Shown piece after piece: positions 1 to 64,000 of a DNA stretch of 64,000 bases (position 1 is the stretch's first letter; the number at the start of each line of letters is the position of its first letter). A program made the translations under genes and the position numbers. The stretch lies in contig CM119378.1 in the NCBI GenBank assembly GCA_051294905.1, positions 15,438,001 through 15,502,000 of the forward strand, given 5' to 3'. Source of the DNA: Botryllus schlosseri (taxonomy: Eukaryota). The notes beneath the pieces were generated by a model that did not search any database, was not told where the DNA came from, and saw only the letters and a program-made list of their open reading frames with translations.

Positions 1-963
1 CTCCTTCATTATTAGCGTCGCGTTTTGCCGATGCCGTTGTCGGAAATAGACAGATAAGAGTTTGGGTGCGAAAGGTAACCCTGCGACAGTTGAAATTCTT
101 CGAATTCTTTCATTGTCAACTTTACTGTTGAAATGGCTTGTTCAAGTGTTCATCCGTCGTAATGCGTACAGTGAATTAGCATGGAAATCACTTTGCGATT
201 CGATATGACTGAGGCGTACACGCTTCAAATGACTCTTTATAGACGCGAGGGAATTATCGTGTTAGAGAAATTCTCGTTGATTCCGCTCGGTAACACGATT
301 AGCTCTTTTATCTTCTATTTAATCGGACAAGGAACTATGTATATCTGATAGTTGTGCCATTTGCAATAACAAGACTGCTCGGGACGTATCTCAGTGTGGC
401 GACCTTGTAATTATCCGAAGTCTGTAAATACCAGACGCCGTGGAAAATATGTGCCTAATTCGACCTAAATGTAATTTATTTTCGTTTGATATCACGATGA
501 AAAATTTTGCTACATAACGACGAGGGATCTTTGAACTACACGCTCATAAATCATAGCCATATGCGGCTCAGATTATGTTCAAGATAGCGTCACCGCCAGG
601 TGGTAATCACAAAGGCTGTGAGATGTCATTTGGGGAGATATTTAGATTGCTGTCAATCTAGTCTCGGTAGTTAGAAGGAGAAACGGACGGACGCTTGATA
701 AACACTGTTCCGAATGGGGCAAATTGGAAGAGGTGAAATCGTAGCTGGCTATTACGCTATATTTATACCATGCATCAATACATTTCACTTTAATACCGTT
801 GACATCTATTGATGTCAATCAGTGGTGTTGAAGTAGTCGTGGATTTGCGCTTAAACTAGTATTACTGTCAAGAATTTGAGTACCAGACAATTCACAATGT
901 CGTGTAGATTTGAGTCCCGGGCCACGCGCATGCCGTCGTAAGCCGGCTGGCCAAATATTTGAG

Positions 964-1849
964 GGCGTTTGAAAGGTTAAGCTGATTCGAAGAATGAGCT
1001 AGGTAAACGTAAGCGGATTAATGCAATATGCGTTTCCATCATAATACAACAGGATCTAGTGGCTTTTGATGACTTCATTGATTATTCAAAGGCCCGGTAC
1101 ATTTGAGTGCTAATAGGCTACCACACAAAGTCTGTAACAGGCATGAAATGTCTCTGGATTGGAAGTCTACAATGAACCTGGCCGAGACGGTTCCTCCATA
1201 ACAAATTGCAGAGTAACATGTTCAAATGCATGGGGCGATGGACGATCGTGGATAGCTTCCAGCACGCTACTTTAGTGTTTCATACCAGGCATGGCACGAT
1301 TACTGCACCAATGTAATCGATTACGATTACTTCTGAAATGCATGATTACGATTACAGTAAAATCTTGCTGTAGTGTAGTCCAATACGATTACAGAGAATA
1401 GTATAGTCATCGGCGTTTGAAAGGTTAGGCTGATTCGAAGAATGAGCTAGGTAAACGTAAGCGGATTAATGCAATATGCGTTTCCATCATCATAATACAA
1501 CAGGATCTAGTGGCTTTTGATGACTTCATTGATTATTCAAAGGCCCGGTACATTTGAGTGCTAATAGGCTACCACACAAAGTCTGTAACAGGCATGAAAT
1601 GTCTCTGGAAGTCTACAATGAACCTGGCCGAGACGGTTCCTCCATAACAAATTGCAGAGTAACATGTTCAAATGCATGGGGCGATGGACGATCGTGGATA
1701 GCTTCCACCACGCTACTTTAGTGTTTCATACCAGGCATGGCACGATTACTGCACCAATGTAATCGATTACGATTACTTCTGAAACGCACGATTACGATTA
1801 CAGTAAAATCTGGCTGTAGTCGAATACGATTACATGGAATAGTATAGTC
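964..1849. repeat. Recent tandem duplication, two ~440-450 bp units (964-1411, 1412-1849)
   Basis: GGCGTTTGAAAGGTTA(A/G)GCTGATTCGAAGAATGAGC starts at 964 and 1412. The units are colinear and differ by a few substitutions and small indels (e.g. ttccatcataatac vs ttccatcatcataatac). Confidence 0.95.
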
Positions 1850-1905
1850 GTGATCATTCACGAATCGATTGCATTTATTGCTTCATTTAATGTAATCCAA
1901 GCCCT
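1732..1905. mobile_element. Short MITE-like element with (C)GATTAC subterminal arrays
   Basis: Imperfect terminal inverted motifs CAGGCATGG ... CCAAGCCCT enclose repeated GATTAC/GTAATC units. A truncated copy ends the first duplication unit (~1285-1410). No clear TSD. Confidence 0.4.
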
Positions 1906-2493
1906 CAGCGGATATTCGAAGACAATACGGTTGAGTTAAGGATGCATCATGAGATGATTTTTTTTTCTTAAATAGTCGCGTCATTTGCTTGTTGCGTGAC
2001 AATACATACGAAGTAGAACTTCATCTCAGACAACTTGACGCTACCAATAATTTGCTTTCTAGCTACTATCAGATATCAGTACGTAGAGGTATTATTATTA
2101 TTATTTTCAGACATTGGAGTGGTACTTATTGTCAAAATCATCCACTGACATGTCTACGTCAGTAGTAAATCTCAAACTGCGGCACCAAATTATTTCAAAA
2201 TCGGATTGTAGGTAGCACACCCTGGCTCTTCATTAGGGCTGTTCAAAAATAACTTTTTTTCTGGACTCCAGCCATTCAGTCATTAAATTGTCAGGTTACC
2301 CTAAAAAACCCTGCACACCAAATTTGGTTCAATTCTAACAAGTATAGGGCTCCGCAGATCCAATTAAAAAATTTTAATTTAAACAGGAAAATTAAAAATA
2401 AATTTCAAATTTTTCTGTCAACCCCATGAAATTGTTGAGCTGTCTTCAGAGATGATGCAAAACAAATTAGACTCAATTCCAACTAGTAGAAGC

Positions 2494-2584
2494 GGAGTTA
2501 TTAGAGTTTTTCGTTGATAATTCTCGGATTATCCACCAATCAAGGAAAATCCGAGAATTATCAACGAAAAACTTCAATAACTCC
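2494..2584. repeat. Inverted repeat (37-bp arms, ~17-bp loop)
   Basis: GGAGTTATTAGAGTTTTTCGTTGATAATTCTCGGATT pairs with AATCCGAGAATTATCAACGAAAAACTTCAATAACTCC with 2 mismatches. Confidence 0.9.
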
Positions 2585-3559
2585 ATGTGCCTAATAGCAA
2601 TGAAACGAAGTGTCCATCATTGTAGGGCTTACATTGCTGATAGTACAGTTTCACTCATACAGCGCCATGTTTCAGTTTGGATCGGACAAAAGGGGGGAAT
2701 GGTAAGAGCGAATTATAGCAGGGTTGGTGTACGTCTGCAGAACAGGTCACATATGGAGGTATATTCTTTCCTATGATTTCTCTGTATAATAGGTCTGGTC
2801 CTAAAAATATTTCTTTTCAAATTTCACTGGCGTTGTTCATAACTTCTTAGGTTGCCTAAACCAACTCTGCACACCAAATGTCGCTCAATTCCAACCCGCG
2901 TAACATAGGACGAATTATAATTCGAAATTTCAACCATTTTATAAAGAATATATATATATTAACGGTGGCGAATTTCGTCACATCGCCATCACTTCACATC
3001 GTTTTCCAAGGATGTCCGAAGAAGAATGATACTTTTTTCGTGCGTTTTCATCTTGAAAAGGGCCTGTGACAAAGTTTGGTTAAGGACATTGCAAATCAAT
3101 GAACAAAATGATGACACTGATTCGCTGGAGATTTGTCAACTGCATTGGGATAAACTCGGTAAAACGACGACGTCAAGCTGGTGTCATCGATTTGGTTTTG
3201 GGAAGATGGATAAGGATATCCCCAATTGCAAATAAATTTCTTATATATTTTATTCATGGCGTTTCCAAGGGCCTTGGTGAAATCGGAAATTGTAGCAGCA
3301 GCCATCAGAGATGGTTTTTGTGATTCGATTGGATGATCGATTACCAATCAAAATTCTTGGCATCTTTTAATATTCAAATTGCTATACGAACAGCTTGTGT
3401 ACGAGACTTTTTCGTCTACGTAGAAACCAACCCCACGATCGGACTTTTGAGCCGGCTATATTTGAAATTGTAATCTTGAAGGTTCACATTATTTTTGATC
3501 GCCACAAAGTTAGGTTTGCTGTTCAGGGCAATAAGAAGGTTTCTATAGTTCACCATTTG

Positions 3560-3780
3560 CATCCCGTGTATTGCCCGATATGCGGGAAGAATATCTCCCA
3601 TAAATTAAACTTGAGAAAGCATGTGCTCGGACACTATACGAAGTAACTAAGTACAATTGTTCAGTTTATGGTCACAAGTTTACCGCAAAAAAATGGTTTG
3701 GAATATCACATGAATGGTCAAGAGAACTTTCGAACTGAAATAGGTACGATTCTGAGGTGTGCGGAAAATGTCTACTACCA
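3560..3780 (+). pseudogene. Degenerate C2H2 zinc-finger array (three fingers)
   Basis: Finger 1 is intact: CPICGKNISHKLNLRKHVLGH (C-x2-C-x12-H-x3-H). After a frameshift, finger 2 reads YNCSVYGHKFT..KNGLEYHMNGQ (Cys->Tyr, His->Gln). Finger 3 begins RYDSEVCGKC (Cys->Ser). Confidence 0.6.
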
Positions 3781-3882
3781 AGACGGCAAGCTACGGAATA
3801 AAAAGGAATGAGATTGGCTTGGTGTGAATGACCATAGCAGTCGACAAACACCATGAATACCACAAACAACAAGAACAACAAC
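3781..3882 (+). mobile_element. 3' fragment of the tRNA-SINE family seen at 8864-9144
   Basis: GGTGTGAATGACCATAGCAGTCGACAAACACCATGAATACC plus an A/C-rich tail matches the 3' ends of the copies at 8864-9144 and 61523-61740. Confidence 0.65.
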
Positions 3883-6800
3883 ATGATGAAGTTGCGACCC
3901 TGTGATATTCGAATTAGTGTACTCCTAATTTTGATAGACTGTGTGGATATTATTGGTTACGACACAATCAGTGAGCATTGAGCAATTGGCAATGATGTAA
4001 TAATGAGCAGAGATATTCACAAATCCGACGCTCCATCTGTAAATAATTTGTTACACATTTGCTTGATCAGTTTATAGGATGGTCCTCGCAAAACTGAAAA
4101 GCTTTGTAATCGTCCTTTTGCAAGCAATCGATGCTGTATCAATTTTGTAGGATAATAATCGGGGTTTCATAATATCGCATCCTATAAGGCAAAATTTGTA
4201 CCCACACTTCGTTGTTCTGCTTATATCGATAATTGTAGGAACGACATCAATATATTTGATTCAAGATTGCATGGTTCCATCCAATAGTGGGGACTACTGT
4301 ATGGAAACGTGAAATTTGAGTTAACATCTGATAAGCTTTTGTACTTCCATCGCTAAATTAAGTACCAAGATGCTCATGTGTTATGTAAATTAATTTCATA
4401 GTTTGCTGATCTGGCATTTGGCCATCTGCAATTCAAGGAATCACAACTCGAAACATTCTTAATCCTATCACACCAACACAAACACTCCCCGATATCTTCT
4501 TCGGTTGAGTAAACCCCACTTTCTCGAACACCCATCCACATCATACTTTCGTCAGGGTTCCGCACATCAAATAATACCTTTTTGATACAAAAGTATTCAG
4601 ATGTAGGCGGCTCCATATCTCATCACTCTGAAGTTGAAGATGAATTATGTAACAGGTTGAAGGTAACAAACAACCATGACAGGCCGGCATGAAGTTTGAC
4701 GTCATAGACACGCGTTTCGTGATAACAAAAATCTATTGAGCGCATATATCACGGAATGGACTTCGCGTCGAGTACCCTTCCGCGTTTTGAGTTGATGTCG
4801 GCGACTTCGAGCATGTTGTTTACAGCGGATGACCCACACGCTCATATCAGACCCACACGACCACGGCCATTTATCAATCCTACAGCGCGCTTGACGACGG
4901 ACGTCCACATCGGGCGTACCTTCTGACGAGAAGTCTCTATAAAAGCGACGACTGATCCGAGGTAACGTCTTCAAACGTGATGCGGGCTCATTGCGAATCA
5001 CATATTATTCCTCATACTTTTCCAATCGTGTCTGTCAATCTGTCAGCACATTCCTTGCGAGCGGATAAAAACTTTACTCGCGCAGGGTGAAGTCTACGCA
5101 CGCATCATCATCAGTATTAATCTGGTTGACGCTGGATGGCGAACGGTGCGTTTTTCTTCTTAAACGGCTTAACCGAAGTCAATTTATCACCTGCTTTGCA
5201 GGCTAAATAGAAGATACGCGGGGCCTCCCGCGTTGCTGTGATTCCCTCTGATAGATAGGTCGTAATGTTGTAGTGGAATGATTGACGGAGTATTCTCGAC
5301 GTGAAGCGAGCAGCATTTGACTAAGAGCCATCCCTCACATGTGCCTACAATGGAAAATCTCTTTGAAATCTTGTCCGGCAATTTGGTATGACGCCATCTG
5401 AGTAGGTAATGGAGTAGGTCTGTTGCGATATCGCGCCCAATCCGTCATTCATTATTCCAATTCGGTCATGCCATTCAAGTTAGTTTGTTTCATTTTGATA
5501 CACTTCGAGGATACTTGAAATGCTTTCTCGTGTTGAAAAATGTCAAATATTACAGCGCGGTATTGATGCCGGATATTAAACGATCATGTGCCACCTGTTG
5601 TAGCCAGGTTGCAGGGATACTTATATGCCATACTGGTTATCATAACATTTTGTATTCATTTCCAAAATTTGCACTGGGAAGATTACAAAACCGGCAATAT
5701 CGCGCAGTACGAACGGTAAATCAACCACTAGTCGGTCTTTTTTACGGAATTATTATTTCTTAATATTGCCCGGGCCATCTAGTCATTCCTATTGACACGG
5801 GTGGGGTTTATGTTGATGTATATATGACCCTTTGTTGACCGTTCTGTGACTGATCAATCAACGTATAACAGTGAACTGATGGTCGATTTACTAAATGTCA
5901 TGTTCTAATGAGAAAAGAAGACATATATATCACAATTAGGTCTTTTTGATATGATACTACAATTCATCACTGATAGTCTGTCATCGCAGCTTGATACAAG
6001 AGCGTTCCCTTTATTTGGTGCAATGGAAGGTCATATTCTTCCATAGAGACTTTCCAACCGGGGTAATAAATGTCTGCAACGCGTCAATTCGCGTCTAGGT
6101 TATGGTGGGGTCATCACATAGTCCCTGATGGCTGACAAGAGATTTGTTGACTGAATAATATATCATCCGTGTTGATAAGAATTCTATGCGCTTGCGTATA
6201 GAATCGTGTTTGCCCGGGCTATCTAAAGACCGCGGTCCGGCACTCCAATGCAGTGATGTAGATATATGCTCAACTAATTCTCGCTCATCGATAGAAATGA
6301 TTCGGCAAATCATTCATTACTGCGCGGAAGTGCAAACAGCAGTCTTATCGTATTTCAACTGACATATGTTCTCTTGACATATGTTCTTGAAATCGTGAGA
6401 AAATGTCTTTACGTCGCTCTTGATCGATGGGGGAGTCGGCTAACATGATTGTCGAGATAAGTATCCCGATCGGAGATGGAAGTGCGCGTATTCAGATGTG
6501 TACTTAGTCTTGACATGGACACACAAAAGACAAAGGAAGCTATCTGTCGCTGTCGTTATTGAAAGGTGAATGGAGCTCTCGTTTTAATTATAAATGGGCG
6601 CATTTCAAAACATGGACTTCCCGTGAAATATGATTGAAATGATTTCGCTTCGGATCCATACTCCGTGTGTGGTAACCAAACAACGCAATCTTGCTTGCGC
6701 GAAGTTTCATATCCGATCACTCTGTCAGATGAGCACCCCATATCGGGAAGTCGTGGTTCGTATGAGTCATGGAAGATCGTGTCCACCGTTAAGTGATAAG

Positions 6801-7423
6801 AACTGCCTGCAGATCATACTAATATTTTGCACGCTGCCAATGACATTTGACTGATGCCATTTCGATCATCATGATAAGCCGGGCAGTAAAAAATTCTAAT
6901 ACCCATATCCCGCAAAACACAATACGCAGAGACAAAATATTTTTGTTACTTATGCAGGAAGCGGTATCTTGATACTATATGCTAATACGCATTCGTATTG
7001 CATGTGTGGATTTTGGAATTCAGTCAAGGTCAGGTCACATATCGGCGTAAAGAAGCAAATATTGCCGGGTTTGAATCGGGCCAAGATTTTCCATTTCATA
7101 TGAGAAATTTCACTGCGAAAAATAGTGAGTTTGGACCATACAATTACGGTAAACTCCTTGGCGTTGACTGTAATAGATTACCAACATAACGTGGTCGTAT
7201 CCACCATTGCCTGTGCAAAAGTTACCCGTGTATATTCTTTATAAGCGAGAAGGTTAAAACTCACTTCAACTTCGTCCCCATATATTAGAAGAAAGGCAAA
7301 TCACATGCATGTTTTTAACTCAGTGAATCATTCACAAACCAGCGTTTTGATTCGGGTCGGAATCCAATATTGTTCCCTGTTTCATGCCCATGGAACACGC
7401 GTGTCGACCTTATAGCTTATGAC

Positions 7424-8434
7424 TAGGGCCATTTAAAGTCATTAAAGTCATATTTTTTTCTATGCAACAGTAAGTCGTGAAATCAATTTTAACGCAAAAA
7501 CCGCATCCATATGGGGTATATTAAGAAAGTTATAAAGTCATATAAAGTCATATTTTCCTGGTTAGGTCATATTTGAGTTATAAAGTCATATTGTTGTATA
7601 CTTTAAATAAAAAGTGCCAATTGAAGCAATTACGAACTAAGAAAGTAAGGAATTTCTGATTGAACGAAGGCAAACTGTAAGGTTAGCCTACATAACATTA
7701 CTGTCGCAGACCTATGAGTTCACACATTGCATTATGAGGTCACACATTGCATTGTGTTGCTGCACAATCTGTTTTTCTACTGTGCACTGAAGTGGGATGT
7801 CATTTAAAGTTCAGAGATTCCCACAAGTGAAAGAAATAGTCAACGCATGGGAAGCTGAAGGAGTTATTGTAAAGAGCGTCAAAGATTCAGTGAACGATCC
7901 AAAGTTGACGAGTCAGTTAACAGAAATATGCATACACTACAATATTTCAAACTTGATACTGAAAATGGAAAGTTGTACGTACACTATCAAAGACGCTCAT
8001 GCTGATCTAAATGCTCTCGATTTCGGAAAAGATCCGCTTGGGCTCAAAAATTACTTCAAGAAGCGATTGGACAAAAACGATGTGAAACAAATTATGGAGC
8101 TACCAAGACAAGACATTTCACCAGCGCTGTATGCAAAACCAACATCAGCGTCTGTGGAACGCTCATTTTCCTTACTAAAGTCATTTTTACGTCCAAATCG
8201 TAACTTAAAAGACTCCAATATTCCACACTACATGAAACTGTACTACAAAAATGGTTTAAAATAAAAATGGATGTGCATTACTGTTATGTTGTTCATGTTT
8301 TACTCGTCAGTTCCATGAGTGACGTTGGTTACGTGTAAAAATACACAATTTTCGCATAAAGTCATATAAAGTCATATTTTCCCAAAAATAAAGTCATATA
8401 ATTGATTTTTTAAGGTCATATAAAAATGGCCCTA
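7424..8434 (+). mobile_element. Internally deleted hAT DNA transposon (1011 bp)
   Basis: Perfect 11-bp TIR TAGGGCCATTT/AAATGGCCCTA; perfect 8-bp TSD CTTATGAC at 7416-7423 and 8435-8442; subterminal AAAGTCATA arrays at both ends; internal transposase C-terminal ORF. Confidence 0.95.
7797..8264 (+). pseudogene. hAT transposase C-terminal (dimerisation) fragment, 155 aa open
   Basis: PTSASVERSFSLLKSFLRPNRNL...IPHYMKLYY matches the hAT C-terminal dimerisation signature (P-x-S-x-x-x-ER-x-FS). The ORF lies inside the TIR/TSD-defined element. Confidence 0.8.
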
Positions 8435-8863
8435 CTTATGACTCATCATAATCATCCAGCTACGACACAATCATTTGCAATGCAATGCAATCATTTGAAT
8501 GCCGGACAGTCTAATTTCTCCTATCCGGTTTCAACTATATAGAGGTGGTCAAAGTAGTCAGCAATACTACTCAAGTAGAAGTAGCGATTCCAAGATAAAC
8601 CTTGTACTTCAAGCAGAAGTAGAAAATGTAGGGGAGATGTGGTACCGATGGATCATCAATTGCACAATGATCTCTGGCCCCCAAATCTTCAGCCGATACG
8701 AGCAATTCTTTTGCTGGCTCAACATTTTGATACAAGCTATACCTACCGGACAGATATACATGAATATTTTCCCTTGGAAAAAATGTTTATGAACGTTCAA
8801 AATTTGTTGCTCGAGCGTATCATCGGCCCCCACCCGGTTGGTCGGAAGGAACACGACCTGGGG

Positions 8864-9144
8864 TGGCGAGATAGCGCAGTGGTATAATCCGCGGCTGTAA
8901 CACCAATGGGTTGCGGGTTCGAGTCCGACCGAGGTCGACTTCTTAGTTCCTATACCTAAGTGTTGGAGGTTTATCTAGGCTCCTCCTCGCCACCTCATCC
9001 GCGTAAGCCGTGTCATACAAAAAGCCTAGAAGTGGGCCGTGCTACAGGTCGGCAGATACGGAATCAGATATATTATAAACAATATCGGCCTGGTGTAAAT
9101 GACCATAGTTGTCGACACACACCATGAATACTACAAAACAAACA
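8864..9144 (+). mobile_element. Full-length tRNA-derived SINE with 14-bp TSD
   Basis: A box TAGCGCAGTGG (8872-8882), B box GGTTCGAGTCC (8916-8926), unique body, (CAAA)n tail; direct repeat AACACGACCTGGGG at 8850-8863 and 9145-9158. Confidence 0.95.
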
Positions 9145-10135
9145 AACACGACCTGGGGACCTATGAGACATACGCTCAAAAGCGTGAGCGAACATATTGA
9201 ATTTCAATGCTAAGGCGCGAACTTGCTATATGATATTCTTGCTTCTCCAAATACCATGCATGTCGAGGTAATGTTCGCATCTAGACTCGGGTAAATAGCA
9301 CTTAAACTGGAAATGTTGACTGTCATCAACTGTCAGGAGAGTGAGTTTGACACCGTCCAATGCAATCCAAACATGATTGCAGATTTTATGATCTCAAACA
9401 TATGCAAATCACCATTTCAAGCAGCTTGAATCCAGAAAAATATACCGCAATCGACATATATTTTCCCAAGAGGAGAATTTAGAGTTTAGACCATTAGTGA
9501 GTACCACGTGTCATTGATCGAGCGATCCCATCCGCGGTTATCTTGTATGGTCTTGTTAGATGTCGTGTAATATCCAAAGTTACCGGAAGATATGGATTTT
9601 ACGTCTGTTAACTGAGTAACGCTTACACGAATTACCTGGTTTCCGTTTTCTATCTTCCAATTGGAACTCGATTGGAAAACTAACGCACCGGCCTTTGTGG
9701 CATTTGCATTAGTGAGAGCATAAAACGTGTTTGGTTCGACGTATGATGGTCGGAAATTCGGATTTCAATCATGAAGAGACCAGATAGTATCGAAACTGAA
9801 TCATCTGTCATACATATGTAACTTCCCCGTTAATTTTTGCTCTAAAGTGATTTTTATCGAAATTGGGCCCGTGTGTGAGTACAGTAGAGCAAGTATTCGA
9901 GTCTCACTCATTATGACGTTGTATGAATATGAAACAAGGGGGAGGGTCAAATATATACCTTTTATGCTACAACTTGTAAGAAAATATTGCCAGTCGTAAA
10001 CTACATTACAGATAATGAATAGATAGATAACTAACCTACGGATAGGTAATACGCAGCGCCCGTCGTCACGCTTGCTTGCCCTGAAGATTTTTATTGCTCA
10101 TCAATCTAAAAGAAACATAATTGCTAGTCCGATAG

Positions 10136-10480
10136 CCGGCGATCCGAGAGCTCAAATTAACTAAAGTTGATCTTATTTCAAAGCTACTGTCGCGCTGATT
10201 CCGAAAATATTCATTAAAATATCATCAGGGTAATGGAACATCCCCGAAATAGCCTTCGAAATATCAAAATCGGCATTGTTCTAAACAATCGCAACGAAGA
10301 AGCAACAATGACCTTTGCGTGGTTCCCATTGCTCAGAACAATGCGAATTATCAGACTTTGGGGTGTATTTCGAAGGGGTTCCATTGCCCCGATCAGATTT
10401 TTATGTATAATTTCAGAAGCAGCACGACAGTAGCTTTTAAATAAGATCAACTTTTTTAATTTTAGCGCTGGGGTCGCCAG
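10136..10480. mobile_element. MITE-like element with ~85-bp imperfect terminal inverted repeats
   Basis: 10136-10222 (..AAAGTTGATCTTATTTCAAAGCTACTGTCGCGCTG..) is the reverse complement of ~10395-10480 (..CAGCACGACAGTAGCTTTTAAATAAGATCAACTTT..). Confidence 0.75.
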
Positions 10481-10829
10481 TAAGTTATTAATATATTCGA
10501 TCATGACTATTTCAATTAGTTATGTAACAATGCTGTGGTTTGATCACAAATTCACAGAAATTTCATTTGCATTAATGATACGTGATATGCTGTGATGCCA
10601 CCAACCGATGCTTCACGGCTGCCATGGTAAGAAAAAGTATATAAATTTGCATTCCCGTTGATAAATAACTGCTGGTGGACAGGGGTGTGTAATTTCAGTA
10701 GCCTACTAACAAAAATATCATTTCTCACCACTCGACTCGAATGATAAAAATTAATTCTGAATATCTTATATTTATAGCGGCAATCCGCTATGACTCATGA
10801 ACAAAAATAGCGCGAAAACAATTAGACCT

Positions 10830-11650
10830 TCATCTCGGCAAGTCTAACCCGGTTTCAATAACCACGCATGTCCATTTGTCCATGTCCAATCCCAAGTCCA
10901 GGTCACGAATTGAAGTCAGAAATTTCGAACTGATTTCCATCCTATGTACAATATCCAAAGTTTCAACGAGATAGAATGGATATACAGAGCGCATAGTGAA
11001 ATGTATGCAGAATGTAGATGTCTTTTTCATTCCGTGAAAAACTCTACAGTCAACAAACAGGTCAAGGCAAATGCCTTTTTCGAATACGAAAGAGCCATGA
11101 CCATTATATTAGATGTTTCGTCGCATATTCGGATTACAGTGACCTCGCAAAAAACGGAGCAACCTTAATTTCGCTTGTGCTTCGAATGGATTGGTATATA
11201 CTGTCTAATATCCAGGAAATTGAACGAATATAATAAAACTGACACGACGACAGTGAAAACTACTTACGCTTATTTGTATACATAATATATTTTAAAACAA
11301 TATATTTCAATCATCTTGGGCAGCAGAACCGATAACCCTTCTATAGGTTCTATAGGTGTACCGGATTAATCTTGTTGGTAATTTTGTTGATTAAATGATA
11401 CTGGGATATAACGAGTAAATAAGCTCTATCGCTACTATTCGTCAAATGCTCCTCATATAAGTTCGAAGTCAATTTACTTTGTTTCGCCGAATTTTCAAAT
11501 GTGAACAATTTGACGTCACTATGAATAATGTCGGACTGTATTTTGGCGCTTTCGGGATTGAAGAGTATAATAGAAAGTAAACCCTGACCTTCTGGCCAAG
11601 ATTTTTCTTTAGTTTTATTTGATCCTATGTGTTTCGGTATCACTAATCGC
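10830..11650 (-). mobile_element. Degenerate non-LTR retrotransposon reverse-transcriptase remnant
   Basis: The minus-strand peptide QGLLSIILFNPESAKIQSDIIHSDVKLF resembles the RT motif QGxxLSPxLFNxYxxD...HSxVxLFADD. The downstream RDLDLGLDMDKWTCVVI resembles the following RT segment. Heavily decayed. Confidence 0.4.
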
Positions 11651-13294
11651 AAACGAGGGCAACAATAGGCGAGGAATTATTTCCAGGCTACCGCGGATGG
11701 CTTATTTATGACATTAAATCAGATCCAGTGCGACTCTCTAATCAGTATATGTTATACGTACAATGTCCCAGTTCATCGTGATTGTGGCGTTTCGTACATT
11801 TGCGTATATTAGCAGCAGTATATGAAGGCATGCACCTATATTTTTCCATTGTGATGTCGTTTCGTGCATTTAAAGTTTGCGCTGTTTTATTTATGTCTTA
11901 TTTTCGAACGAGTGAATTATTCCTGTTTTCAAACCTCTTTTCTGAAGATTTTATTTCGTCAATTATTCAGAGAGATAGTCGCATCCCGCGATATTATGAT
12001 GGCGACATGCGACAAAAACAAGAAAATGCTTCAAACATAAATTCAATTTCCAGCGGCATTACTCAAACTCGTTCGTTTGCGCTTCGGAATATAATTTCTG
12101 GCGTTTTTGAACAAAATTCCAAGTAGATGTCGCTCACCTTATTTAATTGCGGATGTACATCGATTAAATGTTATGCTACCAAATAGAACCCTTCAGTAGA
12201 ATTGAAAACGACTAACCAATATTACGGACACGGGGTGGGGAATTGAACAAGGACCGAAATAAAAGAAATTGCATCTCGACTCGCACACACATTACTACGT
12301 TGAAAAAGGCTAATACTGGTGGTGGAATGACAGGGTTCATCTCCAGAGCCGCTCCTATTATAGTTCCTGGCGACTTACACCAAACATAGGTGAAACTAGC
12401 CTGTGCCGCCTGAGCCCAGCCCGTACCCTTGTGCTTGAAATTGTAGCATGCTTTGAGCACGGAATCTGATGCGACGATTGCATAATTGCTTTGAATCATC
12501 AGAATAAATACACGGGCATAGCATACACCTTTACCCATCGTGTCAGACCAGTAGAAAAATGGTAGAGCAGTATACAGCTATTTTCTCTTTTGCGTTAGAG
12601 ATGGAGAAGAAAAGAGTGTATTCAGCTTCGTCGATTCTTTATAGTTACCAACACAATGTTCCTGGACAGTCGCCGAATTTGACGTTCCATTAGATTGAAA
12701 TAGGCCTTTAAAAACCAAATTGTGGTATAATTATGCCATAATTGTGCAAATAAAAAAAAACATGTGGTAGGCACTGGCGTAGCCAGGGAGGGGCGAAAGG
12801 GGCGATCGCCCCTCCCAAATTCTTTGGAAAATTTTCGAAAAGTCATTAAATATTAAAGTATTTTGGGGGCAGATGAATGTAACCTAAAAATTTCTTTGCG
12901 CTTCGCACGATTTTATGATCAGTATCCCGAAAAATAAATTCTTCCGCATATACCCATAATTGAATTTAGCTGCATTCGAAATTATAAGAATACAACAGTA
13001 CCAGTACACTATCCATAGATACACTATCTATAGAGTATAGAGTAGCTCGAGGTCGTTGAGTTGATTGAGTTTAGAGGGATTTCAGTTTAGTATGGGGGTT
13101 AGGGAATGTTTGTTCCGGCAATTTCCGTTCCGGGACACACGAGGACATATAGAGTAGGCTACACGCGATTCCGCAAAGTGCGTTCCCAATTGATTGACGG
13201 CCAAAAAACCGACGGATGTATTCCGAAGCCTTCGATATAGATTTTCGGTTGCTTAAATGGCTGGCGACTGATGATCCTATCCCTGCAATCAGAC

Positions 13295-13860
13295 CCCTTT
13301 ACATTTGCAGTAGCTAAATTCATGCATCAATATTTTTCAAATGAATTGCCTCTTGTGTTTAATGATTTCTTCGCCCTTGCTCAAACTGTTCACTCACACA
13401 ATACCAGATTTTCTTCCCTGGGCAACATCTATTTTCATCGACCCACCAGTAACCTTACAAAGAAATCGATCGACTATGCCGGTCCTGTCATATGGAATGC
13501 TATACCCTTATCAATACGGGACCTCCCATACCACTCCTTCAAAAAGGAATTATTCAGTCATCTCATCTCCCATTACCAATGATCCGCTTGTCTCACACCC
13601 AATTTGTAGTTTCTTTAGTATTTTATTTTTATGCTGAGCTGAATTGATTGATCCCAACCAATGCATCCAAATTTATGACACAATATCTGTATTTGTTAAT
13701 GCAGGGTGTGATCACTGATCAGACTAGTTGACCCTACCCAGAGTCATATCGGTCACACCCTGTCCTATACCGTTAAGTTCATTTATTGTTGTTTCATGTG
13801 CCAATGATGTTTTCTTTACGGTTGGACAAATCAATAAATCTCTCTCTCTCTCTCTCTCTT
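13295..13860 (+). mobile_element. 5'-truncated CR1/L2-like LINE: ORF2 C-terminus, 3' UTR and (TC)n tail
   Basis: VAKFMHQYFSNELPLVFNDFF..HSHNTR..SIDYAGPVIWNAIPLSIR..SFKKELFSHL is a typical L2/CR1-type ORF2 end, followed by AATAAA and (TC)n at ~13836-13859. Confidence 0.8.
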
Positions 13861-13972
13861 CGACATAACTGCGTTTGACACAGGAAAATATCGCCACCTC
13901 CCGTTAAAGAGGGCTAATTTGAAATCGCACGAGTCTGATCAAAGGAGTTTTTTTCTTAATTCGATTTGGTAT

Positions 13973-14100
13973 GTATCATCATCATTGGTTTATTAGCAAT
14001 TTTATCAGTTCAATACACCACAAAAATGCCATACAATGAATAGACAGGAAGATGTCGAAGCGACTTGGATTAGTCTATGGAATCAAACACCCACCTTGTC
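13973..14100 (-). mobile_element. LINE 3'-UTR fragment (type B tail, (ATG)n)
   Basis: The reverse complement matches 22050-22166 (..GTGTTGAACTGATAAAAATTGCTAATAAACCAATGATGATG). Confidence 0.75.
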
Positions 14101-15789
14101 AGCGATTCCAATCTTTAAAGTAGCGTCGATCTTTACCAGATGTTACGAAATAACCGTGCTTCAACAAAGTAATTACCAAGAATGGACACCAGATATATCA
14201 GACACCACACATATCAGCCCTACCTGTAAATCTGATAATTAAAACGTATTTGCTTATATACACGTACCAATATTATTGATCAAATTCTTTCATTTATTCA
14301 AAAATATTTACGGTCGGCGCGACTATAGGCCCGAAACTCACACTGACCGTTCATCACTTAGTGTCAGCAATCTGGGTTCGTCCGTGAAACAATCGCTTAA
14401 TACAAGCTATAGTTGGCAACTGGAAGCTTCCATAGGGTATGTGTGTGTGTGTCTAAGAGTCGTATGTATACAAGGGTGTTGATGGAAATGGGCAATGAAA
14501 CGGTGTACGGTTCTGCGAGGTGTTCCCACGGGGGAGCTCCCCTAAACTCATTAAAAATCCCCCCCCCCCCCCACAATTTTTTTTTCTGGTTACGTGAGTA
14601 AGATCTTGCGCGTGAGCGATCTTCTGAATGGGGACAGCATTCTCCGCAAGTCCTGAAGTAACAGGAATAAATGACAATTAACTGTCACGCTCGGTGTCCA
14701 CCATCTAGAAATTCATAAATAGCTTGCCGTGTGGTATGAACATATAGTTCAATATGTATAATTAAGTGCCCATAGTGTTCGATGACACCACATATATCAG
14801 CCCTACCTGTAAATCTGATAATTAAAACGTATTTGCAATATGCAAGTAACAATACAAGGAACCAATTTCATTCATATCCCTGAAAATTTTCGCGCTCGGC
14901 GCGAAAGTGTCGATGCCCAGATTTCCACTATCATTATATTATCACATCACTTTATGTCTGTGAGTGGAATATATGTTTAACGATCGCCCCAGATGCCGTG
15001 TTAATCATCAAATAAGGCCCCAAGACCATATTATCGTTGTTACCTATTTTTTACTTATCTATAAAGGGGGGGGGGGGTATTCATTTACGTCGTCAAATTT
15101 TTCGCCCCTCCCAAATATTTTTTCTGGCTACGCCCTTGGTGGTAGGCCTATGAGCCTACGGACGATTTTCACTCAAGTCGACGTATACGATGTGGAATGA
15201 CCGGAACCTTCGAAATTGTCGTTGGTTCAACAGTTATAAGATCTAGATATAGATCGTTGGTACGGAATGGGTGTTCTGATGATGTTGACCGCCGACCGTC
15301 AAAATGCTGCATAACGATGTATAATTGTATATAATCCAGGTAAAAGATATTTTTGGTTTGTTTATGAGGCTGACCCTATATTTTCGATTGTTTATGTCGA
15401 TCCACTGTGGCGTCAAAATTAAGGATTCGTGACGCCATGGCTAAAAGCAAAACCAACAAAACACAATACAAAACATTTATTAAATATGTTTGTTTTATAT
15501 TGATTTATGTTTTAAATGCAACCTTACATAAGATAATGTTATCTCAGAACAAGTCGCAGCGGAATATATGAATTAGGTGCAAAGAACCATATTATCAGTT
15601 TAAGCAAATAATCCATTAAAAGGATTAATAATCCATTAAAAGACTCGCAAAAGGAATAGAAGAAAGGAAGAGAGTATAGAAAAGAAAGTAGGAAAGGTCC
15701 CTGTAGGATGATCAAGGATCCATTTCAGTAATTTTAAACCACAGAATATTCGAAGTCGGGGTAGTGGAATGGATATTAATTTACGATTA

Positions 15790-16090
15790 TGATATGGAAT
15801 GATATGGGAATTATATGAATCTACGATTTACGAGAAGTCGGAGTTGGATTTGGACTTTGACATTGAATTTGTAAATAATTGGTTCAACTTTTCTATAGAC
15901 TTTAATCAAAACCTGATGACGATACTAAAATGTATCTGTACTTGGATTTGAAACTCGAATTTAGTTACGGAGATGATTTGAAAAAATGAAATCCGGCCAT
16001 CACTAGAATTTTCAAGTCTTGCTGGGGAGTCGTGTTTACAGTCCACTGTGTTGTTGGTTCGGGGAATTTTGTGTGAATATTCGCAGTGCC
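15790..16090 (-). mobile_element. Possible decayed Mutator-like (MULE) transposase C-terminal remnant
   Basis: Minus strand HKIPRTNNTVD ... IVDSYNSH resembles the MULE C-terminal PRTNNxVEGWH ... IVxxY region; interrupted by stops. Confidence 0.3.
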
Positions 16091-18689
16091 TATGTGATAA
16101 GTCAACTTTCAGCTATGTAGTGATGATAAGCATATATATTGATAGCCAGCATAATATTTCCGCATATACGCGAATGGCGCTCCTGAGCTTCGCCCAACAC
16201 AACAATACACACCATTTCGTAATGTAGTTATACGTACGTGTATGTATAATTTAAGGTAAAGCGGGCTTGACTTGATTGATGGCGAACCATTCACGTCAGT
16301 CATTCATCATACTTGCCGTCGCCGGATTTTTTCATCGCAGCGCCGATCCATCAAATTTCGGCTATGAATTATCGAGATACACTCGACACGCCGTTGCGTT
16401 TTTCCCGAGTCCCGTATAGTCATACAGATAATCTCACACCTGGCGCTTAAGGACGCGGAGATATGTGAACAGGCAGTGATGTGTTGTTTTTGTTACGACA
16501 AATATCCGTGGGAGTCATCTAATATTCAACTCACGATTCCAGTATCGCCTTTATCAATCAGCCGAGTGTCATAACGCGGGGATATGCATTCCAGATAAAG
16601 TACAACGCTCCCTGATAAATTGCGCTACGAAACGAATCCTTTATCCGGCGGTCAGTTTATGTTCGCGTTAATAATACATGCCAACGGGAGTTGAACGGTG
16701 GGTTACATATTATTGATTTCCTACAGAATGCTGGTCACATTGGGTCATCAATCAGCACACAGTGACAGGCTCCATCAAAGCGTTTTCTAGTCGATGGCGC
16801 GACGATGCTATAAATCGTTCTCGCTAATAAATCGAAACGATCTACTTTATTGTAGAGACCGGTTTCCCGGTTTTCCCAATTCGTACGCTATTGGTGTTTA
16901 TCCAATCGTTTATTAACCACAGGACGCTGAACATAACAGCCAGAACCAAGCCTGCCATCCATATTCACTTGCTTCTGATGCATCTCGCAATTTATCTAGA
17001 AAGCAGTTGACTATGAATCTATGAGATATTCCCGTAGCAATAAATCAAAGGTAATTCGTTACGCATTTGATTGTTTTATATCACTTTTGATATTTACTAT
17101 TCCTTGCCTTTAGCCCTGCGTGTATTCAAATTGCCGTGACTCAAATAAGCACTATATCACAAAAGCCACGTCCTTTCGTTAAACTTTTGGCAGCGACCGG
17201 GAAATCTGACGAATACGAGTGATATAATTAGGACTAGCACAAAATCGTTCTTCGGCGGGTTTAGGATAGAGTTTACGTCACTTTTCACGACACAGCAGCC
17301 ATCAATAAAACTGCGATCATCTGGTATTTTCTCGGTGCACGACTTTCGAAATAGTGGGGCGAAAGTTCGCCTCATTAATCCTATTCAAAGTTGTTAAGGT
17401 GCGATTTGCTGTTCTTACAGCACGTTGAACCAGAATAGTATTTTAGTATGACCTTCGTTCACGTTTCACGGATTTGAATTTACCTAGTTATGCGCTGATT
17501 GATATGTATAAATATTTCCCATACTACACGTCAATTTATAGGAATGATTGATATGACAGCTTGTGAAATGTCTCAGAAACGTAGCATGGCTGGGAATCCC
17601 CGATATTTTTCATCAGCCCGAATGTTTAATGCAATATAAAATGCGTCTTGTCTGCTTACTTGAGGCTGACATAATTCGGTCTCTCTCTTGAAATATATCT
17701 CCATGAGCTTAACCAAATCCGGGAATTTATATATATTTCATAATTTCGACAACGTTGCGTTCACTCTTTCTACCACACTGAATGAAGGTTGTAGGGAAAG
17801 AAGTACTAAATAATTTTTTTGCGGGCATCGCACAAGAATTCTTGCGCACATTTGATGAAATTATATACTTATGCAATGCATGCACTGCACATATGCAGTA
17901 TGGGTAGAAATGGTATATTCATGTCATGTTAATGTCTCGCATTTCCTAGTCGAATTTCGGATTGAGGAAGGTGTTTGTATCCGTTACTCAGAACATCACT
18001 TGATATTCATTCTTCTGAAATATGTTCCTTTCAACTCTTGTGCGACGTCTACCGACGGACGATAGGTATAATGATGATCTCAGTTGTGCGTGAAACCTGA
18101 CGTACCGTCGTACAAGCTTTCTCAATTATTATTATTAGTGAACACTACAGCCGGATACTGGTGCGGAGCGGATCGACAAATTCTCTGTTTCTACCCCGAT
18201 CCTGTTTTTTCAAGCTCTAGTCCGACTCCTAGGCCTGATTCTTGAAATAACAATGACCCGGTCCGAAATACTACGATAATAATTAGGCTATCTACTCACA
18301 GGATGGTATTCAATATTGATTGAAGCAGTGCACACAGGAAATTAAAAACTCGAAGATCAAGCCCCACCCATTTCTGAAGTAATTATGTCAACTTGAACTT
18401 GATATGTGGTTATTTCCATGAACGTTTCACCATTTGATTCGATGGTGGGAGAGGGTAAGGCTGTACTATTATTATTTGGTTTGTTTTATTGACGCCTTTC
18501 GCCTATTAAGGTCATGTAAACCACGACAATAACATTTGTAATATTCGTTCTCTTTGCTTTTTCGTTTTCTTCCGGGCGACTTTTCACACTCGCACTCTTT
18601 CGCCATCGGTCTCCCCATGGCCTAGTAAGCCATGGTCTCCCTCGTTTTTTATGCCCCCGTATTATCGCATCTACTGTCGATTTTTGGCT

Positions 18690-18856
18690 CGGCTCTCACC
18701 TTCACTCGGGGTTTACTGTTTACATACTATGCAATCGCAATGAGGTAAGCGATGAGAAGCTCGGATAAACCTCCGACTCATAGAAGGTAGGCATAACTGG
18801 GGTTCGAATCCACTTCCATTGTTGACGATGGCAGCTTAACCAACTGCGCCACTCGC
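18690..18856 (-). mobile_element. tRNA-derived SINE, different head but same central core as 8864-9144
   Basis: Minus strand A box TGGCGCAGTTGG and B box GGATTCGAACCC, then GGAGGTTTATCCGAGCTTCTCATCGCTTACCTCATTGCG (18736-18774), which aligns with 8965-9003. Confidence 0.75.
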
Positions 18857-18896
18857 TGAAATGATCGACGGAAGGCAACATAATTGTTGTGGTAGG

Positions 18897-19620
18897 CAGA
18901 GGTGGTAAAAGTAGTCATGAAAGTTACTCGCCTAGAACTATAAGTATAGAAGCATAGAATTCTAATTTAGTACGAATAGATGTAGTGCTTCAAGTAGAGT
19001 AGAAGTAGAATTTCCTGGTCTTAAAACTTGGTCAGGTAAGTATGAGTAGTTTTGAAAATCAATACTCATAAATATTCCCTCGTGGAACACCAAGACCTGG
19101 AAACTGACATATGCGGTCGGTGCAGAAGGTTGAGTTGCTGCAATCAGGTAAATCCATACTTTCAAGAGCATAAGGAGAATACCCATTCAGATAAAGTCAT
19201 ATAGTATGGCACCATCTTAGAAGACCTGTAGTTAATAAAACGATGAGTATTACGGATAAACTGAATCGGATACTACATTAGCGCTTTGCGCGATTAGGAA
19301 GGTATTTAAAAAATGGTCGATCGTATAATTACAAACATGTTGTTGAACCCTGTTTACTGGCGTGAGGCTGTTATATGCGCCTGACATTGCGCACATGAGC
19401 CATACAACCTCTACATAAATTATATTGGCCGATACTTTCATGAAAAAAAAAAAATATTGGACAATCTATATATATGTCGCGAAAAGTAAGTATTATAGGC
19501 TAAGTAAGTCACTAAATATTACAGAGTAGAAGTAGAATTATAGGGGAATCGTAGATTTACTTGACTAGTACCACAAGTACAGGAAAAGTGCTTGAATACA
19601 TCGAAAAGTAAAAGTACTAC
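18897..19620 (+). mobile_element. Decayed DNA-element family with CAGAGGTGGTAAAAGTAGTC terminus and AGTAGAAGTAG arrays
   Basis: The same terminus occurs at ~8540-8635 (+) and, reverse-complemented, at ~61420-61929 (GACTACTTTTACCACCTC). Far ends and TSDs were not resolved. Confidence 0.5.
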
Positions 19621-19661
19621 GTTAATGACCACGTCTGGTTAGGATATAATCAATGTGTTTG

Positions 19662-19940
19662 CAATCAATCATGTTTATTAATATTTTCATCGTTTCAAAA
19701 CATCACAAGACTGCGATACAATGAAAAGATAGGAAGGTGTCGAAACAACTTGGAGTAGCCATTAAGATCAGACACCCACCTTAGCCTAGGCCCTAGGCGA
19801 AGTAAATAAGAGGCATGCACACTGAATGAAAAGTAATGCAGAGAATATAAGACGCAAGCGACAAAATGAGGTGGCATGTGGCGGAGGGCGAGGTCGATGT
19901 TAGGTCGTGGTCCGGTAATCCTGAAGACTGGCTAGTATTG
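19662..19940 (-). mobile_element. Young LINE 3' UTR (type A, (TGAT)n tail)
   Basis: The reverse complement is about 99% identical to 21674-21957 over ~270 bp. Confidence 0.9.
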
Positions 19941-19962
19941 TTTATACTTTAGTGTTCGGTTC

Positions 19963-20270
19963 GGTTTATCAGCAATTTTTATCAGTTCAATACAACACAA
20001 AATTGCGATGTATTGAAAAGATATAGGAAGGTGCCGAAACGATTTGGAGTATAGTGATTGAAATCAGACACCCAACTTGGCCTAGGCGATGGAAAGAGGA
20101 GGCATTGCACACTGAATGAAAAGTAAAAGAAGATAATATAAAAAAGCAAGCGACAAAAATGAGGTGGCATGTCACGCAAGGCGAGATCGAAAGGTCAGGT
20201 CGTGGTTAGATAATCTTGAGGACGGACTAGTATTCATTTAGAAGAATTGCTTGTATTTCGACTTGAATGT
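19963..20270 (-). mobile_element. LINE 3' end (type B): last ORF2 codons TFKSKYKQFLLNEY* plus 3' UTR
   Basis: The reverse complement is homologous to 21160-21290/21960-22166 and to 40372-40642. Confidence 0.85.
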
Positions 20271-21019
20271 TCTATATATCCCTAGCTCTTTCGCACAACT
20301 GAATCAATAACAGAAATAAATATCTGTATTAACACCGGAATCAATATCGAAACCAATTAAACTGACGAATTAAACATTATCCCAACCGCGCTGCAATCGC
20401 TTAGGAATTGTACCCGTCGAGCAAAACGATATACATCAACTTGATTCATATATTTAATTATAATTTCAATATATAATTATAATCCCAGGTTCGGAATTCA
20501 AACTTTTATTTTTTTGGGAGGCATGCGGCCCCTATCGCCTGCAGACTACGCCAGTCACCACCGGCTGTTGTAACCTAAACTATACATTCAGCCCAGTGCT
20601 TCGTGAAGCATAGGTGCAGAACTTCAATAAACAATTGAAAAGTATATCCATATATTTTCGGCTGACACTCGTCAAGGCTAATCGTCAGCAACTAGTATAG
20701 AATATGAAAACAGTGTATATCATTAGGGTTACCATATTCGCTTTGACTCGACTCCCGAATTACTCGCTTCTCACGATACTTTTGTGGTGATGACTGAATC
20801 AAAGGAAATCGCTATGATTCGATTCCCGAATTACCCGGTCGAACGTCCGCATTACGTATTCCGCATCATTTATGCCGATTTTCAGCTGTCCATTGTCCTG
20901 GCTGTAACATTTGTAAAGGACGCGAATTGCCAGAAAGGAGGTCATTTAGGCGTTCTCAGAGGACATCTTCAATTTCCTAAAAGAGGAGTACAAATTCTCC
21001 GAAAGTCGGACGTATGGTA

Positions 21020-22166
21020 ACGCTTGTATATCAACATCAAAAATCGCATCACACCAAATTCATTCATATATACTGAAAAGATTATCGTTCCGGCAAATAT
21101 GCCGGACCTGGCGTGTGGAGCAGTATCCCACCGGCCATCCAACAGTCGACGAGCATGTCCGTCCACATTCAAGTCGAAATACAAGCAATTGCAACTAAAT
21201 AAATACTAGTCCATCCTCAAGATTACCGGACCACGACCTGACCTATCGATCTCGCCTTCCATGACACGCCACCCCATTTTTGTCGCTTGAATCATCCGTA
21301 TCATTGCCAAAGCCCCACGGGGGCCTGGATGTGCAACTGATAAATCGCTTCTCAAAAGATTTGGTGTTCTAAACTTAGAAGATATGAGAAAGCTAGAAAT
21401 TGCCAAGTTTATGTATCAGTTCCATTGCGGTCAATGTCCCTCAAATTTCAACGACTGCTTCACCTCGGAGACAAAAGCGCACAAGTACAGCATACGCGCG
21501 TCATCGAAGAACAACTTCTACCATATGATCAGGACTGAATACAAGAAAACGCATTGCTCTATCAAGTATGCCGGACCCCAATTGTGGAACAGCATCTCAG
21601 CATCTCGCGGGCTATCCGACAGTCGTCGAGCATGTCCGCATTCAAGTCGAAATACAAGCAATTTCTTCTAAATCAATACTAGCCAGTCTTCAGGATTACC
21701 GGACCACGACCTAACATCGACCTCGCCCTCCGCCACATGCCACCTCATTTTGTCGCTTGCGTCTTATATTCTCTGCATTACTTTTCATTTAGTGTGCATG
21801 CCTCTTATTTACTTCGCCTAGGGCCTAGGCTAAGGTGGGTGTCTGATCTTAATGGCTACTCCAAGTTGTTTCGACACCTTCCTATCTTTTCATTGTATCG
21901 CAGTCTTGTGATGTTTTGAAACGATGAAAATATTAATAAATCTGATTGATTGATTGATTTCTTTTTTTCTATTCTATCTTTTTTTACTTTTCATTCAGTG
22001 TGCAATGTGCATGCCTCCGCTTTACATCGACTGGAGACCAAGGTGGGTGTCTGATTCCATAGACTACTCCAAGTCGCTTCGACACCTTCCTATCTTTTCA
22101 TTGGATCGCATTTTTGTGGTGTGTTGAACTGATAAAAATTGCTAATAAACCAATGATGATGATGAT
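21020..22166 (+). mobile_element. Type B LINE 3' end split by an inserted type A copy
   Basis: The degenerate ORF2 end (KYAGPGVWSSIPPAIQQS..TFKSKYKQ) and UTR run to ~21288 (..GTCGCTTG). The UTR resumes at ~21960 (CTTTTT..TTACTTTTCATTCAG) and ends in (ATG)n, as in the intact copy at 19963-20270. Confidence 0.8.
21290..21957 (+). mobile_element. 5'-truncated CR1/L2-like LINE (type A) nested in an older LINE
   Basis: IIRIIAKAPR..LKRFGVLNLEDMRKLEIAKFMYQF..SIKYAGPQLWNSI, then 3' UTR, AATAAA and a (TGAT)n tail. Confidence 0.9.
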
Positions 22167-23072
22167 ATACTTCTCCGTAAGTATGTCGCTCCGCTTCATT
22201 GCCCGAGAGAAATGTAGGCGGGGTACATAATATTAAAACATGACGTCATCAATAGTAGCATTCTTGCACGGGGTTTCTTGCGGTCAGGAGTTTGTTTTTC
22301 CGCTTTCGTTGGGCTAGATACGCTGATGGCGTAACTGAAAGTGAAAGCTTCTTCCTCTGTAGCTCGTATCTTCCGGGCTTCTTGCACATTTTCTCAAGTA
22401 GTGGAGGAATGAGAGGTTGGCCTGGAGTTGCAGGGATGTTACCAACAACAGCATGGAAAACGAACGAGTGCCGGTACCTTGTAAGAAACGTAACGAAATA
22501 TAACATCAAATGGATAAGCATTGAGATTAAAGAGGCATGGGTCGGAGGGTGAAATTGACATGTCAGTTATTGGTTTGTTAATTTCAAGCTAAGGCTATAG
22601 TATACATTCAGTAGAATTGATATGGTTTGGTACGATTGAGCGAACAATAAGGACAATCACATGCAGAATAAGGTCAGTCTCTATACGTGCACAGTTAGGA
22701 CAGTTTTTCCATAATAAAAAACCATATCCCCAAAAATTCGTATAGCTTAAGTATGTATATTTATGAGCATTTTATTTACCAAAGAGTAGCCTACGCAAAA
22801 TAATGGTTGGATAAGACTTATTATGATTCAAAATATCTGATGATGTATATTCCGACCATATGATGTCAGCATTATTTTATGTCATGTAAAACTATTGTTA
22901 TATAGTTTATATTATTGAATTTACCGTAACCAACTCGGCTTACTCATTGTGAAATGATGATAATGAAAAGTTTGTCAATTTATGCAGGTCTATAATTGTC
23001 TGTCTGGGTGGTATATGGTGTAGTAATTGCTTCCTATATGTAAGTTGTTGGATATAAACGATCCCATTCAAC

Positions 23073-26000
23073 ATGACGACAATCGAACTTACTCCGGACT
23101 TAGTGTTTGAACGTGCCGATGGTGTAGCGTCCCCCCTTCCCAAGTATTGGGGGCCATCCTCCACCCTAAGACCGAAATCAAAACCCAAACCTCACAGTCG
23201 CGGTTACCACTCCACTGGGTCCGCTACATTACCGACAAGAGGTCGAAAGGGGGGTGCAGCCGGCTCGGAATATGGAATTATGATCAGTGTCAAAGATATA
23301 AAGGGTCATCCGTTTGTGGTCTTGGAAGACAAAGACAAACAAAAGCATATGGTACAGGCCCCCGAAAATGAGGGTAATTCGTCCGTTCTGTCGTCGGAAG
23401 GACGTAACGGATTCTCTCCCGATGTTGACGATAATACGAGCCCGTCAGACCTATATTATAACTCGCCGACACGACGCGAGTACAAAAGACAGCCCGATCA
23501 GTCTCCAGTACCTCGGTTACGTTCGCGAGAGAGCATTAGAAGATCTGCGGAAAGACAAAACATTCCACCGTCTCACGCCAAAGTAAGATCAAAGAGCGTA
23601 CCACCAGGCCAAGCTGGGCAAGGAAGAAGACAGCAAAGAGCTAGAAGCGTCTCGCCACCAGCTCGCGAGCGATCAATCAAACCCGTCGATAGCGAAAATA
23701 TCAAACCCGTACGTGGCTTGATCGGATTTTTCGAAGCCACGTCACCTACACAGGAAACCAAGCCATTTCCAACGAACAAAAACACCGTGACACGTCCGAC
23801 CCCAAGTTCGAAAATTCGCGATGTCGCAAATCGCGTGGTGTCGCCGACCAGCACAGTGTCTATTTCGAGTATCAATTCGTCGGTGGATGTATCTCAAAAT
23901 ATGCGGAGATCCGGTCTTACCGTGACGACAGTCGATGATCCGCCAAACGCATCAAATAAACCTGAAGGTCGCTATTTCGCGTTGACCTCTCCAGGCGTGA
24001 CTAAATCGAACGGTGGTACATTCACCATGCCGAGATTAACAAAAATCGAAAAACCGGTAGATTACACCCCAAAAAAGGCCAATTTGAACAGACTACCGAG
24101 ATCATCGAGCACAGAGCCTTACGAACCAAAGTCTCGTGACCCGAGACCCTTTACCAAGTCTCCTGGTCCACAACCGTACCACAAGCCTCAAGAAGCTAAA
24201 CCGTCGAGCAGTAGCTCAACGGAAGGAGCAGATTTGAATAGCCCAAAATTCTGGGAAGATAGAAAGAAGCCTTCATACTTGCCGTCTTACCAACGAAACC
24301 TTCAAGCCGGCGATTCGTTTCCTAGAAAGAAGCAAGAAGATCAACACTCGAATGTGCCAAAGACACCAGTAAAAGAAGCATCCCCGGCCAGAAAGTATAG
24401 TTCCCCACCCAAAAAAACTGACTCAAAGGAAACTCCGGTGAAAAAAACAACAGAAGAATCTCCGAATTCGACACACGTCAGCAAAGCAAAGTTTATCGGG
24501 CCGAGCCAAATGCTGCTGAACAAGACAAGACGTAGAAAAAGCGGGCGTACCGCTCGAAAGCTGTCGACCGCGACTAGCGATAGCGAATACAGTGGATCTG
24601 AATTTTCCGACGCCGAGTCTTTGAAGCTCGGGGAAGATGCGTATCACGATAAAGCCGATACAGACGCCGCAGATAACGAAGTATTATCGATATCGCAATC
24701 AGCACCGCTGTCCACAACATCAGAGCCAAACGATGAACTGATCAAGCAGCTCGGTCATCGACGTACCCCGAGTATCAAGTTTGAAAAAATAGCAAGCGAG
24801 GACGTGACTAAAAGAGCACCAAATGACGAAGTGGACTCTTCGGTTTTGAACGAGCAGAAGACGCGTGCCGATAGTTTGGAAAAAGATCTGAAAAATGCTA
24901 ACGATAAAATAGAGAAACTCAACGAGAAGATATCGGCGCTAGAAAGCAAGCTGCGTTCTGCGAATTGCGACATCGACATAAAGCAAGCCGAAAACGGGTT
25001 GCTGAAACACGAGGTCAGCCGGTTGAAGAAGAATTTGGAAGAGGCTCTGTCATCGGACGAAGATGAAAAACAGTCGGTCTTGAGTCTTCAAAGAAGCCTG
25101 AGCACTGCGAAACGTGACAAGTCCTCTCTGGAAGAGACGATCACGCTGTTGGAGTCTCAGAAATCGACGCTGAAATCGCAGCTGCAAGACGCGAGACGCG
25201 AACGCGAAGATAACGAATCTCAAATGCGTTCGTTGAGACATAGCATCGAGAAGTACCAGTCTAAGATCAACGAACACGAGAGGGACACGGAAAACGCTCG
25301 GAAAGAGCTTTCGCGCGCCAAACGTCAGTCTGAAGCTCAAGTTCGTGACCTCGAGAGTCAACTCGAGAAGGTGGAGGATAAATCCCGCGAGTTGCAGGTC
25401 GAAAATTCAGCGCTCGAAAAGCAATTGTACGAGTTGAAGCATCAGCAAATGGCGAACGCCGACGAAGACGAGCATATTAACGAGACTGTCCGGCAGTTGG
25501 AGCAGTCGAAATTGAAAGCTCTTCAAGATCTGGAGGCGGCGTATAAAGAAATTGACGAAAAATCGAGATCGTTGCGCGAGGCGGAACGCAAGAATAATAA
25601 CTTGCAGGAAGAATTGCGTCGTATGGATGTTGAGATGGAAGCGGAATTGAAAGAGAGAGAGGCAACTTTGCTCGAGTCTCGTCAGTCGACGCAAAAACTG
25701 AAGGAAATGAAGGCCCAGGAGCAAGTGGCCAATCGCGAGATCGAAATGCTGAAAAAGGAATTGGACAACGTCAAGTCCAAAGGCATGGCGGCAAACTCGG
25801 AAATGACAGGCTTGCAGGATTTGATGGACGAGAAAGACTCCAAAATCGAATCGTTGGGAAGGAAAAACAAGGCCCTGCAGAAGGATGTTGAAGATTTGAA
25901 ATCGTCTGCAGGTGAGCAAGATTTGTTATCTGCGGAAAATATGAAATTGTCGGGCGTCGTAGTCGATTTGAAGAAACAGCTGAGAGAAACGGAAATCGAA

Positions 26001-27302
26001 TTGATGGCGACAAAGGATGCACTTGATGACGCGCAGAACGAATTGAAGAAAATCTCTGACAAAGCGGAACAGCATCGTCAAAAGGCGTCCGAGCTTGACC
26101 GGGACACGTATGAACTCCGAGATGACTATGAGAAAACAAAATCCGCGTTGGAACAAAAAGAGACGGCTTTAAACGCGGCTAGGGCCGCGATCGGTAAAAT
26201 CGAAAATCAAATGAAGGACTACGAAGAGTCGCATTCGCAATCGGAAAAAGAGAAACATCTTATCGAAGCCGACCGGGACGAGACACGAAAAGAAATGGAA
26301 GCTCTCCAAAAGCGGGTTGAATCGCAAAGCAAGCAAATTGATGACGCTAACAAAACGGTGAAGGAACTACGTGCCAAACTTGCAGACGATGTCAAATCTG
26401 GCCTTGATGGCATTGAACGCGTAAGCGAGCTGAAAAAAGAAGTGCAAAGGTTGCAGTCGATGGCCGATGAGAAATCGCAGCAAATTTTCGCGGCCGAGGA
26501 AACGATATATCGACAAAAAGAGGTTATCGAGGACATGAACGCGATACACGAAAACGCAAAGAAAGCCGCTCTGGAAGAGATGGAGAAATTCATGACGGGT
26601 ACCGAAAGTCAGTTTGGCGAGTTGCGGACGGAGCTGGAAAAGAAAAATGGTGTTATCGCCAGATTGGAGGCGGAAAAGAGAGATCTAGAGGAGGAACTGG
26701 ATGAGTTAGAGAGACGGAATCCGCAGTACGAGGACGATCATGAGAAAGAGGAGGAGCTTGTGAATCTCAGTCAGAAATTGCGCGATGAGGAAGAGGAGAA
26801 GCGGATCCTTCTCTCCGGAATGAAAACGGCGCAAGACAAGTTAGGAAACGCCCTGAACGAGATCGAAATCGAACGTAGCCGCGCGCAGCTGCTTCTCGAC
26901 GAGAAGCGAAAGAGCGAGGACGATGCAGAGTACCTCCGTGACAGGGTACGCGACCTGGAAGAACGTCTGGACCAGGAGGCGGTCGAACTGAACAACATCA
27001 AGGCCCATCACGTGAAAACGGAGAGGAAACTTCGTGATGTTCTGAAGCAGGCGCAGGATGAAAATGACAGGGCGGTTCACGAGAGGGAGCTGCTGGCGGT
27101 ACGCGCCGAAGCGTCTGAAAGGCGCGCCGATGAGGCTGAGGCGGCAGTAGCGCGGGCTGAAGACGGCAGGGTGGACTTGGAGAATGAACTGCGGAGGCAG
27201 ACTGAAGCTAATTATAAGTTGCAGCAGACTCTGGCCGCACTAGGCATCGGTCATTCGCCTGGCGGCTCTGACTCGCCAGACGGCTTGCTGACGTCGGTGT
27301 AA
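23073..27302 (+). CDS. CGN/CGNL1: Cingulin/paracingulin-family protein, 1409 aa, single coding exon
   Basis: Uninterrupted 4230-nt ORF with an in-frame stop just upstream (23055). Residues 67-84 YGIMISVKDIKGHPFVVL match the ZIM motif as remembered (CGN YGVAVRVQGIAGQPFVVL; CGNL1 YGVSIRVQGIDGHPYIVL). A ~590-aa S/P/R/K-rich head is followed by ~800 aa of myosin-tail-like heptads and a short tail; there is no motor domain. Confidence 0.8.
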   Translation: MTTIELTPDLVFERADGVASPLPKYWGPSSTLRPKSKPKPHSRGYHSTGSATLPTRGRKGGAAGSEYGIMISVKDIKGHPFVVLEDKDKQKHMVQAPENEGNSSVLSSEGRNGFSPDVDDNTSPSDLYYNSPTRREYKRQPDQSPVPRLRSRESIRRSAERQNIPPSHAKVRSKSVPPGQAGQGRRQQRARSVSPPARERSIKPVDSENIKPVRGLIGFFEATSPTQETKPFPTNKNTVTRPTPSSKIRDVANRVVSPTSTVSISSINSSVDVSQNMRRSGLTVTTVDDPPNASNKPEGRYFALTSPGVTKSNGGTFTMPRLTKIEKPVDYTPKKANLNRLPRSSSTEPYEPKSRDPRPFTKSPGPQPYHKPQEAKPSSSSSTEGADLNSPKFWEDRKKPSYLPSYQRNLQAGDSFPRKKQEDQHSNVPKTPVKEASPARKYSSPPKKTDSKETPVKKTTEESPNSTHVSKAKFIGPSQMLLNKTRRRKSGRTARKLSTATSDSEYSGSEFSDAESLKLGEDAYHDKADTDAADNEVLSISQSAPLSTTSEPNDELIKQLGHRRTPSIKFEKIASEDVTKRAPNDEVDSSVLNEQKTRADSLEKDLKNANDKIEKLNEKISALESKLRSANCDIDIKQAENGLLKHEVSRLKKNLEEALSSDEDEKQSVLSLQRSLSTAKRDKSSLEETITLLESQKSTLKSQLQDARREREDNESQMRSLRHSIEKYQSKINEHERDTENARKELSRAKRQSEAQVRDLESQLEKVEDKSRELQVENSALEKQLYELKHQQMANADEDEHINETVRQLEQSKLKALQDLEAAYKEIDEKSRSLREAERKNNNLQEELRRMDVEMEAELKEREATLLESRQSTQKLKEMKAQEQVANREIEMLKKELDNVKSKGMAANSEMTGLQDLMDEKDSKIESLGRKNKALQKDVEDLKSSAGEQDLLSAENMKLSGVVVDLKKQLRETEIELMATKDALDDAQNELKKISDKAEQHRQKASELDRDTYELRDDYEKTKSALEQKETALNAARAAIGKIENQMKDYEESHSQSEKEKHLIEADRDETRKEMEALQKRVESQSKQIDDANKTVKELRAKLADDVKSGLDGIERVSELKKEVQRLQSMADEKSQQIFAAEETIYRQKEVIEDMNAIHENAKKAALEEMEKFMTGTESQFGELRTELEKKNGVIARLEAEKRDLEEELDELERRNPQYEDDHEKEEELVNLSQKLRDEEEEKRILLSGMKTAQDKLGNALNEIEIERSRAQLLLDEKRKSEDDAEYLRDRVRDLEERLDQEAVELNNIKAHHVKTERKLRDVLKQAQDENDRAVHERELLAVRAEASERRADEAEAAVARAEDGRVDLENELRRQTEANYKLQQTLAALGIGHSPGGSDSPDGLLTSV

Positions 27303-30300
27303 TACACTGGTTTCAAACATTTTTATTTATGGTCGCGATCCATTTTAAGAATATAAAATTTTCCGCAACACACCTCTAGATTTGATAATCTGATAGCTAA
27401 GAAAAACGATCAAGACCTTTGTCCAGACATAGACCCAGCGATTTTAATTCGCCAATTGACTTTTTCTTGTCTGGTATTTGAATCTTTCAGTGTTGAAGTT
27501 TTTTCGTTTTAAATCCAGTCTACAGTAGTGTTACTGCCCAAACGGTAATTGCCCGCCGTAACCACTAATCATACGCAGACGTGTTGATGAATTGTCGCGA
27601 GAGCTTGTCTGCAATTACGAACGCTTGTATCGGTGATGTAGTATCTGCTTGCGGTGCTTGTATTATCTCGTATTCTATTGCAATCTTATAAACGGTGCTT
27701 GATTTTGACGTGGTGTAATCGTTTGTTGCATACTCGACCATTGTAATAATCATTGTGATTTGCGGGTGATATAAAAGCAATTTAGTTCCAGATCCATTTC
27801 TACATGTATGTCGTATCTTACCTTTATGCAGTATATTTATCCTCTCGGTAGACTAACTTGGCAATTATTTACACTAAGTCGTGTTTGAATGTGTTCTAGA
27901 ATAGGTTGGGCCGTGGTTTCGAGTGCTGTTTGTGAAATGCGCTTGTGTACATAAAAGGAAAGCGATTACCTGTATCTGTCATAGTGAAGACTTAATAACT
28001 GGTAGGTGTGTCATGTGTACTTGAATAGGTCTCTAATAAATCCTGAGGCTCTGGCGGCCCGGTGAATTGAAATCATATTTAATTGTGATATGGAAAGCAC
28101 TTCTTTTGTTTATATCATATTTAACATCAATCAGACTCAACGAAGCATAACATCCAAGGTTTTATGATTCGTGATCCCCTCGCTTTAATTTTTGTGAAAG
28201 AAACCATGAAATAGCTTGGTGGCTTTTATGAAGGCTTTCATATCATTTGACCGTCTTTTATCAAGTATTATATTACTCATTTGCACACACGAGTTTGGGT
28301 CCTGTCTTATGTGTCTGGGTTGTATTATCTTTGCACCATTTGTGGTATTCTGAAGTTTTACTTTTTAATCACGAGAGTTATCTGAAGCATGCTGGGTATC
28401 TTTATTTTCACATGGTTTTTAGCCTGGTCGGGGGACTTTGATAGTCCCTGCTAATGATCACATTGAAGCATTGACCTGTTTGTGTGGGCATTACAAAATT
28501 AAGATGAATGATTCCAATTGGAATCTTGTCTCGTGCTTATCATGCCTGAATCTGTACAGTGTTTCAATTATCATCAGCCGCTGTCACTTATGGTCTGAAG
28601 CGGTTGACAGCTGTGGAACGGCGTACGCCGACCGATGTGACACTCTGAGAATTTGTCAGGGATTCAAATTCTTGACACTGCCAATAATATCATTTCTTAT
28701 CGCTTGAGAGAATGGTACTTTATAAAATATCATGAATGTATTTTTTAATTTCGGTGCTTCTTTTTTCTTGATGATTGTATTTGCTAATTATTCCTTGCGC
28801 CTCACCTGACAGTTAGCAAAGCATCTGTAACAACACTGCTAATGGCATATTTTTATATATCACAAATTCCATTTTACTAACAATTTTCGTATAAATAAAA
28901 TCACAGATGCCATTACCGAGATTTAGTCTTCGTTCGTAATGCGATACATTCTTGGCCTACAAGTTTTGGAGAAGGAAAAGCTGATGAAATGGACACCTCG
29001 ATACAAGAGTATGCGAGCACACGGAGAAAATTGGACTGCTCACTGCTATTGGCTTGCCCGTACGTTAATTCTTGGCTCTGTTCCATACAGTATAGCCTAC
29101 ATTAAACCTGTATTATATGGCTAATAATGTTTGTTGTTTACTGATGTGTAAGTCCGTTGATACATAGTTCTTATGACTGCAACTTTAATGCTTTTGACTC
29201 CCCCAAACCATTTATGAATACCGTTCTCCTGCTTGCTTGACACGATTCTCTTCAATGCGCTACATATTTCCCCTAATCTCCAGGCATTCTCAAATTTACA
29301 GGTACGGAAATGTGTGGATGCGGAATGCCGTGAGGTAAAGTGATGTAAGGCCTAGGTATGTGGTCGGAATCATGATGTATCATGACAAGAATGCAAGGCA
29401 CGCACTCATTCATCGTGTTTTGGTAGCTTTTCCGCATCAGGGATTTTGCTGGTGGGTATGTATTATTTTGGTCCCACGGATGAAAATCTGTCTACTGTGC
29501 ATATGATGAATTGCAATTTGTTTATCGAAATTGTGAACTTCATTCCTCGTTTGTTCAATGTTTATATCTCTGCAAAATCTGTTGCTACAACTCCTGCAAT
29601 ATTACTTCTATCAGTTATCATGTCAGTATTTTCCTTTGTAAAACTGTTGAAATCACTCTAAGTTGGGGGGTAAGTCTACGTTGTGCTTTGTATTAACTAA
29701 CAGGTAAATGCATCAAGTGGATAATACAACATGAAACTCGTAGCGTGGAAAAAATTACAACATAATATTACACCATAATCGGGTTTCATTTTTATTGAAA
29801 ACCTAAAAACATTTATCATTTGTCTTCCTCACTTTGACACTTTTGTTTTTACTATTTCTCAATCGTTGATGTAGTTTCTTTGGTAGTTTTTAATATCAAT
29901 TCCCAGAATCCCCATTCCGGGTCCCGTCATGCTATTTTAATTGACACTTGTGATTTTACCTCAAAACACCCACCCTTGAAATAGGAAGTTGATCATTGTG
30001 AATGACAAAGCTCCAAAATTAATTCACGATTTGCTGAAGATGACCTGATATAGTATGGTAACTAATTGCATAGCACACGTAAAGTAACAAAATAATCAAA
30101 TGGCTATATGTCCGTGCCCATTAATTTTTGACCCCGAATTTTGAAGGAGACAAATAATGTATGACGGTCGAACAAATATATATATTTAATGCACGACAGT
30201 CATCGTAACAGGCGATATAAATCCGACTTATACAACCTTTGAACCAACAATGGTTGATGATGACAATTTAATTTGCTGTGTTTGAGCAGTTTATGAACCA

Positions 30301-33088
30301 ACTTTTATCATGGACTACGATAAATGAGGCCTGCTAGGTCGTGGTGGCTTATACTCATTGTAACCCTGCACAAACACATCAGGTTACTCATGTTGGGTTA
30401 AAAAATATTGGAAAATTTATGATAGATCTCATGTTAAACTGCTGCTATGGACTCATTCACAGTTGCTATCGTTTGATTATGTGCATTTGTAGTACAAAAA
30501 AATCATATTTTGCATGCCTTCTCTTTGTTACAGAACATCCTATTGTCAAGCCGTCTCCAAAAATCTTCATCATCGGTAATATTGTATATTGCCTTGAAAG
30601 TCCAGTCGTATCTACATAGAAGAACATGTTAAATTCTTAATGCTCCAGGTATGTGCCAAGTCTAATTTTCTTGCACTATGCAATATTGCTAATTCACAAG
30701 TATACTCAACTAGTTTGAGAACCCAAGCTAGGTATGCTCTTATTAGCGCAGGGTTGGCCAACGCTGGTCATGAAAACTCAAGGTGCATTCACGTCCTGAC
30801 CGCACGAAGCGTGAAAATTCTTCGAAGTTAACATATAAATTCTGTCAATAATATTGTTACTTGCATATATTGGGGGCCACCTCTGTGGCTGTCTAGTTTG
30901 CAAGGTCATGAGCATACGGAATCTGGAGATATCAATATTGAAGGTTTCGGCCTGCATGCATCTATCAGCTTGCAAGTCTCATGTTTGACAACACATTCTC
31001 TCATGTTGCCAGTAGTTCGACTCGATACTATACATTAGACGTATTTTTAATTTTCAGGACAGGTCGGCTACCCATATTAAAAGCAAGTTCACAATAAATT
31101 ACCTGGGTAATTCACTTTTGCTAATGTAACTAATTTGGAAAATTACCCCACATGCCAGTCGGGGCCACCCCTGTATTGGTGGATGCAAAAACTTTAAAAT
31201 CGAAGATATTGATTTCATGTGCTTTTTCTGTAGGCCTACTTATGGTACCTACTCGAATGATGCCGTTACCAGTATATATGGATTGTACAACACAACATTG
31301 ACAAATAATAACAGCTATCATTATTCGCATTTTATAACGCTTTAAATACGCATCTAAACTTCATTCTGTGCTCATTACTTGGGAGTATTTTGCAACCCTT
31401 ATCCTTTGGAATGGCCCCTAGATTTAGGAACCACCGATATAGCATTTCGAACTCTATATTTTATACATTTCTGTACGTTTGTTTTTGACAGTTTTATCGG
31501 AATGGAAAGATCTGGTCATGGCAGTAAGGTGTTTCTGAGATGCTTCCTATACCCGGGAATCAAGGATCTCTGTAACTGCGCAATTGGTCGATATCAATTG
31601 CTGCTGTCCAAATATCCGAGAAGATACACTAGCAGCACCCTGGTGATACGTTACAATTTCTTCTGAAATGATGCAGTCGTTATATATCACAACAAAAAAG
31701 AGCCAAAGTGACACTACAAAAAAGTCGTCAAGCACAAAGGCCAGCAATTGGCTTGGAGAAGGTCATCAGTCTGAAGATTGCTGTATGTCGACTGAGAAAA
31801 ATGAATGTCTACCTACTGAAAGCGACGTGCGAGAAGCTATGTATTTCTGATGACGGATTTGGCCAAAAATCTGGTGACTCAATGAGTTTGCAAGGTTTCA
31901 ACTCAATGACATGACATCTGCTTGTCTCAGCGTCGTTGAGACAATGTCACTTATAACTCTTATGCAATCAACACAAATCAAGTCCAAATGTTTCGAATTT
32001 GTTGGCCAGTGGATCATGTGCCCATGGGCACACCGGCGCCTGCTTGTCTGAATCCGATTTTGCTGAATTTGTGTAACGCTGCTTGATGTATTTGAACTAA
32101 TGTAATATAGTATCTATAAAACGTGATCTGAGAATTCCGTACTTCAATACTGTGAACATATCCCGACTGTTTTCTTTGTGGTACAATATAGCCACACGCA
32201 GTCGAATGTGACTCTGATGCTGTCGGTGGAATCCGTGGCGGTTATCGTTTACTGATTGGGATGACGCATTTCTCAAAATCTCACCCTCTGTTCAGTCCAT
32301 TCTCCAATTATTTAGATGAATTCGCTTAGGAACAGACGCATACAATCAATAAATCAATCTATTTTTCTGACCACATTCCATTTTGTGAATTGGATTTTCA
32401 ATTCGGCTGCGTTAATGGCCCCTTGCTCAGGACAGTTGGAAGTGGAAGCCAATAAATTAGTGATCTAAATCATGGTAACTTTGCAGAAGTACAATTTAGT
32501 ACCTGAAGCACATGCGATATGAAACTAATAATTGCTGGAAATCCATCATTACCTGCACCAGGGGTGGCAGGCAGTCGCCCGTGGGCCAAATTGAGTTTTT
32601 CATGTGTCCTGTCCTGTGGCATTGTTCCGTAAAAGATTAAAAATAGCAAATATATGTTGCATAAATTTTCCCATGTATTAAATTAGTGATTTAAACTCAA
32701 TTTCCCAAACTATTTACAAATTGAGTCGTATTTAATCACTTGCTGTATTTCTGACCTGATACAAGCGCTCGATTGCTTGTCCTTGCAGTAAAACATCGTT
32801 TCGGCATATTTAAGTCGCATGAGAATCGGTAATTACGATATATTACAAATCCAGCTTCAAATAAATCATCAAATTTGGGTTTGTCAAATCCAAATTATCA
32901 TATCTAATACCTAGGCCTACATTGAATGCATTATAGTTAACCATTTGAATTGACTTTCATAAAATCACTACTAGTATTACATAGCCATGCCTCATGTCTG
33001 TATGTATTTGATCGAAGCCGGTATTCTCACTCTGTCGCTACCAGCAGATATATCATTCACTTCTTCCACCCTAGCAAGCTTGTACATT

Positions 33089-33340
33089 TACGGTTACCAT
33101 ATTACGCTTTTTCAAAATTTTCAGACTTGCAATACCGGAGAAAATGGTAAATTTATCCTGACTTGGTGGTTGGTTGACTAAATAAAAGGTCACCTTTTCC
33201 CGAAATAGCTTCCGGAGCATTACTTCAGTGCCGATTCACTGTACGGTATCTCAGTTGAATTTTACCCTATATTTGGCCTAAATTCTCAAAAATTAGGACA
33301 CTTTAGAAAAAGTCAAATAAGAGGACGTATGGTAACCCTA
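33089..33340. mobile_element. hAT-type MITE (252 bp), older copy
   Basis: Termini TACGGTTACCATA / TATGGTAACCCTA; degenerate 8-bp TSD TGTACATT / TGTATATC; interior homologous, in inverted orientation, to 33633-34032. Confidence 0.75.
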
Positions 33341-33632
33341 TGTATATCTTGTAAACATTTGTCATCACTCTGATTTAGCCAAGGTGATGCAATATCCTAT
33401 AATAGGCTGGACGACAGGCAGCAATTTATTTAAGGTAACCCCTATATTAGTATTCGTCTTGTTACCTTCGGTTTGCAGTCATGAGATGAAGAATGATAGG
33501 TCAACAACGAACGTGGGTTTTTCGAATTCCTAAAGCGTGACCTAATAAGGTAGTGAAAGAAGAATATTACTCGAGTGATTGCTTCAATTGCAAACATGCT
33601 AAAACTATTTCAAGTAGGAAACCACAGTTGCA

Positions 33633-34032
33633 TAGGATTACCAGACGTCCTCTTTTGAGAGGATTTGTCCTCTTTTTTGACTTTTTTGAAAATGTCCTCG
33701 GAGGACGCCCTTTTGTCCTCTTTTTTGAGAATTTAGGTCAATTTAGAGCAAATTGCGAGTGATATGCCGTAAATTAGCACAGAACTGACGCTCCGGCGGG
33801 CATTTCGGAGTGAAAAACGGTGAATTTAGCTCTGGGCGGAAAGATGATCTTTTTTTTTTAGTCATCCACCTAGCAAAGCGGGAAGAAAAACGGTATTTTG
33901 AGCTCTGAGCGGAAAAGATGACCTTTTTTTTTAGTCAACCGATCACAAAGTGGGAAAAATTCACCGGTTTTGCAAGTCTCAAATTTCTGAAAAAGTGTCC
34001 GCCTTTTAGATTTCCAAAATATGGTAAGCCTA
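33633..34032. mobile_element. hAT-type MITE (400 bp)
   Basis: Termini TAGGATTACCAGACG / ATATGGTAAGCCTA; perfect 8-bp TSD CAGTTGCA at 33625-33632 and 34033-34040. Confidence 0.9.
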
Positions 34033-34493
34033 CAGTTGCAACACCGGGTTATTGGCCAGTAACCATATCTTGACAGCTTCCCTACTACCCCAGTGGCAAC
34101 AGTGTAGGTTTGAATTGAGTTCAATGTAAGCAGTCTTGAGTGGTACGAGAAACACCGGGTTGGCAGCTCTGCTACTGCCGTCCCGTAGGATGTCCCATAG
34201 GATTCAATGCAACTAACCCTGCTTGTTTATTTGAGCCATGTGATGTACCCAATATACATATTGTAAACTTTCTGGCCTGTCCTAATTATTTGCACACATC
34301 CCTCTATTGGGAAAAGCGGACTACTAGCATGAATCGTACTACTGCCAGAGCTTCTGAACAAATATCACTTCTGCTGAATTCATCACATCGTCATCACTCG
34401 ACAAGTAAAGTGATAAACCAGGTTGTATTTCTGATAAGATGATGCCCAAGAGAAGAGCGTTATGCCACACGGTACTGAGCAATTAAATTCATT

Positions 34494-36758
34494 TCAAGCC
34501 TCTTGGTAAAATTTCTTCATGTCCTCCATGCTCTTGTGCGGCCAATAAGGATATTTCTGGTAATCGGGTCTTCGCTGTGGGAAGTGCTCCATCACGTCAT
34601 CCACCGTCAGCTGTTCCACCGCTGGCAGATTCAACAGTCTGTTTAGGTCGATGCTCATTTGCGCTATTCTAGCATCGCAATCGGCGACAAATTTCGCTAC
34701 TGTTTCGCTGTCAGCTTTGGCCTTCTCGGCGAGTTGGGCTGACTTGGTATCTACCGGCTCAGGTACCTGCAACAAACAAGAAAAATGCTAAATACACTAC
34801 ATTTGAAATTTTTATTGAACCTTATTCATCCACGCACCATGAACATGTGACACGTTAGCATGTATTTATGAAGGATGTGAGTTAAGTTATGGGCTACGCG
34901 GAACAGTCATTCTTCATTGTGTGGGGAACAAATGATACACTTGGTCTACTTATAAATTTGAATACAATGTCTAATATGCAACTAATTGAATACCAGATTG
35001 GATAAAATTGAACACCCTCGAATGGCTTTGAAAGCACCTGACGGGATGCGATAGTAGCTTTCAATTGGGACAGGTTAAATTCAATATAGCGCTCGGGTCA
35101 CCATAGCACACCAAGCATTAATTAAAATGCAACCGACCGTATTCAACAGTGATCATAGCAATCAAAAATTAACAGTTTGTTGGTTGAATATTTCAAAGTA
35201 AAGCAAACACAGGTCTTATTGAGGGCCTTCATTCTTGTTTCAAAGGCAAGTGCACATTTCAGCAATAGGTGTGTTCCAATAAATCTGGACCCTCGAACAG
35301 TCGGCAGATCGATAGACTTGACCAACGGTACAATCGACATGATGAAAGGGAAGGCGAAGGACGTAGTTTATTTTTGTCCTTGATGTTTTTGCGGCATATG
35401 CATATCATGAGTACATGATGTGCATATGCCGCTGGACAAGAAAGGTGCAGATATAGCCTTGTACGGCTTTCTAAGTCTTGCACCACCCCTCCATGCTATC
35501 CCAGTATTGCATGAGCGCCAAGCAGGGAAGCCATGGATACCAGTGTTACTAATCACGTAATCAGGTCTTTGGTTTGACCCGCCCGGGGATCGAACCCACG
35601 ACCTACCGATCAAGAAGCCGGTCGCTTAACCATTATGCTGTCTTGTCAGTAAACATTATTTGTAGGCAAGGAGTTTGGCGATGTTAATTTATATGCACCG
35701 CTATCGGCACGAGACTGCAGTTCAAGACTGGAATGTTGCACGTTTTCAAGTGGGCTCCTCCTCGAAGGACAAATAAAAGGAACAGCATAGACAGGACGAA
35801 CACTATTACATCGGACATTATTGCTACATTATACCAGTATATGCCTATGTAAATATTAGATGCTTGGATCAATGGAATAAGCTTGTTTCAAAATCCTCAT
35901 ATCAGTTCATTTTAACACATTGAATACTGGTAACCCTCGAGTCTTGAGAAGATCAAAATAATTATTATTCAAAGCGGGTTTCCAACCTTCTTTACATAGT
36001 GGTTCCTTTGAAAATTACAAAGAAACAATATTTTATTTGAAAACTGGCTTATCTTATACTATACCGTAGATTGTAGAACATACAACACACAACAAAAGTA
36101 CATGATAGTGCATTAATTAGTTATTAACTATATATTTTAATATTAATATTTTGATGGCTGAGCTTCTTTTTACTCTGGCAATATCTCAATTGGCGGAGGA
36201 GCTGTGGAGGGAAGATAGTAAATTCAAGATAAGCAAGTAGCTTATTGCTGTACTATTGGTTTTTTAATAAACTTTTTTGTTACAGTTGAGTAGGCCTAAA
36301 TTTACCGACAAGTTTTTTCGATACCCACTTGAAAAAGGCTCATGGGTCCTAGGTTGGGAGCTCGTGATTGAAGGTGACGTCATTAAAAAACAGAATTACA
36401 CTAAGTCACTAGCAACATCAACATCAGTGAGATTTTGGTTTCATAGCTAATGCATTTTTGTAGAAGTCTGTAAGGAATCTGATACTCAGATTGGTCGGAT
36501 ATAGGCATATGAGCAATAAATGTTTACCTTGTAGGATTCGAATTTCTTCTTGAAATCTGTAACCAAAGCTGTATCTGCAACAGAAGTCTCGTAGTGTTGC
36601 CAGTTAACGGCCACTTCTTGTTGCTTGGCCTTCAGATTCGCCGCCAAGATGTTGTCGCTCTTATTTTTGAATGCTAGAATCTTGGCTCGATTCTGGTTGG
36701 TAGTCCTTTGAAGGAGTTGACTCCAGTCAACGACCTTGGCGACCTGTTTAGCTGCCAT
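34494..36758 (-). CDS. ATP5PD: Mitochondrial ATP synthase subunit d, 167 aa; exons 36758-36528 and 34766-34494
   Basis: MAAKQVAKVVDWSQL...VNWQHYETSVADTALVTDFKKKFESYK|VPEPVD...EQLTVDDVMEHFP..KYPYWPHK aligns with subunit d (DW motif, FEKKFNALKVPVP, KYPYWPH). Phase-0 GT-AG intron (AAG|GTAAAC ... TTGCAG|GTA). A possible upstream in-frame ATG lies at 36857. Confidence 0.95.
35365..35648 (-). mobile_element. tRNA-derived SINE with V-domain-like body, in the ATP5PD intron
   Basis: Minus strand A-box-like CAGCATAATGG and B box GGGTTCGATCCCC, then GGGTCAAACCAAAGAC..GGTATCCATGGCTTCCCTGCTTGGCGCTCA (resembles the V-SINE domain as remembered), a 3' hairpin and an A-rich end. Confidence 0.75.
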
Positions 36759-37112
36759 TTCGTTTATACGAAGTACCGGTATCGAAACGAATGAAGATGT
36801 TCCGGCAAACTCAGTCAGTCGACGCAAAGTTCTAGTGGTGCAGAGAGTTCTTGCCATAAAATTCCTGCGTTAAAAGTCTAGCAAAATTTTATGTGATGGT
36901 TAATTCTGGAAAAAGTACATTAGTATTCATTATTTATAACAACTTCGTAGTCATATTTTTCTTATAGACCTACACTTTAATATGCAATTGTGTCCCGTAA
37001 CGATATTTCTATTAGAATCGAGTAAAAATATGACATGACATTTCAAAAACATATCATGCATGAAGGATATGACCTATGAACTACGTCAGTGTTTATATAG
37101 CTCAGTGTTCTC

Positions 37113-39402
37113 CAGTAGTCCTCAACCGCCGGTCCGCGACGACATTCCTGCCGGTCCGCCAGGAATATTACAATTTTATATTTCAATTTCAAAATGCAAT
37201 GTTGAAGGCTTGTCCATTGATAAAATAAATAAAACATCAAATTTCAAACTGATTCAAAACTTCGTGAGGTAACTTTAGGGCTGGAGACATGTTTGGTTTG
37301 ACTTAAAGTTCAAGACGTTTCATTTGACGACATGCAAGCGACATGTACATAACAGATACGAGTTCACTCATCACTTAACAGCGCAGTTTGATCATTGGTT
37401 TTCAATTCATTCATTTTGTGCAGGACCGTAACTGGGGCACCCCAAACGGCCCAATCGGAGAGGGGCCGAACTTGAAAACGGCCCAAAATTATGTCGCAAA
37501 TGAACATTAATCATGGTGTATTTATTTGAAACAATTCCAACATCTTTCAATTTCTTTTCGGCCTTTGCACGATTTAGTGTCCCTACATGTCTTGCTTATT
37601 AGGTGCCCTTCTCCGAAAAATACGTATGATTTATAGGGATTTCGGCGTCAGCAATTACCGCGCCACGACGTACCAAGACATAGTGAAGTTTAGGTTGACA
37701 TGGGACTCCGAAAGATGGGCCAAAAATTCGACCGCGAGAAAACCGCTTCTGTCGTGAATGATCGAAACTTTTCGCTATTGTCGCGATAAGCTACGTAAGC
37801 TCTCTGCTTACGCTGAGTAGAATGGAGGTGATCACAAGTTCAGGTGAAAACATTCACCCAAGTGTAAGGTCTAAGTGCGAAGCCCTCGGAAGTTTGGCTT
37901 ATCGCCCTGTGAGGTCCCCAAGAAAGAACACCGTTTTTGGGGGTGGGCTGACGAAGTGCTTTTTCGGCCCGGTATAGCTGCTGTAATGCGTTTTCTTGCG
38001 GCACGCATTGTATTCGTAGTTGCCAGAGTAGCCTGCGTCTGGTGGCAGTGGGCAATGAGCAAGGTAGCACGACAAGGTGCTTGGTGAGACTCCGATATGC
38101 TTCTTCTCTCGATATTGTCAAAGAGAAGAATATTATTGGAGTCAGCGTGGCCAGTTAACTCACGGCCTTCAGCGCGAAAGACTGTAAACGACTCTTGGCG
38201 GTTGCACATCTATCTGGACAAGGCAATTTGACCTCGACTCGGCAGACTCACAACCATAAAATCCCATGGATGCCATCATGAATTATAATTAAATACGATT
38301 AGAACTAGGGATGGTGTGAGGTTCACACGTTCGCGTTCTGTGTGTGATCCTCAGAAATTTAGAGGTTCACGTTCACAGACGAACCTTGGTAGGTTCTGCA
38401 CTGTGAACCTTTTTCATATATTACAATTTTCACTTCATTATGACATCTTTAGTTAGAATTTATTGCATTTCAACTGCGGGCCACTCTATGCATGGCGCTG
38501 ACAGCACAAAAAAATCAAAACTAAACGAGCATGCACCTTTACAATCTCAAAATATTTAGTTGCTTTTTTACAAAAGTTTGCTCGAAATATCCAGTTTTCC
38601 GTTTGTGAATATTTAGCGACTCTCTGCTGTGTTCTTGACCCGCTATCACACAAGATCAAGAGCGAAATACAGTACATGTAGTCAGCGAATGATGCTTATT
38701 CAACCAATCAACGAAATTGATATCGTTGACTGATGTAAAATATCTATAGCAGGCCTAGGGGTTCAATCTTAACTTCATATATTTATTGTATCATAAAAAC
38801 CAAATCCGTGCGCTTGGGGTGTTGGCTACTATCGTTAGCAAGTATAGAAACTCGTTTTACACTCTGCTCAATATCAACGTAGCAGTACTGAGACGCCGAA
38901 TACATTGTCCGGTCTGGCCTAGACCCTTAAGGTGTAAGTTTATATTCCCTTGCAAATCCTCATCGAATTTGTTGGCAAAACGACAGAAGATATGGATTTT
39001 ATGGGATTATCATTTAATTGCCCCGGTTGATACATTTGGCGACGTTTAAAACGTCAATATGTACTTCAGCATTGTGGCATTACGTTACTCGAGTCGTCGC
39101 TAGCTATCGTATACATTAACATAGGCTATCATTTCACTGAAATGTATGGTTAGAAGTAACAATAACACGTCACGTGACGTCATGAGGTTCATGTTCGCGT
39201 TCACACGAACCTGAACCTTTCAGAGGTTCACACCATCCCTAACAAAAACCTCCAAATGCCACTCTCTAGCACCATACAATTGCAAAAAAACGGTTGCATA
39301 CTTTACATTTTGGCTTAATTTCAATTTTGAAAGTTTAACGGTCCGCCAGACATTTTTTGAGATTTTACCGGTCCGCGAGGCTAAAAAGGTTGAGAACCAC
39401 TG
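37113..39402. mobile_element. Charlie-like hAT element (2290 bp) with nested insertions
   Basis: TIRs CAGTAGTCCTCAACC / GGTTGAGAACCACTG with subterminal CCGGTCCGCG motifs at both ends. It interrupts CAGTGTTCTC|AACCATTTTT, the terminus of a related MITE. Confidence 0.75.
38306..39241. mobile_element. hAT-type MITE (936 bp) with GGTTCAC/GAACC subterminal arrays
   Basis: 14-bp perfect TIR TAGGGATGGTGTGA / TCACACCATCCCTA; the flanking 8-mers are only partly matched (ATTAGAAC / ACAAAAAC). Confidence 0.8.
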
Positions 39403-39470
39403 TTCTCAACCATTTTTGTCTTCGCGGACCCTTTTTGTACCGTCACGGACCGCCGAAGATTTAGTTCAAT

Positions 39471-39510
39471 CATAGCAATTTACAACGTAGCTACGTTGTA
39501 AATTGCTATG
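39471..39510. mobile_element. 40-bp perfect palindrome with 7-bp TSD (probable transposon excision footprint)
   Basis: CATAGCAATTTACAACGTAGCTACGTTGTAAATTGCTATG flanked by GTTCAAT at 39464-39470 and 39511-39517. Confidence 0.85.
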
Positions 39511-39636
39511 GTTCAATTTTAGCCAATGACATATATCATTGATTTTAGCTATATCATCGTGCAACCGTTATCTATCCTGGGCTAATATCAACTGTAGGCT
39601 AGTGATAAACAGCATCAAAATGACCATTCTTTAAAG

Positions 39637-39720
39637 CAGAGGTCTCAAACACGCGGCCCGCGGGTCGCATGCGGCCCGCTAGAGCATTTTGAGCGGCCCG
39701 CGACGACATTTCAGATTTTT
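39637..39720 (+). mobile_element. Left end of a Charlie-like hAT MITE
   Basis: CAGAGGTCTCAAACACGCGGCCCGCGGGTCGCATGCGGCCCG is a typical Charlie-type terminus with GCGGCCCG repeats; no right end was found. Confidence 0.6.
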
Positions 39721-40238
39721 AATAATTTGACAATATTAAGTGTCACATATATCTTTTCAGGTTATAAAGTCAAAATTCTCTCTCAAATTGTTCCGAAAGC
39801 CTGAAACTATTCATCAAACTTCACTATCACATCTATTGCAAACGCTACCATGCAGGGGAAGATTCACTATTTCGCCACATTTCCAATTCATGATGACAAA
39901 ACCTGACCCTTAGACGATTTGTGGCGGAAATGTGTGAGTTGGACTTGGACGCAACCTTTCTTAGAATTACTCAGACTCGGGCTAACTCGATGGCAAAATG
40001 AAAATGACTCGAGTGGACTCGGAGTGACTCGGAATGCCGTGGATTTGTTAGAACCATGGACGCAACAAACTAATCGTGTATCAGGGGAATAGTAATAGAT
40101 CGAAAGGTCGTAGCTTGGTATTTCGCTATAACTAAGCAAGTAGCCTAGTTATGGAAACCATTGGCAATCTGTTAGTTGCATCTTTGGTCGCTAAACCATG
40201 TTATTAAGGCAACTTCAAGGTACCGAGTACCGTATAGT

Positions 40239-40279
40239 CATAGCAATTTACAACGTTTTTTACGTTGTAAATTGCTATG
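40239..40279. mobile_element. 41-bp palindrome with 7-bp TSD, same arms as 39471-39510
   Basis: CATAGCAATTTACAACGT-TTTTT-ACGTTGTAAATTGCTATG flanked by GTATAGT at 40232-40238 and 40280-40286. Confidence 0.85.
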
Positions 40280-40371
40280 GTATAGTGGTAGGCTACTCTC
40301 CAACGATATAACAACAATGGGCCGTTCGGCGTTCCGACATTTCAATCAATTTTCGACAATTCTAATTTTCA

Positions 40372-40642
40372 CAATTAGAAATAAAACAATTTCTAATGAA
40401 TAAATACTAGTCCGCCCTCAAGTTTACCGGACCACGACTTGACATATCGGTCTCGCCTTCCGTCGCATGCCTCATTTTATCGCTTAATTGTCTTTTTGTA
40501 TTATCTTCTTTTACTTTTCATTCAGTGCGCAATGTACAATTGTGCATGACTCCTCTTTACACCGTCTGGCCCGAGTGGGTGCCCTAAACTACTTCAAGTC
40601 GTTTCGTCGCCGTCCTATCTTTTCATTGTATCGCAGTCTTGC
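40372..40642 (+). mobile_element. LINE 3' end (same family as the 19.7-22.2 kb cluster)
   Basis: ..AAACAATTTCTAATGAATAAATACTAGTCCGCCCTCAAGTTTACCGGACCACGAC..CTATCTTTTCATTGTATCGCAGTCTTG matches the cluster copies. Confidence 0.85.
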
Positions 40643-41003
40643 GGTGTTTTGAATCGATGAACTGAGCTTAGCTGAAGTGTGACTGAACTACCTGTTATGC
40701 TGATGTGAAACCGGTAGATGTCGTCAAAGGTGTACGATTTGTCTCGACATCGTTGTGGTCATTGTCACTTCAGCTATATTATTGTTCGGTGAGGGTTTGT
40801 TTTGGGACGTTGTTATTCGCATGCGCATAAAGCTGTATTAGCTGCTAGGGTTATGTGCCAAAGTGCCAATGTGCCAAAGTCTTTTCTTGCTTTTTTATTA
40901 TGCTTTATCATGCACGTTGAAATAAAATCACTAAAGAAAGTATCATGTATTTATGATGGTGTTATCCCTGTGCTAATTAACAACTAGGTGCAGAGATAGT
41001 GTA

Positions 41004-42539
41004 ATGATGCGTTGGTTATATCAAGGCCTGTTGAGTTCTTCGCGTCGTGTTATTTCCCCGTATCGTCGAGGATTTTCGGTTACTGCATCACACCAAGCCA
41101 GATTTGTTGATGACGCGACGGAAGCCGTTCGTGATATCAAAGATGGGTCGAAGCTATTGGTTGGTGGATTCGGATTATGTGGGATACCCGAGAATTTGAT
41201 AGGAGGTTTGCTGAATACTAAAGTGAAGGATTTGACAGTGGTGAGCAACAATGCTGGAGTGGATAACTTCGGACTTGGATTGCTTCTGCAAACGAAACAA
41301 ATCAAAAGAATGATATCATCGTATGTTGGCGAGAACGCAGAATTCGAAAGACAGTTTCTTTCTGGCGAGTTAGAAGTAGAACTAACTCCTCAAGGTACTC
41401 TTGCCGAGCGGATCCGTGCTGGAGGAGCTGGGATACCTGCGTTTTTCACTCCTACTGGTTACGGCACACTGATCCACAAAGGCGGTGCGCCGATCAAATA
41501 CGGAAGCGACGGATCTATCGTAGAAGCTAGCGCGGCTAAAGAAAGCCGAGAATTCAACGGTCATAATTATGTGATGGAAGCAGGAATCACGGGAGACTAC
41601 GCGCTGATAAAAGCATGGAAAGCTGATACTGCCGGTAATTTGATTTTCAGAAAAACGGCACGTAATTTCAACCCGCCGATGTGTAAAGCCGCCAATATCA
41701 CCATCGCAGAAGTGGAAGAGATAGTAGAGGCGGGAACAATCCCTCCGGAAGACGTACAAGTGCCCGGAGTTTTCGTACACCGCGTGATCAAGGCAGAAAA
41801 ATACGAGAAACGAATCGAAAGACTAACCACCCGCATCGTCGACTCAAAATCAAGCGACAAGCCGTTGAGTGAATCGGCGAAACTGCGGCAGAGAATAATA
41901 CGCCGTGCCGCACTTGAATTCAAGGACGGCATGTATGCAAACCTTGGCATTGGTATGCCGATGTTAGCGAGTAACTACATTCCCGAAGGCATAACAATAA
42001 AGTTACAAAGTGAGAATGGCGTATTGGGACTTGGTCCATTTCCATTGATGGGGGAACAAGACCCAGACCTTATCAATGCCGGAAAGGAAACGGTAACTGT
42101 ACTCCCGGGCTCTTCATATTTTTCTAGCGACGAAAGTTTTGCGATGATTCGCGGAGGTCACATTGATGTCACCATCCTCGGAGCTATGCAGGTTTCGAAA
42201 TTTGGGGATTTAGCCAATTGGATGATCCCTGGTAAAATGGTTAAAGGCATGGGCGGCGCTATGGACTTGGTGGGCAGCCCGAAAACTAAAGTTGTGGTCA
42301 CGATGGAACACAATGCTAAAAATGGTTCCGCCAAAATACTGGACGAATGCTCTCTTCCGCTAACAGGGGTACGTTGTGTTGATACCATCATCACAGAGAA
42401 ATGTGTTTTCGATGTTGATAAAGAAGTCGGTCTTAAACTGGTAGAAATCGCAGATTCCTTATCAGTCAAAGACATTGAAGAATGTACTGCCTGTTCTTTT
42501 GTGGTCAGCGATGATTTAAAACCCATGGGTCAAGTTTAA
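41004..42539 (+). CDS. OXCT1: Mitochondrial succinyl-CoA:3-ketoacid CoA transferase (SCOT), 511 aa, intronless
   Basis: R/S/L-rich transit peptide; [60 protein letters not shown], catalytic [24 protein letters not shown]. Both CoA-transferase domains are in one ORF. Confidence 0.97.
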
Positions 42540-43790
42540 ATGTTCGATATGTTGGTTTTGCACCTACTTTTTTAATGACAATATTGCCAAAATATCATGT
42601 TACATGTTGATGAACCAATCGTTCCGTGTTTCCAAAAATTATTGGAAGACCGTCCAATATCTGCACCATGTGGGCGAATTCAATCCTTTTCAGGACATTC
42701 AACTTAGCGCAAAAAAGGTGGCACTGCTGGCACATCTTAGGAGCCGTGTCGGAATGCTTCTGTAGGTACTAAAGATTTGTCATATCCGTACTTAAATGGG
42801 AGTTGGCATTTGTGAATATAGTTGTACAGTGATTGATTACTAAGTTTGTTCCTGTATGCATTTTGTTGTGGGATTAAGATTTTTGAATTCTTGAATCAAG
42901 GTTGATTTGGTTTGTTTGGAAATGATCCTGGTGCGTTTTTGTCAACTATTTGTTACATATTCAGATTGAGTTTGGATTTTAGTGTATTGATAAAAGATGT
43001 GTAATGATAAGAATTGAGCTTGGTGACTATGGTCGTATGGAGTAGGCCTAATACTTCGATTCAGTGGGAATTGCCGACCAAATCCTGAGTTCATTGGGAT
43101 CATCTCTTGTTAATATTGATTGAGCCGATATACCAAAGAATGGTGGATATATTTGAATGTATCTTGGATCTATCTGGTTTACGAGTGCCGAATGAGGTTT
43201 TCGTTGCAATAGGACACTACAACTTTCTATTGCATCAAATTAGGATAAGCAGCCCATACGGGTATCAATTTTGTGATTTTTTTGGGAGTAAAATTCAGCT
43301 TGCCAAGTGCGTGTGTGTTCAACAGATGGCCTATTTAGTTAAGGATTTTTAAAATACACTATTTCTCATGCTCATCTTTGAGACACTTGGAATAGAATTA
43401 AGCTACCATGACACTATTTTTATATCAATTAGGATCTTGGCATGCAAGTTTCTCAACTGAGTCACTAATGGTCGATTACCCCTTAGTTTCTGTCACAACA
43501 ATCAAATTGTTGGTCTTGCACACTTTTGCTTATTGAGATCGATCACAGTGTGTCGTATTGGTGAGTCATATTATGACACGATGCCTGTGAAACTACACTC
43601 TCGTGTGAATTTGCTCTAAACTATTGCCTGAATTATGAATTTTAGATCTAGGGAATGCAGAAATTTATTCCTTACTCCTAAATCTACGTTAATATAATGT
43701 GAACTACTTGTCAAACTGGATATGAGGCAAATATTCTCAATGCGGGAGTCGCAGACGTCTGATCTCCTCGTAAGAAGATCGTTTCATAGA

Positions 43791-46700
43791 ATGGACGCTT
43801 CAAATATTTATCAAATCAAATATATAATAAGATTTCTCCTTTTGTGGATTATATTTCAAGTTATAGCAGCGACTGAAGGTAAATATATATGTCTAAAGTT
43901 TATTTTCTTCATTTCGTTTAACTGTATAGCCTACGATTTAAGATGGCATAGTATAATTGCTGGCAATAGCTTATTTACAGTTATTCAATTATAGATGTAA
44001 CTTTCATATGAAGAATGAGCTGAGGGCCTGTTTCATCAGTGTTGATCCAAAGGTCGTGGTCGTTTTTTCTTAGGCAGTGTATATTAGGATAAGTTAGCGT
44101 TCTAGAGACTTTTTGTCGGCATTGAGCTATTTTCCGATATTTTTGATTTCAGATTCTTGCTCCTACCAAGTGACCCCGAATTCCGTTATTTCAAGTAATA
44201 TAACCCAAGGACTCATTACACGTATGAATGAAGTCTCTTCATTGGAAGAGTGTGGCAAACAATGTTGCGATAAACCCGATTGCTCCGCTGCTTTATATAA
44301 GGATACCGTAAGTTACTCTCTCAATTCGCATTGTCAATAACATCTTTAATTGAATCCTTTACACGGCAGGCTTGCATCCTAGTGAACTGTGAACTGATCC
44401 CAGAAGGATGCATATCTCACAAGGTCAACATGTCAATATCATTGATTATGGTTTCAAGGACGGCCGCCGGTATGTCAATACACTTAACTGTAATACTTCA
44501 CGTGGTGGTTGGTCGTTAATTGTTTGTTTACATGCCCGAATCAGCACATGTGATGGTTTCGTAACATTTGTGTCGTAAATGTAGACGGCTCTGTGTTTTC
44601 ATGGACTGGATCGCAATCGACAATTTCAAAATTTAATAATGTTTTAGGATATCATTTCTGTACAACTAGAACCGTCAAATCAAATGCTCAAAGCATGCAC
44701 TTGTGACTTTTTCAGACCAGCCGCATTCGGACAGTAGTGACGTACCAAAACAATTGGAATCAAGCACTGTGCAATCTAGCAATGACCCGATCGGAAGTTC
44801 AGGTGGGGATAATGTCATCACAACGGAAGCACCAATTACTAAAATTTTACAATCAATCTCTTCAACTACTGGTGCAACTGGGCAGAAAGGTATTGTTTTC
44901 CAAGATTCTGTAATATTCTGATAATTTCTGCTGGTATACCTTGTTTATTTGAATTTCAACTCTTTTTAGCTGGCATACTTTTATAAATAATCTAATTACA
45001 AAGCAATATGTGATAATAAATCGTAGTTGAATGAAGTGGTTATCTATTGCTCTGTGGTGTATAACGTAAATTGGATACAAAGATATATTTCTATGACAGT
45101 GATTATTGCGTGCTGTTGCTATGTCCACAGAGGTATTATTTGCTAGGTACATTGATCCTTGGGCATCTCAGTGCCGGAACCAATTGTAGATTCTTCTCAT
45201 TTAGAAGCTGCCGCATCAGAGAGTGCTGGTGTTTCATCGACAGTTACTTTGAATGCAACACCACCAGGACAGACTGTGCTGACTGTCACAACAGGTGGCA
45301 ATCAACAGATCCGTCTGCCAATTGATTCGGTTGCGATTCATGCCTCTGTCACACCCCAGCAAGGTCAGTAGCTGCCTTGAGGCTTTCCTTATTGTGTTGG
45401 GATCGGGAACTGCATCTCGCACTAATACAGCATTTGTTTTTTAGAATAGTATTGAGATTTTGATGAAATTTTTCACAGATGACAATTTGGATTACCGGTG
45501 GAAACTGATTGAGCATCCAAAAGATTTTGAGGGTACGCAATCAGGTTTCGAAACGCCCAGTATGAAACTTGGAAAGTTGACAGAAGGGAATTATCAGTTC
45601 AAGGTTGGACTACGGTCTTGTAATTCTTTCATTTTCGTGTAGCCAAGTCTTATGATTTCATTGAACTTGACAGTGGGTGTTTTAAACTTTGCAAAATAGA
45701 TATCCTGGTATTTCATTACACAATCGGTTGGCCCTGTATCCTATTCTTGTGACATTCTATTTTCAAACATACTCTTTGGTAGCACAATGTGGAATGTATT
45801 CAATACCCTCGGGGAAAGTTAAAATTGTGACGAGTGATGACGACCATTCCAATTGATTTGATCCCTCTGTCTCTAATTTGAGTCACGGAATGCCAATCAT
45901 TAAGGCGTACATATGTAATACTCCGACGGGAGTGGACAGAATAAGATGAAAATATATGGCTAAACCGCATTAGGCCTATATGTCCATTGTCATCCAAGCC
46001 AATTTTATGCAAATGGTGATTTAGGTCAACCTGAATTTATTATAGCAATTTTTGTTGTAGTGCCCTAAATTTTGTTCTGGATTTTTGTACATCTGAAATA
46101 AATAGCTGTACTTATCAAGATTCACATCAGTTTCAATGTTGTTAGACTGATCCTATCAGTGCTATTGCGCTAGTGGAAAATCTTAGGAAACTATAAATGT
46201 AGGCTAACTGTGCTTGTGCTACTTTGAAGACATGGTCCAACATTGAGTGTTTTTTTGTACCCAGCGTGTTTATGGGTAGTAGTTAAGCTGGTGTCCCGGA
46301 CTAGTAATTATTTGTTGGACTAAACACACACTCACTCGCTCTCTCTATCTCTCTCAATGGTGACAGCGCTTTTATTGACATATTCAAAGCAGCTGAATGA
46401 ACATGCCATCAAATTCCTTGGAAATTTCCAACTGTCATTGTTTGAATTAGTGATTATTATAAATTTGGTAGTCAGACACAATGGCAATGTCTGAATTCGA
46501 ATAAATAATTATTGACTCAAAATTTTATGTTTCCGACCAAATCCAGTCCTGTTGGACTTGAAGGATGTTTGGATTAAATATGTCTCGAGCTATTTGTATG
46601 GCACCATTCCATTGTCCGCTTAGTAATTGTTATTTGCAATAGCACTGTACCTACCCATTTGTAATTTCGTAGGTTGTACAGTACATTGCTGGAAGTATAG

Positions 46701-49700
46701 TCTTGAGAGCTATCTATTGATGGGTTGAGATTTCCATCCAGGCACCAGTAATGCAATAACGGGGGAGGACATAAAGTGTCATTATTTTTTGCAAGATTCC
46801 CAGTGGCCGAGTCCTTATGGGCTATTCATGGCATTCATGCTATCTGAACAATAATAAGACGCCTGCTTGCCGTAATATTACTTCACAATCTGAGATACGC
46901 TTCAGTTGGCATGCTATCAATTACGGGCATTGAAAGGGAGTTTGTGTGTGAAGTTTGGTAAGCGTGCTTTGATTTTCGATCAAGGTTGGAGTGAGCGGCG
47001 ATAACTCGTACGGCGAAGCCTTTGTGAACGTCACCGTTCTGCCAAAGGTCAGGGTGAACACGCCACCGGTCGCTGTCATTGTGCCGCTGCCTCAGGTTCT
47101 GACCTTGCCCACCGACTCGACTTTGCTTGATGGATCAAGTAAGCCGAATAGAGCTTGTTTTGTTTATATAGACGCTACCGATGCTGGCCTTGAATATTGT
47201 ATTTAATCTTATAATTATGATTATATCAAACGTCATTTTCTGAGCGCTTTCCTTCTGTCTGTGGCATTATTATCCATTGCAGATTAACTGATAGGATGTC
47301 CATTGTCCATATCAGCGAAATATCATTGAGCAATACTACTCGGCCAATTAAATGTGACTTTTTTGAAGGGCATAAGTGTCCTACGATTTGAATGCCACGC
47401 TATGCAAGAATTGAGCGTGTTGAAGAATATCTGGTTGAATTTGTCGCTACGTTAAATTCATAGCATTGTATTAAAGTAAAATTTAGCAACCTCAAATTGC
47501 TTAGAAGGAAATCATGAGTCATTTATAGGCCTACTACTGGTCTTGGCCTATTTCTGAAGTAATGTAGGCCTTCCTCGCTGATGCATAGTTTCATAGGTGG
47601 ATATTATTCATTCGATAATGAAGTGACGTAAGTTGCTGTATTGAAGGAAAATTACAAGACTGAAACACATCCTCCTAGTCAACTCAGCTCTTGTGACTTG
47701 AGCTTCTGTAAATCAACAAGACACTGGCACAGATCCTTCATATTGGCAACGCAGATTTAGGAATATGTTTGCCGTTCCTTTTGATGGTATTCTATGATGA
47801 CAATAATAATTTTTATCATTTTCCGTCCAGAAAGCCACGACGACGATGGAATCGCGCTCTACGAATGGGAGGAAGTAGAAGGTCCCTTGCAAGACAATAT
47901 TAACAAAGATGAAAACGGCAATTTTCCACACGAAAAGGTTTGTTTGAGTGAGCTCTGGATCATTTCAAGGGCCGTCTAGGTTTATTTCTAGATATGACTT
48001 GATATTTCATTTTGTGGACAGTCCTACACATGTGTGAGGCAGTGGCTGTTAACCAGGCTTCAAACAAATCCTATGCGTTCTCTGAGCCAGATTTTCGCAA
48101 GGGTTCGCCTTCAAGATTACCCACGAGTTGGGATCGTGCTCGATTGTTAAGTTGTTAGGTCCATGTTATTTTGATGGGGTTTTGGAGGATTGATAGGGAC
48201 ATTGTCAAACTGAAAGTGACACCGCTATAATTTGAGCATCTGTCAAAAATTTGTGGCATTGTACTAAGTTGTCATAATCAATTGATAATTTTGGTGTTTA
48301 CCATTTTGAGGCTCAGTTCTCAGTATGACTACCTTTCTGGTGTTATAATTTCTACTTGATTCGGTTTAAATTTGGCATATCCATCGTAGATGTTGTAGAA
48401 CAAACTTTTTCTTTCTTCTGTAACAATTCGTAAACTTGCCTTCAATTCCTCGTAGGATAAACATGGTCTAGCGAAGCGAAGAAAAAGCTATGTCATGTCT
48501 CTCTGGCATTTGATGATATTTTCTCAACTCTCTTATTTACTTAACAATTATCATTCATTCTGGCACTGGTAAAAAATGCTCAATCTTTGTCTCGACTATG
48601 ATATGATATGAACTTATGAACATCTTAAAATAGCCATGAGATGGCTTTGTGCTGCTGTATAGTTATAAGATACTACTACCATTGTTTTCATTGATTTTTG
48701 AGGGGCATAATTATTGAATTAGCTAATACCATCCAATCTGTGCATGGTGCATAATTTGCTGTTTTACCATAGTATTTAAGACTCTCTTGTGTTGGTCGCT
48801 TTGAGTACGATCCCTCGAAATATCTACCACAGATCAGGATGCTTGAACTGATAGAAGATCGTAGAATTTATGAATATTTTATTTGGCGAGGCAATCGTTT
48901 TATCACGTTTTTGCTCTTGAAATCAGCTGCCCATGACCAGCGCAATCCCATTGAATTCTGTGCCCCTTCACTAAACGAATTGCTTGTAATTGGCTCAGAC
49001 AGCAACGCCAAATAACTGCCATCATAATAGAGGCAGCCTTGTTTGTTTATGTTGCTTGGACTTGATCTTTGTGATACACCAAAAGGGATGATTGCCTCTT
49101 AAATCTGTCAAGTGGGCAATTTTGGTATTGTCAAGGGCGGTTTAGCGGGTGATCGATAACTTCACCCATATTTTACGCGCCAGGGTATGCTCTCGAAATA
49201 GCGAGACCATCTATCATAATTTGGTGCTACCAATATGTATCAAATTATGTATATTTATAATAGGCCCATTCAGTGCGGCATCATGTGTCAACAATAAGTG
49301 CAGCAAAACATTGTATCTAAGATTTATTGGCGATCTCAAAAGCCCAGAGGGATTCAGATACAGTCCCCAGTAGTAATCGTTCCAAGTAACTGCCATTCCG
49401 TTGCCGTTTGCTGCTTGTTTGTTTGACAGTTTATCTCTGATTCTATTGTTGAATGATAATGGGTATCCTAAGGTATGTATAGTACCCCTGCTAGCACAAT
49501 TAGGAACGGAGGGTGTATTGTTATGGTAGTCATGTGAGAAACCAGTGTGTGAAATCACGCGCATACAGTGTTCCTAATACTATCCCTTGCCCAGGTTTTA
49601 GATTACATGCAGCTCCTGAGTTCAAGTATATGCATCAATATCATTTGTCTCTTTGTGCACTGTTTTATTATAACTTGGGCCTTGGGCGGTAAATTGTTAA

Positions 49701-52700
49701 ATCACTGCCGAAATCTCAGGCTGCTAAATGAAGCCAAGTTTTGCGACGAATGGCCTATTCACATGGTAAATAACTGCACCATGTCCCGATTCAACCCTTA
49801 TCAAAAAAATATGGTCAAACGACAGCTTGATATGATTTATGCTTTATGCGTGTTTGATATTTTATTCTCTACTGCTGGGTAGCCTACAACGTTGTGGCTC
49901 TACACTACAATGCAGAATATGACAAAACGGACTTTGAACCTGTGTGCTCTTAAATATGTATTCATAGCCTGATCTTAACCCAATATTGTTCTTGTCACCA
50001 ATCTGTGAGAAGATATAATACGCAGCAAGATATTGTTGTGCGCTCAATGTGAGTTTTCTCATGGTATTGGTTCCGGTCCTTATTATTCTGTCCAATTCAT
50101 ACCATGGAATTATCATTGCTCTATGTTTGTGAACAAACTCTTGATGGTGAGTCAGACAACGATATCTTTGGATTGGTGCTCATACTCTTACTCTCACGCT
50201 CTTATGATCACATTCTGAGATTGATTTTCTGTAAGTGCTAGATTTTCTGTTGGAATGGATTGATCCTGTACACAGCGGTGTGCAAATTGCTTTCTACTTC
50301 CTTGACATAATCAATGATTGCAGGATGGTGTTGGCCGATGATTGAATAGGCTTAGCATCAGATTGTTGTATTGGTGCTGCTTCTGATTTGACTCGAGAAT
50401 TAATCCTTCTTCTGCTACGTTCCCACCTGTAACTGTAGTTGCATTTTATCCGTCCGAAGATAATGTGTACACGATGCACATTGCATATGCGTTATTTATG
50501 GATGCAACGGGTCTAGTATCGCAAGTTTCCTGCAGAGTGTTATTTTTTGCAGAATCTTAAATCACTGCATTTCATAAAGGCCGCCCAAATTATGCTTTGA
50601 AAAGAACTGAACTGATGATAGTTGGAAATTGCACTGTGCAGAGGTCTGCCACTACGTTCATGGCTACATTTTTGATGTTGCTTTTAAAAAAGATTATTAC
50701 ATGCCTACAACCCATGCATAAGACTGAAGCACTAGTCAACATGTCAAAAACAGAGCTAACACCAGTGCTGTATATGCATTAGAAATATATTCTGCATGTA
50801 AATGCGTATTATACACTTAGTTGGTATGTCACCATCAATATGGCCCATGGCCATGATTATGCATGTGTTAAATGTTGTATTTTAGGCTAATTTTCAACAG
50901 TATTTCACGTTGCCTCAGCTACAAAGTTTCTGTGTTTTTGAAATATTAACCCATCATTTTCATCATGCATACAGGTGCTGAAGATCACTGGTCTAGTGGT
51001 TGGAAATTACACATTCAAATTAACTGTGACAGACACGGACGGAGCCAGCAACTACACCACAACAACCATAGTAGTGAAAAAGAGTAAGTTTACTTTGTAT
51101 TGGCATGCAGAGTGATGGGGTTAATGACTCTTTATCCGCTGATGCACAATCTATGACGGCACTTGGTGGGTTGTTAATTCCTTTGCTGAAAGGATTACTG
51201 GGCAAGTGGGCATATTTGAAAACTGGCAAGCTGCACTTGACTCGCCACATGTTATTAGCTTCTGTTCTTTTGTAAATTTTGTATCCACTACACTGCTGTG
51301 CATGGAGATAGGCTTAGGCATAGCTCCATTACAAATGTCACATGAGATCAGACCAAACCTTGTAGCTTTGTGTATATACCTACTTTTTCAATCTGGCCGC
51401 TACACAAATAGTTAACGTCTCTCAATACAATGCAACTCTTGGGTTTTCTGGTCCAGCTTCTCCTTGAATGAAAAACATCACAGTGTCAGGCCTATATGAC
51501 ACTGGTGGTCATTGATGTTCAATATCTCAAACTTCTCTAGCGCTAAGTCCTTATAGACAGCATTCTAGCTGCTGACATTGTGTTCATTCTTTTACTCGTG
51601 AATCAAATTAGACAAGGGTATAGTGTGTGTAATTACTAAGTCATGTAAATTTTGACAAATCAGCAACTGTACAAGTCGAATTACTAATCATCTCCTCTTC
51701 AACAATTTTGCAAGGGCACAATACAGGATGTACTGCTGCAGGCTTATGACTGATATTTGCTGATTGCTATTGCTCCATGGTTTGGCAAGGATTTGAATAT
51801 CGAAATAAAAACTTTATGCGAATAGTGACAGAGTGTTTTCTAGGGCATTAGTCACAGATGGCTTGTTAACATGATGGTATAAAATGAGCTCACAAAGTAA
51901 TTTGTTGCCGAAATAATTCCTTGGTTAAAACGAGGTGCGGGTATTTTTCTTGTTTGTATTCGTATTTCTTCTTTGTTTTCATTACGATAGCTGCAATAAA
52001 GCCATCAATTACCTCCTCCATATTGTCATTTTATCATGCTCGATTGTTATAAATTTTCGGTATCAGGTTCCATTCCGGCGGACTCGTCCAATATGGTATT
52101 CTATTTTCCTCGTGATTGCAGGCGTGAATAGGATGTAATCTCATTTTGGATTGTCGTCGCGCTGTTTCATTAACTTTTTCCATCAATTTTGCAGGGATCG
52201 ACAATCCTCCGATCGCGAACGCCGGGCCTAATCAAGTGATACACATGCCGCAAAACTCTATCACGCTCTGCGGCAACGATAGCACGGACGACTGGGGTAT
52301 TCAAGAATATAAATGGTCCCTGAGTCCGTCCCGCGAGAAGGGCGGCATTGATCTGCATGTATGTATGGCCTGGATTTTGACTTGTTCTTTTGTTTTCGTG
52401 AATCATGAGCGCCCTCACGATTGTACGGCAGAATGTTATGAGTCAGATATCCTTCCCAAAGCACGCTTGGGATATTCACTGCCTTGTGTAGTCTGTTACA
52501 ATTGTGAAGTATGAGAAATTGTCGCGTCACTGTATAATTGCTAAACGGGTTCGCTCCTCCACCAGGTCAGACCAAGGACTTGGCCATAAAATTGGTATCC
52601 ACTGCATGCCGGGATAGCGGGGTAAGAAAAAAATGGTAGTGTTTACATCACTTTATTGAGTGAAATGGCCGTGTATCAAGCGAGTGTGATAGCCTCTGTC

Positions 52701-55700
52701 ATGGTAACTGATATATTTACGAAAATTGCACCTGCTTGTAGTCTCATTCATTATTTTGTGTTAGACCCGCCCTGCAACTGTCGAAAGGAGCCAGCACAGC
52801 CAAACTGATACTAGTATGCGACCCATGCACCGAAGCTACCCTTTGAAACTACTTGAGTGCTTCTCGTACCTGTATTTTCTACTCACACTTGAAATATGGT
52901 AGTTTTGACTAGCCTATTCTTGAAAATTGCTTCTTCTACTTTAGTAGCAATTGTGATTAGTAGGGTGATTTTTTTTCACCTAAGAAAGGGAAGATTTTGA
53001 CCTAAGAAATCAAAATTTTGACAATTTTTTACCTTAAAAACTGAATTTTTACCTCATGTATGTAAATTAGGTGTTTTCCCAGATAATGGTAGAATTGTAG
53101 TACTTATCTTCAGTTCTGGTTGGAACTGTCTGTCCTTGCGAAGTAGTTTGGCTTGAAAAAACTTTTTCGACTCAAAAACTGACAAATTTTTACATGAAAA
53201 AACTTCTTAACGAAATCTGCACTTATGTAGAATTCCAGTAGTTGTTGCATCATGCATTATGGTAGAAATAACTTTAAAATTTTGTAGTGCAACGAAAGAT
53301 ACTATCCTACATTCTCTGGTAGTCTGTCTTTACTAAGCAGCTTGCCAAGAATGGAGGAATAACGTTGAACAGCAGCAGTTGCGGGCTTGCAACACTGAAG
53401 TTGTGCGTAAACTGCTGGTGACACATCGTGTTGCTGCATTCTGACAATGTTGTCTTCATCACAAGTTGACTTTGTAAACATTTTTGACGATTTTTCGACC
53501 TAACGCTACAATTTTGTCTTGCGTCTTGTCTCTTCTTCTGTTTGACTTGAACTCTGTGTTCACTGAGCAAGTGCAGGCAAGGTATCATTGCATCGAAGTA
53601 CTTTTCGTACGTTCTATCTCTGCTTCGATAATTTTGACATGTCTTGGAAGCCTTCACTTCTACTTTGATTGAGTAGAAAGTAAAATAATCAGTCGTTGTC
53701 GGAAGCCATCACTTCTAGATGCTTCCACTTCCGTTCGTCAGTTTGGTTTTCTTTTTATTTCATTCAGGGTGCGAGGGAAAAGTGTGTTAAAGTCTCAAAC
53801 TTGGAGGCCGGCAATTACGAATTTCTGCTTACCGTAAAGGACTCTGCTGGACAAGAGGACTCTGCGAAAGTCACGATAATAGTGCAACCGGTACGATGGT
53901 CTAGGCGCGACTGCCCAACGCGACGGCGATGCGTTCGAGGACGTAGTCGTTGAAATCGCGAGCCCGTTCAATCGTAACTCGACGACATCCTGTCTATGTT
54001 GCGTTGTGGCAATTAAACATTTGCTGCAACCGTCTCTAATGAGGATGCGAGGGTCGATGTTTCCTTTTCCTCAACGCATACGCCGGCGTGTTCTTTCTAA
54101 ATAGCGGTACATTGTGTACTATAGAGTTTTACTGGTTTTAACGGTGTAGCTGATGCGTGATTGATGTGATGACTGGGAAATTGTTCCGCTGTACGGTCAT
54201 GGTCCTCACCTGTGATGAGCAACAGGCATGGATTTAGATTTAATAAAAGACAGATTTTATGATTTGGGTCGTACATAGGTTTACGAATATCTACAAGCTG
54301 GGTCTTGATTTGAACGTGGACATGAAATTTTCAATAATTTTCAATTTGCATGCGAATTTTGAACAAATTTCAGCCATTTCCGGAATTGTAATTGGAATTG
54401 AAACGTCAGTAAATATGGTAACCAAATTCGAAGTTTAATTTTGTCCTTGTTGCGTTAGAATGATGACTATACAGAATCGCAAACGGCATGCAACAACGGG
54501 CAGCTACTGCATAAAGAATTTGGCTGTAGAAACACCCAAGTGACAGTATAGCACTACTGTATTGAAAAATTCGTCGCGACTCTTTCCGTATTTTGCATTT
54601 GGTCAAGTCTTGATGAGAGCCAGTCGAAAAGCATTTAGTTGTAAAGTTAAGCAATATGAATTTCTCGATAGGTAGTTGATTTCGATCTAAAACCCGGAAA
54701 AGTATTTTGATTTATAGATAGTAAATCCACGGCTGTTTGAGATTTGACTAACTGCGACAATTGTGACACGCGGGTCGTGGTGCCTGAGATTTGTCAAAAA
54801 CCAATTGTTATCTTTCGCAATTGCAGGAGTCCAACAATCCGCCCAAGGCGGACGCAGGGGAGGATCGGCAATTGCTCCTGCCGCTGGACGGAGGGGCGGT
54901 CAGCGCTAATTTGGACGGGTCGAAAAGCACGGATGATAAGCAAATTACTTCGGTGTTATGGAAGATGGCAAGGTACCGACGTTTCATTTAAGAAATTTGT
55001 GTCATAATAAGCTGCTATATAGTTGAGATATTTCCATCGATTTACGATAACGCGTAAACTGGCCGCATCTATAATTGCTATGCTGAATTGCCCTATTCCA
55101 AATGCTGGGATTTCGGCACTCGTGTTGTCGTAATTTGCTTGAAATCCTGAATACATTGATGTTTTGTGGTGTTCTGTGTGACGCATGCGATTTGTTTGTC
55201 GTTTAGTGAAGTCAAGGGCGTGACGATCGTGAAACCGAGCTCGTTGCAAACTTCCGTGACCGGAATCACAAAGGCAGGACAGTACACGATCACATTAACT
55301 GTTACCGACGCAGACGGCGATTCGGACTCCGATAAAGTCGTCATAACAGTGAAGGAAGGTGCGTGTTGCTATGGCCTGTTTGTTACCGACTTAAGCAATG
55401 TACAAAGATCGTATATGCAGACTTGGACAACTAGAAAATATTTCAGCTTGTTCAAATTGGATTAGTATCAGAATTACAGCTACAAATATTCTCTCCTAAT
55501 TGGAGAAGAATAAAAATTATAGATGCACAATTATTTCCAAATTGGACTAAAATTAGAAATATAGCTACACAGTTAATATCTCCAAATTAGGCTGGAATTA
55601 GAATTACAGCTACAAATATTATTCCGTAACTAGAGAAGAATCAAAATTATAGATACACAGTTATTTCCAAATTAGACTAAAATTAGAATTATAGCTGCAC

Positions 55701-58700
55701 AGTTTAGTTTTCCAAATTAGGTTAGAATTAGAATTACAGCTACAAATATTCTTTCCGAATTAGAGAAGAATTAAAATTATGGATGCACAGTTATTTCCAA
55801 ATTAGACTAAAATTAGAATTAGAATTACAACTAAAAAGCTTTTTTTCCTAATTACAGTAGAATTAGAACGATAGCTACACAGTTATTTCTAAATTGGAAT
55901 TGTAGCTGCACAGTTAATTTTCTCAAATTAGATTAGAATTGGAATTACCGAATTAGCGAATACTTATCAAATCATGGCACATTCTTATTGGGGTGGAGAA
56001 TAGCAAATGTCTGTACAGCAAGCTTGGCTCGTTTCGAACGATACAGTTCGATAGCATTTACATGAAATTAAAATGTGAGCTCAGAAACATTTCACAAATT
56101 AGATTATAACTAGAATTAGAGAAAGGGAAGATTTCACAAATTAGGTTAGAAATAGATCAACGGCATTTCGTTCTAATTAGTCTAATCAGCATACGCAACT
56201 AAAATTATATAATTGTCCAAGTCTGCAGCAGTGATGCGAACATCCAGACGTACAATTTCATCCGATACTCGACGCCATGCGTAGTAAACACGGTAATATG
56301 TTAGTATTATCCTGCGCATTTCCGTCAAAAGTTAAGATTTTCATTAGGGTAAATATCCCTCGAGACAGCAGATGAGAAAGAGAGCCGATGAAGGAATAGA
56401 GTCACGCGCATTTCCAGAATGGAACAACGCAATGCGTAATCAATATTGACCTTCACTGGTGATATGATCTTGACGACTTCATGTTAAGTGGTAGCCATCT
56501 GACAATGTCACATCTTCACTCAGGTCACAGTTACAAACAAGTCGGTGATATTAATAAAGCCCAAAAATGCACGATGCCCACGGAGTGCAGAGTTATCAAG
56601 GCTAAATACTGGATTTGCTGTGTAACTTCTGATTCAACAGATCCCTGCTTTACCCTGCAGTGTTATGGTTAACTCGAATTCTAATTTAATTCACGTTTGC
56701 TGTATGATGATGCGGCATGTGACACCTGCCACGGTTCTGTCAACTTCATCCGCAAATATCTAAATTTTGAAATCGCAAATCTCTTTCGTTGCAGAACAAC
56801 CGCCCGTTGCCAACGCTGGAGCCGACATCAAAATGTCTCTGCCGGACAACGTGGCGATGCTGAACGGCAGCGGGTCGCATGACGATTACGGCATTAAAGA
56901 ATATTTTTGGAGCAGGACAGACAAAAGTCCAGCTGCCGGGGTATGATTTGCGGTGATTTGGTGTTTGGCTAATAACGATGATACTTCTCCAATCTCCAGT
57001 TCTCTCGATTTAGAGGTGAAGCTTGTGAGGTAATCTAGAAATGTGATATTATTTTGGTATGATTTTACTCCATCCCGATAATAATGTACTCGAAGGATCT
57101 AAATACGCGAGTGTTTTCGCTAACTACTTCTACTCCGAGGTACTCACGTAACAAAGATTCCATATTGAAAGCGGTTCAGAAATGGATTGAATTTGTGTCG
57201 TAGCCTACGTCACAACTCCGTACAATAGTACTGCATCTTGAGTCGCGGTCTATGCTGTATTTTCGAAAGTTGCACGCTATTGCCAAAACAATCTCACTGT
57301 ACACTGGCCATCTCGGGCTTTTTAAAGCTACTGGAACTTTGGGTGTTCTGTATGGGTCAGGTGTGGGTGCGCTTACCATCTGCTACACTGCATAGCCTGC
57401 ATCGGAACTGCATTATTCGTGTTTTTGTGGCAACGAATGGTACAGGTTTAAGGGCTGACCTTCAGTGTTTGAACATTTTGCATTGTTTTTCAGTTTGCAC
57501 TAGACGGTTCCGAACACAAAGCCATTCTTCACGTCGCCGAATTGGCGCAAGGCACGTATACTTTTGTACTGAAAGTGACGAACGTTCGAGGCAAGACTTC
57601 TGATGACAAAGTCCTTGTGACGGTGCTACCAGATCCACTCACTTCAAACTTGGTGGGTTATTGTATAATTTTGTTCATCGCTTCATCATATTCACTGCTT
57701 CGAAGATATAGAGGGAAAATGCTATGTTTACAGTGTTCCCAAATTCACTTTGTGACTGTCACAGGAAGGAAGTTTAGTTTACTTTCTGAAGATTGTGCTA
57801 TCGGGCTTTGTTTCAACACAATTTCCATCACACGAGGCATGATTCCTGTCTGTAAATTGTAATGAGACCACTCTATATTTTGCCATGGTTGTAGGTTGGT
57901 CTCTGGACCAATTGTGGTTTTTAAGTGCAGATTGGCACTGGAATTGGTCACAATTAACGTAGATTACTGGACTGCTGCACGAATTTGTTTGATAATTATG
58001 GCAATGGCACTATTCTGTCTTGTGGTTGGCGATCTCTTGCCTCAACCTGGAACGACGGAATGCGAATCATGATAGTGTTCTTCCCGAAATTCTGGCTAAG
58101 AAAATATCATTCTCGCGTTTCCCTGAAAAATACGTCCCTGAATGTACGCCTGGGAGAGATGAACATATTTAATATCTTCAAATTCGAGTCCTAATATGAA
58201 TCGGGAAAGATTTTGTGTCACCCTCGAATCCAAGTCCAAATCGCTGTAATTTGTTTCAAAATCTCATGAAAATTGACATTTATTTGAAATCCAAATTATT
58301 AGAAATACAATTACACCTGAAATTATAAAATCCAGCGTTTTCGAATCAAAATCCACGCTCATCTCTGGCACCTTGGACAGTGTACAGTATCCAAATTAGT
58401 CTTAGAGTGATGCGTCGTGTAAATAACATGAGGCCTAGTCAGTTTGACACACCTTCAGAGCAAGCTAACAAAGACCATCCGGCTTCAAAAACAAAACTGT
58501 TTAGATTTCTGTTATAATGGAACATCCTAGTTATTTACATGTTCTGCTGGTAAGTGATTTAAAGCCTCCCAACACATTTGTCTTCTTGCCAGGCTGAACT
58601 ACACTTGCAAGCGGACATCGCGAAATTTAACGAGGAACGCAAGCAGACCGTCGTGAGGCAACTCGGGGTTTTACTGTCACTGCAAGACGAAGACAAAGTC

Positions 58701-61700
58701 GTGGTTCGAAACGTTTTTGCAGAGCACGGAACCGGCCAGTGAGTGTCACGTATTACTTGGAGGCCGTCGAAAGTAGGCATTGCGGTGCAGGAGTACGATT
58801 AGAAATAATTCCTTACATTTTGGCTTGAATACAAGTAGAAATGGTGATTTTCGAGGCATGTGCTAAAACTACTTCGAGAAGCGGAAAATAGAAAACTATG
58901 TCAGTGCTGGTTTTCAAAATTTCATTTCTTCCTAGTCTCCCTGAGAACTACTGTAGGCGATGGATATAGGCGCAATTTATAGGTATTATAATCAGTTACT
59001 GCCGTGTGATGTTCGCATTGCAAATCAATCCGAATACTGTACACTCGACATTGCGTAAAACTTTTCGAATACGAGACACGAATTCAACTCCAAATCTGAA
59101 ATTGAAGTCGTATCATATCCAAGTCCTAACCCTGTAATTGAAAAGTATATTCATATTGAAATGAACCCGAATATATTTGGCTGCCACTCATCAGTTGTGA
59201 TCGTCAGCAGCTAGTAGAGATTTCAAATCAACCTTCTATATCAACAATTAGATCACAATGTTTTTTCCAATTCTCTACTAGATTCTGACAATTACCCGTG
59301 ACGAGTGTCAGCCGAAAATATTCGGGTTCATTTCAATACGAATATACTCTTCAATTGTATGTTGATAGTCCTGTACCTCCAAGAATCATTCAAATAAATC
59401 TTGTAACGGCGGAAATTTGTTCAAAAGTCCAATGGAAATTGAAAATGATCAGAAATTTCCAGTAAATATCCCAATCCCGCCGTGAAAGAATCGTAAATCT
59501 GACCAAAATCACCAAATCTGTTTCTTTCAAATCAAAATCGATGCTGTAATTTGCTCTTAAAACCTGTCGAAATAGTCTATAAACGGACTTTAAAAATGTA
59601 GAAGCTCCCTGTCACTGACCTGACCTTTTACACTCGGACACGTATTTTCAGCCTGGTGGTGCAGTTCTACGTCACCCTGGAAAGCGGCGACGCCATGCTC
59701 GCCTCTGAAATAGTCTACTTGCTCAACTCGAAGCTGAAGCACGACGTGGAATTTTTGGAGTTCAAATTCATCAGGGCGGAGACTTACGGTACGTCGCGCC
59801 CTATTGACTGACTGAGTCTCGTCATTGACGACCGAATTTTTGTTTAGTCTGCGAGAACGATTGTTCGGGACACGGACGGTGCCGGTCCGGGTCGCATGAG
59901 TGTGAATGCGACGTGTTTTGGATGGAGAATTTCTTCAGGGTATATATGGGCGATGGAAAGAGAAACTGTGGTGAGTTGAATTTTGCGTTGACGCGTATCG
60001 ATACGAAATGTTTGGAGAGTACGTATATGGAATCAGAGTTTCCGCTATCTTCATCTATTCAATGTGGTATGTGAGACACAATGCGGTACAACAAACTCAT
60101 ATCAAAATGTCGGAAAGACCACGTATGGTTGTCAATCTAACATCTACTGGTATACCTAGTATTTATACCCAATGTACCAGTGTTAGATCTCGACCTTTCG
60201 ACTTTTGACGCATTCCCATTTCAGATTGGAGCGTCATGTACACTGGGATTGTGATTTTCATCCTGATTACGGCGATAAGCTGCATCATCTGGTTCCTCAC
60301 TTGCTACTGTTTAAGGTTTGTAAATCCTGCGTGCCGATATTAATACCGCTGTGTCCTATCTTATACACGACGATTGATTTTTGTGGCAAAGAATATTCGC
60401 CTTGTCATGGTAATAATTCTAATTATAGAAAGAAGGGATTAAAGAAGCCGGTCCCGAGAAGACGCAAAACCAAGACGCACGACAAGGCGCGTTACGAGAA
60501 GATACCGCTGAAACCGCACAGGAACGGTTATGCCAGAAAAAGTATGTTGAATTATGCGGAGTCGGTCAGTAACCAAATGCTTTCTCTTTGGGAGTAGCAG
60601 AGTTGATTTACGCAAGTGGAGTATTTCCACTTTTGGAGTAGTTACACATTTACTAAACAATATTTTAGGGAATCTGACTTACTTTCACACTTCTAAAAAG
60701 CGGGAAGTAGTTTTGAACGGCATTTGTATCACTTTCATGCGTCAAACTGTCACAAAAGCCACATGAAATCGTCGCCCGTATCACAGTAACGGAATAAATA
60801 TATTTCGAACATTTCCCATATTCGTGTCATTACTTCGTTTGCTTTCGTCGCGAAGATGCACACTGCAATTTCAAATGAAACTACCACACCGATTAGCTGC
60901 TAAAAAGCAGGGTCGTAATCAAGTCACAATTCAATCTCACTTTTGTAGTTTTGACTCGAGTCACGTCTAGTCATTTTCAATTCACCACCGAGTCATAGTG
61001 TTTTGACTCGAGTTCCATTTTCAGATCAATCCGGTTCAAGACCTTTTTTTTTAGCTCTGCTCGAGTGATATAGAATGGCTCGCATTCGTAATATCGTAAT
61101 TTTCCGCACTTTGAACAGTTTCTGGCCCTATTTTCCGAGCATCAGGAGTGATAGACGAAATACCGATGACGGGGTAACTTTACTATTCTTCGAAGTTACA
61201 ATGAAATGTCTGTCCTGACCGTCCTAGTCTCGAGTCGTATGACTCGGCTCGAGTCGTGCACAGTGACTCGAGTACAAATCGAGTCAATACAAAAATTGAC
61301 TCGAGTCGAGTCATTTTAAAAAATAACTCGAGTCAAGTTGAGTCACCAAAACGTCGCGACTCAAGTCATTACAACCCTGCTAAAGTGCTAAAAGCATGCG
61401 ACACCTGATCAAATCTACTTATTGAAACTACTTACTCTAGTACTCCTACTTTGTCGGGAGGGCTCATGTAGGTTTGCCTACTCAAGGCAAAACTGGTCGT
61501 TGAATATTTACTTTTTTACTTGGTCCGACCGAGGTCGACTTCAGAATTCCTATACCTAACTGTTGGAGGTTTATTTTGGCTCCTCCTTGTCACCTCGTCC
61601 GCGTAAGGGGTGTCTTACAAAAAGCCTAGAAGTGGGCCGTGCTATAAGTCGGCAGTTACGGAATCAAAATGAAGAATATCGGCCTGGTGTAAATGACCAT

Positions 61701-62640
61701 AGTGGTCGACAAACACCATGAATACCTCAAAAAACAAAACTTGCTTATTAACTTACTCGTAAATTGTTATTACTACTTGTGCTCGATTCGAAATTTACGA
61801 AGTTACTTCTACATTACTAGCAAGCAACGATGACTAATTATACCAGCTCTGCTTGTAACCGAGTGCAAATTTGGGCAGTTACTTCAGCTTCCAGTCGGGT
61901 AGCAACATTGACTACTTTTACCACCTCAGCTTTTCCAAAAAATTAGATTAGAATTATAGTTACACAGTTTTTTTTTTCAAATTAGACTAGAATTAGAATT
62001 AGAATTACAGCTAAACAGTTTTATTCCAAACACATTAGAATTAGAATTACTGAATTCGTGAAAACTTGGAAATTTATTCAAGTTGACTTCATATCAAATC
62101 AACAGTTTCTTACCCATTGAGATTGGCAAATGTATGTACAGCAAGATTGGCTGTATCCGCACTTTACAGTTATCCTTTAACATTAGCTGGAAATCCAGCA
62201 TAGAAACATTTGTCGAATGAGATTACCGCTATTTCGCTCTAATGAGTCTAATTAGACAACGAGAATTTATCTAGCTGTGTTCAAGTCTGGTTGACATACC
62301 ATTAATAAGCATCTTCTTCACAGACGGCATCCGCGCGCAAGCCGCCTTCAAGTCTAGCAGCCTAATGCGCAGCGTCTCATCGTCCACGTCGACGCTATCC
62401 GACAGCGACGCGACCAAGGAAAACACGCTCTTCGAGCGTAAAAGACTTTTGGTGAACGGCGGCGGAAAGTTCAACGGCGCCTTCGACCTCGACGCCAACC
62501 CGACGAAATCCACGCTGCGAAAAAACTCTTCGTTCGCGCGCAACGGGAACAACTCCTCCGCCAAGGAGGTGAACGCGGCTTTCGGACATCAGAGCACGGT
62601 ACTGACTGTCGGCGATAGCACCGGCGAGGAGGTGTTGTGA
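43791..62640 (+). CDS. KIAA0319: KIAA0319/KIAA0319L(AAVR)-family type I membrane receptor, 1000 aa, 21 coding exons
   Basis: Exons: 43791-43878, 44153-44307, 44370-44469, 44716-44889, 45190(or 45172)-45363, 45479-45603, 46985-47138, 47831-47937, 50975-51083, 52195-52358, 53768-53890, 54827-54972, 55207-55358, 56795-56940, 57494-57652, 58593-58738, 59652-59788, 59848-59970, 60225-60315, 60429-60541, 62324-62640. All introns are GT-AG, all phases are compatible, total 3003 nt. Domain order: signal peptide, Cys-rich MANSC-like domain, S/T-rich stalk, five PKD domains (NxPPxAxAG..DGSxSxDD..YxW..GxYxFxLTVTD), juxtamembrane domain, CENDCSGHGRC..CECDVFWMEN module, TM (WSVMYTGIVIFILITAISCIIWFLTCYCL), basic cytoplasmic tail. 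Confidence 0.92.
46335..46800 (-). mobile_element. Decayed LINE 3' fragment within intron 6 of the KIAA0319-like gene
   Basis: Minus-strand KIMTLYVLPRYCITGAW resembles the ORF2 C-terminal LPxLxYCxxxW motif and is followed by AATAAA and a (GA)n tail at ~46335-46378. Confidence 0.35.
55455..55960. repeat. Minisatellite with 130-bp higher-order unit built from three ~43-bp subunits
   Basis: AGAATTACAGCTACAAATATT recurs at 55470, 55600 and 55730. Each unit has three related subunits (..CCAAATTAG..TAGAATTAGAATTA(C/T)AGCT..CACAGTT..). Confidence 0.9.
59135..59357. mobile_element. MITE with ~55-bp imperfect TIRs
   Basis: AATTGAAAAGTATATTCATATTGAAATGAACCCGAATATATTTGGCTG (59136-) pairs with CAGCCGAAAATATTCGGGTTCATTTCAATACGAATATACTCTTCAATTG. 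A partial third copy lies at ~20631-20700. Confidence 0.8.
60908..61379. mobile_element. hAT-type MITE (472 bp) with GACTCGAGTC arrays
   Basis: TIR CAGGGTCGTAAT / ATTACAACCCTG; 8-bp flanks CTAAAAAG / CTAAAGTG (6/8). A related fragment lies at ~39970-40035 on the opposite strand. Confidence 0.85.
61523..61740 (+). mobile_element. 5'-truncated copy of the 8864-9144 SINE
   Basis: GTCCGACCGAGGTCGACTTC..GGAGGTTTATTTTGGCTCCTCC..CCTAGAAGTGGGCCGTGCTA..GGCCTGGTGTAAATGACCATAG..CACCATGAATACC plus an A-rich tail. Confidence 0.9.
61940..62255 (+). repeat. Second, shorter copy of the minisatellite-bearing repeat at 55455-56190
   Basis: The same subunits are followed by shared unique sequence (GCAAATGT(C/A)TGTACAGCAAG(C/A)TTGGCT; ATTTCG(T/C)TCTAAT(T/G)AGTCTAAT). 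Confidence 0.75.
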
Positions 62641-63168
62641 TGTTTTACCGGGGAACAGTGTTTCCGTGTTGTCAGAGTCTTTTGTTTTGATTTAGTTTCG
62701 AAAAAGTGCAATTTTTGAATGTTTTCTGAACTGTGTCGTTGGATTTTTCTCCGAGGAAATTCTCGGTCATTCAGGAGGTGTCTGTTCAACATTCCGGGCC
62801 CTACCTCGGCTCTACGCCGAATAAGACATGATTTGGAGAGAGTTCTAATTTGGAGGAGCAATCACGGAATCGGAACAATCAGTATGAATAGTGACATCGC
62901 AATCTCATAGCGCACCGTCACTTCAAATCGATAGAGTTGGAAGCCATATCTTAATTGCAATGGCCAGTTTGATGACCTCGTAACTTCGTTAAGAAATGGG
63001 ACGCGTAACGTATCGTCACCATAATCGGAATATCTTGAATCAAATACGTATATTGCAAGGAACGTAACCCTTGAGTGTGTACTAGTCCGTGTTCACTACC
63101 GTTTTTCTTGCCAAAATTCTCATGTTATCGCGTCATTGCAGCGCTAAACATCATAACTTGACAACTAC

Positions 63169-63174
63169 AATAAA
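63169..63174 (+). terminator. Candidate polyadenylation signal of the KIAA0319-like gene
   Basis: First AATAAA noticed downstream of the stop codon (~530 nt), followed by U/G-rich sequence. Confidence 0.3.
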
Positions 63175-64000
63175 CGTTACCTATACAATTGCGACTGTGC
63201 GCCTACGTTGAAGCCCTGGACACATCGTATCTTCGAGTCGACGGATTTTGATTGATTTTGCCCGTCTCTGTGGTATTTCATGCTTCGATTGTTCTAGGCG
63301 ACACTTTGATATTCAAAGGGTATATCGCGAAACAGCAGCCAGTGCAAAAAGCATCATTCGTCTGAAGTTGTTCCGCAATGGATGTCAGTTTCGTGACAAT
63401 GACGCTATCACCACGATGTAACGTCCTTTTTCTGACTTTTGATCCTAGCTGATTGTGGCTTATGTCAGCCACGTATGATTTTGATAGCATTTCATGATTA
63501 TGATATAATATATTGAATGAAGATTGCTATTTACGAAGAGAGTTGTATGAATATTATTGTATGTCCTGAACTAGCGTAATCACTGTACACTGTACAGTTA
63601 CCCTTGCGTGTCCGTAGTTGTGGCTACGACACTCGTATTTTCTCGGGGCACAGGAGATTGTGCTCTCAGCGTTTCTATCTTGTTATTGCTCGAAAGCCAA
63701 ATTATAGTCTAGCGTTGAATTTCGTCTCGGTAGCATTGTGGGTACTTTTTTGCATTCTTACTTCTTCTTACCGTTCGCGTCCGGCATTCTAATCATCTAG
63801 TGTACTAGAAATGCTTGCTTGTTACATGTTAGTTTGTTATTGCGATTTTGTGACTATTAACTTATATGAGTAAATTACTCGATTCACTGTTTGGCGTTTT
63901 GAGGGTTTGCGTCAGGGTGCAGCGTCAACCCTCCGTATTAACTAGATTCGTTGCCAGGGAATGGTCACAGTCATAAGCGCCGACTTACGCGGTTACGAGG

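Follow-up and report, generated by a model that had tools for sequence, protein, structure and literature searches.

A putative tunicate member of the cingulin/paracingulin family, encoded by a single exon

We found that the 64-kb window (the whole stretch of DNA that was analysed) encodes, on its forward strand, a 1409-residue protein with two traits of vertebrate cingulin (CGN) and paracingulin (CGNL1, also known as JACOP): a ZO-1-interaction-motif (ZIM)-like block near the N-terminus, and a layout of head, long coiled-coil rod and short tail. We think it likely (probability of roughly 0.7) that the protein is functional, belongs to the cingulin/paracingulin family as a tunicate member, and links ZO-1 to myosin-2 at junctions. 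The ZO-1-cingulin-myosin linker probably predates the vertebrates. To our knowledge, cingulin and paracingulin have been described as vertebrate proteins, and our literature search found no paper describing a tunicate cingulin relative. According to some reviews, tight junctions are specific to vertebrates (PMC6928779, PMC7809799); tunicates possess tight junctions (PMC8618301).

The ZIM-like block and the rest of the head

The core of the motif is YGIMISVKDIKGHPFVVL (residues 67-84; 23271-23324, + strand); translating the window in all six frames gave no other match to the motif. A preliminary description, made from the sequence, had claimed an open reading frame with a ZIM-like motif at exactly this position, and both are as it said. 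The core fits [YF]G[VI]x[IV]x[IV]xx[ILV]xGxPF[VI][VI]L. This pattern is kept in all of the tunicate homologues, in two groups of proteins encoded on contigs of marine metagenomes (of which one is from Tara Oceans), and in a shark cingulin-like protein; in the comparison with the shark protein, ..PAP comes after it. A conserved extension, ED..K.HMV.AP (23325-23363, + strand), comes next; H92, M93, V94, A96, and P97 are invariant, and the extension is predicted to pair with the last part of the core in a hairpin (AlphaFold2 strands at residues 81-85 and 91-95; pLDDT of 75-84 across the block). Upstream of the motif, the block RGYHSxGS (23199-23222, + strand) is invariant at 6 of 8 positions across five tunicate sequences. 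The motif block is nearly invariant across the tunicates, and no other part of the head is as well conserved among these very divergent animals.

We built a profile from the tunicate motif block (61 columns) and searched 1.84 billion proteins with it; all of the 26 matches were motif-bearing N-termini. The sole named non-tunicate match was a shark “cingulin-like” protein (XP_078062370.1; E = 2.3e-4), which was also the only vertebrate representative to pass E = 1e-3. Pairwise comparisons of this shark protein with the tunicate motif agree: hhalign gave E = 5e-7 (92% probability), and BLASTP gave E = 2e-7 (17/35 identities, residues 54-88 against 35-69). The motif lies at an equivalent N-terminal position in vertebrate cingulin, for which the shark protein was the sequence compared. 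With the motif region as the sole query, a word-index search recovered just the two closest relatives, as too few 5-mers are shared; a look-alike search of the ESM Atlas with residues 1-130 gave only weak and unrelated matches (scores of 0.61 or less); and Pfam has no model for the ZIM-like motif. Using a regular expression that was derived after the fact, we estimated the chance expectation of the motif at about 1e-9 for one protein this long, and at about 0.2 over the whole library of 2.4e11 residues. We rejected a chance motif on the basis of the profile search of the whole library.

The head as a whole (residues 1-588) is proline-rich and disordered. Among the protein's 66 prolines, 63 are within residues 1-583; the head has no heptad signal; and AlphaFold2 has low confidence throughout it, except for the short hairpin. 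Three other blocks of the head are conserved among the tunicates. An N-terminal block, MTTIELTPDLVFER (23073-23114, + strand), is kept in alignments with P0001 and with the proteins from Ciona and Clavelina. VD..N..PV.GLIGFFE (23685-23735, + strand) is kept in all of the full-length tunicate proteins. GRYFALTSP (23967-23993, + strand) has invariant G299, R300, Y301, F302, T305, and S306 in an alignment of six sequences. Weaker look-alikes of this last block (VFALTTS and TFFAIGS) are present in metagenome proteins P0015 and P0022.

The shark sequence is a fragment with a disordered head that is rich in Ser, Pro, and Arg, together with the start of the rod. Beyond the motif of ~35 residues, we found no significant alignment between the head of our protein and that of the shark cingulin, and the tunicate blocks TIELTPELVFER, RGYHSLGS, LIGFFE, and GRYFALTS were not detected in the latter. 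The likeness between VD..N..PV.GLIGFFE and ID....SVDSLISKFD in the shark was not significant (in 32 of 300 shuffles, the best local score equalled or exceeded that of the real sequences) and was missed by profile methods. A search with residues 1-500 found tunicates alone at E = 1e-3, and on this ground we rejected vertebrate DNA; the preliminary description's view that the DNA is from an invertebrate was correct, and by its matches the sequence is tunicate-like.

The rod, the tail, and the tunicate relatives

The full-length relatives of the protein are tunicate proteins from Ciona and Clavelina, which are “uncharacterized” in RefSeq. (Older fragment models from Ciona are named “flocculation protein FLO11-like.”) LOC104265795 from Ciona intestinalis and LOC143452557 from Clavelina lepadiformis are colinear with our protein over the whole stretch between its first conserved residues and the ...TSV end, and have every conserved block in common with it. 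They are much longer (2300-2450 residues versus 1409), and the identity is only 27-33%.

The coiled-coil rod spans 800 residues (589-1388; 24837-27236, + strand) and is marked by helix in the AlphaFold2 model, by a heptad signal at the a and d positions, and by having only one proline. The predicted helix is nearly continuous, with six short breaks, and 50-75% of the a and d positions are hydrophobic in the rod, as compared to 3-28% elsewhere. The rod is followed by a non-helical tail of 21 residues (1389-1409; 27237-27299, + strand; coil according to AlphaFold2), which carries a Ser-rich stretch (HSPGGSDSPDG) and ends in SLLTSV. The layout proposed in the preliminary description (disordered head, myosin-like rod, and short tail) is thus borne out by the structure prediction and the heptads, with the likeness to myosin holding at the level of the family.

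This likeness is in the C-terminal segment of the rod (26934-27233, + strand). A profile of the family's C-terminal rod matched the solved structures of Myosin-10 (non-muscle myosin-2B; E = 8.1e-11) and Myosin-9 (non-muscle myosin-2A; E = 2.7e-7), and the family's last ~270 rod residues pair with positions 1620-1925 or so of MYH10 and MYH9. Also, the proteins from Ciona and Clavelina score 45 and 67 bits against Pfam's Myosin_tail_1, whose cut-off is 38.1. By itself, the rod of our protein has no significant match to Myosin_tail_1 or to solved myosin rods, so its link to the myosin rod runs through these two relatives. A search with residues 1100-1409 found tunicates alone at E = 1e-3. The rod does not seem to group with a foreign coiled-coil family, given the family profile's matches to myosin-2B and myosin-2A and those of the two relatives to Myosin_tail_1. 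(A precomputed PF24161 label on the homologues reflects a faint match to the coiled coil of CCDC39 and is irrelevant.) Nor is the protein a myosin-2 heavy chain: those have a motor and IQ domains at the N-terminus, whereas Pfam found no myosin head or motor and no IQ domain in our protein, and its N-terminal 588 residues are disordered. Overall, the preliminary description had named three observations that would speak against its reading (an insignificant motif match, a foreign rod, and vertebrate DNA), and none of the three was made.

Mammalian cingulin has a long dimeric rod and a short tail, with about 1200-1400 residues in total, and the C-terminal part of its rod is myosin-2-like, which agrees with our family profile's matches to the rods of myosin-2B and myosin-2A. 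Paracingulin has the same plan of motif, head, rod, and tail, although here the likeness is by description and not by sequence. The head of CGNL1 has about 600 residues, which is longer than the head of CGN and closer to the 588 residues of our protein.

Two features of the rod and tail are on the tunicate side of the comparison, which for the shark covered the head fragment. First, the tunicate family has a conserved rod block, AEDTIYRQKEVIE; the most conserved block of the rod (…AEETIYRQKEVIED…, residues 1123-1188; 26439-26636, + strand) is kept in Ciona, Clavelina, P0024, and Tara contig L001. Second, the C-terminus is S-L-L/F-T-S-V. The SLLTSV end of our protein fits the class-I pattern for PDZ ligands (the last three residues are at 27291-27299), and ends of ...TSV, ...TSI, or ...TEV are kept in all of the full-length relatives.

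These features bring up another explanation: the tunicate proteins could be a separate coiled-coil family, not orthologous to CGN or CGNL1, that acquired a ZU5-binding motif by exon shuffling or convergence and, independently, a rod from a myosin-2 tail. The motif is the sole part that aligns with vertebrate cingulin; in Ciona, an intron interrupts it and the exons that hold it are small, so shuffling is conceivable; and in the shark head fragment, which was the sole vertebrate sequence compared, we did not detect TIELTPELVFER, LIGFFE, AEDTIYRQKEVIE, or the TSV end. Nevertheless, we consider a separate origin unlikely. The parts come in the order known from cingulin (first the N-terminal motif, next a head that is disordered, then a long rod whose end is myosin-like, and last a short tail), and 18 patterned residues with a shared V/S-PAP extension are unlikely to have converged. 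Furthermore, Ciona and Clavelina have one locus each among the matches to the motif profile, as expected before the vertebrate duplications. On this basis, together with the tunicate phylogeny, and not on a gene tree, we favour the preliminary description's view that the protein is a pre-duplication member of the cingulin/paracingulin family.

An intact, transcribed gene without introns

The coding sequence (23073-27302, + strand; 1409 codons plus the stop in the list of open reading frames) is a single exon, as contigs from RNA runs tile it without joints. An in-frame stop lies 5 codons upstream of the ATG. The 5' untranslated region extends over at least 22986-23072 (+ strand), to which a contig from an RNA run, starting at 22986, aligns colinearly; further upstream, 22350-22946 shows no RNA-run coverage. 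The 3' untranslated region (+ strand) covers at least 27303-28170, as RNA-run contigs continue to that point or beyond, and may reach about 28910. AATAAA is present near 28035 and at 28894-28899. A conserved 74-nt element at 28836-28908 (+ strand) is 88% identical to the locus of a relative (L003:6503-6576), whereas the coding sequence is only 68% identical. This element matched no tRNA and nothing in Rfam, and it is possibly the 3' end of the mRNA. In one RNA run, a read junction joins 23350 to 28852. This is most likely a template-switch chimera, because it has 6 nt of microhomology and only 4 reads, and is followed by adapter-like letters.

The Ciona gene (AP043569.1, about 11.99-12.04 Mb) is quite different: it spreads over 45 kb in at least 35 exons, among them a series of rod exons of 57-59 residues each, and one of its introns interrupts the motif. 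Our gene is thus an intron-free counterpart of a multi-exon gene, as a retrogene would be, and it has lost all of its introns relative to the Ciona orthologue. This might suggest a dead retrocopy, or a generic coiled-coil protein with a motif that arose by chance (the matches of our protein to generic coiled-coil models in Pfam are all below threshold). We find either idea barely credible. The reading frame is intact and transcribed, and variants in the coding sequence include 20 that are synonymous versus 8 that are non-synonymous (p = 3e-8), which indicates purifying selection and led us to reject a pseudogene. Also, the same intron-free gene is present at the syntenic locus (L003) of the relative, whose protein is 67% identical, and the motif has the very low chance expectation given above. 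No run of A was seen in the sequence inspected beyond the stop codon, and L003 has no run of A or T of 10 or more; since this 67%-identical relative has the same intron-free state at a syntenic locus, any poly(A) or target-site marks of a retrocopy would be long eroded.

A putative junctional linker and its age

We propose that the protein is a junctional adaptor that would dimerise through its 800-residue coiled-coil rod. Residues 67-97 most likely bind the C-terminal ZU5 domain of the animal's own ZO-1, possibly by strand addition, and this would bring the protein to apical (tight) junctions. In vertebrate cingulin, the first 70 residues, which hold the ZIM, bind the ZU5 of ZO-1 with a Kd of about 40 nM, and the ZIM region of CGNL1 also binds it (PMC9010756). 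ZO-1 from the fly has a ZU5 (PMC6605796), so this domain is older than the chordates. At the other end, the myosin-rod-like segment most likely packs against the rods of non-muscle myosin-2, which would tie the junction plaque to actomyosin. The rod-tail region of vertebrate cingulin binds myosin-2B, and binding by the rod-tail hinge is switched by Ser phosphorylation (bioRxiv 10.64898/2026.04.02.716052). The conserved S-L-L-T-S-V end may give the protein a second anchor, on a PDZ scaffold.

We infer the binding events and the junctional location, and the AlphaFold2 model of the free N-terminus has mostly low confidence. The protein could instead be a true relative of cingulin whose motif serves another partner or another place (such as the cortex, the base of the cilia, or the midbody), so that tunicates would have no ZO-1-cingulin-myosin module. 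This would fit with the reviews covered by our search, which describe cingulin only at vertebrate junctions (PMC11128289). We consider it quite improbable, because the strong conservation of the motif across divergent tunicates argues for a conserved partner, and because ZU5 is the known ligand of the corresponding vertebrate region and is present in fly ZO-1 as well.

If the protein does link ZO-1 to myosin-2 at junctions, as we think, then a motif-bearing relative throughout the tunicates dates the likely ZO-1-cingulin-myosin link to a time before the genome duplications of the vertebrates. More tentatively, a protein with the motif, the rod, and a PDZ ligand might be the ancestral form of cingulin, which would have arisen alongside tight junctions in the ancestor that tunicates and vertebrates share, as a two-ended linker (to ZU5, and through a C-terminal T-x-V to PDZ domains), with the PDZ end lost in vertebrates. 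The two metagenome groups are possibly from non-tunicate animals, and if so, the origin would be pushed deeper.

These results also correct database names, as the genes from Ciona and Clavelina are “uncharacterized” and the older Ciona models are “FLO11-like.” The conserved rod block and the PDZ-ligand-like end may mark unknown partners, and the variants of the motif among the tunicates are a natural set for dissecting which of its residues matter. Finally, the link becomes testable in Ciona, which has a transparent embryo and easy transgenesis, and in which the dynamics of ZO-1 and myosin at junctions are already studied.

A cingulin-type protein with a ZO-1-interaction motif

Sequence comparisons support the view that the 1409-amino-acid protein encoded at 23073..27302 (+ strand) is a new, hitherto unlabelled tunicate member of the known cingulin/paracingulin family. 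The location of the open reading frame, the place of its core motif, and its division into head, rod, and tail all agree with the preliminary description. The ATG is preceded, five codons upstream, by a stop in the same frame. The core of the motif for ZO-1 interaction (ZIM), YGIMISVKDIKGHPFVVL, occupies amino acids 67-84 (nucleotides 23271-23324), and six-frame translation gave no second copy elsewhere in the window. The head (amino acids 1-588) is proline-rich (63 of the 66 prolines are within amino acids 1-583) and has no heptad signal. AlphaFold2 models it with low confidence except for a small hairpin (amino acids 81-85/91-95), whose predicted strands are the end of the motif and a conserved HMV. 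The rod (amino acids 589-1388) is predicted to be a near-continuous helix with six short breaks, and 50-75% of its a/d heptad positions are hydrophobic versus 3-28% elsewhere. The tail (amino acids 1389-1409) is non-helical.

We built a 61-column profile of the motif from five tunicate sequences (spanning RGYHS...HMV.AP) and compared it with all 1.84 billion representative proteins (HMMER, E 1e-3). The 26 proteins above threshold include full-length tunicate proteins, exon fragments of tunicate genes, and two groups of metagenomic N-termini (FGVKISIQALKGHPFVILEG... and YGVRVQIKALQGHPFVILEDS...). The preliminary claim of a ZIM gains from the sole named non-tunicate match, which was significant: XP_078062370.1, “cingulin-like, partial [Mustelus asterias]” (amino acids 33-69, E 2.3e-4). 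In a single BLASTP comparison, amino acids 54-88 of the window protein aligned with 35-69 of this shark protein (17/35 identical, E 2e-7), and hhalign with a six-sequence tunicate head profile gave 92% probability (E 5e-7), reaching into a common ..PAP. Every sequence that carries the motif conforms to [YF]G[VI]x[IV]x[IV]xx[ILV]xGxP[FY][VI][VI]L within its first 123 residues; this pattern was derived post hoc, and about 0.2 occurrences would be expected by chance in the entire library. Beyond the motif region, the rest of the head had no significant alignment to the shark protein, and the shark head yielded no match to the head blocks conserved among tunicates (TIELTPELVFER, RGYHSLGS, LIGFFE, and GRYFALTS). 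The vertebrate comparison consists of this shark sequence, which ends at the start of the rod, so the C-terminal end and the rod block lie outside it.

Another motif match, a 960-amino-acid Logan protein (P0024), has the motif at amino acids 18-35, the same blocks (LIGYFE and GRYFVLTS), the conserved rod block, and the end ...SLLTSI. Either its lineage is divergent, or some tunicate has a second paralogue.

Relatives, gene structure, and expression

Searches with the head (amino acids 1-500) and the C-terminal part (amino acids 1100-1409) found no vertebrate proteins at E 1e-3. The best matches were tunicate and Logan proteins, which argues against a vertebrate origin of the DNA. They include the Logan proteins P0001 (67% identical over the full length) and P0002, Ciona intestinalis LOC104265795 (2312 amino acids), and Clavelina lepadiformis LOC143452557 (2321-2448 amino acids), and all four are colinear with the window protein from TIELTPELVFER, where conservation starts, through to ...L[LF]TSV, where it stops. 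In RefSeq both the Ciona and the Clavelina gene are “uncharacterized,” and the name given to older fragment models from Ciona is “flocculation protein FLO11-like.”

The Ciona orthologue spans 45 kb and has at least 35 exons. One of its introns interrupts the motif after GIKG, a point at which exon fragments in further tunicate assemblies also break. A series of 57-59-amino-acid exons (171-177 nucleotides each; about 24000-29600 and 41150-42820 of L007, AP043569.1) encodes its rod, which suggests that tandem duplication of exons made the rod longer in Ciona. None of the Ciona introns is present in the window gene. In the 67%-identical relative, too, the open reading frame is continuous; it lies on a 9.3-kb contig (L003). 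This contig and the window share the coding sequence, a 74-nucleotide element downstream of the stop, and nothing else, so the relative is genomic and syntenic, and the intron-free state is therefore old. Such a state is as expected from a processed copy that replaced the original or from wholesale intron loss. Reading the 3' flank of the window gene revealed no remnant of poly(A), and the neighbouring CoA-transferase gene likewise has a single exon. (This neighbour, at 41004-42539 on the + strand, encodes 511 amino acids that match Pfam CoA_trans [PF01144] in two stretches, E 2e-127; we take it to be succinyl-CoA:3-ketoacid CoA transferase-like, a type of gene that is multi-exon in vertebrates.)

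The 74-nucleotide element lies about 1.5 kb downstream of the stop in the window (28836-28908) and 1.9 kb downstream in the relative (L003:6503-6576), and it is 88% identical, versus 68% for the coding sequence. It is single-copy in the window, has a weak fold (z -2.1), contains AATAAA at 28894-28899, and matches neither a tRNA nor an Rfam family. It could mark where this mRNA ends, as a conserved 3' end, or act as a small regulatory element.

RNA-class contigs from three runs tile the locus colinearly from 22986 to at least 28170 with zero joints. None of the three runs covers 22350-22946, directly upstream of the gene, which counts against carry-over of DNA. Of 28 listed variants between these contigs and the window's coding sequence, 20 are synonymous and 8 are non-synonymous, while 22% would be synonymous at random (p 3e-8). 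Contigs from two runs also have an in-frame GAA insertion at 24221, which adds one codon in the disordered head. The tiling, the silent upstream region, and the variant counts together show that the gene is transcribed without splicing and evolves under purifying selection.

Two runs contained unusual sequences. Four reads in X24 link 23350 in the coding sequence to 28852 via a 6-nucleotide microhomology (GCATAT) and then continue into adapter-like letters. This joint is most likely a template-switch chimera inside one long transcript, which hints that the transcript extends to 28852 or further. One contig in X11 has 30 letters just before 23060 (13 nucleotides upstream of the start codon) that match nowhere else in the window; the break has no AG acceptor, and an allele, a chimera, or a leader could account for the letters.

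The rod and the C-terminal end

The rod of cingulin is myosin-like, and our tunicate family profile agrees. The preliminary description of a myosin-like rod stands for this profile and for the Ciona and Clavelina proteins but not for the window protein alone, which had generic coiled-coil matches in Pfam, all below threshold, and no significant match to solved myosin rods. The Ciona and Clavelina orthologues exceed the cut-off for Pfam Myosin_tail_1 in their last 220 residues. From six family members we built a profile of roughly the last 340 residues, which matched residues 1621-1925 of Myosin-10 (non-muscle myosin-2B; E 8.1e-11) and Myosin-9 (non-muscle myosin-2A; E 2.7e-7), with a weaker match to smooth-muscle myosin (E 0.017).

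S-L-[LF]-T-S-[VI] is the C-terminus of all the full-length tunicate proteins, and a gene on a Tara contig ends in M-L-T-E-V. Such ends match the class-I PDZ-ligand pattern and hint at a second anchor. Every full-length member, the one on the Tara contig among them, keeps a 66-residue rod block around AE[ED]TI[YF].QK[ED]VIE[ED], which may mark a further partner.

Distribution and proposed mechanism

Among the profile matches, Ciona and Clavelina have one locus each, which fits a single pre-duplication gene and lends support to that earlier proposal. No named amphioxus, echinoderm, or protostome protein passed E 1e-3, a harsh threshold for a short motif, and we consider this absence suggestive only. 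The two groups of metagenomic N-termini among the profile matches come from marine assemblies (ENA, Tara Oceans; contigs L001 and L002, proteins P0008-P0012, P0015-P0017, P0022, and P0023). On L001 (Tara and ENA) lies a complete multi-exon gene that combines the motif with a weaker FALT-like stretch, the rod, the rod block, and the ...MLTEV end; a pelagic tunicate is the obvious guess for its source.

To our knowledge, cingulin is usually described as vertebrate-only, and full-text searches for cingulin with Ciona, tunicate, ascidian, amphioxus, and several tunicate genera turned up no account of a cingulin from tunicates. Tight junctions are called specific to vertebrates in two reviews, and a legend in PMC4601189 marks vertebrate-only proteins without listing them in text. 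Tight junctions are present in tunicates, and amphioxus had none in one survey (PMC8618301).

Vertebrate cingulin binds the C-terminal ZU5 domain of ZO-1 through its ZIM-containing first 70 residues (Kd about 40 nM), which brings cingulin to tight junctions and holds ZO-1 extended (PMC9010756). The rod-tail region binds residues 1757-2006 of myosin-2B (bioRxiv 10.64898/2026.04.02.716052; PMC10202830) and tethers myosin-2B (PMC10202830). Fly ZO-1/Pyd has a ZU5 (PMC6605796), which means that the receptor domain predates chordates. Because the motif is the best-conserved stretch of an otherwise fast-evolving head, we infer the same mechanism in tunicates: the motif would bind ZU5, the rod would be dimeric, and its myosin-like end would pack against myosin-2 rods. 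Interest in the finding is moderate: a simple chordate now offers a test of where the ZO-1-cingulin-myosin link came from.
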